A DNA stretch of 63,354 bases, counting the filler, from Pelomyxa schiedti (lineage: Eukaryota; Protista; Evosea): assembly GCA_020536535.1 (NCBI GenBank). It is 8 parts of 8 records of this genome, joined end to end, with 100 filler letters (N's around TTAATTAATTAA, not from the genome) between each part and the next. Parts side by side here need not be neighbours in the genome. Positions count along the whole stretch, not along the records: positions 61,128 to 63,354 come from JAHLWZ010002062.1; 7 more parts are not named here. One strand, written 5' to 3'. The position numbers and the translations under genes were made by a program. Positions 1 through 63,354 of the stretch are shown here, piece by piece; positions within the stretch are counted from its first letter, which is position 1, and each line of letters opens with the position of its first letter. Under the pieces are notes generated by a model. That model was not told the origin of the DNA, made no database searches, and worked only from the letters and a program-made list of their open reading frames with translations.

Positions 1-259
1 GCTTGCATCAAAACGGTACCATGTCATTTCCCTATTTTTTACGCTGTGCGTGATAGAGTTTAGTTTTAACACATTCCCGAAAAAAAGGTGGAGGCACCAG
101 GGGAGAGGGAGAGGGGGAGGGGGAGGGGGCGGCAGCCGCGCGGCCCGAAGCAGTGGTTGTAGTGCGGGACGAGGCCGAGACCGTGGTTGGTTGTTCCTTG
201 CTGGTGCTGCGCCCCCACGGCCACATTTCTTCGTTTTCGTTCGTTGGAACTCGAGCGTG

Positions 260-1220
260 ATGCCGGGGTTAAGAAACCAGTGCAAATGTCATACAAGAGT
301 GCAGATTTACGGCACAGGGTGAGTGGCCGTGGAGAGAGGTTTCGACAATGTAGCTTGTAGAATTGCTTGATTGTGCAACGCTGAATGATTTCGTCGAAAC
401 ACTAATGTTCGGCAACGTGAAACAACACATTAATAATAATTACATTGTTATTACCTATTCCCACAACTAAAATTTCTGTGGAGAACCACATTTTTCAAGT
501 TCACTTCTGGGACACTGTGTGTAACAGTATTATTATGCCTCTTTCAACTCAGTTTTGTTCCGCCTGCTCATTGAGGATTATGACAGATTGCGCCCGCTAG
601 CGTGTGTTTACAATCTTTTTCTCGCCAACAATCATCAAAACCTTTTCCCCTCTCTCTGACTCCGGAGATACCCGCACACGGAGCAGCTATTTATTCTGAT
701 GTTCTTAGTGGATTCGGCTCCGAGTATGACCAGTGTGGTCTGAGTTAAAATGTCTGCAATTCATCCGTCAGTCCAAACAGACTCAAAGGTGGATCCCGGA
801 AATACACAAGTACTGCCCACTGCATTTTATTTGCTTGTGGCTTCGAAATGTTCGTTTCCCACTCTTTTTTTGCTTACCGGGACTCACACCTGCTCAACAG
901 TGATTTGAGATCCGCTCCAACCCTGAAGTGTGTCGTCCAACCTGAAGTTGAAGCTCTTCTCTGCTTATTTAAATTGAAATTTATTTCTTATTAGGCTAAG
1001 TTAATTTCCAGTACTTCACAAACATATTTACAGGAAACTCTCTATACCATACCGTGAAATATCCTCCATGACCTCACACTTGTCTCTTCAGTCCATGGTG
1101 GAAATGGCTGTGACGTATTGGCTTGCATCCACATTGATGATAAAAGCATCACAACCACCACCAGCAAGTGTTGTGGGCCTGTGTTGTTCATCAGGAAAAA
1201 GAGGTGGTTTTCTTCTGTTA
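260..1220 (+). pseudogene. Degenerate Rho/Rac-family small GTPase (multi-exon, probably pseudogene)
   Basis: Hand-spliced exons read ...VHFWDT / EDYDRLRPLA / YPHTEQLFILMF / RWIPEIHKYCP / LLVASK-DLR / YREISSMT, matching Rho switch II, G4 and G5 regions. No intact GxxxxGKT or DTAGQ, an apparent 1-nt frameshift near 818, and no CAAX. Confidence 0.6.
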
Positions 1221-1238
1221 ACATTAAACATTCATGGC

Positions 1239-3034
1239 TCATGGTGAAGAAAAATCAACTGAGAGTGTGAGGATCTTCCACAAGGGAAACGAAAGGACAA
1301 GGACTGCTGCAGTGGTCGAGGGTTTGGCAACACTCGCATCAACCACTGTGATGCAGGGCACAGCAGGATCAACGTGAAACAGGAACCCCATTGAACCCTT
1401 GACCAGACAGGGGTGCCTGCTTGGGCTTATTGGCATCTGGATGAATCTGGCTGCCTGTTTTGCTGAGTTGTTGCAATCGAATACTGGCACATTTCCTCCT
1501 CCTTGAATGATCCCATCAGGGAAATACTCAGAGTCACTGAGGGGGCAGTAAGAGGCGTGAGGGAGCTCCCTTGAAACTCCTGTCTGCCCATCAACTTGAT
1601 GGCATTTGGCAGCAACTTGAACAATGAAAGAGAGTGTGCCACGTTTCTGGCTCATTGCAAACACATCAAAAAGCATCCGTGCATAAGATGAATCAATGTC
1701 GTCAAGGCAACGTGTCGTGCTGAGAATTTTGAGAGTGCCACTTGTGTGTGTTGCATCCACATCAATGACAAGGAATGAGGGTGTGACTTCCATTGGCCTG
1801 CGCACAACTGCCAACAACTCATCAGGTCTTGAATGAGAGAACTTGAAGTAGTTGAACGGCCTCTGAAAATAGGAGTCAACAGTGGTGACACCACACAACT
1901 GTGACCCACACCCAGTAGTCTGCAATGCACTTGGAACATTCAATTTAATGGTGAGCATCTCTGGGGTATCTCTGAGAGACCCTACACTGCCCCGAAGGAA
2001 ACCCCACCGCACAAGCCACNNNNNNNNNNNNNNNNNNNNNNNNNNNNNNNNNNNNNNNNNNNNNNNNNNNNNNNNNNNNNNNNNNNNNNNNNNNNNNNNN
2101 NNNNNNNNNNNNNNNNNNNCTGTGACCCACACCCAGTAGTCTGCAATGCACTTGGAACATTCAATTTAATGGTGAGCATCTCTGGGGTATCTCTGAGAGA
2201 CCCTACACTGCCCCGAAGGAAACCCCACCGCACAAGCCACTTGCTGTTGATCACCTCATGGAGCCCATACCAGCCTACAGGATCCCTATCCACCATTCTG
2301 ATTTCCTGCTGTGTGCCCAATGCGCCACCATGAGCAGACACCCTCCCATCTTTCAACCACCACTGGCAGGTTGGTACCCCGTGTTCCCTCTTCTCCAGGA
2401 ACACCCCGTCATGCACCCACCAGCACTGCTCCTTTTCCCCAAAGAATGGCACCGCAAGATACCTCTCCTCTACCCTGCCAACCACACTGCCCAGCAGTGG
2501 TGACACCCTCACGCACAAGTACAATTCCTTCACTGTAGGAGGACAGTTGGACTTGTAGCTGCCGAAGCTTCTGCTCTGTGCCGCAGCCAACAACGTAGGG
2601 GGCGTCCCAGGCATCACAGTCACGTGCAGCACAAACGTAGTGGTGTGTTGCGCAACCAGGTCCCACAGCAGCCTTGCAACCACGTGGCCACTGCTGCCCC
2701 ACAAACAAGTGCTTGTGGGAGCACCACTGAGCCTCACATTTGTGGGGTGTTGTTGGTCGTTGCTGTGGCCTTGTTGCTGTAGCTGTTGTTGTTGGTGTTG
2801 TTGTTCCTGCTGCTTGTGTGTGTGGAGTGTGGAGGAGCTGCGCGGTTTCTTTGTTATTATGGGACTCAGGGGGTGGGGGTGAGTGGGGGAGCTGCAAGTT
2901 GCCGTGGCCGTGGCTGTGGCTGTGGCTCTGGGTTTGGCCGTTGGCGATGAGGGAACGGCGACGATGAGGGCACGGATCTGGTCGGTGGCACGCTGCACGG
3001 AGGAAACTGCCCAACCACATCCATCAATCAGCAT
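1239..3034 (-). CDS. Intronless hypothetical protein of a lineage-expanded family (~524 aa after collapsing the false gap)
   Basis: ORFs 1982..3070 and 1239..2132 share LQTTGCGSQ through the 121-bp duplication around the gap and join into one frame. Carries ATDQIRALIVA and INSKWLV motifs, resembling the genes at 3257 and 13213. Confidence 0.65.
1899..2240. other. Scaffold gap (2020-2119) flanked by an exact 121-bp duplication; uncollapsed assembly overlap
   Basis: 1899-2019 is identical to 2120-2240. Confidence 0.9.
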
Positions 3035-3256
3035 AGCACCACTAGTAGTGGAAGTGGCAGGCAAATGCACTGTCAGAACCGTCAGCCTTTTCTTTCAAGT
3101 CCAAACTCGGAAATTTGATGCAGTTTTGTACAACAAACCACACTGCCAGGGCTGGGAAGTGCAATCAGGACACCACCCTCAGTCCACCGTAAATCAAAAA
3201 ATCAAAAAAACTGGGCGAGATGATCTCCTAAACACCGCACAAGTGTCTGGGTGCCG

Positions 3257-4430
3257 ATGCCACCTCTCCTTCTCTGCCTCATCGTCACCACCTCAACCAT
3301 GACAACGCCAACAACACTCCACGAGAAAGGGCCGGCAAAGCAGTTCAAGTCAAACAGACGGCTACTTCGCGTTCGTCCACGTGCTCTGCCACACACTGAA
3401 ACAGAAAGAAGAACAGCAGCCAGCAGTGCTGCAACAAACACAAGAACAACAACACCAACAACTGTGGTTGATACCAACGTGGAAACAACAGTGAGGAGTA
3501 CAACAACAACAACAAAAACAACAACCACAACAGCGAGGATGGGAGACCAAGTGCTGGCCCTGGCTGTAGGCACACACCCACGCTGCGGTGCGCAATGCCA
3601 ACTGTAGTTGATGATGATGACTACAATGATGCCGGACAACACTGACGGCTCCTTGATGATTAATGGGGATGGAGCTTTTTGGTTCTGCTGACACTCACTC
3701 ATGAAATGAGGTGGTGGGCTGCGCAAGTGTGGTGGCGGGGGGGCGTGGTGTATGCAAATGAGGACTACCTGGTGAGGAGGAAGGAACGGTGCATGTTCTC
3801 GCTGCAGGACAGGCTCACTGGGCAGAGAGCTTCACTTCTCAACGCAAGCAAGTGGTTAGATTGGAACTGGTGCGTGAACAGGAAGTGGCTTGTGTTGTGT
3901 GCCCGTAATCCAAGGGAGTTGGTTGTTGTCAGAATTCCACCAAGGAAGAGGAGCCCAACAACCAAGGGCTCTGTGGTTGTTGTTGTTCCTCTTGACAACC
4001 TTTGCATCAAAGCAACATACATGCGCCCTCAATTTGGTGGGAGCCATGACAATGAGGAGGACCACCTCTTGTTGTGGCTTTCCAATTCCGATCGCGATTA
4101 CTTTGAGCTCTGCTTGGTGGACCTGGCACAAACCACCTCCTCCAAAACATTTACACTGTTGAGTTCAACCATTCCAAGACTGGACGACCTGCACCTCGAG
4201 GTTCTCTCCTTCGTCTTCCTTTCTGGTTCTGACCCAGCAGAGTGGTGCTCAATCATTTGTAACAGGAGGGTACAGAGCAACTCACCGTGATTTTGTTGAA
4301 GGTGGCCTCTTGTTCCAGCCTGCTGTTGCTGGTGGTTCTCGTCAGTAACCCATGACACAGTCGACCAGAGAAAGATCAAGGGTGTCCTATGTGTACCCAG
4401 ATCATCTGCTGAAGCAGTGGCACCGCCTTC
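3257..4430 (+). pseudogene. Disrupted member of the same intronless family
   Basis: GDQVLALAVGTHPRCGAQCQL is followed by stops; the family motif CVNRKWLVL resumes in another frame (ORF 3679..4290). Confidence 0.5.
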
Positions 4431-4493
4431 CACTGGCATTATGGGTTGTGAAGTTTTTCAAAAAGAAAGAAGATGCTTTTTGAATCGTGACCC

Positions 4494-5796
4494 TCAAAGC
4501 AGGTCTTGTACAGTGATTGTGATGTGGAACTTCCTTGGCGTTTTGCTTGTGTCTGTAATGTTTGCTCTGTCACACCAGCCCAGAGGAGGAAATTCCCTTT
4601 GGATATTCTGGTGGTACATACAGACCAAATCCTCTGTTGGGAGCTGGAAGTCACCTTCAGCAAGAACCTGTGTTTGGTCCACATCACACAGCTTGATTCG
4701 GATGGTCTTGGCTTGTGCATGAAGCTTCCTTTTGGAGACCCAGTATCCCACAGAAATCCCATCGGAAGGGCTCACAGCTGCAACATCAAATCCAAAGTTG
4801 GCAGTTGGAGTCAGGACGGTGTTACCATCACTGAGATCCCAGTGGCCTTTTTTCCTTTCCAGAGGTGTGGATAATACGCATTCTCTGTGGGTGGTAGCTG
4901 TGATAATAATGTTTGTTTGTTGCCTTCTGAGAGAGAGACTCTCAACCTTCAACAACAGCGTTACAAAAGTCACAGCATACAGAGCGGAGAGCAAGTATGG
5001 ACTTCCAAGGTAAATACCCAATTATATGCACCAACACTTGAACGGGAAGGTCCCAAATGTTTGTTCCTAATTATCTGTTAGAAGGTATAATGTGCGAGAA
5101 GAATACATACCGCAGACAACGAAAATGTTATTCAGGATACTGTCAACACCGGAGTCCAACATTTGCATTACCCTTCCTTTTCGATAAAACAGCTTCGCAT
5201 ATTATTAAAATATAACTGGCCCAGCAGAAGAGGTACATACTGTTTGTTTTTCATTGAACGCCGATCCATTAAGAGCTGTAAGCTTCCCTAGTGATCCCTT
5301 TTTTTTTGTTGGGTGCATTCCAGGGAATGGAAACTAATCATACCATGAGGTTTTGCAGCGCTTTTGACTTTAATGATTCCATCTTGGCTTCAATCTTTCT
5401 ATCCAAATGTTCTTTTATTTCTGCCAAGGACTGCTCAATCTCCGCAGTGACGGCTGTTGTGCTCTACATATCAAACACAGCTTTGTCAATAAAAGAAACA
5501 TTATGGCGGTGAACCTTCTCAGCCTCAAAAGCCATGGTATCCAAGTTGGCAAAGGCTCCCAATACTGCCTGCCTTGCCACTCCATATTCATGATTATGGG
5601 AGAAGCAGGGCCCAACACCGACATGTGGCCCAACTTGGCTTTGCTGTGCCACGACGCGCGGCCTTTTTGCACATGGCCGTCCTTGTTGCTGCTGTTGTTG
5701 TTGCCTTGCAGCAACACTCTTCTTCTTCTTCCTTTGTTGCGGGGTGCTGCTACCTTGCTCCGGATCAGTATTGTGCATTTCTGTCAAACCAAACAT
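4494..5796 (-). CDS. Uncharacterised multi-exon protein ('KLHAQAK' family): basic NLS-like patch, coiled coil, beta-rich C-terminal domain
   Basis: Exon-by-exon similarity to 59701-60991: AFANLDTMAFEAE / AFAYLDKLAFEAE, KLFYRK, WVFT, TPTANF / TPTADF, KLHAQAK. Confidence 0.75.
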
Positions 5797-6210
5797 CAGT
5801 CGTTCAATTCTGAGGAAATCAAAATTTCCCTAAGTGAGATCAATCCGGGAATGGCACAAGGACCACAACAAAGAGGCACATTACATAAGTCTGTTTTTTC
5901 CCTTGGTTTGCGCTGTCCTCTTGATTTTCGACGAAAAAATGCCTGGCGGGATTAAAAACCCTGGTGCTTTTTGACGAGACTGCTCTACTTGAATTATTTC
6001 CGAGGGTGTGGAAACATATTTATTTAAATATTTATAATTAATATTTAAACAAACGTTTTGTTTTCTTTTGTAAAGTCGATGTAGATGTAGATTTTGTCTG
6101 AGTGCTGTGACAGCAACCCAGTGGGAGAGAAAGCCGTAAAAGGTTAGTGACGCTGTGGTGGAAAATTTTAATGTAGTTTTGCCGGCAGAGCTTCAAAGGT
6201 ATTATTATTA

Positions 6211-8666
6211 CTATTCAGTGTCCATTCTCTCTGCACCATCATAGGAGCCTGCATCCTCTACCACCTTTTCAGGGTCATATTTTTCAAGCAACCGTGTTGC
6301 CAGTGAAACAACAGTTGTGCATTGATGGCTCTGCAGATCAGACACAGATTCTGCAAGGCTGTCATAACTTGCCCACAGCTTGTTTGGTGATCCTCTGTCT
6401 GTCGCAAGAATTCTTTGAAGTGCCTGCCGCTTTGTGGTTAACTCAACTTCTGAAGAATTGACATACTTCGAGAACAAGGATTAGGGTTGTAGGCCGATCT
6501 TCACTGACCAGGAGTTTCACCAATGGTGTGAGTATTCCCAAAGAAATCATGTATCTGGCAAATCCAATGTGAGAGTTCGGTTGTTGTTAAATCACACACT
6601 GAATGACTTCTGGATGGTTTGTTTCAATGCAATTGGCAATGACCCAGCAGGCTTCTTCACGTATACACGCATCACCTTTTGGTGATGACAAGCATTTCAC
6701 AACATGTGGGATAACCCCACTTTTGCAAAGTTCTGTCACTTGTTCCCTTGGTGTCATTGTGATGTTGGTGATGTAATTAATGATTGGAAGCTACTTACTT
6801 GTTGCCAACGGCAAGATTGGAGAGCTCTTGTTGAGAGTTGTGGAAAAAGATGAATGGCAGAGAAGAGAAGAGAAAAGGGGGTGTGTATGCAAAGCGTTTA
6901 TTGTGATGATACCCACCACCCAAAGCACAATCTGGCGACACTTACTGGGTTGAAGCAGGCTAATGTGTGGCATGTTAAGACAAAAAAATGCACATGATTG
7001 GAAGGTTCATCACACATACAATGGCGTCACAGCCTGAAAAATACCAGCATCAATGAGGCTCTGTGAGTACGTAGTAGTTAAATACAAGAAGTCAGTTTAC
7101 CTTGTATTTACCTGAGCTTCTTCAGTACTGGGTGGAGGGTAACGTTGGAGTCATTTATCATGAGTGTGAATTGAAAGGAAAGTGTAAACCTTCCATTTGC
7201 CACAGTGCCCAACACTCTCAGAGCTGGACGTTGGATGTTGGTATCACTAATCTGGTTGTGAACGTGTAAGAGCTCAGACAGTGTCAATTGATGGTTACTG
7301 AAAGAAGCCGGGTTAGTGAAGGAATAATTGTGCCAGTGGATATGATCAGTTTGATACAGGGTGGAGATTCAGCCATATAAGATAAGGCCCTGACAGAAGT
7401 TGGTGCACGAAAATGCAGTATTTGTGATGGTTAAAGTTTCCATATACCAGCAAACGTGAGTTACAACCTCTGCATCAAGATATTGGAGGAGGGCCGCAAG
7501 TACAGGCAGAGGAGAAACTGATTCACCCGCATCATCTGAAACAATTTCAAGAAATTATCTATCAATTGATGGAAAGAGAGCGCACTTGATGGCCGGAAAT
7601 ATGAAATATCTGGTGGTGGCACTCCTCGGCAACCATTTGAAATAGCCTCAGTCTGGAATGAAGGGAGGAAGTGAAAAGAAGCAAGCTGGATGGGGGTGTG
7701 GCTCCATACTGCCTTCCTCAGGAAGAACACTTTATTTGGGAATCTGACCATTGCCTTGAGCAATACTGGGAAAAAACCTAGGTGAAGCACAGAATCCCTG
7801 TGCACAGCACAATCCCCGAGGATATTGCTCAGTGCCCACGTTGCCTGTGAGTGTGTGAGTGCGCTGTTGAGTTGGTCTGAGGGAAGGTACCTGTTGACAG
7901 ACATCTACATCTGGACTTGAGGAGAGCAGGGCAATTAACTGTGGTACAATTCCACATTTGAGCACTTCCTCTGTTTGTTTTGTGCTGCCATTGCAAACTT
8001 GACAATTTAACACACCAGAGGTTAGTTAAGGGTGAAAAAAAAGCACAAACTGTTTGTCAATGCCCAAAGTGCTTCAACTTGAAAATTTGGGTTATCTGAC
8101 TGCAAGAAAAATCAGTAGAGTTGCCTCTCCCCTTGGCAACCCCAGCAAAGTAAAAAAAATTCAAACTCACACCAGAGATAAAAACTGACCAAGACGCGGC
8201 AACAAACCAGCGGCAATTACTTCGTCAATGGGTGGTTCTGCAACAAGTCAACAACACCAAGTCATAATCCAACGACACCACCTTATAATCATAATGATTT
8301 ATCTACTACTACATATTCGCTCTCTATTGACACCGCATCACAACATGCCATGGAATAACAACACAAGGTGTGCAAGTACTTACTCTCTGAGCACAACAGC
8401 CTTCTCAGCTGCACCACTCCAGTTAACGCCACGTCGCGGTCGTTGGAGTTTGCCGCCGACGCCGCCTCCGCAACACTCGACGACACTGCCAATAATTGTG
8501 GGACAGTGTTGGTTGTTATTGTTGTTGCTGCTGCTGCTGCTGGACTACAACTGGAGAAAGGTCCCGTCGTGGTGGTCGTGGTCGCTGCTGAACCACGCCC
8601 ATAATCTCCTCGTTCTCTTTCTGGTTGTGGTGTTGCCGTTGCTGTGCCGGGGTTGTTTTCATACAT
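6211..8666 (-). CDS. Importin alpha-like ARM-repeat protein (multi-exon)
   Basis: QLRRLLCSE-KPPIDEVIAAGLLPRL, QVEALWALTN, ATWALSNILGD, WAISNGCRGVPPP, EACWVIAN, with canonical GT-AG junctions at the sites checked. Confidence 0.9.
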
Positions 8667-8881
8667 GTGGCTCTGGGTCCACTGGGAAAAAAAAACCTGA
8701 CAGGGTGACGATTCGACGACGGACGGAGTTGTTTATTAGAAAGCAAGAGCCGGTGGGGATGGTGACTACCAGACCAGAGGACATCAACACAGTCAGAAAC
8801 AGTGCAGCAGCATCCAGGAGGTGGGCCTTTGTGGCTCAGGAAGTGGTCATCTTGAAATGTGATTAGTGCAGGAGTGGTGAG

Positions 8882-10090
8882 TCATGCATACAAGAAGTCA
8901 GAAGCGTGTTGGGTCTCCAGTGTCCCATAGAGTTCCAGGCCATACACATGGAAACATGTATAGGCTGGGTACCAGTTGTCATTTTTACCAGAGCAAGTGA
9001 CACGGAATTGGTTGAACTGGTGTGTAGTGGTGATGGGCCATGAGTACCGGCCACTTTTGGCTGGTAGTGCTGTATGTGTCGACAGGGTTTCCCATTTGAT
9101 CCCATCACTGGATGCTGACAGTATCCAGTTGGAAGTCTGAGAGCATGCTTCTTTGGAGTATGAGACAGTGTAGTAGCTCGGACACAGAAGCCATGCCTTG
9201 GTGAATTTGACAGTGTGATACTCTTGCGGCACGCAAGATCTGAAGCGTGTTGGGTCAGATGGAGAAGAGTGATGGGGGTGCGTGACCAGGAAACTGGAAT
9301 CTGGGTCCCCAACTGTTATCTGAGTTGCGTAAGAAAAAAGAAAAAATCACCTGTTTCTTGCCTTGTCTTTCCGGGTGATCGGGTCTGTGTAAGGTAATGG
9401 GTGACTGCCAATCCAGTAAAATAGGCCATTTTTATCATCTGGTGAGGTCCATGTGAAATCTTTACAGCGCAGAAGGTACATAAGAGACGGGATCTTTTGG
9501 GATTTACTTGAAAACAACAACCATGTTGTCGACCTCGTAAAATTCTGCCTCCATTACCACTTCTTCAAGGGCGGCAGGGTCAGATGGCTGAAAAAATTTT
9601 CCTGTCCTCAAATAGTTCAGAATAACATCACTGGAAGCATGGAATAGGTTATAAGTGTTGTAAATAGAAGTTGATAGATTACAAATAAGTGCCACTTCTG
9701 TCAATGAAATAAGTGCCATTCTCATCCTTGTGAAGAGGTATTCCACTTCCAGAGAACATTACCGATAATAAACTACGCTCCTTAATCAGGTCACTTAGAG
9801 AAATCCTGAATATTTTCCTGTTCAAACAATTAATATATATAATTTGCAAGGCAAGACCGAAAGTATAGGAAAACCAACCCTCCAACGTCGAGCTTGACGG
9901 TAGGCCCAAACTCGACAATGTGTGTATGTTTCGTCTCTGCCTCGAAATCGGCTCTATCCACTGCAAGGCTATTCGCCTGGGCCTGGAGTAGCTGGTCCAG
10001 GGTATTCCATGCCGATTCAGATGCAATGAGAAGGTCCGCTACTGTGGGCGACTCTTTGGTGGTTGGTGCTGTCGAAGCGGTGCTAGCCAT
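8882..10090 (-). CDS. BTB/POZ (KCTD-type) protein with C-terminal discoidin/galactose-binding-like domain
   Basis: VKLDVGG, GTYFIDR, ILNYLRTG, EAEFYEV; C-terminal NWILSASSDGIKWETLSTH...CFHVYGLELYG. Confidence 0.85.
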
Positions 10091-10180
10091 TGATGATTCC
10101 TGCAGAAATCGGTTTCAATTTTCTGCCCCACACCCAGTTGGTCCAACCAACTTTGACAAGAAAGATCAACGCGTGTGCCA

Positions 10181-11797
10181 ATGAGCGAAGGGCAAGACAA
10201 CCAAAAAGAGGCAGCAAGCCCCGCCCCCAAGAAAGGCAGACATGCCAGACAAACAGGAATAGCCCCCCCTCCGTCCCCCTCTCCCGCCACATCCTCCGCC
10301 GTCGCCGCGGACCCTGTGTGGCCACCCTCCTGGCTCGCCCCTCTCCTGTCCGTCCCCGGCGCCCCCCCGGCTCCAACTCCCGATGCCCCGCCGCCGCTGC
10401 CGCCTCCTTCCCCCGCGCCCCTGCTGCTTCCTACCGTTCTTCCGGGGCAGCAGCAGCCATGTCTCGGTGGGTGCACGACGACGACGGCGACGGCGACGCC
10501 GACGTGGGTGGGGGTGCCAACGACGCCACCACAGACAACACATCAGCGAAAACCAATCAGGGAGTGGCGGGGTGGGGGGGAAATGGAGATGCTGTTCAGG
10601 GAGATGCACGGGGCAGTGTCGCAGTCGTGTCTGGCTGTGAGAGACGCGATACGCAGGGAGAGGGACCAGCTAAACCCAGAAATTGCATTCTATGAAGTGC
10701 GGATACCTATTTGTTTGCTTTGTTTGCTTTGTTTGCTTTGTTTGCTTTGTTTGCTTTGTTTGCTTTGTTTGCTTTGTTTGCTTTGTTTGCTGGTGCTTAT
10801 TTATATCTGCTAGAAAATGAAAAACAGAATCGCTACTGTTCACATTGGTTCCTCAATCAAGCTTGACGTTGGAGGGTATGCATGCACCCTGCATCTTTCT
10901 TTAATAGCAATTTCAATGTGTTTAACAAAATTCCAACAGCACAGTCTTTAGAACCAGCAAAAGTACCCTGACAAAGGAACCAGGGAGTATGCTGGCAGCA
11001 ATGTTTTCTGGAAGCATACCTCCTGGAAGACAGGATGAGGATGGCACATATTTCATTGACAGAAGTGGCAAGCACTTGTATGCATTCTTATACTCTCTGA
11101 CCAGGGTCAAATAACCTTTCATTCTTTCTGTGTTGCAGTGGTACAATTCTGAATTACTTGAGAACAGGAGTGTTTATTCAACCATATGATCCTGTTTCTG
11201 TAGAGGAACTCAAAGTGGAATTAGACTATTATGGAGTTAGTAACTAACTTGTGACTGGTCTAAAAGTTGCAGATTCTATCAAAACTGTATCCACAAGCTG
11301 TATTCGTGTTCTCAGACTCACATGATAATAATGGCCTCTTCTATTGGATTGGCTGTTCCATGGGCTCCTTGCCATATACTGATCCTGCCTCAAAGCCCAA
11401 CCTTGTAACAGTTGAAAATGGATTTCATCAGGCCCCCTCAATTCTTATTGGACATCCCACTTTTGGCAGAGATACTCCTGGTGTCTGTGGTGATGCCAAG
11501 GGCAAATCCTTCACAGTCAAGTTCACTATCAAGACCTGGTTTTTCCAGCCCAACTATTACACAATGTCATTTTCTGGTAAGTGTGTGTCTTCCTGGACCT
11601 TGTATGGCTCCTGCGACAATGGCACCACTTGGGAAAATCTCAGTGAAATTCTAAATATTACACCAAACACTTCTTCTTGTGGGTCATGGCCCATCACCAC
11701 ATCTCACAAATTCAACCAGTTCAGAGTCACTCCAGCCCCAATGGACACCTGTTTCCATGCTTATGGGCTAGAACTCTATGGCTCCCTTAGTTCCTAA
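10181..11797 (+). CDS. BTB/POZ + discoidin-like protein, divergently oriented paralogue of 8882-10090
   Basis: IKLDVG, DGTYFIDR, ILNYLRTG, ELDYY; SWTLYGSCDNGTTWENLSE...CFHAYGLELYG. Start codon uncertain (10181 or 10583). Confidence 0.85.
10711..10791. repeat. Intronic 9-bp tandem repeat (TTTGCTTTG)n, ~9 copies
   Basis: Directly visible; lies inside the first intron of the + strand BTB gene. Confidence 0.9.
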
Positions 11798-11833
11798 AAA
11801 AAGTTTGTTTCATAAGGGAAATGAATGTTCCTT

Positions 11834-13213
11834 TCAAAATTGAAAATTAGTGGTGAAAGGAACTGCTCTCACATTGCAGATTGGCACCACACCATCATGC
11901 CACATTGTGAGTATCCTCACACCACTCACGGCATCGTTGAACGAGTGCTGTGTCTGGTGCCTGTTGACAGTATCTTCTGCAGTTGTCCTGTGAACCGAAG
12001 AATCAGAAACAACAAGCCCACAGCCAACAGCAACACGCATTGTAGCAGGGGGATGGTGATGGACATAGCACGGAACCAAGGGGTTCGTTGTTGAAAGTGG
12101 GTCATACACAGTGGTGGTGCCATGGTCTGATGCTGTCAGTGCGAGGTGGGACTCGTCCACAGTGCTCACTGCAACAGTCACATTGTGAGTCCTCCAGGGT
12201 GTGGTGAGACCAGTACTCAAATGCAGAAACTGATGCACTTTGGGCCTCCTTATTCCGGGTGTTGAGTGCAGGAAGTGGTAGGACCTGTCACTCCTCCTGA
12301 CAAGGGGTTTGTGAGGAAATGGGTACTTGGATGAAGTTGTGTTTTTGCATTCTATGACTGCATCCAGGGGTAGCAACCCATTTTCCAGTGAAGAATGAAT
12401 GGCAGTTGAGTCGGCCAGGTTTAGATTAAGCACACAAATGAACTCTGATACTCCCCTCCTCTCTGTTGGATCCCTTTTCTCACGTGTGAATAATATCTCA
12501 ATTTCATCACACTGGTTGTAATCGTACTCACTGTGAGAACCAAAGAACCTGAGGCCAAATGGCTTGTCAATCCATGGGCAATCAAACGCACACAACTCAG
12601 GAAGCTGAGGAACACTGTCAACAACCTTCCAAACATGCAGCTTCTTCCTTCTGTTGGTCAGAGCAACTGCCCACCTCAAATTGCAACAGCACATGAATTC
12701 AGGTCTATCCACTCCTTCTGAGTATTCCCTCATTAGCAACGCCAAATGTTTCCTGGATCCAGTGTCAAAAACCCTGAGCTCGGAGTACCCTCCCGGGTCG
12801 CCGGGCTTCTGCTCCAGGACATTATGGGATCCCAGCCACCCACAGAACAGCCAAGGGAGTGGCTCGACAACAACAGGCCGGCCAATGACCCCAAGCGTGT
12901 GAGACACAACAAAAAGCACGTCCTCCCTCGACCTCCCAAATGAGGATTCACTTGGACTTGTGACTGAAACTGAAGACGGCGGAGGCGGAGAACGCGCGAA
13001 CCGTATGATTATGGGCCTGGCTGGCCTGAGGACCCAAGTTGGACCCAGCAGATCTGCGAGGATGGGGACCGGGAGGAGACGCGCCCACGACGACGACGAA
13101 GAGGCGCACCGCGGGACGAGGGACGCGCAGGCAAGTGCTGTCAGTTGCTGCCGGGCATCGATGTCAATTCTGACATCCATGCCGAAGACCGAGCCGCCGT
13201 CTTGCAGCCTCAT
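11834..13213 (-). CDS. Intronless hypothetical protein (~459 aa) of the lineage-expanded family with N-terminal F-box-like motif
   Basis: Long uninterrupted ORF; ARQQLTALACASLVPRC...ARLLPVPILADLL and CNLRWAV motifs. Confidence 0.75.
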   Translation of the reverse strand: MRLQDGGSVFGMDVRIDIDARQQLTALACASLVPRCASSSSSWARLLPVPILADLLGPTWVLRPARPIIIRFARSPPPPSSVSVTSPSESSFGRSREDVLFVVSHTLGVIGRPVVVEPLPWLFCGWLGSHNVLEQKPGDPGGYSELRVFDTGSRKHLALLMREYSEGVDRPEFMCCCNLRWAVALTNRRKKLHVWKVVDSVPQLPELCAFDCPWIDKPFGLRFFGSHSEYDYNQCDEIEILFTREKRDPTERRGVSEFICVLNLNLADSTAIHSSLENGLLPLDAVIECKNTTSSKYPFPHKPLVRRSDRSYHFLHSTPGIRRPKVHQFLHLSTGLTTPWRTHNVTVAVSTVDESHLALTASDHGTTTVYDPLSTTNPLVPCYVHHHPPATMRVAVGCGLVVSDSSVHRTTAEDTVNRHQTQHSFNDAVSGVRILTMWHDGVVPICNVRAVPFTTNFQF

Positions 13214-13307
13214 CCCCACCAAGATCGAGTTCGTTATTGGTTTTGTGATCTTCGTGGAAACAACTCAAAGAAAGAAAAAAACAAACAGAGAATCGAGAGG
13301 TCAGGTG

Positions 13308-14618
13308 ATGTGGCGAAAGGTGTTGTACAACGACTACGATGAGAGTCGCAGATCCGGCGACGACGGCGACACGGCGGGAGAGTACCCCGACACCTACATA
13401 GATACAAAGACGTTTCTTATCGGTCTCGTGCAGAACGGTTGGCTGCTTTTTTTTGTGTGGTTTTTTTGTTGGCACTCCCTCTTTTTTTGTTTTAAGAGCT
13501 TTCCTTGCAGCGACGAGCAAGAGGTATAACTACCTCGAAATTGTGGCACAGAGCACTATTGTTGCTCAACAGGTTTTCTTTTATTTTTATTTTTTTGGAA
13601 CGGTAATCTGTGATGTTCTTGTTAATGTTATTTTTATTTTGATTCAATGAGAACCCCAGTTTTTCCTGGATTGGTGATCTGATTAGGTGAGCACCGTGGC
13701 TGCTTTCACAGGGGTATATGTTCACTTGACCAACTATTCTTTAACTGTGGGGACACTTATTGCTGTCGATTTTGTTCTTCTCGCGATTGGAACCATAATT
13801 ACAGCCATGAATGATCCGCACTTTGATTGTGAGTCACTTTTTTTCCTTTTAATCGCAGTAACTCCTCCAAAAGGTAGTTTTAGAAACCTACTTTGTTACT
13901 GTCGTCCCTTTGGAATTCTCTTCTCGGGGCTTTACTGTCTGTCACCAATTATTTCCACGCTCACAGCGTCATTCAGCAGTGACACCATCCACACCACGAG
14001 TGCATTATTGCTCATTTTACACCTGTTTTCTTACCGGTATGCTGGATATCTTCAGGTTCAAAGTGATCCCACGTACGTTCCCATGCTTCTTTCTTTTCTG
14101 AAAGGTTTTGTCTCATAACTGCCAAGAGGGATGCCACCGATTTTTAGCGCGGTGGCAACGAGTGCGGTTATATTTGCTTGCATTTTGTTGTCATCACAAC
14201 TTCCCACTCATGTGCACACCTTTGGGTTTCTGCTGTACTCTGTCCTCACCTTTGTTCTTTTCCCCGTCACGCGGTACTATCTCCGAGCAAACCAGGTTCC
14301 GCCACTTTCTTTTCTTTTATTATTAACCTTATCATGAAAATAAAACCACCAGAAATCCCAGTCACGCAGCGTTCTTGTATCGGTGCTGATATTCTTCTGC
14401 ACTGTTGCCCTCCTCCTTCCTCTGTCACCGGTTGTCACCGGCGCCTACATCCTCGCCATCCTGTTCATATGCCTGTGTTGTCCCTTCTGGCTCATGCACA
14501 TCCAGAAGTACAAATTGTATGCTCCCCATCCCAGCCCTAAAAAGCATCTCCTCACAAAACACACAGTGAAATCAATGGACCCTGGGATGAAGCAATACCA
14601 CATTGTCACATTTACTGA
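13308..14618 (+). CDS. PIGC: GPI-GlcNAc transferase subunit C (PIG-C/GPI2)
   Basis: N-terminal WRKVLY...YPDTYID..FL, LSPIISTLTASFSSDTI, several TM segments, C-terminal IQKYK-EINGPWDEA. Confidence 0.92.
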
Positions 14619-14716
14619 AACAAAGTAAAAAAAAGAAATTTTGGTGAACAGCATAAAACTTTTGTTGAGTGGGTTTTTCCGGGTAGAATGAAGTGAGCAC
14701 TTTTGGGTAATGGTTT

Positions 14717-17700
14717 TTACCTGTACTCGCGCTCGAGTGTTGCAAGTTCAGCAAGGAAGTCAACAACGCGAACTGCGGTGCGCTGCACGTTCTCCCTGTA
14801 ACAGTGCCGGTAAGTAAATCACGTGTGGCGAGTTGGCGTGTGCGGTAATTTGTTGTTGGTGTGTGTTTTGTTTGGGTAATGTGGGAGACAGGGGGTTGTT
14901 TTGGTTTGTTTTTTAACCTGGAGCGGATATTGATGGTGTTGTTGTCTTGTTCTTCTTTGCCGACAACGACGATGAAGTTGTACTGGCTGAGCTGGGCCTC
15001 GCGGACCTTCTTCTGGAGTGAGCGGTCAGTGTCATCAACATCGACGTAGAAATGCGCTTCATGGAACATGCTGGCAACCTGTGAGGGGAATTAGTCATTA
15101 AGTTCGCGAAAGCGGGCGCGAGCAGATACTTTGTGGGCGTAGGCACAGTACTGCTCCGACACGGGAAGCACAACAACTTGCCTTGGTGAGATCCAGAAAG
15201 GCCTGCAAAGAGTCACGTTAGAAGGTTTAAACTAGAGGAAGATGGAATTGGGTCACCATTTGCCTGCAAGATGTTCAGTAAGAATACCAATAAACCTTTC
15301 CAAAGACCCAAGGATTGCCCTGTGAACCATCACTGGTCGCTCGACCTTTCCTTCCTCAGCTGACATGTACTGTGATTTTGTAAGGTTATCACTAAATCAT
15401 GGTTCTTTGGACTTTACCTGAAGGTCAAACTTGATTGGCAGCTGGAAATCAAGCTGGATTGTGGCACATTGGAAGAACCTATCAAGGGCGTCCTTGATGT
15501 GAACATCGATCTTTGGACCGTAGAAGGCACCATCACCAGGGTTAATTTTCCATGGAAGACCACTTTCCTCAAGAACGGCTTTTAGTTCCTGGAGAACACG
15601 TGAGATGTTTTTCAAGTGTTTAAAGCTGAGGCTCACCGATTCGGCCTTGTCCCAAACGGCAATTTCACCCATGAACTTGGCGGGTCTTGTGGAGAGCTCC
15701 AAATGGACATCAAAGTGGAAAGTGTGATACACAAACTTCACGAAATCAAAAGCACCAGCAACTTCTTGCCTGATCTGATTTTTCCCAGTTAGCAACAGCG
15801 TTACATAATGTGTGTCCACTTACTTGATCTGCTCTGCAGAAAATGTGTGCATCATCTTGCTCGAATCGTCTCACTCGGGTCAACCCATGTAGAGCACCTG
15901 CCAGTTCGTTCCTGTGTAAGACACCGAACTCTGCCATCCTGGAAGAGGTCAGATTCTTTTGTTTGAGGAAGAAAACACTGTCGGACCTTATTGGCAACTC
16001 GCGGTAAGACCTGACTCTGTTGAGATACACCAAGCAATGTCCTGGGCAGTTCATTGGTTTGAGTGCCCATGGAACGCCATCACACTCGAGGGTGAACATG
16101 CAGTCCTGGTAGTGTGCCCAGTGGCCTGAGGTCTCCCATAGTTTGCTCATGTACAAGTTGGGTGTGAGGACTTCTTCATATCCACGTTGGTGGTATTGAC
16201 CCTGAAGTAAAATGTGAGACCCGGTACCGATTTCATGTTTTGTGCTTCATACCCTCACAAAGTCCATGAGTTTTCGATATATCCTATAGCCATGTGGCTG
16301 GAAAAAGGCACTGCCAGGGCTCCACGGGTGGAAGAAGTACAATTCTTGTTGCTGGATTTCAGGTTACTTGTGCAATCACATGGAGAAAGGGAATCTACTT
16401 TTCCAATGACCCTGTGGTCTCGGAGAGCGGCCTGTTTCAATTTTTCATTGTGCACCTCCAGTTGCTCCTTAGTGGGGAAGGAAACGGCATAAATGCGCTG
16501 CAGTACGTCACCATCTGTTTTACCATCGACGTAAACAGAGCAAGTCTGCAACAGATTAGAATTTAAGGCACACAATTAAGAGAAGAACGCACCGAGTTGA
16601 GAGAAAATCCTTGTGGCAAGCCAGTGTGCAGAATATGTGGGCCACGGCACAAGTCAATAAGTTGACCACACCTGGTTATTGAATTATTTGAGTGCCTATT
16701 CTATTCTATTCCCCTTACTTGTAGGCGGAAATCTTTTCACCATCGGGTGTCTTGTTTATTATTGCCAGTTTGTACTTGTTATACTGAATGCTTCCGGTAA
16801 GAGCTTTCTGTTAAAAAAGAAAGGGAGACAGTACATGGAACATTTGGGCTGCCTGTTCCTTGGTGATTTCAATCCTGATAAATGGGTGCTTTTGCTTGAC
16901 AATACCCTTGATATTGGAAAGAATATCCTTGAAATCGGAGGCAGAGACTTGAGTGTCCTCGGCGGTCTTAATGTCGTAGAAGAAATCTTTCTCAGTTGGG
17001 GGACCAACATTCAGAAGGCAGTTGTATCTGGGTGCAACTTAGGAGATAAAAGTGCAAGAGGAAAACAAATATTCGTGATTACCTCTTCTCCAGAGCAAAA
17101 CCAAGGATGTGGGCACTTGAATGCCAGAACACGTGTTTGCCTTCCTCAGTGTCAAACGGGATAAGCTCCAACACACATGCAGTCTCAATTGGGCGTGTGA
17201 GGTCCCAGAGGTCATTATTCACCTTGGATATGTAAGATCACACTGGGGCGGACTGAGGTACGTACTTTGGCGACGACTGCACAATTGATCACATCTTCAG
17301 TCCAGGCACTTTTTGGCATTGTCCCAATCTGGTCTGTGTTACAAAAAGCAGTACACAGAATTTGGGGAGGTACCTTCTTTACAACTTGAAGAGGAGACAG
17401 CTCGTAAGAGAAGCACTGCACTATAACCGGTTCTACTGGGGGAGCAGGGGTGCTTGGAGTGGTGGATTCAGTGCCTGGAGTCGGTTTCGGAACAACCCAC
17501 TTTGGAGGTAAAACTTTCACCTCAATGGGTGTCTTTGGGCGAGCCTCAATTTCAGCTACATAAGCTACTCTCAACTAAAGAAATAACACATAATGTGAGA
17601 TAAAGAGAAGGAATTTGCTTTGTGCGATAAGAACAAAGTAGTACCTGCTCGAAGAGTTCATTCCTTGCGGCCCAGAAAGGTGGAGTCGCTTCAGCGCGAG

Positions 17701-17938
17701 CCCTGGCGGCAGCTGCTGCGGCCTGAGCTTCGGCCGAAGGAGGCGCCTTCTCGGCTTTTGGCTTCGCGGCAGGAGGCGGCTTTGTGCCGGACTTCTTCGC
17801 GGGCCGGTTGGAACTCACGGGCTTTGCTTCTGCGTCGGCTTTTGGTGCCTCGGCTTTTGGTGCGGCGGTTTCGGCTGGCTTTTCTACTGGCGGGCCCTGG
17901 GGTGCCGATGACGGGGGAGCTGGATTTTGATCTGCCAT
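14717..17938 (-). CDS. TARS1: Cytosolic threonyl-tRNA synthetase (multi-exon)
   Basis: [86 protein letters not shown], anticodon-binding domain. Confidence 0.97.
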
Positions 17939-18314
17939 TTATTGTGTCTCTCTCCTACTTTGTTGTTGCACGACACGGCGTTAATACAATAGTGAGATCT
18001 CGCGTTGATTGCGAACTCCGTTTTATTAAAAAACTGTTGGTGTTTGATTTCTTTTTCTGTTTTGTTCTAACCAAATGAGCCGGGCTCGGCTGTCTACCAC
18101 CTTTAAATGAACGAGGGAAAATTAAAACAAAAAGACGTAAGATAATGTTCCGGAATTGATCGCTTCCAAGACTCTATCTCAACAACAAAAGTCAGAAACG
18201 TACCCTGCAGGGGATTGCTGTAAAAACTCGGTGGAATTGGTGCCCTTCCTCTTCTTCTGAGAGTCAAGGGTTCAGGCCTTATGATTGAATCAACTGTGTT
18301 GAATTGGTTGTTGG

Positions 18315-19130
18315 ATGGGCTGGGACCCAAGTCGATCAATGGAACCAATGAAGATCCCGACAGATGTGGTGTATGTGTCAAACCTTCAGTTCCACAGTGT
18401 AACTTGGGACACCACCCGCGCGCCTTGCGGAATTGCATTTGATCTGGCCAACACACTTGTGACTCAGAACACATCTGGGGGTTCATGGAAGACAATTCTG
18501 GGCTCTGAGGGTTGGTCAGAAGGCAACCACTACTGGTCAGTAAAAGTGGTGTGTGTTCCATGAATATATATATGTATATTCGCTTCCAATTATCCAAAAC
18601 AAATTTAAAATTAAAATGAAAATGGATATACCTAATGACAAAACAGGTGGATGCTGGGCCAACTAAGCATGTTATGATTGGAGTGTGTGACGCTTCATTT
18701 GGTGGGATGTTCACCACCAATCATTATCCTGGAATCAAGACTGATGGTGTTTCATATCACTTGGGAAGTGGCCATGCATACAGGCAGGGAACCAATGCTG
18801 CTTTTGGGTCAGCATATGGAACAGGATACGAAATTGGAGTGCTTCTCAACATGACTCACAAGACCTGCACATTTTTTGTGAATGGGCAACGGGTGTGCTG
18901 TTAGAAGTACAAGAATAAGGAATAACCTCCTAATATTGAGTTATTTGGTTAGATGATAATTTAGTATAAATAAGTGCTTATTTACCTCTATTGTACGGAG
19001 TACCTAACCAACACAGATGGGAACTGCAGCAGGAGCTGATGTGCTTACAGGAAGAACATACTTCCCAGCTGTTGCACTTCTTGAACTTGGTGCCACTGTT
19101 GCATCACTGCCCCCTGGCCAAAAGTGCTAG
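18315..19130 (+). CDS. SPRY/B30.2-domain protein
   Basis: GWSEGNHYWSVKV, VMIGV, GYEIGVLLNM...CTFFVNG, YFPAVAL; two GT-AG introns; start uncertain. Confidence 0.8.
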
Positions 19131-19217
19131 AAAATTGGAGGCAAACCAATGCAATGTAATTTTCTTTTTTGTTATTGGTAGGGATTTTTGCATTTTTTTT
19201 GACTGTATCTGTCAGTG

Positions 19218-20011
19218 TCATTCATCCTCCCGGTGTGTTATAACATTGGGCTTCTTCTTCCACAATTGTGGCGGCACCAAGGATTTGGAAGCCCCGGTTG
19301 TTGCCAATGTGTGTTTGTCTGGGGAAGTGAATGTGAGGTCATAAGCCGGTGCTGTGAATGATGGAACCTCAGTGAATGAACCGGAGTCAGAGTGTGACGA
19401 TGAGAAGAACGAAGACAGAGGCGGAAGTGGTGCGGTTTTGGGCTTCTTCGTGGATGCCGATTGTGGGATTGGCGACGGATTGGCCGGCGGTGGAGCCGCG
19501 GGGTGATTATGGGACGGGGAGTTGTTTGTGTCAATGGAGGGGGGCGCGGGCCCCAGGGTGTCCATTGAATTGATGTCCTCAGGGGTTACAGTGCCCTGCG
19601 GGCAGCGTTTTCTTGGTGTTGTGGCTGTGGTTGATGTTTGTGGGTGTGAGGGTGCTTCTTGTGAGGCGTCGTTGGTTGATTTTTGTGTGATTTTAGAAAC
19701 AGCAGTGTTGTTCGGTTGTGATGCAGTGTGGTCTTCTATGTCTGCATAGTCACAAATCAGGGAAAAAGAAAAAACAACGAGCACAACTTTGGCAAAGGTA
19801 GGGGCAACTTTTAAAACAAAAAAAATTTGACATTACATCTCTTTCTTAAACGAAACATAAAACAAATTAAAATGACAATCAATATGTTAATTTTGGTAGG
19901 CAACAACAACAACAACAACAACACACAGTGATCGTCATCGTCGTCATAACCACTTAATAACCCCAACGACGACGTTGTTGTCGTACTAGTAGTACCGCCA
20001 CCAACGCTCAT
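19218..20011 (-). CDS. Hypothetical low-complexity protein (probably two exons)
   Basis: SLGLLSGYDDDDD N-terminal exon and a P/S/T-rich exon ending LVPPQLWKKKPNVIT. Confidence 0.5.
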
Positions 20012-20262
20012 CACCTCTCGTCGTCGTTATCCTAACTACCTGATTTGATGGGAAACGTCACGTAACTGGGTGGAGATAGTTTGGAAAACTTGAAAAAAAG
20101 CACCACGCGAATGGAGGGAAAGGAAGATCAGAGTGGGGAGAGGGGTAGAAGTGGAAACCGTGTGATACTCAGATAACAATTTCGATCTGTTAATTTTTCT
20201 TCGTTTATAATTTCTGTAGATCTGTTGTTGGAACGAAAAACAAAACCAAAGTGCAGGGGAGT

Positions 20263-20618
20263 GATGTCGGACATACTATCGGACGAGGACGACACCGAAA
20301 AACCGACGACATCTACCAAACAGTCGTTGGTAAAGAAAACCCCTGCTCGTGAACCCCCAAAATCGAAGTCGAAATCCCGTGCGTGTCAAACTCATTGTGT
20401 TTTCACTTTGCTATTTGAATTACATACATAATTATGTCAAGGAGTAGTGCCTTTTGCATACAAATTCTAAGAGTCTTAATGGAAGTAACCAATGATCTAG
20501 CGGGAAGGAATGACGGACCTCTGTCCGATGTGAGATTGTACATTGTGGGCGTACCTGCCAACGGAACTGATGTAAAACCCAAAGACTATTCTCAGATAGT
20601 AACAAACTTGGGCGGCAA
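20263..20618 (+). CDS. 5' fragment of a BRCT-domain protein, truncated by gap
   Basis: MSDILSDEDD... then GPLSDVRLYIVG...YSQIVTNLGG, resembling the start of a BRCT domain. Confidence 0.5.
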
Positions 20619-20718
20619 NNNNNNNNNNNNNNNNNNNNNNNNNNNNNNNNNNNNNNNNNNNNNNNNNNNNNNNNNNNNNNNNNNNNNNNNNNNNNNNNNN
20701 NNNNNNNNNNNNNNNNNN

Positions 20719-21290
20719 AGTGCCTGGAGTCGGTTTCGGAACAACCCACTTTGGAGGTAAAACTTTCACCTCAATGGGTGTCTTTGGGCGAGCCTCAATT
20801 TCAGCTACATAAGCTACTCTCAACTAAAGAAATAACACAGAATGTGAGATAAAGGGAAGGAATTTGCTTTGTGCAATAAGAACAAAGTAGTACCTGCTCG
20901 AAGAGTTCATTCCTTGCGGCCCAGAAAGGTGGAGTAGCTTCAGCGCGAGCCCTGGCGGCAGCTGCTGCGGCCTGAGCTTCGGCCGAAGGAGGTGCCTTCT
21001 CGGCTTTTGGCTTCGCGGCAGGAGGCGGCTTTGTGCCGGACTTCTTCGCGGGCCGGTTGGAACTCACGGGCTTTGCTTCTGCGTCGGCTTTTGGTGGCTC
21101 GGCTTTTGGTGCGGCGGTTTCGGCTGGCTTTTCTACTGGCGGGGGTGCCGATGACGGGGGATTTTGATCTGCCATTTATTGTGTCTCGCTCCTACTTTGT
21201 TGTTGCACGACACGGCGTTAATACGATAGTGAGATCTCGCGTTGATTGCTAACTCCGTTTTATAAATTATTATTTCTGTTGGCGTTTGAT
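20719..21290 (-). repeat. Second, near-identical copy of the ThrRS 5' region (17470-~18050); likely alternative haplotype
   Basis: Near identity including intron and upstream sequence, two 6-bp in-frame indels and a few SNPs; bounded by a gap and a contig spacer. Confidence 0.85.
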
Positions 21291-21390
21291 NNNNNNNNNN
21301 NNNNNNNNNNNNNNNNNNNNNNNNNNNNNNNNNNTTAATTAATTAANNNNNNNNNNNNNNNNNNNNNNNNNNNNNNNNNNNNNNNNNNNN
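21291..21390. other. Artificial contig spacer N..TTAATTAATTAA..N; also at 25108-25207, 52282-52381, 53957-54056, 56948-57047, 59165-59264, 61028-61127
   Basis: The same 100-nt construct, carrying stop codons in all six frames, occurs seven times. Confidence 0.97.
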
Positions 21391-24300
21391 CCGCGATCTT
21401 TAGTACTGATGATTTGGGAAGGACTGCACGACAGGATCTTAGTTATCCTGATGATATCAGGTTTTCAAATATTTCAACATTTAATTTCTGAGTCACTCTC
21501 TGGCAAGCAACTATCTCCATTATTCTCGGGACAGTGGAAAATTTGTCATCCGGTTGGATTGAAGGTGTAACCATTCTGGCAGCAGTTGTTGTAGTTGTGT
21601 GTGTTGCTGCAATCAATGTGAGTTTGCCCAAACCAAATATCCTACAACTACTCACAACCCCAAAGGATCATTCCGTACAACTCCGGCTCCAAAAGCACAA
21701 TGAACGCAAGAACGAGAAACTCATCAAGGTAAGTCCTGGGTCACATGCACATGCACGCGATCACTTTCATTTGAATAGGTTATCAGAGATGGGGAACTGG
21801 AACAAATCAGCATTTACGATGTTAGAGTGGGAGACATCGTTGCACTGGATGCAGGTGACACCATTTGTGCTGATGGAATATTGCTCTCAGGACATGGTAT
21901 TCCGCCATTTCTTCGCAAAGTCACATTAGTGTCGCATTTACTTCGAAACTCCGCAGGCCTCGTTGTCGATGAAGCCGTGATGACTGGTGAGTGTCAACCA
22001 TCGAAAAAAGGGCCCGAAGACCCTTTCCTCCTTTCATCAACTTGTATTGTTGGTGGAATTGGAAAGATGATGGTTATTTGCATTGGGTGTAATTCTCAGG
22101 TTTTGAAATTTCTTTGCCATTTCTTGATTCTATAATTCTATTCTCCACGTTCTCTTACCGCCGATTCAGGCAGGGAAAGTTCTCTCGTTTCTTCATCACC
22201 CTGTGGACGACACCCCTTTGCAGGACAAACTTGAGATTTTTGGTCACGGTTTGTGCGAATCCTCCTCTAATTTCTCTCATGACAATCAGACGTTGCCAAG
22301 TTCGGATTTGCTGTGGCCAGTTTGGTCTTGGTATATTTCATGACCCAATATTTTTTTTTCACATCTTCTGATAGGTATCTCTTTTCATCAAACTTGGGTT
22401 TCTCGTTTGTGAGTAGACTTTTAACTCCCGAACTTTTTTTTGTTCAAAACCACCAGATTTGGGATATCTCCCGCTGGATATCACCCTCCTCCTAAATCAT
22501 GCAATCAAGTACGTCCTCTTGTCTGTCACAATACTGGTAGTTGCAGTTCCTGAAGGCCTCCTTCCATTGTCCGTCACCACTTCCCTTGCATACAGCATGG
22601 TCAAGATGTTGAAAGAGAAGAATCTCTTGCGTAGATTGGAAGACTGTGAAACCATGGGTTGTTGTACAAGTAAGTTATCTTTTCGCCGATTTTGATTTCA
22701 CTACCACCACCACTTTTCTTCCAGCAATTTGCACTGGGAATGGTACCCTCACCATGAACAAAATGACCGTGATGAAGGTAAATCTTTCTCCACCGTGGTG
22801 GTTAATTTTTCCTTGACTTGGCAAATAGTTATGGGTGGCAGGTGCGAACTTTCAGAGTGTACCGGAAGTGAGATTGACTCAATGCGTGCAAGACCTCCTT
22901 GTCACTAGCATTGCTTGCAACTCCACTGCGTGTGAAATCAAAGGTGCTGCTTCTGGGGAACAGGTGCGGCACACCAATTCATTCCTCCATGCGTTTTAAT
23001 GCAGTCTTCGGTGAAGAAAGATTTTCAGTGGCAGTCCGATTGAGGCAGCATTGCTGAGATTTTGCCGGAGTATGAACGTTCCTTTTGAGCCCATCCAGGA
23101 GCGTAATCCAAGAATCTCCATGTATTTTCGTTGCACTCAGCGTAACACTTTATGGATCATCCTTTTCAAAAAGAGTTCCGTTTTCTTCCCCGCATAAATG
23201 CATGAGCTCCGCCGTTCAGAGGAATGGGAAACTTTGCCGGCTCACAAAAGGGAATTCTGATGTTATCATTGGACTCTGCACAAACGTCCTGCAAGAGGAC
23301 GGTTCGAAAATACCTCTTACAGAGGAATTCAAGGATCAAGTGAAGCAAGTTATTCAAACTTACACTGAGAATGATGGATTTATTTGTTATCGTGATCGCC
23401 CTAATCTCTCTTTGAAGGCTTGCACAGCATTGGGCTTGCTTACTGTGAGTGCGACAACGAGGAGGAATTTCGGGAGCACGAACAGCACATGACTCTCATT
23501 GCTGTTGCTGGTATTAAGGTACTCCAACACAGCAGGCATTTTGACTGTGTTGATACAAACTACAGGATCCAGTGAGACCAGAAGTTTCTGATGCTGTGAA
23601 GAGCTGCCAAGAGGCCGGCATTGTGGTTCGATTGGCCACTGGAGCTGGTGTGTTCACCCTCCACACCGCACAGACATTTCTTAATTCGCTTGCTTTAGAC
23701 CCAGAAACAGCCAAATCTCTTGCCCGAGAGTGCGGAATCCTCCAAGAAGGTGGCATTGTTGTCAAAGGGAATGATTACCGGGCAATGAGCGAAGAGCAGA
23801 GAATCGCTGTGACCCCAAATATATGTGTGAGTCGATTGAGAGAATGGGAGTGCACTCAACCTGGATTTAGGTCATGGCATCCTCATCTGCAGAAGATAAA
23901 TACATCCTTGTGAGAACACTGAAGGACCTTGGACATGTGGTGGCTGCAACGGGTGAGGGAACTTGTGACGTGCCGGCCACAAAGGTCTGCACATCGAGGA
24001 GCCTCTCCAAAATATCAACGAAATCACATCGCAGGAAGCCGATATTGGAATTAGCATGCAGACACTCAGCACCGAGGTGGTAAAACGGGCATCTGGAATT
24101 ACTCTGCTGGATGACGAGTTTCCTTCAATACTCAGGTTCTCATCATTTCTTTCTTCACACATTGGGAAAATTCTGATGCTTTCTATCTATCTGTCTATCC
24201 ATCAATTTAAGGGCAGTCCTGTGGGGAAGAAGTGTCTATGGTAATGCCAGAAAGTTCCTTCAGTTTCATCTCACTGTGAATTTTGTCAGTATCTTTTCAA

Positions 24301-25107
24301 TACAACTTCCGCACCTCACCAGCCACACAAGGTTGCAGTGACACTGGCGTTTGTTGGTGCATTGTCTTCATCTCGCGGCCAATCTCCGCTCAAAGCAGTG
24401 CATATTTTGTGGGTAAATCTGATCATGGTGTGTGTGCTCTTCAAAACTAAATAATAAAAATCGTTTGTTAAAAAAAGAGTATTTTTTATCCTTTTTTTTT
24501 TATCTGCCACAGACTACCATGGCTTCTCTTGCCCTGTCCACAGAAGCACCGGACCGAGCCCTTCTTAAATGGCGACCTTACAAGAGGGATGATTCCCTCA
24601 TCACTCACATGATGTGGTGGAACATTGGAACTCAAGTGCTGTTCCAGGTAAAACAAATTTCCAATCGTCGAATTAAAGAAGAAGCACTGGTTGGTTGTGA
24701 CTTAATTATCATTATCTTAGATAATTGCCGGCCTCATTGTTCTCTTCTGTGGACATACTATCTTTGGTGTCGAGAAAGAGTCAATTGAACACTTTACAAT
24801 TGTATTCAATGTCATTGTGTTATTCCAGCTGTTCAATGAAATAAACTCGTCCAAGCTGCACGGAGGTTTGTTATGCCCGCCACTGAAATAGATTATATAC
24901 ATTTCGGCTGCTTGATTTAATTTAATTGTAGAAATCAACGTGTTCACTGCGTTTTCCACAAACCCAATCTTTGTGAGGGTGATTTTTTCCACACTGTTGG
25001 TGCAGATCTTTCTTGTTCAGTTTGGAGGGTACCGCCCCATTCCCGTAAGTAAGATTCTCTAAGTGCGTCGTCACAGAATTTTTGCCGGCACACAACCTCT
25101 ATCACTT
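21391..25107 (+). CDS. P-type IIB (PMCA-like) ATPase homologue with degenerate catalytic motifs; partial at both ends
   Basis: GWIEG, VGDIV, VVAVPEGL, LAYSMVKMLKEKNLLRRLEDCETMG, GIKDPVRPEV, ARECGIL, RKFLQF, LWVNLIM, QLFNEIN; ~20 short introns. Confidence 0.93.
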
Positions 25108-25764
25108 NNNNNNNNNNNNNNNNNNNNNNNNNNNNNNNNNNNNNNNNNNNNTTAATTAATTAANNNNNNNNNNNNNNNNNNNNNNNNNNNNNNNNNNNNN
25201 NNNNNNNCTCAGAACTAAACGGCTAGTACTATAATCATAACGTTTCTAGTGTATCTAGGCACCACAACACGCCCAATCCCCCTGTGTTAGTATCAGTTCT
25301 AAACCTCACAAAAAAATGCATTTTTTTTTCTTCTTTTCCTTGGTTTTTCAGAGCAGCTTCCGTTTGTTCTCCCACTAGTTGTCGTACACATTGGGCACTA
25401 TTCCTATTCTACCTTGCCCCACGAACAGCGCCACAAGTTGGTGGACGTGGAATTCTGGTCAATAGAAATCACTGCTGGTGACTTGGATGGACATGTGGCT
25501 GTAAAGGGAGATGACGGTTCCTGTTATTCTCTCCTCTAGTGTCTCTACTTTTTCCAACCCTGAAGTATGTTCGTAACTTTTTTTTTTGAAATGTTTCAGG
25601 GAAAAACCAAATTTGGCCTCTTCAAAAAGATAAGGACAGGCGTAGCAATCTAGTGTCACAAATCCTAGTGTTGTAGACAATGACGAACTGGAGGCCAACC
25701 ACATAAATAAAACTTACATCAAGCACTTCAACAACGACAACAATAACCAATCCACATAAAAAAC

Positions 25765-25980
25765 ATGAACCCTTTCCCCAACACATTCCCGACATCTACG
25801 TTCATGCCCCCCATTCCGCCCAATCAACCCCCGTTTGTGATCCTTGTACCGGTCCCTATCTACATTGCTGCTCCCACTCCCCAGCCAGCAGAGAGGCGTC
25901 AGGAGTGGACCAGGGACCCAGACAGGGACCACAGGGACAGGGACAGGGATGGATACAGGCGCTCCTCTGGTGGGTACTGA
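25765..25980 (+). CDS. Possible small Pro-rich / RD-repeat protein
   Basis: 71-aa ATG-initiated ORF with biased composition; no homology recognised. Confidence 0.3.
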   Translation: MNPFPNTFPTSTFMPPIPPNQPPFVILVPVPIYIAAPTPQPAERRQEWTRDPDRDHRDRDRDGYRRSSGGY

Positions 25981-26193
25981 GTTTGAATCCCTAGAGGTAA
26001 CTCACCTTTGGCTTTTCAGTTATAACAACTAATAATACCTTTCATAGGACTGTTGCATGACCAAGCACATAATTGGTGTCCAAATTGATTGTTGCATGTC
26101 CAACCACATTCTTGATGTCCACTCAAAATAGAGTTGTTGTTTCTCAACCCATATGTTTTTTCCAAATGTTTTATTACTGTCGGACAGTGCAGT

Positions 26194-27978
26194 TCATGGT
26201 TGTGTGTTGCAATGAAGATAGTGCAGCAAATTAGCCACCACCAAGCAGTTAAGAGAATTTCCAAGGAGTTGGTACTTTTTCCTTGTTTGCATTGTGGGAG
26301 GAAAGCGGAAACTATCTGGGAAGCAGTGAAGTCCTTGTCAATTGTTAATATTTGAGGCATACAACGAAAGAAGAGAACAAACGCGTACTTGCAATTTCGG
26401 AAGGTGTGAAGTATCTGATCTGGCACTTAGGAATAGAAACAAGCGGTTGTACAAACCTTAATCCAAATTCATTCAGCCTTTCAACGTCTGTAACAATTTC
26501 AGGGTCATTCCTCCCATCGGGAATAACAGTCTGTATAACTGAGCCAGTGCCCTCCACAATCCTGGTGTACCCCTTTGTAAAGCAGCAACAACTCAAGCTG
26601 TTCTTGTTCACAATATCTGTAAAAAGATGTTAAGACATATCAAAGTAGGTGTCATACCAAAAAGAAGTCCCTTTTTCATTTGCTGTGGATTGATGGAATA
26701 TAATTCCAGGGGTGGTGGAGGAGAATCAAAAAAATCACCCAATGCACGCAATGGATTACAAGGGAGAAGACAACAAGCAGGGGGCGGTTGGGTTGACACA
26801 GTATCATTCAAGTTAGAATGGGAAAAGTTGAGTGGATGTCTTTTGGCCTGAAGTAAATAAAATTATGCTGGAAAAGGAGAATGTAAAAGAAACAAACCAA
26901 TAGAAAATATCTAAGACGTTGATTTGGAATGCCAAAATTGGCAGGGGACAGCAGGAATTCTTGAATGTGGTACCCTGTGGTCCGCAAAACTTCCACGAGT
27001 TGATTGCGGCTTGCTGAGCTCTGTATGTGAATGGTAAGAAGAAATCTTGGTGTATAACTTCCTCACTTGAAAGACTTTGACATTTTCGAGTAGAAAATAG
27101 TTCGGTTTATTGGTACAATGGGAGAGTACGCTGGTGAGTGTAATCAGACTTCGTGCTCTACTATCAGCAAGATCAAGCTGCTTCGCTACAGATGTGTGTT
27201 TAGAGTTGTTGAGCATGCAAGAAGGCATACACATAACACAGGAGTTATATGGTTGACAAGGTGGGCTCTGTGAAATGGGCAAAGTTAATTCCTGTACAAG
27301 GTATAATACTATAAAATGGAGTTGTAGAGTTCACCATAAGCCACGTGTCAGCCCCTAGGTCATCAAGATATTGACAAGTGATGCTTTCAAGATTTTTCTT
27401 CAAAAAAAAAGTGTTTGCATGTTAAAGTACGCAATAACGATGTGCGTAAAAAGAAGTCAATGATAAAGTAATACGTTGTTTACAGTACCCCCAAAGTTTG
27501 TCTCATAAGTCATATTTGCAGACTGGTCTAGGAGAAGGAAAACTTATGTTAAGTGCTGAGAAGGGGAAAAAAAAAACCCTACCCGATAAGCAAACAAACC
27601 TATGTCGAACGGCAAAAATGTAACATGTTCACTGTGTAGATCTACGCGTCCACATGATGCGTATCTGGCCGCACTAGTCACGTCTGGCGGTGGTGTCGCA
27701 GATTCGGGTGGCGGCGCCGTGCTCGTAGACGCAGCAGCAGTGGTCGTTGTTGTATTTGTTGCAAAACTACTACTACTTCTTGTGCAATTCGAAGTGTCAG
27801 GCGTTGTTGTCTCTGTGTTTTGGGTGCCGATTGCAGTGGTCGTATTGGCAATGGAACGAGGCGACCCACAATTGCGATTGCTATGCGAGGAGGCGGCCAA
27901 GTTCCACGCGTGGTGCATGCCGCCAATTCCACTGTAAAATTCCAACACGACCCTGCCGTTGCTACGACCAGTCGCCAT
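26194..27978 (-). CDS. TRDMT1: tRNA (cytosine-38-C5) methyltransferase DNMT2
   Basis: VLEFYSGIGGMH, SPPCQPY, LLENV, SPANFGIPNQRLRYF, the DNMT2-specific CFTKGY...EGTGS, and QLLGNSLN. Confidence 0.93.
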
Positions 27979-28000
27979 GCCCGCCCCAGATTTCGGCAAA

Positions 28001-28091
28001 TGGCTGAATAAAAAAAACACCAGACCGCCGATCCTGAGCGACGATAACGAAAAGTACAGCGTTCCGGTCTGTTGATTATTTTATTCAGCCA
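28001..28091. repeat. Palindromic element A with 13-bp inverted ends TGGCTGAATAAAA...TTTTATTCAGCCA
   Basis: Visible inverted ends; lies 22 bp upstream of the DNMT2 ATG. Confidence 0.85.
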
Positions 28092-28774
28092 ATTGTTCGG
28101 GCAGTCGTTCTGCGAATCACTGCAGTGCACCAGACCTTGCGCAAATCCATGACTCGAGTAACTATTTGACTACTTTGCATTCATTTGTTTGAACAAAGGC
28201 CAACACTCAACAGCAACAATACCGCATCCAAACGCAGGGGAGACATTTCCGCGTGGAACATATACCCAGCCGACTTGGGCAACGAGTTGGAGGTGACTAA
28301 CCTGCTTGGGCGATTTTCACCAACGGATGTGGAAAAAGCTCTACTGGATGGTTGCTATAGGTTTGTTCAATTCTTCTTAGCCTTTTGTGCTCGTACTGTA
28401 GTGGGATATTAGTACTAAAAGAGAATGTAAATGAGTCGAAGCATGCACATAACAACATGTTATATTGTCCAGTCACTAATTAACACTCAGAGTGCGGGCA
28501 CAGATGCGCTGGCGCTGCCCAGACAACCAAAATAGATTCAGTTGCCTAATCAGTTTCGCAACTTGTTCTGTCGCGTGGAGGGCTTTGGTCCATAGACACT
28601 TCTTTATACAGTATAACTCTGAGCCGTGGAAAATCTCCCTACTTCCCAAGTCTGAAATCTGTCCATATCTGAGGCAACAGGCCCAACGGCCCCAACACCT
28701 CATTGAAATGATTACCCCCCACCCTTGGTTCTAAAACGAGCACCTTTGCTGACTAAATTTTCTCTTCTAAGATC

Positions 28775-28918
28775 CACCAGGCCGAGACTGAGCGACGATA
28801 ACGACAAGTACAGCGTATCTTGGGTCTGTTGTTTTGTCGAGTTGCAGATCATCATTTGGCTGAATAAAATAATCAACAGACCGGAACGCTGTACTTTGGT
28901 GTTTTTTTTATTCAGCCA
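28775..28918. repeat. Diverged core copy (28775-28831) plus element B (28857-28918), an internally deleted reverse complement of element A
   Basis: B matches the reverse complement of A apart from a ~29-bp internal deletion; lies 16 bp upstream of the predicted helicase ATG. Confidence 0.85.
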
Positions 28919-28934
28919 ATTAATCAAAAAAGCG

Positions 28935-31900
28935 ATGTGTGCGGCACTTGAGAAGTCTTCAGCGGCGGGAATGCGGTTTGATGTAGATCTGCACATGAGA
29001 CTCATTGAGATGGAAAAGGCAGCCGAGTCAGACGCACTTACGGCTGCCCTTAAAACCCGATCTACCAAGGACATGGAGGACTCCGGTTTGTGTTGCAGAA
29101 AACTAAGACCAAGTCACTCGAAAACCGGTGTGTTTTTTTTTTTTGAGGTTTTTTTTGTTACAAACTTGCACCACAAGGTTTGTTTGGAAGGTGTCATGTG
29201 AAATTTGAACGGTTAACGACAGAGAAGATGCACACAATTTCTCCAGGTTCTTTCTCTTTTGTTTTTACCTCCAGATTAATGTTTTTTTAAGGTGATATTG
29301 TAGCTGTGATGACACGTGGGCAGGTGGCCTCATTTGCTGCACTCAGTGGTTTTACATAATATTTATAGTATTGCCTCTTAAAAAAAGAATCACAAGGTTC
29401 GAAAACTGCAGCCAGTCCTTGCAGTGGGGTTGTATCCAAATCATCTCAAGATGCAATCACAGTTGCTTTTGAAGAAACACCCGAGGAATCTATTTTGAAT
29501 GCAGTATCTGTAAATATCTTCAAGATGGGGAACGATGTATGGAGTTCCATGTTTCCCTGATACACCTCCCTTCTGTTGAACAGGTCACCTATTCACGGAT
29601 GCTACGTGCTCTATCCAAAATCAAAGCTAGAGGTAAGAGCTCCCATTTATTTCCCATTTAACCCGCTTCGCTGGCAGAAAACCTGAACCCAATGCACCTG
29701 GCTTTACTTGGTGATAGCCCACCAACTTTCTCACTGTCCCCACCTGCACTCTCACCATTCATACGGGAGAACTTAAATACATCTCAAGTATCCATAAATT
29801 ACCAAACAAAAAAAAAACCTAAACAGCACTTTAACATTAGCACAGCAAGATGCTGTGCTCTTTTCTCTTGGGAGTCAGGATTTTTGTATGATTCATGGTC
29901 CTCCAGGGACAGGTCTCCATCTCTATGCATGTGGGCATCTCACTTAACAACGAGAAGGCAAAACAACCACCGCAGTGGAATTCATATTACAAGTTGTGTC
30001 TGCAAGAAAAACTGTGTTATGTTGCGCTCCTTCAAATATTGCTGTGGATAACATTGTGGAGGCCTTATCCCACTACATAGTAAGTTATTCTTGATTCTTC
30101 TGTTACTTCTCACCACCTGTTCCAGCCAGATAAAATAACCAGAATTGGACATCCAGCACGCGTGATGGAAAATCTTGCCAGGTTTTTTTAGGCTTCCAGC
30201 ATTTTTTTTCTTTCTTACCATTACAAAGATACACTTTAGATTCTCACCTGTCATGCTCAGATGAAAAGCAAGTCATTTTCGATGTTAGAAAAGAAATTTC
30301 ATCCACAAGAACCAAGCTTGTTGCTGCAACAGAAAGTTCACTCAAAAGGAATCTAAAGAAAACATTACACGAATTAACACAAGAACTGCGGTGAGTTTCC
30401 TTTCCTCTGTACCCCAGTAATTCTGAAAAAGAAACCGCGAACAAAAAGTTGTGCAATCTATCTTGAATGAAACGTCGGTCGTCCTGGCAACCAGTAATAA
30501 TAGCTTTTCCACTTTCCTTTCTCCACCACTGAAATCAATCTTCAAGCCTCGGGCAGCGGGGACAAAATATTAGAGGGTAGAACCTTTGATTGGGTAAGAT
30601 CCTATTTCCATATATAATTCATCAAACCACCCGTGGAGGTTGTGATTGATGAAGCAGCCCAAGCCCTGGAGGCAGCTTGTTGGATACCAATACTTTCCGC
30701 TCACAAGGTAGGAGGGGAGGGGGCGGTGGGAAGAGAAGAGACCTTAGACGTTGCAGTGCCTTCTTGCGGGTGATCATTGTCAGTTGCCTCCAACAATAAA
30801 ATCGAAAGAGGCTGAGACTGTAAGCATTCCTTAAAGTGCAATGATGATCTTAGTCTGTCCTTACAGAAAGGCTTGGGTGTCACCCTTTTTGAAAGGCTCC
30901 AAAAGAATTTTGGGAACCAAAAATCGAAGTTACTTGCCACACAATACAGGATGAATGCAAAGATTATGGATTGGGCTTCAAATGGTTTCCTTTGTTTTCC
31001 CCAATGAAGGCGCTTAAGAAAAAAAAAAATGCATTTAGAAATGTATGATGGGAGACTAGAATCAGATAATTCTTGCACATACCACCTTTTGATGGATCTC
31101 CCTGGTTTGTTCAAGGTTATTTTTTTTTAACTGAAAATTCCACAGATGTTCAAGAGATGGAATTGACAGACTGCCCTATGTTGTTGGTTGATACCGCTGG
31201 GTTTTCTCTTCATGAATCTCTTGACAGTCACAGCGAATCTAAATACAATGAAGGGGAGGCCTCAATTGTCGTTCACATCGTTCAGGTTCTTCCTTTCCTT
31301 CCCACAGGAGTTGGAAAACCAAAACGCAGGAACTTCAAGAAGCCGGAGTGCCACTCAGTGAAATTGGCATCATTACCCCATACTCTGCACAGGTAAATCT
31401 AATAAGAAAGCTTCTAAGTGATAAATCACGTGAACTGGAAATCAGTATGCCAATCACATTGTGGAATCCATACCCATGTCAAGGAAGGTTCTGTTGATGG
31501 TTTTCAAGGTCGTGAGAAGGAAGCCATTATTATATCCCTAGTCCGCAGCAATCCACACCCACACGAAGTCGGTTTTTTATCTGAATATAGAAGGATGGTA
31601 CGAGCTTGCTTGGTTAGATACCCTTCTTCTGACTACCCACTTTTAGAATGTTGCCATTACTAGAGCAAGGAGGTAGTAGTAATTCTACATTCCCACTTTT
31701 TTCCTTTTTTTGCGTTTGACTGGTTCTCAGGTTCGTGAGCTTAGTGTGTGACAGTGAAACAGTTGGTTCACATGCATTTCTAAAGAGGATGGTGCAATAC
31801 TTTGAAGACAACGCATCTATACACTCTGCTGCCGAGTATTTGGCTGAGATTACACCGAGTTTACCTTGCTCCAATCCACTAACTACACAACAACTGGCTT

Positions 31901-32605
31901 CCAAATGTCCTCCTAAAAGCACTCATACACGTGCCTCTTTAAAACCCCATCCACAGCCCGAGCAACAAAACGATTCAAACCCTGGTCTTTGGCTTGATAT
32001 GTTGCATCAGTTTGCGAATTCTAGCAGTGATCATCTTGACTTCGCTTCACTCACCAACATGCAGCGCAAGCAAATCCACGAACTCGCAGAAAGTGCGGGC
32101 CTGCAACACTGCAGTTTTGGAAGTGGGGAAGCAAGGGTGATCAGAGTGACCAAAAGGGGGGAAGATACCACGACAATTACGCAAGAACCACCAACAACAC
32201 CAGGTCAACAAGCAACGTTAGCACCAGACTCCAAAGAGCCAACCACAAATAGTTCTGCTTATACTTCTCAAACCATTGTGGACAGTAAACTGCGCACAAG
32301 TGTAACCAGTGTCACAGAAATTGAAAAGGAACAGGAAGACCACCAACCACGTGAATCCATCTCAGAATCATTCCCAGAAGCTCCTATTCTCTCTCATGGT
32401 TCGTCAGAAGAGTCAAATGAATCAACAAATACAGCCACTGTTACAGAAGTGATTCAATCTGCTGGACACGTTGATCCAAACTCTCAACCTCAACATGATG
32501 AATCTCCAAGTTGCGAACAGTCAGCGAAACCAGTGCAAGAAATTCCACCCGAGGAAGCAAAGCCAGCAACAACAGCCTCAGCCACAACTTCAACCACCGA
32601 TGCAA

Positions 32606-32658
<53 letters not shown>

Positions 32659-33355
32659 GCAGCAGCAGCAGCAGCAACAACACAGGGGTCACCTTCTCTG
32701 CCACATGCGACAAAGAAGAAAACTCATCGAGGTAGGAGGTCCCAGAAATCACAGAAGAACGGTATGCTATCTTCACTCCCTGACATCCTGTTGACTGTTC
32801 CTTCCAGAAATGGACACCCATTCTGAAAAAGAAAACTCGGGCAGTTGCAGCCACCCATCCAGTGGCATCAAGGTCTCCATCACTAAGAAGGTATTGACTT
32901 GTTGTGGGGAGAAAAGCTCCGAAAAGTATTTCCACTCACCTCGAAACAGGAACCAATGGGTGCACCCGCTCCTCCCCATGACGATTCCTTGTGTTGCTAC
33001 TCTGGGTGCGTAAAAAAGGTGGAAATGCTTGGAGTCCAGTGCAGATTCTGTCATCGAAAGTAACTGTAAAACCAGACCTCATTCCTTTTGGAATAACACC
33101 ATATCCAGGTTCTGCTATTCACACTGCCAAGCGGAAGTCCACGGCTGCGGACCCGAAGCCAGACTCCAAGCGCGGCAGCAGTTCGATGAACAAGTAAAGG
33201 CCTCCAGAAAGACCAAGCCTAAAACAGTGGAACACAACAACACACAACCGTCAACTCCACCAAGAGACCACAAAGCACTCCAAGCAGCACTTCACCAGAA
33301 AATGGACTCTGTCAGTCACGGCAAGAAGCCCGAACCAAAGAAACGTGGTAAATAA
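28935..33355 (+). CDS. IGHMBP2: IGHMBP2/SMUBP-2-like SF1 helicase with R3H domain and AN1-like zinc finger
   Basis: [58 protein letters not shown]; R3H RKQIH; [13 protein letters not shown]. Confidence 0.93.
32602..32680 (+). repeat. Coding (GCAACA)n/(GCA)n microsatellite encoding poly(TA)/poly-A
   Basis: Visible within the helicase linker exon. Confidence 0.85.
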
Positions 33356-34014
33356 CAATAAACATTCACTACTTTTCAGGAGTGTGCATTCGCTCCTTTG
33401 GATTTTCTTCCTTTTCCAAAAGGGATTCTTTGCATTCACAGAGAAATGCTAGTGACATCTGTGAGACCCTGGGGGAGCTTGGTGGTTCTGAAGCTGAAGA
33501 TTCTTCCACGCGCGGCATCCGTTTGTTGATTGCAGTCAGAGTGTCTTCGGTAAGATTCACTGTGAAACCAGTGGCAGAACTATCATTGTAGACCATGTGA
33601 CTTGTTGCAGCAGGTGCCGAGTGGCTGATGGGAGCAGATGTGGACACCAGCCGGGGTAGTTGTACGTGCGTCCTCGCTCCCCGGATATTTAGTTTGCCTT
33701 GGTCTTTTTTCCCTTTGGCATTGGCTCAATGGGCGCGACAACGGCTTGGGCTGCGTGAAAATGTTCTTATGCAGTTCCACCAGCAAATCGGTCGGCTCGA
33801 GCCTCGCACTGCATTATGGGGCTAGAGTTGTGTTGACATGATGTCACCCCTCTAAATGTCCTCCAAGATAAAATGGAAGACTACGACTGGTCAAAGTGGC
33901 AATACCCTCAATATCCACAGAGTGCTTTGACTGTGGTCAGTTGGTGGAGAAGGACTGAAACGACCAACGAATTCCTGTGATCACTTTTTTTTTTCCTCTT
34001 CTTTTTTTTCTCCC

Positions 34015-36901
34015 ATGAGCAAGGCGCCGTCACGCACCCCGCTAGTTGCTTCCCGCAGTTTCGGGCCACCCGCCAAAGCCAACAACACCAACATAGTTTC
34101 TCCGACCTCGTGCTCCCCGGACGCCACGCACGAACACACCCGCAACACCGTAACCGTCAACAGCAGTACCAACAACAACAACAACAACAGCGTACTAGTC
34201 AGGTCGTCTTCCTCCAACTCCATTGTGGGGGGCGGCGGAGGGGGCGCAAGCGGCGGCGGCGGCGGCACGCCGTTCCCCCGCATCCGCGTCACGTTCTCCA
34301 AGCGCGAGCCGCCGTCGGTGGTGGTCGTCCCCTCCCCGAGCGAGCCCGGCCGCGCGGCGAGCCCCAAGCCCCCCGCCGCGTCCGCCCCCGCCCTCGGCCT
34401 CGCCTCCGCGGCCGCCGCCGCTGCGGCCACAACCGCGGAGCCGGCTGTCCACTCCCCCTACGCGAGCAGCGACGCACCCGGTGGCGACGCAGTGCCCCCG
34501 CAGCGGAAGCGACTGAGGGCGGAGAAGGGCGGCGGAGGCGGCGGCACCACCAACGTGAGCAGCACGACGACGTCGTCGTCGTCGGGACTGACGCCATTGG
34601 GGCTCAATGATGTTGGTGGCGGCGGTGTTGGCATTTCGAACCAATCGTCTACTTCTATTTATGGCTCTGGTTCTAATGCTAATTCGGCTGCTGCTAATAA
34701 TAGTACTGTAGCGGCTTCTGGCTCTGGGAATTGTGTTGTGGTTCATGGCACAACGGGGGGTGGTGAGGTGAAACCATCGTTAAAAATCACTGTGCGGCTG
34801 CCTCCTAAGGCTAGTACTAGCAGTCTCCCAGCAAAACCTGCTGCCGAGATTGTTGTGCCCTCTGTCCGCACTGAGGTCGTGGAATCCTACCCTCCTTTTC
34901 GTTTTTTCTTTCCTTTTTCGCCCCTGACATGGTTATTTTTAAATTGCAATATTCACAGTGTGATGTACCGGAACCTGTGAAAAAACAAACCCAATCCTCT
35001 GCAAAGCTGAGAAAAACAGCAATCATTGCTGATCACAACACCTCCCACAATGCACACCGCCATAATTCACGCACTCCCCACACTCGCAAAGACCCAGAAC
35101 CAGAACCAGAACTAGAGTCAGAACCACTTAATGAAGAACAAGATTTATGGCGAAGGATTCTGCTTTCTATTACCCAGGACGAAGATGCAGACCCGTTTTT
35201 AGAAGTGCAATTCCTTTCCTTTATTCTCTCTTCTCTCTTTTTGGTCCCTCTTTTTCCTTCCCTTAGTTGGGGGTTACTGTTAACTTTGCATCACTTTGCA
35301 TCATACAGCCGGTAGATCCAGTCAAGTTGCGGATCCCAGACTACTTTGACGTAATTAAAAACCCAATGGATTTGTCAACTGTGTTGAGGAACCTTGAATC
35401 TGGGAAATATCAGAAACTCAAGCAATTCTGTTCTGATATGGATCTCATTTTCAATAACGCCAAGTTGTACAATCCACCTGGTCATGCCGTGCATGTTGCA
35501 GCCCAGAAATTGCAAACTCTTTTTTATGAGCGCGTCAAAGTGAGAAATCTACTTGGAGTAAAATGCAAGGCCAATTCTAAGGGTCCACTACTACCAAACG
35601 CTTCAATCACTTCAGATTCCCAGAGATCAACAAAGTTCACTGTTAGGGTTAATAGCAAGACTGAGGAACCAAAAAAGCCTTCGACTCCCGCACCTGAAAC
35701 ACTAAATTCAATTCCCATACCACTGAAAAAGGTCACCCCTGTTCCTGCACCAATCAGTGTGAACTCCGCTGAAGAGCTTCTGTTTCCAAAACCTCCAAGA
35801 TACTCCAAGCACTCACCCCCAAACAACAGCACATCCCACCCCCCATCTCTACCTCGTAGTGCAGTTCCCCCACCACCCCCAATTAAGGGAGTAGACCGAG
35901 TAGTTGTAACGCTACCGCATCTTCATGAGATTCCAATCACCTTGATAACTCCAGGTCACAGGCAACACACAGGTGGTCTGTCCCCTGCCAACGCTCAGCT
36001 CTGGACGGAGGCACTCTCAAAGTTCTCCCCCAATGTTGGTTCAGGCAGAAAAATCTCTGCGATTTCACCAGATACTGATCACTCTCTCAACGCAACATGG
36101 AAGAGGTTTCAAAATCAACTACACCAGCAACACAACTTGCGTGCAAAACGTGCATCAATAGAAAAAGTGGACGAGCATTCAACGGGCCACATATCTCCAC
36201 CACAATTCACTCCGGTAGCACAGAGCGTGTCTCCAACTGTGGTTCCAGTATCTGGCTCACCAAACCAAATTGTAAATCCACCCTCCATTCCAACCACAGA
36301 ACAAACAGCTACGCAAAGTGCTCAAAATAGTAGAAGACCTCTTAATCCTCTCCCTCATTGTATACCCGAGGGTCTCCCATTACCAACAAGGAATCCACAT
36401 CCCACAGCAACCCGGCCTAATGTACATTATCCACCACCACAGCAACACCAACAATCACAACAACAACTGCAAAATCCCCCACCATATTCCTATCCCTATC
36501 CCAACTCAAACCAACGCCCGTATGGACGCCAGCGCCGGCCTCCAAAGTTCTACCCTCCTGCACCTCCAAATTCATTTCCGCACCACCCAACCGCCGCACC
36601 TCTGCTGCAAAAGCCGCCGTATAATTCAGCACCTCCTGTGTCTGGTAAGGTAGCACCAAGCCCGACTCCCAATTCAGCAACTTCAAACACGAATGATGAG
36701 TGGCAAAAGCGCCGCGAGCAAGAGCGGCTCAAACGCGAGCAGCAGCGGAAGTCTGTATCGGCTCTTGATCCAACAATAACAGCAGAACTGTACAGTTTCG
36801 AGAGAGAGCTGGCTGACCAAGGCAGGCTGGGGATGAATGAAATGGGTGCACTGGTTGCTGGAGGACTTATAACTACTGAGGAAGGTGAGATAGTGGAGTA
36901 G
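34015..36901 (+). CDS. Single-bromodomain protein (BET/GTE-like)
   Basis: [31 protein letters not shown]...LIFNNAKLYNPP with the acetyl-lysine-binding Asn intact; long low-complexity flanks. The 3' end may extend to ~37000. Confidence 0.88.
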
Positions 36902-37381
36902 GGTGAGAGCAGGTTTCCCAAGAGGAACCGGTGTGATAGTATAGTTGGATTTTGATGAAATGGGAGAAGCTGGAGAAAAAGATGGACAGGATTTGTACTG
37001 AGAGTGTATTAACCCAAACACCAAACCACTCAAGCACAGAAATACAAATAAACACCAACATAGGGAAAAAAAAAGGAATAAGCTTAACCTCTACCCAAAC
37101 CCCACCACTGAGGTTGGTATGAGCAAATAAATAAAAGAAAAACCAAAACATCAATAATTCCGTTCGGCTTCATCGCCTTCCACACTTCTTTTAATTTTCT
37201 TTGCAGAAACGCCCCCGGTAGCTTCAAACCAAGAAGAAGCAGGGGCGAAAATTGCCAGATAGCAGATTTACACCCAACACAAAGCCCAAGAGTGAAAGTG
37301 CACACCCACCAAGAGCGAGAGAGGCCCTGAGAGACCAAGAGGGGAAACACACAAGCGAGGGGGCGACAAGAAAAGAAAAAA

Positions 37382-39662
37382 ATGGCGTGGGCGGAGAGGA
37401 AGCGGGACCACCAGCGGATGCTGGCCGAGGCGCAGCGGAAGATGCCGCAGAACCCGTGGTTCGCGCCCAACCCCCTCACGGCCAGCCTGCTGCTGGACAA
37501 GGTCACCGAGCACGAGGCCCGCCTGTTCATCTGGGGCCCCTACTCGCTCGACTACTACGTGCACGACAACGACGAGGACGAGGACGGGGCGCCGGGGACC
37601 AGCCCGGGGGGGCCCACGACGACCACCACCACGATCACCACCACGCACGAGCACATCATCACGACGACGACGCGGGGGGGGGGCCACCAGCGGGGAGGCG
37701 GGGGGGGAGGCGGGCGGCCCCACGACGCCACGCAGCACGCGCAGCAGGAGGAGGAGGAGAGCGTGATGAGGGGGTTCGCGGGGGTGGAGGCGATGGCGGC
37801 AGCGAGGGCAGCGAGCAGGTACGGGGGCCTGGGCGCCGGCGGCGAGGGCGCGAGGCTGGAGTGCAGCAGGATAATAACCCCTGAGGGACTCCCGCCTTAT
37901 AATGTGTGGTTTGTACTTATGGGATGGGGAATGAGGAAAAGCCATTGCATTTGCATTGCGTGCACAAATTTGTACCCAAAAAGCCCTGTGTTTTGTGGTT
38001 TATTGTTTGATTGCAACTGTTGAAACTGGAACCTTTTTCTTTTGTTATAGGAGGCTGAAATACAATTGGTGGAGAAGAGGATACATTGGACCAGAAACAG
38101 AGGGTGTACTTCATGGGCAAGGCGGCTCTTGTCCACTGGTCACTCGACTATTCTTCTGGACACTGCACTTGCTCATGCCTGGCCTGAGTGGTACCCCCGG
38201 GAAAAGATTTCATACATGCAAGGGACACCTTTTTTTCAGTTGATACGCAGTGTGCTTGCATCTATTCCAGTCATTTCACGTTGTGCTAAATGAACTTCCT
38301 CCCTCTGGCTGAACAGGGTGCTGCCAACGACAACGGCAACGGATGATGTCTCTTTTGTGTGGAAGGCACCTGAGACTGGGAAAAGTGTGTCCCCTGAGAC
38401 AGTTGCCTGATTTAGTGTTCAACAACATCATTTCCCTCTTCACAAGTCCTTCACATTCCTTTGATGATGGATTGGAAAGGGAAGCAACACGTCAAGACCT
38501 TCCTGAAGAAAAATGGATGCAACCATACACATATTCACTTCTTCCAGGGAATCCTCTTGGTGATGTGATAGGTGCTATTGGAAATTTCAATCCAAAAGCT
38601 AAGATGGCTGAGTCACCCATCTTTGCCAGTATGTTCTTCTTCTCTTTTTCAATTTCGTTCGTCATTCGTCTTGTTTTGTACCCGAAATCCATTTAATTAT
38701 CAGTTCACAGTTCTGTCATCATACTGTGTTCTCTTTGAAAGGGGACCATGGCTGAAAATGCATGACTTCATCACTGCCATAGGTTCTTGTTCTACCGCCT
38801 GTTAATTCGCCTTTTCTAACTGGATGTTGTAGAGGCAGGTAATGTTGGAATTTTGAAGTGTTATGCGTTCTATAAAAGCGGGGCCTATGCTCAGACACCA
38901 CAAAATCGATTCATGGCAATACGATTGCTTCACACCCTTTTTGGACAAATAGATTCCACAGAGGAACTGTCGGTATGATAGATTGAATGCAACACAATTC
39001 ATTTCACCTTTTTTTTTTGCAGTTTGCTAAGTGTTTCACGGGAGAAGGGGCCGTTTCTATGGCCAACGGCGAGACAAAGTGAGGAACCCTCTTGCTCTCC
39101 TCCTTTCTTTTTATCTTCAGCCCAGGCCTGTCCGAAATATTGTAGTCGGTGACTTCGTCACTACTGAAGCAGGCGTGCAGCGTGTCTCGCGGATATACAC
39201 ATACAACATTAACAAGGTTATTCCAATGTGTTGCGTTTCTGGTGTTTGGCTAACTCCAGGACATCCAATACTACTGGTACTTCCACATCCTCTACAATGA
39301 AAGCTCACACAAGTCATCAGGGAGGAGAATGGGTGCACCCGTTTGAGGTGACTACGGTTGAAAATAAGTATATTGAAGAGCTGTATAACTTCGAGTTGGA
39401 AGGAGGCCCGCTTTCCAATGAGCACTCTGTCATCATAAACAACTTGACTGTGTGCATTCACCAGAGCCTTGACACATCACTCACATTCAAAAGAGTAACT
39501 GACCGCAAATAGGTGTGCACACTGGGAAAAGACTGTGGCAAGAGGATTGTCACTGGCTGGCCAAAGGCCGACGAACAGGCAGGAACCGGATACTGGAGAA
39601 GCGGCACTTCACACTGGTGCAAGTCCATACAACAAACACTGTTATGTGCTGCCGGTCTTTAA
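37382..39662 (+). CDS. Multi-exon protein with C-terminal Hint (Vint-type) domain and an internal F-box-like motif
   Basis: AK-CFTGEGAVSMANGETKPVRNIVVGDFV (Cys codon 39032-39034), WLTPGHP, LYNFEL...HSVIINNLTVCTLG. Confidence 0.8.
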
Positions 39663-40007
39663 GGTTCCCACTCTTCACTACAAATACTCCTTTCTGCCAT
39701 AAACCCAACAAAAAAAGAAACGCAAAACTTGGTCCCAACAACGGAATTTTGGGCCCACAATTCCGGCTCTAACACTTTTCTTGCCAACAAAGAAGGACCC
39801 CGGCGCTATCAACTTTGCGGGACGGCGCTAAATTTCCTTCCGCGTGAGCGTCTGTTCCCCTTTGCTTTTCCTCCAGGGTGGATTGGCTTCAGTTGTTTGA
39901 CTCGGCTTCAAGAATGGAGCCATTCGGAGAAGTCGCGAGCATTGAACTGTGGCCGCTCCACTCCACAGAAGAACTTTTTTGATTTTTTACGGCGTCGCCG
40001 GCCACTG

Positions 40008-43000
40008 ATGAACAGGGTTGCGTGTGCTCTTGTGGTGCTCACCTCGTTGGTGAGTGGGGTGCCTCCCATAAGTGCTCGCCCAAATGGTGATGGTGTAAGG
40101 AGTGCCTCGTGCAACTGTGATGGGGCATGTGACCCTGAGGAGGCTGGCCCAGGCACTCCCCAGTGGTTTTTTTTCTTTTCAGAAACACTTAACAGGTGCC
40201 TTGACTGTTGTTCTCACTTTTTGAAAGGTGCCAGTGTGACTGCCCCTATGACATACACAGAACTCACCCAAGATTGTATTTTTCACCAGATACTATGCAA
40301 GTACTGGCAAACCTACATCTCTTGTTTTTTAATTTTCAAATAAAACTCATCTATGTAAGTATTACAGAGCTAATGCTACAAATGATGTTGTACTGTCAGC
40401 TGTTTTACCTGTTGTTCTCCAAGATGCTCAGTACTACCTTGGTCGTTACTCCACAGTGAGTTACCCTTATCCTTAAAATATATGCCCTCTCAAAAGTTGA
40501 CCTTCCTTTCCTCTTACAAGCAAGAAGAAATACACGATCTTGTGTGGACATTGAGTAATAGATACACTGATATTCCTATGCACTTGGCATTTGCTGGCGC
40601 ATTAACTCGAAATCAGGCTTACCTTGGTAAATTCTTTCTCTCAGTCACTACACTACGGTTGGCTTACTGCAGGCGACTTAGATGCTTGCAATATATTTAT
40701 TACAGAGTTATGTGCAATTCCGGTCGACTTTGGTGATGATTACAATCAAGGGCACAAGATTCAAAGTTTGGGGTACATCTATGACTATTTGTTTGATAAT
40801 TTGACACTCTCACAACAAGCTGGTGTGTTCATCTCCTTCAGCCAACCTGATTTAAGGTTTCTTTTTTTTTGGAAGAAATTCGGACCAGCATTGAACTGCA
40901 ACTTTATGGGCCAGCCCTCTACCCAAGTTTATTGCACCCGTACTTTACTGGTGGGCACAGCAAAAGTATTCATTACAGCATGCTTTTAGGCATGATGGCT
41001 GTATATGGTGATGGTGCCAATGTCACAAGTCTGTTGAAAATGAACATCAACAATTGGGTTTCTTCCAATCACATCTTTCTGTGAACCTCACTCAACCACA
41101 GTTGGGCGAAGGAGGTTTTTTGGATACATACGAGTGGGCATGCTCAGATGGTGGACATTACTTTGGACCAGCCTATGGGGAAGCATATAGGCAATCCTCA
41201 GTCTTCCCTGTATCGAACGCTCCTCACTCTCCCTGCAGCGAACCTTCCTTTGAAGGACTTTGGGATACTTCAACTGATGAACCCCACTCTCAGCGCCCAT
41301 GGCTAGAAAGCAAAGCCTACTGGTATATCTACACCTACCGTCATGACCTCTCGAACTTGAGAAATTCCCCTCCTGCAGGGGATACCTGGGAGGGATGGAC
41401 TGGTGTGTGATGCACTCTTCACAATGGTGATCGTATAACCTTTATCTCAGCTGAATCTGGTAAGTCAATAACTTGGTCTGCAAGAAACTTCAGGAACCCT
41501 TATCTTGCATGGTTTGATAAAAACTTGGCTCATGGGAAACCATACGGGGTAGTGCAAATGCAAGGGTTCCTTTGATTCTAAAAGTAAAAAAAAGATCTGG
41601 GAACTTTTGGGGAGCTTTGCAGACGATGGGTTGATACAAGATTATGCACCTATTCCACATATGGTTCGCTCTGATGTGGTCTTTCTTTCCTTTTTAATAG
41701 TAAGATAGGGTGTTCTTGGTCAGTCTGTTCACTGGAATGAGTTTGGTGGTGTTGCTGGAACTGGTGTCATGGACTGCAATTTTGGTGATGGAGTAGTGGT
41801 CTCCACCTTCAACGGGAAGAAATTACCACAGGTTATACAACAGAGTGTTTACTCACCCATTTTTACTGAAAGTAAAGACTGAAGGTACATTTGTTTTCTG
41901 GGCTTCAGGGGACATATTCAACATGTCCAGCAGTGAAGCTCTACTTGACAAATGGGATATGAAAAGGAACCACATTTTTATCCGTGGAACTGGGAAAGGT
42001 TACTTGCAAATAGCGGCCCAGCAGACGAATTCGTCGTCATACACAGCACATATTCCAGTATGTCGACGTATTACTTCACCTCTAAAATTTTTCAGATATA
42101 TATTGGTGACGTGCCGCCTAGTACCTGGCACTTTGTGGCGGTTTCTTACACACAGTCAGAGCTTAGAGCATTTGTTGATGGAATATTTTTCACAAGTACA
42201 ATGAAGCAAGAGGATTGGATATTGTCAGAAGAAATCGTCGAGATTGGAAGAGGGTTCGGTGGAAAACTTGACCATTTTGAAATCTTTGACACCGCACTGC
42301 CGGAGGACCAACTAGACAATATGTGATCTCCTCACTCTCACTGCGTATCTGCTGACTTAGAGAATTAAGGTACTTGCGGAACGCTAACTACCTTTCCTAC
42401 CAAGTGACAGCTGTTGGTCAAGAATGGAAAGCTTGCTGTGTGGTTACAGGTTCTTTGATAGAAAAGAAAGTAAAACTTCTCATTTGTATAATAGATGGTC
42501 TGGTGGATATCGGACCATTTTGCAGTTCCACAATCACGATTTCCTCCACTGGCCCCTGCATCATCTCTGGAGACAGCAATGCGTAATCTCCTTGCACCAT
42601 TGAGTTTACTTTAGTTCATTCGAAATAGATGGATAAGCTTATCTTTCAACTCTACAGTCTCCTGCGATGACTCTTCCCTCAGAGCATCAGTCACATACCC
42701 ACTTAGCCCCACGCAGCATGTCAATGTTTATTGGGTGCGTGATGGAATTGGATACACTGTCTTGGACATGCCATTTGACACCAAGCCCCCATCGATTATC
42801 CAAATACCTTCAGAATCCTTGCCAATGTCTTACGCGTTTCTACAAAGTGGATATGCCTTCTTGCGGTCAAGGTACCTGTTGATCCCCCATCTTCGAAGGA
42901 TAACAACAAGTTCAACAGTTGGGATTTAAAGAATCTGGTCCACGTCACATTTAAGTCAACCCCGTACTACACTGGAAATCATCAGCACATGGACCAGAAT

Positions 43001-44443
43001 TCGTTTTCTGTATGCATAGTTTCACGCTTTTTTCCGTTTACTCACTTTCTTGAGAGATTTTTTACAAATCGCCTTTGTTGGTGGATTCTGGTAACTATCA
43101 GCCGCCTGGGTACGGTGCTCCACACTGGATTAATTACTATATCCGCACTATTGCACACAATGCAATTGTTGTATATGACCCTGACGAGAACTTTTATGGA
43201 TACTGCAACGATGGAGGACAGGTCAACAAAATAGAAGTGAGGTCTCAAAATATTACTTACATAACTGCAGGCATTTTTAGATGATTACCCCACATTAGGT
43301 TTTTCCACATTCCCCGACGACCAGTTTTCACACATATAATAAGCCCAGATTCAACCTGGGGGATCGAACAGTTTTGCGGGAATTACCAATTTCTTTGATG
43401 ATACCTATTACTCCTATGTGAGTGGAGATGCGACCAAGGCTTATTCAACAAAAATCTCTCTGTTCTCTCGGTTTTTATTCCCAGTGACATCCGGCATAAC
43501 TTGAGTAACCACTGACTACAGGGATCTTGTTTTACTTCGTAATGTGAGCAGCGACTTCGTTGGAAAAGAGGCCATATTACTCGTTTTTGATCGAGTAAAT
43601 TCTACGAATTCTACTTTCAGGAAGGACTTTCTTATGCACACCATCTCTCAGCCAACAATTACTGTAAACTCATACATTATTACCTCTGCATTCTCATCCT
43701 GGAATAGGGAAATACAGTTAGCGTCAGTGAAGAACTGTCCCGTTTGGTGGCACAGGTAGTCCTTCCCAGAGAGAATTCCATTTCCCTTATTGGAGGGCCG
43801 GGAAAACAGTTCATGTGCGGTGGCACCAACTGGGACTTTGACGACCCCAGTTCCCAGACAATGCCAGAAGCCGGGAATTGGCGGGTTCAGGTAAGAACTC
43901 CGAGAATTAATTCCCTGACAAACCTGATTTCAGGTAACACCCGCGGCGGCTTCCTATTGGGACAACTTCCTGGTTTCCTTTGATATCTGTGATACCAACT
44001 CCAGCTGCAGCCCCACGCACATCATTCACTGCTCTTCCCAGTCCATGCAAGGTGTTGTACTGGAAAACAAACTCGTGGTTTTATTCAAAACTGCCGGCCC
44101 GGACTCCTCCCTCGACATGGAAAAAGTAACGCTTGATGATGACGGCGTTAACTTTGAGCTCTGCAACACAGTACTGCTCACAGGGTTGACTCCAGACACA
44201 CAGTACCGGGTTCAAGTGGGAGACTCCGGCGGAACACTTGTTATCTCAGAATGTGCCACAGCCACAACCACAGCAGGCTGCATGCCATCATCCAGCGCCG
44301 GAACTTTGTGGGTGGATGACCTCAATGTTAATCCCTCTGATCAAGAATCGCGCAGTAACACGGACTCTGTGAGCCCAGGTGTTAAAGCCTCATTCACATC
44401 ACTGAACATCCTCATTCTGCTGTTCGTTTGTGTACTGTTTTGA
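40008..44443 (+). CDS. Secreted heparinase II/III-like polysaccharide lyase with LamG-like insertion and putative GPI signal
   Basis: Signal peptide MNRVACALVVLTSLVSG; THPRLYF; NHQHMDQNSF; LLVDSGNY...YYIRTIAHNAIVVYDPDE...NDGGQ; WHFVAVSY...FVDG; hydrophobic C-terminus. Confidence 0.85.
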
Positions 44444-44494
44444 AAAACTAAGAGAAAGCCAAAAATTTTATTTTCTTATTGGTGGGTATCGGTG

Positions 44495-47400
44495 CTACCA
44501 CTTGGCTTTTTTACATGAGCGTTTGTCGTGGCCGGTGCTGTGACACACAGAGCATTTCCTATCCTCTGAACTTCTTTTTGCAGGAACTAATGGAGAGTCA
44601 TCAGTGCTGCTATTGTTACCATTCCATCGGCGATTGTTGTTGCTCTTCCCATAAGAAGAGGACGACGACGATGAGCCTGAACCTCGTCCACGGCCGCGTG
44701 AGTAGGAATAAGAAGCCGATGATGAATTCTGATAACCTCTGCCTCTTCCTCCTGATGATTTCTCAGGACACGCGCTCGCAAAGTGGCCCGGCTGGTTGCA
44801 GTTGTAGCACAGGAGGGGCCCTCCTCGGCCAGAGCCGGAGCCGCCCCCGTTGCCGTTGCTGCTGTAGGGGGTGCGGCCACTTATGGGAACTCCGCTGGCT
44901 GCTTCGTCGGCCCAAATGAAGGTGCTGCAGGCCTGGTCCTCGCAGCGCCAGAATTCCCGGCCTTTGTTCTTGCCCTCTTTCTGAGTGACGCGTTTGATGC
45001 AGGGCAATTGATGAAGCGGGCACATCGGCGCATCTGAGGAGTCGTCGTTGTCCGCGTGGGATGCTGTGGGAGCTACCCAGATTTGGTGTGATGCAGCGCA
45101 GCTGTTCCCGGTGTTGCTATTATGGGTGTCCGCGCCGTAGTTGTCATCATTATCAACAGGGACTTGGTCATCGGCTCCTTGATCAAAGGCAAATGCACTA
45201 TCGTCGAGTGCACTTAGGTCAGCGGCACTTATATCTAATACACTTATATCTGAAACGCTTGTATCTGCGGAGTTGTCTAGTTGATATGGCTCCTATTACC
45301 AAGTTTGAGGAAAACCTAAAGGTCGTAAGATACATACATCTCGGCTGCAGCTGCTGGATGTGCTTGTAGAATTACTGGAAGTGCTTGGTGAAGTCCCAGA
45401 GGAATATGCTTTGGCTGGGTGAAAAAGAGCAGAATTTTTGGATCCGGAACTGTTATTGTTGCCTCTCCAAAAAGTCTTGCAGCCTTCACACAAACTGTTT
45501 AAGACTCCATCACACCCTGCCACACAGGCAACAGAGTGAACGGGAACCCCTGGGGGAATGTGGTTTTTGTGGTATGTGATATCCAACCTCTGCACAGGGG
45601 GATGTGCGGCGGCGGCAGAAGTGCTCCCACCATGGCACACGTTTTCGGCATTGGTCACAGTAGCATTTGCTATTGCTCGTGGCAACCAAAGACTTGCTTT
45701 ACACGTGGGATATTGCGTGCACCCCAAGTAAAACACTCCATCTTTGGTGGTTTTCAGTTGAATGTTTCCTGAGGGACACTGGGGGCATTTGCCAACAGGG
45801 GCCCTGTCGCGTTGTTATTTTGGATTTGGATAAATGGTATCTGACGGAGAGCAGTCTTACTTTTTGCCAGCAAGTTTACAAGTTGACTCAGAACACTGAA
45901 AACAAGGGAAGCCATTAGAACCACTTGTACAGCCGGCTGGTGGGTGATTCCTGCACCAAGGGCAAAACTGCCACAAATTGCCATCTTGCTTTGTTACTGA
46001 CACTACCTGATTTATATGAGAAAGGAATGTAACCGGTTCGGCATTTACCTGAAACTGGCAGAGAGGGCACTTTGCCTCGTGGGGAGAAAGCTCCCCGTTT
46101 GATGGACAGGGTAAATCAATCTTACATTTAGCACAGTGAATTGCTCTTTTAGTGTAGTTTCCACCCTCTCCGCTCAATAGAGATGTGGGACTGGCACACT
46201 TCCCACACATTACGAACTTGGCCACAACAACGTTCATCTCAGATGATGAGGAATCGAAATATTTTCCCATGGCTTCATCAAGTTTGTGTGCAAGTGCAAC
46301 AGCACGGTCAAACAATTTGGCATATCTTCCAACACAATCGTGAATAACGTCACTTTTAGTTCTTTCCCCACTGCTTATTCGAAGCATATCGGCTTCCATT
46401 TCAGCTCTGAGCATTGGGCGTGAAAAGTCAAATCCCATGGAGTCATATCCCTCAATTAATGCCACTCCAAGGTTAGTTGGTGCAAATCTTCCGTCTTGGC
46501 ACATTTCCGCATATCCCCGTTCTTGAATTGTTTGAATGTGTGTGGCAATTGTGGCATCAGTTCCAATTCCATTTTTGTCCATCAGTGCAATAAGTTCGCT
46601 TTCAGTCAAGAGCTTAGGGGCACTCGTCTTACTTTCCTTCATTTCTAATGTATCCGGGATGAATCTTTCCCCACTGTGAAAAACTGGTAGAGACTTGTCG
46701 ACCCACTTTTCATAGGGGTAAACTGCAAGATAATTTGGTTTAAGAACTGCCAAGCCCTCGCAGTGAAACTGTTCTCCTGCCAACTCTACAACAATGGAAG
46801 TCTCCACTCCCTGCGCATCATCACTGCAGCATGCAAGGAAGTGGCGTGTAATGAATTCATAAACCCTTGCTTCTTCACCAGACAGAGAGTCACCACTTTT
46901 TGTGGGGTGAATGGGAGGATGTGCGTGATCATCCCCCTGGCCTGCTCGTGGGTGTCTGAATTCTCCATCAAGTAACTGGGACGAATATGCACCCCAGTGT
47001 TGTGCAGTAGACTGTTGCTGAAGCAGTGAATTGAAGTCGAACCCATCAGGGAATTTGCTGGTTTCTGTTCTAGGGTAGCTTATAAATCCTTTTTGATACA
47101 GTTCTTCCGCAATCTTCATGGCTTTTTCTGAAGATATATCTAGATAAAACGTAATAAGCCGTTAATAGAAACCCACCAAACTACTTACGTAGTTTCCGTG
47201 ATACTTGTTTCTGTAGTTCAACAGTTGTTAAAGGAAGTGGCCTCCATTTCGATTTTGGCTTCGATTCCATATTCATTACAACTGCCACGCCACATCTCAC
47301 ACAGTCTTCGTAGATGGTGACACATGCTGCATGGTCAAACAACCTCACACGTGACCAGAGGAACTCAGCAACTTGTTTCCCAGATCCAGTGGCATTACCG

Positions 47401-48528
47401 TCACCGTCACTTGTTGCTGTACGGGTCACTGACATATGAATGGACCAAAATGTTTCTTCAATGAAGTTCTGAATCTGCCAATAGCGGTCTACCACAAAAC
47501 CAAGTGTGGGAAACTGTGAAGGAAACGTTAGACTCATAGCCTAAGGAGGGATAAGGGCCTACTTGACAAGGTCCATAACTGTTTGACAAGGGAGAAAATA
47601 ATGAGAAAAAAACCAAAGCAAGTTGTGACTAACCTGATAACACTGCTTGGCAATCCTGCAAAACTATTTTGAAGGCGTTTTGTTTGAAAGCGAGTAAATG
47701 CAGCTCCAATGCGCAAATCCACTTCCTGCCTAGCATCAACTGCCGCTGAGGCCTTTTCATCAGGCGAGGTCAACTTCTGTTTGTGCAACCTATGTGAGAG
47801 AAATGTTGCCGTAGGTGGCAGTAGAGCCAGCATGCAATGTGCGTTTGGGAAAGGGGAACTCTTACATTGCATGCATTCCGAATTTCTTGACCAACAAGAG
47901 AACTGAAGTGAGCACGGAAAACCTCAATTCTCCTATTTGCCTCGTGGCAGACTTGAACAACTTCCATGGCAATGTTTTCGCCCTCCCGATCACAGTCAAG
48001 CCACAAAACAAGCCAGTCACACCTAGTCAAGGATTTTCTTAGTTCTTGTAGGAATCTCCCAGTTAATTTAGAGGCCGGGAAACCTTCTAGCCTGTTCTTG
48101 CAGGGTCCTCTTCAAGTCATTGTTGGACTCAGGAACATACTTAATCACAGGGGCCGAGAACAGTGCTGAAGGATCACAGCTGCTCCACTTCCGAAACTCG
48201 TCGGTGAAGTCACTTTCCATCAAATGACCACACACTGATGTAACAACACTGTCCACAACCTGGTGGTTTTTCCCACATTCCGTCAGTGCAACACAATAGC
48301 AAAGGAAAAATATCAATTAAAAAAACATAGAAAATAAAAAATTAAAAATTACTGTTGTTTATTTCCGTTTTTATTAGAACCCACCTCGTTTCTGAGCTTG
48401 TGTTGGAATTCAAACAGAGAGTTGTACTTTGAGTGACCAGGCGACTTTGTCACCCCTCCACCACCCATAATTTTGGACAGCTCCACTGCCACTGACGGCT
48501 TTTCAGCGACGTGCAGCACTCGTACCAT
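44495..48528 (-). CDS. TOP3A: DNA topoisomerase III alpha
   Basis: VAEKPS, WLDCDREGE, GPCQFPTLGF, catalytic GFISYPRTET, GIGTDAT; C-terminal zinc ribbons, zf-GRF (NKGREFWRC) and CCHC knuckles. Confidence 0.96.
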
Positions 48529-48616
48529 TACCAGATGGCGTACGAAGTTCGAAAAATGAAAATTTTCTGTCTTGTAGATTTCAGGTCGAAGGAAAAAAAT
48601 ACAAAATTTTTTTCTC

Positions 48617-48746
48617 TGGGTCTTTGGATCTTGCCATGTGGTGCTCCTCAGAGGCTGGAAACACCACGAAACGGTAGAACGTGTCTGGTCCAGATGTGGT
48701 CTTTCCAGCCTCTGAGCAGCATCACATGGCAAGATCCAAAGACCCA
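48617..48746. repeat. 130-bp hairpin: 51-bp inverted arms (48/51 matching) with a 28-nt loop
   Basis: 48617-48667 versus reverse complement of 48696-48746. Confidence 0.92.
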
Positions 48747-48832
48747 AAAAATTAAAAGTGTGAGACCCAAAATGAAGTGAGCCCTCGCAACACTTAGTTT
48801 CATTCGTTTTTTAAGAAGAGCTGTAACTCTCA

Positions 48833-49631
48833 TTGTGGAAAAAAAAAAAAGAAACATCAACCACGTCTGGCACATGGAGAATATCTACGGTAACTGGCGT
48901 GCGAGAGATAGAGCCAGGAGTGTTGGGAAATGAGTTGTATGTGTGTGGGGTGTTGCCCTCGTTTACCACGACACAAATTGAACAATGCTTCGAGAATGCT
49001 GGCTTTCGGTATCCATCATTGTTCCCACTCGTTATGCTGTAAAAATTGATTGATTGTCCAAGTCCTCTCTAAAAACAAGCTATTTGACAAATGGCACAGT
49101 GGAGTTAAAGCGCTATTGCCACGTCGATACTTCGATAGCCATGGCCTGTACCACTGCATTCTCCAGTTCCCATCTTGTGCTGATGCAAAGGCGGCGTTGA
49201 TTAGAGACTGTTTCTTCATCCAGACAAAGGCGCGCCCTTGGCGCCTTTCACTGAAGCCGAAGCCTGTCGTCACGGCCTACCTTGCGAGACTTGAGAAGCC
49301 CCAGCATCCACATCAACAGCCCCAGCCACAGCAACCACAGAAACTGCCGTCTCAGCAGGCACAGGCACAGGCACAGCCGCAGCCGCAGCCCTTGAACCAA
49401 GACACGCCGTTCCAGCCGGGGCTTCAGGGTTACACAGAGTGGCAGCAAGCGTGGCTGTGGCACTGGTATAAATACTGCCGGGACCAGTTGCAGATCCTGT
49501 CGAACCCGGGAGGTACGACTTCTGTGACCAAGGACACCGACACCAATCCTGCCGCTGCATCAGCGCCACCAATACAATGGGATGCGTTTGCTCGTAGCAT
49601 CAACCAGATTATGGGACAAAAGATCATTTGA
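48833..49631 (+). CDS. RRM-like domain protein
   Basis: ELYVCGVLPSFTTTQIEQCF (RNP2-like) and HCILQFPSCADAKAAL (RNP1-like), Q/P-rich tail; start unresolved. Confidence 0.55.
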
Positions 49632-49806
49632 AAACAGTTTCCAATGAAGCACATGTTTGCAAAGTTCGGTGGCAAGCGGTTGGGAAGTAAAAAAAAAAAG
49701 GTGTCGGTGCCACCTTACTTTGATTATCCACTCCTGATTGGCTTTGTTGTTAGATACTTGTCACAACTTTTTCCGGACTCTGTGATAATCTATCATTGTA
49801 TCTTAA

Positions 49807-52281
49807 ATGTCGAAGAGAAGAAGCAGTAGGACTATAAGGAAGACTAACCCTAAGGAGGTTCAGATACCAGGTAATGATTTTTACTACTATATCCTCAAAT
49901 AATGACTGTAGTGGACCCTGAACCTGTTAATCCAGGATTAGGGTCCCATGACATTTTTGTCATTTTATTTATTTATTTTTATTTCATGCCAATTGGTGTA
50001 CAGGCCAGTTGGTGTCCAATTTTGGAATTAAGGCGTGACTCTCTTTTATTTTCACTGTTTCACATGACACAAGTTTAGTACGCGCTGCTGATACACAATG
50101 CAGGTGTGATACATTTCCCTCTCCCTCCTTTTGTCACCTGCCCACCTTAATGTGTTCTACAGACACCAACTCCGGCTCGCCGACTGTGATGTGATGGTGG
50201 CAAAGAGATGGTACACCCCCGACATGACCTGCAATATTCTATCACCATCTATGCTCTGGGAACTCACCAAGACACTGCTGGATTGGTGGGAAGTATTGTT
50301 CTCTCCCCTACCTGACCAGCTACAAATAACCTCTGGCTTGCCAGGAAAATTGTTGGTCTGTTAAGTGCGCGTTGTGACTCTACTTCAAGGTACGATTGTT
50401 TTTCTCCTTTCCCCTTTTCTAATTGAATTATGCAGATAGGTGGGATTATTGCAGGGTTGACTGTGGGGCTGATTAGTGGAGCCTTTACCCATGTACACAG
50501 TTCCCACATTACACATAGGGCGACACCGCAGGTACATTTCCCTCTCCCTCACCCCACCTTAATGTGCACCACACGTTCCATCTCAATCCCTGCAGGCTTT
50601 TGGCAGTGCCCTTGGCGGCTATTGTCATGGACTTGGCAGAGAAGGTACCCTTCCATCTTCCGATTTGTATTTTCCTCCCAACCTCGATGCGAAGGTCCCT
50701 GATGTTGGTCAAGGGCACAGCTTGGTCTTGCCAGTGTTGGTGGTATTACTCAGGTCCGCATCTCTATTTTATTTCTATTTGATATAATCCTTTCTGTAGT
50801 TGACCTTGACCTATAACTTTGTCCACGAATTTTACTGCCTTCTGTATGGTACACAGTCAAGTGCGGCAGGATTTCTCCACGGTTCCCGTCAGGGAATATG
50901 AAGCATTGGCATGTTCCTCACTTTCCCATTCGTACTTGATTCGCATGTGTGGACGGAGGCGTCAAGCCTAATGTTGAACTTACCTGAGGTACGCTGTCAC
51001 GGACCTAGCACATTGAGGTATATTCCATTCTTCCATTTGGATTTCATTCTAACTTAGTAACACAGGGAATCGAACAACAAAAGAACTTTGAGAGACGAAC
51101 TAGATGAAGGAGCGGTACCCCCAAAACTGAGAGATTGATAGCAGCAGGCATGTACCCCTCCCACTTTTCTTCCTAAGTCTCATGTGTAGCACAGGTATCA
51201 GCTCCACTGTTTCTTAGAGTTGCCAGCACCGTGAAGGAGCAGCCCATAGGTCTATTCCCCTGTTCCATTTATTTTGTGGCACAGAACCCATAGTCGCAGG
51301 TAATTTCCCGACCTTAATGCACCGGCACTCACTCTACAGCCCAGTCACCCTGGGGACACCCGCATATGCACTCCAGTGGCCTAGCACATCCGGCAGTGGT
51401 AACTCCTTCCCTCAGACTGTTGGTTCCAGCTTTATGCCAGACCAAGCAAGGCCTGTTCCTCTTTTATTTGTGGTCTGTCTAACTTGTGCCACAGATAATG
51501 CTGATCCATCTGACAGTGCGAATAGCACATCCCAAAGACAACACCACTTTAAATAAGAAAGGTATTTAAGCACCACTGAACTACTTCAATGTCATTTACA
51601 TTCAGGAACCACCACCACACCGGCGATCCGACGATCTCTGACACAACCACAACCAAACAATTACCACCCAGCAGCATTGACCACACCAATATTCTTGTAA
51701 AATTACTGAGGCCAGTGCATTTCAGTTTGGAACATAAAAACCCTTTAAATCGATTTTCGAGTTGTCATCAGTGACGTAAGAGTGACACAGACGTGGAACA
51801 AATCGGACATAGACAAGAAAGAGAAAAGAGAAAAGAGTGAGGGAAGCTTCAAGGATGCAAAACAACTACACATACCCACCAATGAACCAACAACAGCTGC
51901 AGCAACCGTTCTGCTACAGTCTCCCGGAGCCCACCACATCGTATCCCGCCCCGCCGGTGTTGAGCCCTCCAGCTCAGCCCGCGTCCGTATATGTGCCCCC
52001 GAGGAGGAAGGTCTTCGGCATTCGCCTCAGTAATCTGCCCGTAGGTTTGACAGCCCAACAGCTGTGCAATTTTTACAGGGCGTTAGATTGTGAGGTACCT
52101 CTGATAATGATAATGACTTTCAATCGACATCCTATAGGTTTTGCAATCCCAAGTTGACGAGTCTGAGGGGAGGGTGGAGTTTGTTGATGAAGCTGCCTTG
52201 AGGCTGGCACTGAGTATGGAGAGGATTGTATGTGTCTACTTATTGATGCCACAGCGTTAAAACACTGTAGATGTTCTGGGG
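49807..52281 (+). CDS. Putative multi-exon gene ending in an RRM; truncated by contig end
   Basis: FGIRLSNLPVGLTAQQLCNFY...GRVEFVDEAALRLALSM near 52015-52225; upstream exons not reliably resolved. Confidence 0.45.
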
Positions 52282-52381
52282 NNNNNNNNNNNNNNNNNNN
52301 NNNNNNNNNNNNNNNNNNNNNNNNNTTAATTAATTAANNNNNNNNNNNNNNNNNNNNNNNNNNNNNNNNNNNNNNNNNNNN

Positions 52382-53956
52382 GGCCCGGTTCCTCTCCCGC
52401 TTCCATCCACCTGCCACGTCGTCATTCTCGTCATCATCCACCACAAGTAGCTCCAGAGACAGAGTACCTGGCACAATGTGGCGGCACTCAACACACCAGT
52501 GGGGCCACGACAACATGCACCACAACCTCAACAAAGAAAACAACGAGAAAGAAAAAACCAAAAACAACAACAAAAGGCTCTTTAGGTGTTGCGGACAAGG
52601 CGCCTGTCACAGTTGCGGCTGCGACAGTAGCAGCACCAGAAAAGTCGGAGACTCACAAAAAGCCAGCATGCTCACTTCCATCACTTTCACAGACAGAGTT
52701 GATGCCTCCACCAAAAATAAATAAGACAGTGAACGGAGATGTGAAGAACTCAAAGATCACGCACACTCAACAAACAAGCCGTTGCTCACAACCAACACAG
52801 AACACTGCAATACCACAGAAAGATGTCCCCAAAAAGAACTGCAGTGATTCGATTAAGCAGCGTCCTGAGATCATTATTTCATCAAGAAAGGGAGTTTCAC
52901 AACGAGATCAAAGTTCTTCTGCAAGGTCTCGAGGCAGTGATAAAACTGCGTTGCCTGCTCCACAACGGGATTTGAAGACAGCAGAAAATGATCACCACCA
53001 ACAGCAGCAGACAAGGCAATCGACTGCGCAACAATACCATTCTGAAAACAGGAAGCCAGTTGAAAGGAGCCATGACAACTCAACAAGAAAGAGGATCACA
53101 TCGGGATGGGATGTAAAGACCCCTTCCCCATCCCCTTCCTTTTCTTCCAAGAGGCGAAGTCGGAGCAGGAGCAGGAGCAGGAGCAGAAGCAGAAGCAAGA
53201 GCAGAAGCAGGGGAAAAACGAAGAGAGGAAGCAGCCCTCGAAGGCACAAGAGACCAACGAGCAGAAGCCCAACAAGGAGGGAAGACATCAGTGTTCACAA
53301 GATTATTTCAAGCCACGGTGGTGCCCCACTGCACTCTGCCCCTGAGAGAGGAAGACAACAACAACAGCAGCACCCGGATGTGAAAGCCGAAACACAGCAA
53401 GCACCATCAAGCAAAAGTGAGGGGAAAAAAGAAGTTGTGGTTGTTGTGCCTTGTGCTCCTATGTCCACTTCGACTTCTACCTCTTCAGTCGAATCAAGCC
53501 AACAACCTGTGCCGGTCCCAGACTCAGACTCAGTGTCGGTTCCAATCCCTGAAAAATACACAGGAAAGTCGGTGCAACCTGAATTGCCAACAACCATCCC
53601 TGGTTCTTATTGTTGTTCTGGTGCTGATGAGGCACCAGAAAATTCCGGTTCCGAATCAACAAGTGCTCCCATCAAAGAAGATCCGTTCATCAATAACAGC
53701 CAAGAGGTTCCGAGCGGTGATCAGATTCCCCCTTCTGATGAATCTGTTTTCTCCAATCCACCGCAGACCGCATCACTTGGGCCCATCCAACAGCAACAGC
53801 AGCAACAGCAACAACCCGATGTTTCTTCAGAACTCAATGCAACACCCTCTCCTCCTCTTCATCAAGTCTCCTCTCAAATTGTTGTTACCACGTCACAGCC
53901 GCAGCCACAGCCAGCATCACTCGAGGCACTTCCCCCTCCTCCTCTTCCTGCTCCCC
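52382..53956 (+). CDS. Fragment of a low-complexity RS-domain protein
   Basis: Frame open for >400 codons with KRRSRSRSRSRSRSRSKSRSR; cut by contig spacers. Confidence 0.6.
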
Positions 53957-54056
53957 NNNNNNNNNNNNNNNNNNNNNNNNNNNNNNNNNNNNNNNNNNNN
54001 TTAATTAATTAANNNNNNNNNNNNNNNNNNNNNNNNNNNNNNNNNNNNNNNNNNNN

Positions 54057-54177
54057 ATACAATACAATACAATACAATACAATACAATACAATACAATAC
54101 AATACAATACAATACAATACAATACAATACAATACAATACAATACAATACAATACAATACAATACAATACAATACAA
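54057..54177. repeat. (ATACA)n pentanucleotide microsatellite, ~24 copies, at contig start
   Basis: Directly visible. Confidence 0.95.
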
Positions 54178-54179
54178 CC

Positions 54180-56947
54180 ATAAGGCACCCAACACACAGG
54201 GTATGATACTCACTGCGCTAAATTGTCAGAAGGCACCGTACCCCGCGTGTATGAACATACCTCCTCAACGCATCCGCATCAGCGTCCGTTGTCATGTCCT
54301 ACAAGCACCGTGGTGCAATTATGCTGAATACTCTCACGCAGGATTCCCAACTTGGTGTAAATGAGATTCACTAACTTGGTTTTTGGCTCGCGTTAAATAG
54401 CTGGCCACGTCGCGTTGTGTGTGAAAAAAACCGGAGGCGCGATGATCAAAAAAGTGTGTGTGCTTCGGGAGTATGCCAGAACCAAGGGACCAACACTGGA
54501 TATGAGCGGTAACTACTACCACAACCACACGACTTACCGTTGTTGCTGTTGTTGTTCCAATTCACTCATGTTGTTGTTGGCCACTTGTAGATACAGACCT
54601 CATCCATGGTGGTGGCCTAGCGATTTACCTGAGAAACGTGCAAGAGTTGTCCCTTGATGGTGGGTGAACCTTTTGTATTTGTTGATCTAGCAGGCCTGGC
54701 CTTACTGCTCTTCTTCAGGGACACAGTTTGAACAGGGGTGTGATGAATTCTGGAGTGCCGTCACCACTTCACGTATCCTCAGGACACTGAGGCTTGCTGG
54801 TTTTCCTCTCTTGCATGGAGGGTGACAATGACTCCCTTTTTAGGTGCACATTTGACACCAGGGGCAGCAGAGGGGCTCACACGTCTACTGCAAAATTCAG
54901 CCACCATAAGTTCCGTGGATATCTCAGGTTGATTTCCCCTCTCCAGCTTCCATTTGAACACACCCACATCCAACACAAGGAAACCCAAATCTTGGTGATG
55001 ATGCTGGTCGAAAAGTGCTTGAAGCCATATCTCCGCATATAACTCAACTGAACTATGAGGGTATGACCTTTTTTTTGTTGGGACACGCTGAACATTGCCA
55101 CAGGATGTGAGTTCTCACATGAAACTTGCTGCTTGATCACAAGAAAGGTGAATGCCAATCGTATAAGTCAGGGGCTTGCGCCACTGTTACAGCAATGATT
55201 TTGAATTGTCATCTGTTGAGGCAACCCTAATTTGCTATTGAGAGTTCGTTCATGTTGTTTTGTTTTTCAGTTGTCATAACTCATTCATTGTTGGTTTTTT
55301 TTTAAATGATAAGTAATAATCAAGGTAAGGACACAGAGAAGTGGACAGGGACACCAGACACATTGAGGAACGTGGTTCCGCCTTGAGTGGTGGTCCCGTA
55401 ACTAGAAATTGCGAACAATTATGCAATGAGTGAGGGGATGCGTGTATGTAGAGAGAGTTGTTGGATGGATGTGTGGTGGGTTTAAAATAATGGCGAAATT
55501 TACCGCAGGTAAGTGGCACTCAGAGAACTTTGTGCTTGTATGCCAGCGTGCCAACCCACCTGTACTACTACATCATCAAATGTCACTTATTAATACATCC
55601 ATCCACCAAATAAGAAAAAAATCTACATAGCCATTAATCCAGCATGTAGGATTATGGGTGGTCTAGTCCTCTAGTTTCTGTAATAATGCTCATTTAAATA
55701 ATGACACGATACAATACAATAAGCATAACGCGATGCATTGGCACCCAACAACGCACTGCGCTAAATCGTCGAGGAGGCACCGTACCAGTCCCCCGTGTAT
55801 GAACACCTCCTCAACGCATCCACATCTACATCCACATCCGCACCCACATGTGCACGCCGGTTGTCATGTCGTACAAAGAGAGAAATAGATGGCTCCAGGA
55901 TGCACGAATAAAGCTAAGTCGAATTTCTTCGGCTTTTTGGTAACAGCCAAGTGGCAGAATATAAAAACTGCAGCAGACCGCCGATCCTGGGATCTCTTGA
56001 GTCCCCAGTGCGCAACACATTTTTTGGAAGATCATTAAAGGAACCATCAAATCTCTTGAGTCCCCAGTCGACGAACCATCTTGTTTCCGGACTCTAATCT
56101 ACGGTGTGGTTCGGGTCCACCTTCGAAGTTGAAGCTGTTCTAACCCTTAAGTTGACGCATCCTTGGGCCTGATAAAAAATCGTAGGATGCTGCGACGTAA
56201 AAAAGTGTGTGCACTTAAGGAGTACATCAAAACCAAGGGACCAACACTGGATCTGAGCAGTAACCTACTTACTACCTCGTCACTCTCGTTGTTGTTATCG
56301 CGATGTTGCTGTTGTTGTTGTTGTTCCAATTCACTCACGTTGGCCACTTGTAGATACAGACCTCATCCATGGTGATGGCATAGCGATTTACCTGAGAAAC
56401 GTGGAAGAGTTGTCCCTTGATGGTGGGTGAACCTTTTGGATTGTTGATTGAGCAAGCCTCACTGCTCTTCTGCAGGCACAGTGTTTGAACAGGGGTGTGA
56501 GGAATTCTGGAGCATGGTAAACAGTTCACGTGTACTCAGGACACTGAGGCTTGCTGGTTTTCCTCTCTTGCATGGAGGGTGACAATGACTCCCTTTTTAG
56601 GTGCACAGTTGACACCAGGGGCAGCAGAGGGGCTCACACGTCTACTGCAAAATTCAGCCACCATAAGTTCCGTGGATATCTCTGGTTGATTTCCCCTCTC
56701 CAGCTTCCATTTGAACACACCCACATCCAACACAAGGAAACCCAAATCTTGGTGATGATGCTGGTCGAAAAATACTTGCCGTAATATCTCCGCGTATCAC
56801 TCACTTGAACTGTGAGGGTACGGCCGTTTTATTTTTGTTGGGACACTCTGAAAAATTGCCACAGGATGTGGATTCTCACATGAAACTTGCTGCTTGATCA
56901 CAGGCAAGGTGAATACCAATCGTAGGAATCAAGGCCTTGAGCCACAA
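54180..56947. repeat. Diverged tandem duplication: ~54180-55190 and ~55700-56947
   Basis: Near-identical cores (54779-55010 vs 56536-56770) with more diverged flanks; only broken ORFs. Confidence 0.85.
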
Positions 56948-57325
56948 NNNNNNNNNNNNNNNNNNNNNNNNNNNNNNNNNNNNNNNNNNNNTTAATTAAT
57001 TAANNNNNNNNNNNNNNNNNNNNNNNNNNNNNNNNNNNNNNNNNNNNCGAGGGGCGTGGTTGTGCTCCATGCAGTATTGTACATTACCCCTCCGTAGATC
57101 CAAGATCTCGTCTCTTTTACGGGATGTTTTGTGCGCGTTGTTTATTACCAGAAGTCCACCTTTTTTTTCGTTACCCTTCAAAAGTGACACTACTCCCCTG
57201 CGCCTATCGCCCATGCTCCAAATACACCCCTCCCCTGCCCACTCCTTTATGCATCAGTCAAGATCCAGCCTCCGTCACCATCACAAACCTGTCCTTCAAG
57301 GAACATCGACAATACCGGGAAGTAC

Positions 57326-58869
57326 ATGAGCAGTAGGAAGGGAAAGTTCACGCCGCCGTCGATGGAGGCCGTGATGAGGGCGTTTGGCCCCGAGCCCATG
57401 GACTCCCCCCTCCGGTCCTCCTTCGGCGCCCTCCCCTCGCTCCTCGCCCAGTCCCCCGCCTCCACTCCCAGTCCCAGTCCCACTCCTCCTTCTCCTTCTC
57501 CGTCTCCGTCTCCATCTCCCTCGCCCTCCTCCTCATCTGCATCGGCAGCTGTGCCAATTGTACCTGCCGCGACCTCCACGGTTTCTACTTGTGGGAGCGG
57601 CGAGGGGGGGGCGGCGGCGTTTGGGGGCAGGAATCTCTTCCAGCCCATTGCGAGGCCGGGGCCTGGGGACTGGCTGTGGTCCCAGCGCGAGTGCGGGCAG
57701 GACTTCGACTCGTTCCTGGCCACGTGCGGCACTCCAAGCGCCAAGTGCGTGGGCCCCACCCAAACCCAACTCAATCTGTTATCTACTGCTACCTGATGTC
57801 TGTTATCTGTTGGCTCTGTTGTCGAGTTTGTGGGCGGCGTTAGATTGTACATTTCATCCCACTCACTCGTTGTTAGTAGTTAATGCAACTCATTTTGTAT
57901 TGTTGGTGGCTTTGTTCCGTTGTTTAACGACTTCTGGACAGGGCTTCTCTCAGAGATACTGTTTATCTATTGCCATTAGGTCATTTGGACATCGATCTTC
58001 ACTTCCTACAGAGATTTGCACAGGCCTACCTCGCTACTGTGGTTCACCTCATGGAGCCCTGGGTTGTTCAAAAGAACCCGGATGCAAGAGCAAGCGCAAG
58101 AACGAAGGCACCAACAGATGTTCACAAAGAAAAGTAAGAAATCCCAATATTTGGTTCGTTGTCCAATTTATAGGCATCACCAGGTTTATGAAATACCGGG
58201 ATCCCTCCCATCCACAGAAATTGTGGAAGATACCTTACCGAGTTTCTGATGGAAAGATACAACTACTGTCTGATAAAATTTGCACTCTCCTGAAGTCGGC
58301 AACTCCGCCAAATTTTATGCATTTCGACGTACATAGAGTTGTAATGACAGCCTTTAGGCATGTGCCTGGTCGCCATCACAATGGAGGATTTGTATTCTGT
58401 TGGCTTCAATTGGGTCTTTGGTCTTGCCGAAAATCGTGTTGGGGTTTTTAGCTTTGCCCGTTACCTGAGTATCCAAATTTTATCTTCATTTCTTGTTCCT
58501 AAATTTACACGTAGATGCCACTGCAAACCACAGCCTTTTGTGGCGAAGTTGCCAAACACTGGTCCATGAGACTTTACACCTTTTCAACTTTGAGCACTGT
58601 ATCTACTACAACTGTGTCATGAACGGATCCAATTCCTTAGAAGAAGCGGACAACCAACCAATGCATCTTTGCCCTATATGTTTGAGAAAACTACATGCCA
58701 AGGTTTATTTACAAGTTGTACCCCAGTGGCTAATGTACTTCCTCCACAGACTGGATGCGACATTCAAGAGCGGTACCGTAAATTGTTGCAGCTTTATGTG
58801 GAGCGAATAGTACAATTCGAGTATGAAGTCGAATGGACAAACCTTTTCCTGTCCCTTCAGGAATCCTAA
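57326..58869 (+). CDS. Archaemetzincin (peptidase M54) zinc metalloprotease
   Basis: PGDWL..E.GQDF, ITMEDLY...WVFGLA, GVFSFARY, HETLHLFNFEHCIYYNCVMNGSNSLEEAD...LCPICLRKL. Confidence 0.92.
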
Positions 58870-59264
58870 ACCACACCCCTACTGTACTTCCTTGTGCAAT
58901 GTAAAAAGAAAAAACCATTAGTTTATGTAATTACAGTTTCTTCAATAAACTTTCAGAAACACCTTATTGCCAATTTTTTTTTTACATTTACAACAAGCAA
59001 CAAGGGGATTGTGATTCTGTGTGACTTGAAGGTGGTGACGGTGGAATTGGTTCTGGGAATGCCTTCAGAGAGAATTTCTTCAGAGAAAGAATCCTATCCT
59101 CTGGATGTGACATGTGTGATGCTTCAGTGATAGCGTTTTCTATCGTTAGTTTTGAAACTGGAGTNNNNNNNNNNNNNNNNNNNNNNNNNNNNNNNNNNNN
59201 NNNNNNNNTTAATTAATTAANNNNNNNNNNNNNNNNNNNNNNNNNNNNNNNNNNNNNNNNNNNN

Positions 59265-59539
59265 GCTTCACTGTTAAGTATTGGGTTGAGGAAATGAAGC
59301 TCTATGCACAAGCCAAGCACTTCGCAATAGAGATAACGGACTCACGTCAAAAGAAGACCCTGGCACAGCAGGAGTTTGTGGCACCTGCCGCTGAGCAGGC
59401 GGAAACAGGCCATAGCACAGTAGATGTGATACCCCTGAGTCTGGAGTCCTGGTGCAGCAAAGTACCCAGCAAGTTCCATCTCAGAATCGATGTTACAGAC
59501 AACTTTGCTGAAAACTCCCGCCTCAGACCCCTTGATTGA
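59265..59539 (+). CDS. 3' fragment of a 'KLHAQAK'-family gene
   Basis: MKLYAQAKHFAIEITD...FHLRIDVTDNFAENSRLRPLD, similar to the neighbouring gene's last exon. Confidence 0.7.
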
Positions 59540-59700
59540 TTGATCGGTGGGAAAACAACAATATGCGAAAAACGAAAGATTGGAAGAAAGAACATTCTGG
59601 CGAAAACAGAAACCAAACCTGTCACCAGTTCCCAGCAAACTTAAAAGTGGTATGTTTTTTTTTTTTTTGGCATATAGTCATTCTGTAAGCAGCGAGATCT

Positions 59701-60991
59701 ATGCGGGCCTCCGGCGCCAACACAGATCCTTTGCATACAAACCAAGCCGGAAACGACAATGAACAAGACAGCAGCCGCATAGTCACTACTACTAATAACA
59801 ACAATGCCCCCACGATTGCTCCTGAACAGGCTCGTGAGCCGTGCCCCAAGAAACCACGTGAGGAACTATCCTTCATTCACTGCCATGATGACGTGGCGAA
59901 GTCAACTGTATCACGTGCCTTTGCTTACTTGGATAAACTTGCCTTTGAGGCCGAAACAGTTAATAGTAAACCTTGTAATTAAATCTAACATGACTTCTCA
60001 CTTTTCAGAGCACAAGGGAGGTTACTAGCGAAATTGAGGAGTTACAGGAACTTAAATCACACGTGAATGAAGCTATAGACGTGAAGATAGCTGAATTGAA
60101 AAGTAAAGCGCAAAGAAATCTCCAGGTATCATCAGAACTGGTTTTGTTTGGTAAACTCATGAGAAAACAGACCTCACTTGAGAAACTCAGGAACCTCAAT
60201 GGCGTGTTTTCCGCAAAGCAAACAGTAATTCATTCAACTTTACCGCATTTTTTGCACTGAAGGGATTTTATTTCCGAAGCTCTTTTACCGTAAAGACTGG
60301 ATACTTAATCAGCTACATCAGGCCTTGAAAAACACCCTCAGTCACATTTTCATTGTCAGTGGTATGTGCTCAACAACCCTTTTGAAGTTAACAGAAAATA
60401 GGAACTCACATTTTGTCCGTTCCCCACCTCGTTTTGGTGCAAATTGTTGGGTATTTACCCCGAGAGTCAATATTGGCTGTCCGCTCCGTGTGCTTTGACT
60501 TTTGGAAGGCTGTCTGTGAAGGTTTTTAACCCTATTAAGTAACAGCTTAATTAACTTCGTCACAAACAGCTACAAGACGTGCCGTTACATTGTGTACTTC
60601 TGTTGCAAGGCAGGACAACTCTTGGCGGCTCATTGATTACAACGGTGCATGTACTCCAACAGCTGACTTTGTATTCAGTATTAATGCGGAAACCACTCTC
60701 TTCACTCTCACTTTCTGCGTTGTGAAAATGAAGCTTCATGCACAAGCCAAGATTTTCGCAATCGAGATCACTTATTCACACAACTTTCTGTTGGCTCACG
60801 CAGAGTATGTGATCTCAAGTACACGCCAGGCAGAGCTGGCCCTCAACGCAAGAAGTGAGTGCATACATCTAAAATATGTCAACACACCGAATATGCCATT
60901 GAACAGCTTCACCCTCCGCATCGAGGTCACTGACTACTTTGACGCACACTCACGCCTATGCCCCTCTGACTTGCGTAAAAATACTCCTTGA
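59701..60991 (+). CDS. 'KLHAQAK'-family multi-exon protein
   Basis: Homologous to 4494-5796, with matching intron positions at the junctions checked. Confidence 0.75.
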
Positions 60992-61129
60992 ACCCACAAA
61001 AAATGCTTGGATAACTAACTGGCTTGTNNNNNNNNNNNNNNNNNNNNNNNNNNNNNNNNNNNNNNNNNNNNTTAATTAATTAANNNNNNNNNNNNNNNNN
61101 NNNNNNNNNNNNNNNNNNNNNNNNNNNTC

Positions 61130-63354
61130 GGCAGGTTCCTGCAGAACGGCGAGATTTCCTTTGTTGGAAGGGCCGACTTCCAAGTCAAGCTCCGCGGCCT
61201 GAGGGTCGAGCTCGGTGAGATTGAAGAGTGTTTCCGATCGAACCCCTTAGTGAAAGACGCCGTTGTCATCCTCAGGGAGGACACACCTGGGGTGCAGTTC
61301 CTTGCTGCGTATTTGACCTTGAAAGGGGAAGAGACCAACACACAAGACGTGCCCGTTTCACTCTCCACTTTCCTGAAGTCCAAGTTGCCACTTTACATGG
61401 TTCCCAGCACCTTCACCGTTTTGCCGCAGCTTCCTTTGACCTCGGCAGGGAAGATGGACAGGAAGGCTTTGCCCAAACCATCCGATTGTGATGCAGGATG
61501 TGGCAACACCGGTTCGGAGGCAGCTGATGACTCAAACATGTCTGCATTGGAGAAGCTGATCCAAGAGTGCTTGAGAGAATGTATGCCCAGCATTGAACTC
61601 GCATCTCGTTTGCATCGGCATACAGATTTCTTTGAAGCTGGTGGGAACTCGCTTCAATCCATGAGAGCATTGGCAGCTGCACGAAAGAGAGGTGTGGCAG
61701 GAATTGTACTGAGGGACTTCTTTGAAGGGCGAACAATTGCAGGAATTGCAGCACTCGTTCAGGGAAGGGAAACAGCTCACGTCGTTGAATCGGACAAGAA
61801 GTTTCTTATCACGCCGACTCTGATTGACCGCCCTCCAGAACTTCCGCTTTCGTTTGCACAGAGCAGATTGTTCTTCCTCGACAAACTCAAACCTGGAATG
61901 ACACAGTACAATATTAGTCTTGCCATGAAGCTGCATGGTTCTGTTGATGAGAAGCTGATACGTCACGCAGTCTTGTCCATCGTGACGCGCCATGAGGCTC
62001 TGAGGACAAGATTCGTTGAAGGAACAACAGGTCCACAGCAAACAATTTTGTCGGAGAAGGAAGCTGCCTCAGCTTTTGATTTGTCGGTGGTCGATCTCCC
62101 AGCAGACGGAGAAGACTCACTTTTGACGAAAATGGCCACAGATGAACTTGACAAGATCTTTGACCTTCAAAGAGGACCCCTTGTCAGGCTTGTTCTCTGC
62201 CACGTTGGGCCAAACAGACATGCCCTCATTGTGTCCATGCACCACATCGTTTCAGATGGGTGGTCCTTGTCTGTTTTCCTCAAAGAGCTCACACACTTTT
62301 ACAACAACAACACAGCTTTGGCTGCACTTCCACTGCAGTATGCCGATTTCGCACTGTGGCAGCACAAATTCATGCAAGGCCCTGAAGCTGAGAGCCAGAT
62401 TTCATACTGGAAAAAGGAGCTCGCAAATATCAAGCAAGTCTGTGATCTCCCACTCGACAGGCCACGTGCCCACCCCAGGACTTACGCACACGGTGCATTC
62501 GTCTCTCAGCTCCCATCTTCCTTGTTTACAGCACTCGTGGCTCTTGGTCGCAAATTCAACACAACCCCCTTCGTCACGTTGCTTTCTGTGTTCCAGGTTC
62601 TCTTGTACAGATTGTCTCCCAACTGGCAGAACGTGACCCACGACAACGACTCGGCAGCAGCTATTCACGGAGACATTGTTGTTGGAACCCCGACAGCGAA
62701 CAGACACTACGGCGGCGTCGAGGGAGTTATTGGATTCTTTATCAACACCCTCGCCATCAGGCTGCTCGTGGACGAGAGCCTCGGATTCACGAGTGTGCTG
62801 CAGCAGGTGAAGCAGAAGATGCTCGCGGCACAAGACGCACAGGACGTGCCGTTCGAGTGGGTCGTTGACCACGTTGGTGTGGAAAGGAGCTTGGAGGTGC
62901 AACCACTGGTCCAAGTGATGTTTGTGATGGATGAGTGGGAGATGTTGGGCTCGGAGTTCAAGATGAACGGTGTGCAGAAGGTGGAAGAAATAAACGTTAT
63001 CGAGCGTGAGCACGGAGCCGCAAAGCTTGACCTCACACTGTTTGCGAAAGCTCTGCCGAACGGCGGAGATGTGGCACTGTACTGGGAGTTCGCCAGGGAT
63101 ATTTTCGACACTGCCACAATTGTTCGGATGGCCAAGAGCATGGAAGTTCTCTGTCAGTGCATTGTGACCTCACCAGATCTCAAACTCTCTGAATTGAATG
63201 TTATCCCACAAGCAGAGGCGACGATGCAACTGGAGTGGAACGCGACCGAGAAGGACATCAGAAGAGGGGGAGTGGCAGTTCACCACCTGTTTGAAGAAAA
63301 GGTTGCAGAGAGACCGAAGGCGACAGCACTCAAGTTCATGGACTCCACGGTGAC
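61130..63354 (+). CDS. Non-ribosomal peptide synthetase, internal fragment: A(C-terminal part)-T-C-A(start)
   Basis: Open frame with no stop to the window end: GRADFQVKLRGLRVELGEIE (A8), LPLYMVP (A9), AGKMDR (A10), DFFEAGGNSL (carrier Ser codon 61649-61651), LSFAQSRLFF, RHEALRT, MHHIVSDGWS, QYADFALWQ, IGFFINTL, HHLFEEKV. Confidence 0.95.

Follow-up and report, generated by a model that had tools for sequence, protein, structure and literature searches.

In the single-cell assembly of Pelomyxa schiedti (GCA_020536535.1), contig JAHLWZ010002062.1 carries an internal part of a nonribosomal peptide synthetase (NRPS). We consider it, with a probability of about 0.85, to belong to a host-encoded, intron-free, multimodular NRPS of bacterial type in the nuclear genome of P. 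schiedti, probably acquired laterally. Positions below are those of the window, the whole stretch of DNA that was analysed (63,354 nucleotides, filler included), of which this contig is the last part and is called here the piece.

The frame starting at 61130 on the plus strand is open for 741 codons up to 63352 with 0 stops, compared to 8-31 stops in each of the remaining five frames. This bears out the roughly 740 uninterrupted codons described in an earlier note on this DNA, as well as the reason given there for the absence of the frame from the ORF list, from which it is missing only because the contig ends ahead of any stop. Pfam placed three domains on the frame, AMP-binding_C (residues 30-108), PP-binding (160-210) and Condensation (237-699), the last with an E value of 1.3e-87 over profile positions 4-454 of 456. 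The features of the piece are as follows.

61130..63352, plus strand: internal fragment of an NRPS, start and stop codon both absent, three NRPS Pfam domains
61130..61483, plus strand: C-terminal subdomain of the upstream adenylation (A) domain, residues 1-118 (Pfam AMP-binding_C 30-108)
61166-61225, plus strand: motif A8 of the upstream A domain, GRADFQVKLRGLRVELGEIE
61385-61408, plus strand: motif A9 of the upstream A domain, LPLYMVPS
61442-61474, plus strand: motif A10, SAGKMDRKALP, with the predicted catalytic Lys108 at 61451-61453
61538..61765, plus strand: thiolation (T, peptidyl carrier) domain, residues ~137-212 (Pfam PP-binding 160-210)
61628-61654, plus strand: T-domain core FFEAGGNSL, with the predicted phosphopantetheine-accepting Ser174 at 61649-61651
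61838..63226, plus strand: complete condensation (C) domain, residues 237-699 (Pfam Condensation)
62237-62266, plus strand: motif C3, MHHIVSDGWS, with the second His372 at 62243-62245 and HHxxxDG intact
within 61838..63226, plus strand: C-domain motifs C1 SFAQSRLFFL, C2 RHEALRTRF and C4 YADFALWQ
within 61838..63226, plus strand: C-domain motifs C5 IGFFINTLAIR, C6 AQDVPFE and C7 ERSLEVQPL
62615..62671, plus strand: lineage-specific C-domain insertion in the C4-C5 interval (SPNWQNVTHDNDSAAAIHG), a 15-residue gap in the 5u89 alignment
63227..63352, plus strand: C-A linker and first residues of the downstream A domain (WNATEKDIRRGG...), continuing on JAHLWZ010000151.1

The single frame therefore reads A(end)-T-C-A(start) with all core motifs intact, the same layout that the earlier note had proposed, and each motif quoted there was found (FFEAGGNSL, HHIVSDG, SFAQSRLFF, RHEALRT, QYADFALWQ and DVPFE). 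The last 42 residues are assigned to the C-A linker and the next A-domain start because they are 100% identical to the start of the complete A domain on scaffold JAHLWZ010000151.1. The A-domain motifs are split over the two records, with A8-A10 on the piece and the complete downstream A domain on the scaffold. No epimerisation domain was detected between T and C in a Pfam scan of the piece, an indirect hint that the C domain may be of the LCL subtype. Altogether, the gene has what characterizes NRPS elongation modules, namely a C domain with HHxxxDG, a carrier with the conserved serine, an A domain with the A10 lysine, and several modules; at least two had been expected, and the read graph points to three or more.

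The connection of the piece with the rest of the genome goes through its two ends, which are the edges of a repeat.

63234..63354, plus strand: right edge of the repeat, 121 bases matching positions 1-121 of JAHLWZ010000151.1 with 100% identity (blastn)
61128..61315, plus strand: left edge of the repeat, end of A-domain copy 1, differing at 10 positions (94.7% identity) from 1240-1427 of JAHLWZ010000151.1, the end of copy 2 (blastn)

The length of the overlap equals exactly the largest k (121) used by SPAdes for this assembly (PMC8887013), and JAHLWZ010000151.1 is a scaffold of 94,964 bases in which N runs are absent. The two A-domain copies diverge beyond 61312. In the run contigs, the read graph branches at 61279-61312 and 63234-63263, with clustered variants at 61249-61269, and the loose end behind 61312 corresponds to JAHLWZ010000151.1 from 1425 onward. 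An independent Logan assembly of one run contained a 3,392-base contig that also exits the A-domain end along the scaffold sequence, and the read graph shows one more C-domain end leading into this A domain. The A domain has thus two entries (the C end of the piece and a 10-kb contig) and two exits (the T domain of the piece and the scaffold tail), which together give one linear path. The piece does form a contig of its own, as the earlier note had pointed out, but this is not a sign of foreignness; it stands alone because both of its ends lie within an A domain of which there are two or more copies, and this repeat broke the assembly.

Two other arrangements were rejected. A tandem of identical whole modules, corresponding to a 3,345-base loop, does not agree with JAHLWZ010000151.1, where the A domain alone is repeated; the loop results from the collapse of the two A-domain copies. 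The 10-kb contig of the read graph is not JAHLWZ010001291.1, which contains no loose-end sequence and has a different A-domain start.

Considering that adjacency is inferred through the repeat only, the piece might be part of another host NRPS gene than that ending on JAHLWZ010000151.1, both sharing a near-identical A domain present in three or more copies. Further copies could hide in the Logan contigs, which drop variants, and the depths of 68, 92, 81 and 27 are off a clean 1:2:1:1 ratio. We regard this possibility as improbable, as the graph with two entries and two exits at the A domain resolves into a single linear path, and the gene would be host-encoded in this case too.

Coming back to a single gene that ends on JAHLWZ010000151.1, the frame of this scaffold encodes A + T over 630 uninterrupted codons and is closed by a stop at 1893-1895; its A domain is complete (Pfam AMP-binding at residues 19-384, profile 1-383 of 384, E 8.8e-73, plus AMP-binding_C). 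An intron-split gene for RNA polymerase III Rpc34 begins 270 bases past the NRPS stop and is followed by EMP24/p24; its homology is spread across three frames that follow the order of the profile and are separated by GT...AG gaps. Precomputed domain matches on the scaffold name Rpc34, EMP24/p24, Acyl_transf_3 and Peptidase_M28, and for EMP24 and Peptidase_M28 the assignments rest on those matches, since Pfam run per fragment on their open stretches gave no match. Flanking intron-containing genes, which the earlier note had suggested to look for, are therefore present downstream on the overlapping scaffold in the form of Rpc34, and the neighbours are eukaryotic instead of the bacterial operon that would have spoken against the host. 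This argues strongly, if indirectly, for a physical linkage of the NRPS with undoubted eukaryotic genes; the linkage is indirect because it passes through the repeated A domain, the unique T-C part and Rpc34 being joined via the repeat with no single contig or read in the data analysed spanning both.

The earlier note had left the choice between a horizontally acquired NRPS and DNA of a symbiont or contaminant; linkage, on which our reading chiefly depends, absence of close prokaryotic relatives and codon usage favour the former, and the bacterial-contaminant reading is largely refuted. According to the latter, the piece would come from a bacterium that lives in the amoeba as an endosymbiont (e.g. 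Ca. Syntrophus pelomyxae), serves it as food or contaminates the culture, and would have passed through decontamination; the NRPS start of the scaffold would be a chimeric join. Indeed, the source DNA was amplified by MDA from single cells, and MDA yields chimeras (PMC8887013), the RNA libraries also capture bacterial transcripts (PMC10579272), the piece is free of introns in an intron-dense genome, its matches outside Pelomyxa are all bacterial, and its GC content (51.8%) is near that of Ca. Syntrophus pelomyxae (49.9%). However, the exact 121-base overlap, together with another 188 bases of 94.7% identity, ties it to the gap-free scaffold of Rpc34 and p24, the 3,392-base contig of the independent assembly follows the scaffold sequence, and a second, independent contig carries an NRPS beside split genes. 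Moreover, searches of 185,579 GTDB species genomes and of JGI metagenome contigs revealed no close prokaryotic relative, the best being 32-37% identical. Codon usage also resembled that of the host, as a comparison with host contigs proposed in the earlier note showed: GC3 was 0.59 in the piece and 0.58 in neighbouring host exons, and RSCU correlated with those exons (r 0.42-0.54, the host side comprising 660 codons only) and not with bacterial NRPS genes (r -0.52 to -0.08). We therefore hold a prokaryotic source to be very improbable.

Relatives that are all bacterial outside Pelomyxa, combined with host-like codon usage, are what is expected of a lateral transfer. The best bacterial protein match was 41% identical in length-limited protein searches, and the top matches, 35-41% identical, are scattered over Acidobacteriota, Myxococcota, Gemmatimonadota, Chloroflexota and Cyanobacteria and point to no single donor lineage. 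Among solved structures the best matches were 5u89 (A-T-C), Txo2 and LgrA (E 1e-84 to 1e-92), whose C domains are ordinary elongation domains, while GrsA (1amu) ranked only 23rd. These bacterial elongation modules (5U89, Txo2 as 6P1J, LgrA as 6MFZ) share the domain order and the core motifs of the piece, and 5u89 aligns end to end (query residues 2-694, E 1e-91); they differ by a C-domain insertion of 15-19 residues in the piece, and identity to any of the bacterial proteins found was only 32-41%. Unlike them, the P. schiedti gene lies on a nuclear scaffold beside Rpc34 and ends as A-T with neither thioesterase nor reductase.

The closest C domain belongs to a second P. schiedti NRPS on JAHLWZ010001291.1 (45% identity); the two are sisters with an SH-aLRT of 100, a grouping that may be inflated by the unusual composition of both Pelomyxa C domains. 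This gene, deposited in GenBank as "non-ribosomal peptide synthetase", resembles the piece in codon usage (r 0.79) and in its intron-free T-C-A body of 787 codons, and it is another module at another locus, with an A-domain start unlike that of the piece. A frame-split MFS gene lies beside it, and an acyltransferase-like (SAT-like) stretch containing GT-AG introns comes before it, for which per-exon Pfam matches are weak (E 0.011 and 0.0014) and the deposited spliced product has a SAT match; this stretch may be a gene of its own or be fused to the T-C-A frame by a third intron.

No intron was found in the NRPS body, that is, in the 741 + 630 codons of the piece and of the JAHLWZ010000151.1 frame. 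With ~7.5 introns per gene in the P. schiedti genome, the chance of an intronless piece alone is P ~1e-4 to 1e-6. The lack of introns would reflect a foreign origin of the megasynthase, with few or no introns gained in its body. The deposited gene models at the locus are fragmented and mis-spliced, and one of them, aligned to the open frame, contains the following feature.

61581..61625, plus strand: 45-base in-frame GT...AG "intron" of the deposited GenBank model

This stretch is probably not a real intron, as it is stop-free and its excision removes the start of the carrier domain. An RNA-library contig of one run spans 61279-61978 without gaps, with no joints reported there; neither this contig nor the sequence supports the introns of the deposited model.

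Runs of two studies, from DNA as well as RNA libraries, contain the piece. RNA-library contigs cover it entirely, although such contigs cannot show a poly(A) tail and the RNA of the 2023 libraries was polyadenylated in vitro, which captures bacterial RNA as well (PMC10579272). Contig depth in the RNA-library runs was low, which would agree with a decaying relic of a transfer, host-encoded, with background transcription at most and no peptide made. The last T domain, with no release domain after it, points in the same direction. On the contrary, the 741 + 630 codons lack any stop or frameshift, the catalytic motifs are all intact (A8-A10, GGNS, HHxxxDG, C1-C7), RNA-library contigs extend over the whole piece, codon usage is adapted to the host, and the near-identical A domains, which suggest a recent duplication or gene conversion, better fit an active gene. 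A relic is thus highly unlikely in our opinion.

For an intact, host-encoded NRPS, modules of ~10 kb would lie upstream, followed by A copy 1, T-C (the piece), A copy 2, T and the stop. The first A domain would adenylate an amino acid and load it onto Ser174 of the T domain, and the C domain, with His372 in HHIVSDG, would couple the peptidyl chain bound to the upstream T with the aminoacyl group carried by the last one. As the two A domains are near-identical, the same residue might be expected at the last two positions of the peptide. No chain-release domain (TE, R or terminal C) was found by Pfam on JAHLWZ010000151.1, whose frame stops 8 residues past the last PP-binding match; with no thioesterase, reductase or terminal C domain, the product would presumably be released by a separate enzyme or spontaneously. 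The missing release domain lowers our confidence in a self-sufficient assembly line, not in the identity of the gene as an NRPS.

NRPS and PKS-NRPS genes of probable bacterial origin are present in fungi, nematodes, bdelloid rotifers and dinoflagellates. P. schiedti shares with these eukaryotes a bacterial-type megasynthase in the nucleus and differs from them in its lineage, Archamoebae, and in being an anaerobic amoeba with obligate prokaryotic endosymbionts. Megasynthases of this type are rare in protists, and in the literature searched none is described in Archamoebae and no paper links NRPS with this group. The genome paper lists one other NRPS only, Pelo_9594, among the PTS1 predictions tabulated in its supplement.

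In conclusion, an intact megasynthase tied to a nuclear scaffold removes the usual doubt about contamination. Fragmented gene models and an assembly broken by the A repeat imply that genome-mining counts for this species would be wrong without long reads. A very long intron-free gene in such an intron-rich genome is also useful for studying the tempo of intron gain after transfer. P. schiedti shares an obligate consortium with one methanogen and two bacterial partners, and it is tempting to speculate, with low confidence, that the amoeba itself produces a nonribosomal peptide by which it manages endosymbionts or prey. In that case, and just as tentatively, the assembly line would be bacterial, recently acquired and internally duplicated, and its product might be a metal-chelating or antimicrobial compound, for instance. 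The gene described here offers a concrete starting point for testing a host-made peptide in an amoeba dependent on prokaryotic endosymbionts; should the speculation prove true, no functional NRPS would have been known from Archamoebae before, and a host would be turning bacterial chemistry on bacteria of its own.

We looked at the reading frame of contig JAHLWZ010002062.1, which occupies 61128-63354 and contains no N. From 61130 all 741 codons are open, matching the ~740 uninterrupted codons of the earlier note, and the other five frames hold 8-31 stops. The domain reading proposed there, namely the end of an adenylation (A) domain, a thiolation (T) domain, a condensation (C) domain and the start of a next A domain, was also correct, as revealed by Pfam domains and motif positions, and the core motifs of the A end, the carrier and the C domain are all intact.

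Domains and motifs of the piece, in residues of the frame opening at 61130 or in nucleotides
Residues 30-108: AMP-binding_C (Pfam)
Residues 160-210: PP-binding (Pfam)
Residues 237-699: Condensation (Pfam, E 1.3e-87, profile 4-454 of 456)
End of the adenylation domain: A8 GRADFQVKLRGLRVELGEIE; A9 LPLYMVPS; A10 SAGKMDRKALP with Lys108
Nucleotides 61649-61651: Ser174 of the carrier motif FFEAGGNSL
Condensation domain: C1 SFAQSRLFFL; C2 RHEALRTRF
Nucleotides 62243-62245: His372 of the condensation motif C3 MHHIVSDGWS
Condensation domain: C4 YADFALWQ; C5 IGFFINTLAIR; C6 AQDVPFE; C7 ERSLEVQPL
Nucleotides 62615-62671: insertion of 15-19 residues, SPNWQNVTHDNDSAAAIHG, between C4 and C5, relative to 5u89, the best solved relative
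Final 42 residues: C-A linker and start of the next A domain

The frame aligned end to end with the best solved relatives, 5u89 (a cross-module A-T-C; query 2-694, E 1e-91), Txo2 and LgrA, and the putative LCL class of the C domain is a reasonable lead. In the C7 region (62902-62938), 37 bases recur, with 2 differences, in a 22,666-base Logan contig (assembled from the single run X1), which probably represents another NRPS paralogue of that sample.

A word-based protein search recovered one near-identical protein, P0001, deposited for this 2,227-base contig of GCA_020536535.1 and annotated at NCBI as 'phosphopantetheine attachment site family protein [Pelomyxa schiedti]' (578 aa). This model begins at the internal Met109, omits 15 codons at the start of the carrier domain (61581-61625; 45 bases, GT...AG, in frame and stop-free) and, past residue 676 (after 63157), switches to another frame, where it stops with the tail GDDATGVERDREGHQKRGSGSSPPV. 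As a contig from the X3 RNA library spans 61279-61978 unspliced, with no joint reported over that stretch, both splices look like gene-prediction artefacts on a continuous frame.

The assembly derives from seven MDA-amplified single cells, was built by SPAdes with k up to 121, then binned and decontaminated, and measures 52.4 Mb with 46.5% GC and ~7.5 introns per gene (PMC8887013). Logan contigs from four runs were placed along the piece. One of 1,420 bases exits it at 63234-63354, continues through 1,118 other bases and comes back in at 61128-61308; branch points fall at 61279-61312 and 63234-63263, with a contig of 3,392 bases joined on the right side of 61312 and one of 10,071 bases leading in ahead of 63234. 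A search with residues 1-62 only retrieved P0239, a P. schiedti 'non-ribosomal peptide synthetase' 94% identical, on the 94,964-base scaffold JAHLWZ010000151.1, whose first 11,895 bases, the locus of P0239, are called L011 and contain no N. By blastn, 63234-63354 is 100% identical to L011 1-121, exactly k = 121 in length, the overlap that remains where SPAdes could not resolve a repeat; 61128-61315 matches L011 1240-1427 at 94.7% identity, and the loose end behind 61312 matches L011 from 1425 onward. Judged from these three matches, an A domain of ~1.4 kb is present at least twice, nearly identical and of the same length.

The piece is a unique T-C segment flanked by two A-domain copies, copy 1 upstream of its T and copy 2 downstream of its C. 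Their 121-base start is identical and 58/62 residues are alike at the compared end, and the sequences suggest a recent duplication or gene conversion confined to the A domain. The copies differ mainly within the final ~190 bases, with 7 differences at 61249-61269. The A-domain graph has two entries (the 10-kb contig and the C end of the piece) and two exits (the T of the piece and the scaffold tail), and the sole linear path, inferred across separate records, leads from the 10-kb contig through A copy 1 into the piece and on through A copy 2 to the scaffold. On the scaffold the frame continues open for 630 codons.

Features of L011, the start of scaffold JAHLWZ010000151.1
NRPS frame: complete A domain (AMP-binding 1-383 of 384, E 8.8e-73, and AMP-binding_C)
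NRPS frame: final carrier domain, FFQAGGNS
1893-1895: stop of the NRPS
Downstream of the NRPS: called genes Rpc34, EMP24/p24, an unknown gene, Acyl_transf_3 and Peptidase_M28

Up to the stop, the L011 frame contains neither a thioesterase nor a reductase nor a terminal condensation domain; the synthetase (L011 1-1895) ends A-T, with the stop 8 residues beyond (…ANASSSKSS). The earlier note had proposed looking for flanking intron-containing genes, and one begins 270 bases past this stop: Rpc34, an RNA polymerase III subunit. Checked exon by exon, its homology falls into three blocks, each in a frame of its own (profile positions 65-143, 142-188 and 275-331), with short T-rich GT...AG stretches between them. 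Rpc34 is a truly split eukaryotic gene, and no gap separates it from the NRPS tail on L011. Its first exon (L011 2166-2640) is very GC-rich, of low complexity and rich in Pro, Ser and Ala, unlike the remainder of the gene, and adds to a local GC of 54% beside the NRPS.

We weighed the two origins raised in the earlier note. That the NRPS, probably a lateral acquisition, is host-encoded has, in our estimate, a probability of about 0.85, while contaminant or symbiont DNA is very improbable. The latter would fit the intron-free gene body, as 9-14 introns are expected in 2,223 bases at genome density (P ~1e-4 to 1e-6), and the GC of the endosymbiont Ca. Syntrophus pelomyxae (49.9%; PMC10579272), near the 51.8% of the piece. 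The presence of the sequence in runs of two studies, single-cell RNA libraries included, speaks for the host, although the transcripts of the 2023 libraries were given poly(A) tails in vitro to catch bacterial RNA (PMC10579272), so that coverage in them need not stem from a natural poly(A) tail. MDA also generates chimeras; a chimera is opposed by the exact k-mer overlap of piece and scaffold, by an independent Logan contig that tracks the scaffold sequence out of the A domain, and by a second NRPS contig, L006, in the same kind of context.

Moreover, near relatives are absent from the prokaryotic genomes and metagenomes searched. No close relative was found in 185,579 bacterial and archaeal species (one genome each; best 32-37% identity) or in JGI metagenome contigs (best 35-37%), by scans with exact 8-residue patterns that detect near-identical sequence of any length and could miss 50-80% relatives inside very long proteins; nor did a search limited to protein lengths of 255-1,297 residues yield more than 41% identity. 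Codon usage and a C-domain tree, both suggested earlier as checks, also favored the host. GC3 is 0.59 in the piece, 0.63 and 0.56 in the NRPS of L011 and L006 and 0.58 in neighbouring host exons (660 codons); RSCU correlations are 0.68-0.79 among NRPS parts and 0.42-0.54 against these exons, and -0.52 to -0.08 against three unrelated bacterial NRPS genes. In the maximum-likelihood tree (LG+G4, quick search) of 165 domains, i.e. the piece, L006 and 163 of the best bacterial matches, with P0121 excluded as the same locus as L006, the two Pelomyxa C domains are sisters (SH-aLRT 100, 45% identity); the composition of both rows was flagged as unusual, and this can inflate such a grouping. The setting of this second NRPS is independent support for a host origin.

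The second NRPS, deposited as P0121, is encoded on the 9,608-base contig JAHLWZ010001291.1 (L006) and adjoins an MFS transporter gene with homology split across several frames. Directly upstream on the same strand, a SAT-like acyltransferase gene (6410-7213, nucleophile motif GYSAG) reads as containing GT-AG introns at 6603-6666 and 6913-6971, each breaking a conserved acyltransferase motif; the deposited spliced product matches SAT with E at most 1e-5, single open stretches only with 0.0014-0.011. The T-C-A body (7247-9607) has no intron across 787 codons. An acyltransferase-like motif, 'VEIFDFGPPG', falls within this long frame, so a third intron may unite the two in a single gene. In the literature searched no NRPS of Archamoebae was described; PMC8887013 lists only another NRPS, Pelo_9594, in the PTS1 prediction table of its Additional file 1, and does not discuss it in the main text. 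As Pelo_9594 has a ketosynthase-like start and the peroxisomal signal SKL at its end (PMC8887013), P. schiedti also encodes at least one hybrid PKS-NRPS, which may be a peroxisomal protein.

If the synthetase follows the usual NRPS scheme, as its intact motifs imply, A copy 1 would adenylate an amino acid, with Lys108 assisting, and charge the phosphopantetheine arm of Ser174 with it. A copy 2 would load an aminoacyl group on the final carrier, and the C domain (His372) would couple to it the peptidyl chain bound to the upstream T. Considering the near-identity of the A copies, the final two residues of the product should be identical. No epimerisation domain stands ahead of the C domain, so its donor is presumably an L-residue. 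Read by hand from A4/A5 with GrsA numbering, the putative pocket of A copy 2 would be roughly D-A-A-F-Y-G-V-C-G-K; its Asp and Lys would support only an alpha-amino acid as substrate. Release would require a factor encoded elsewhere than at the gene's end.

Compared with bacterial type I NRPS, the Pelomyxa gene follows the same working logic and its piece passes the tests for an elongation module, but it is only 32-41% identical, sits in a nuclear context, carries the insertion at 62615-62671 in its C domain and ends A-T without a release domain. We hold with good confidence that P. schiedti has a real, host-encoded NRPS. NRPS genes of bacterial origin are already known in other eukaryotic lineages.
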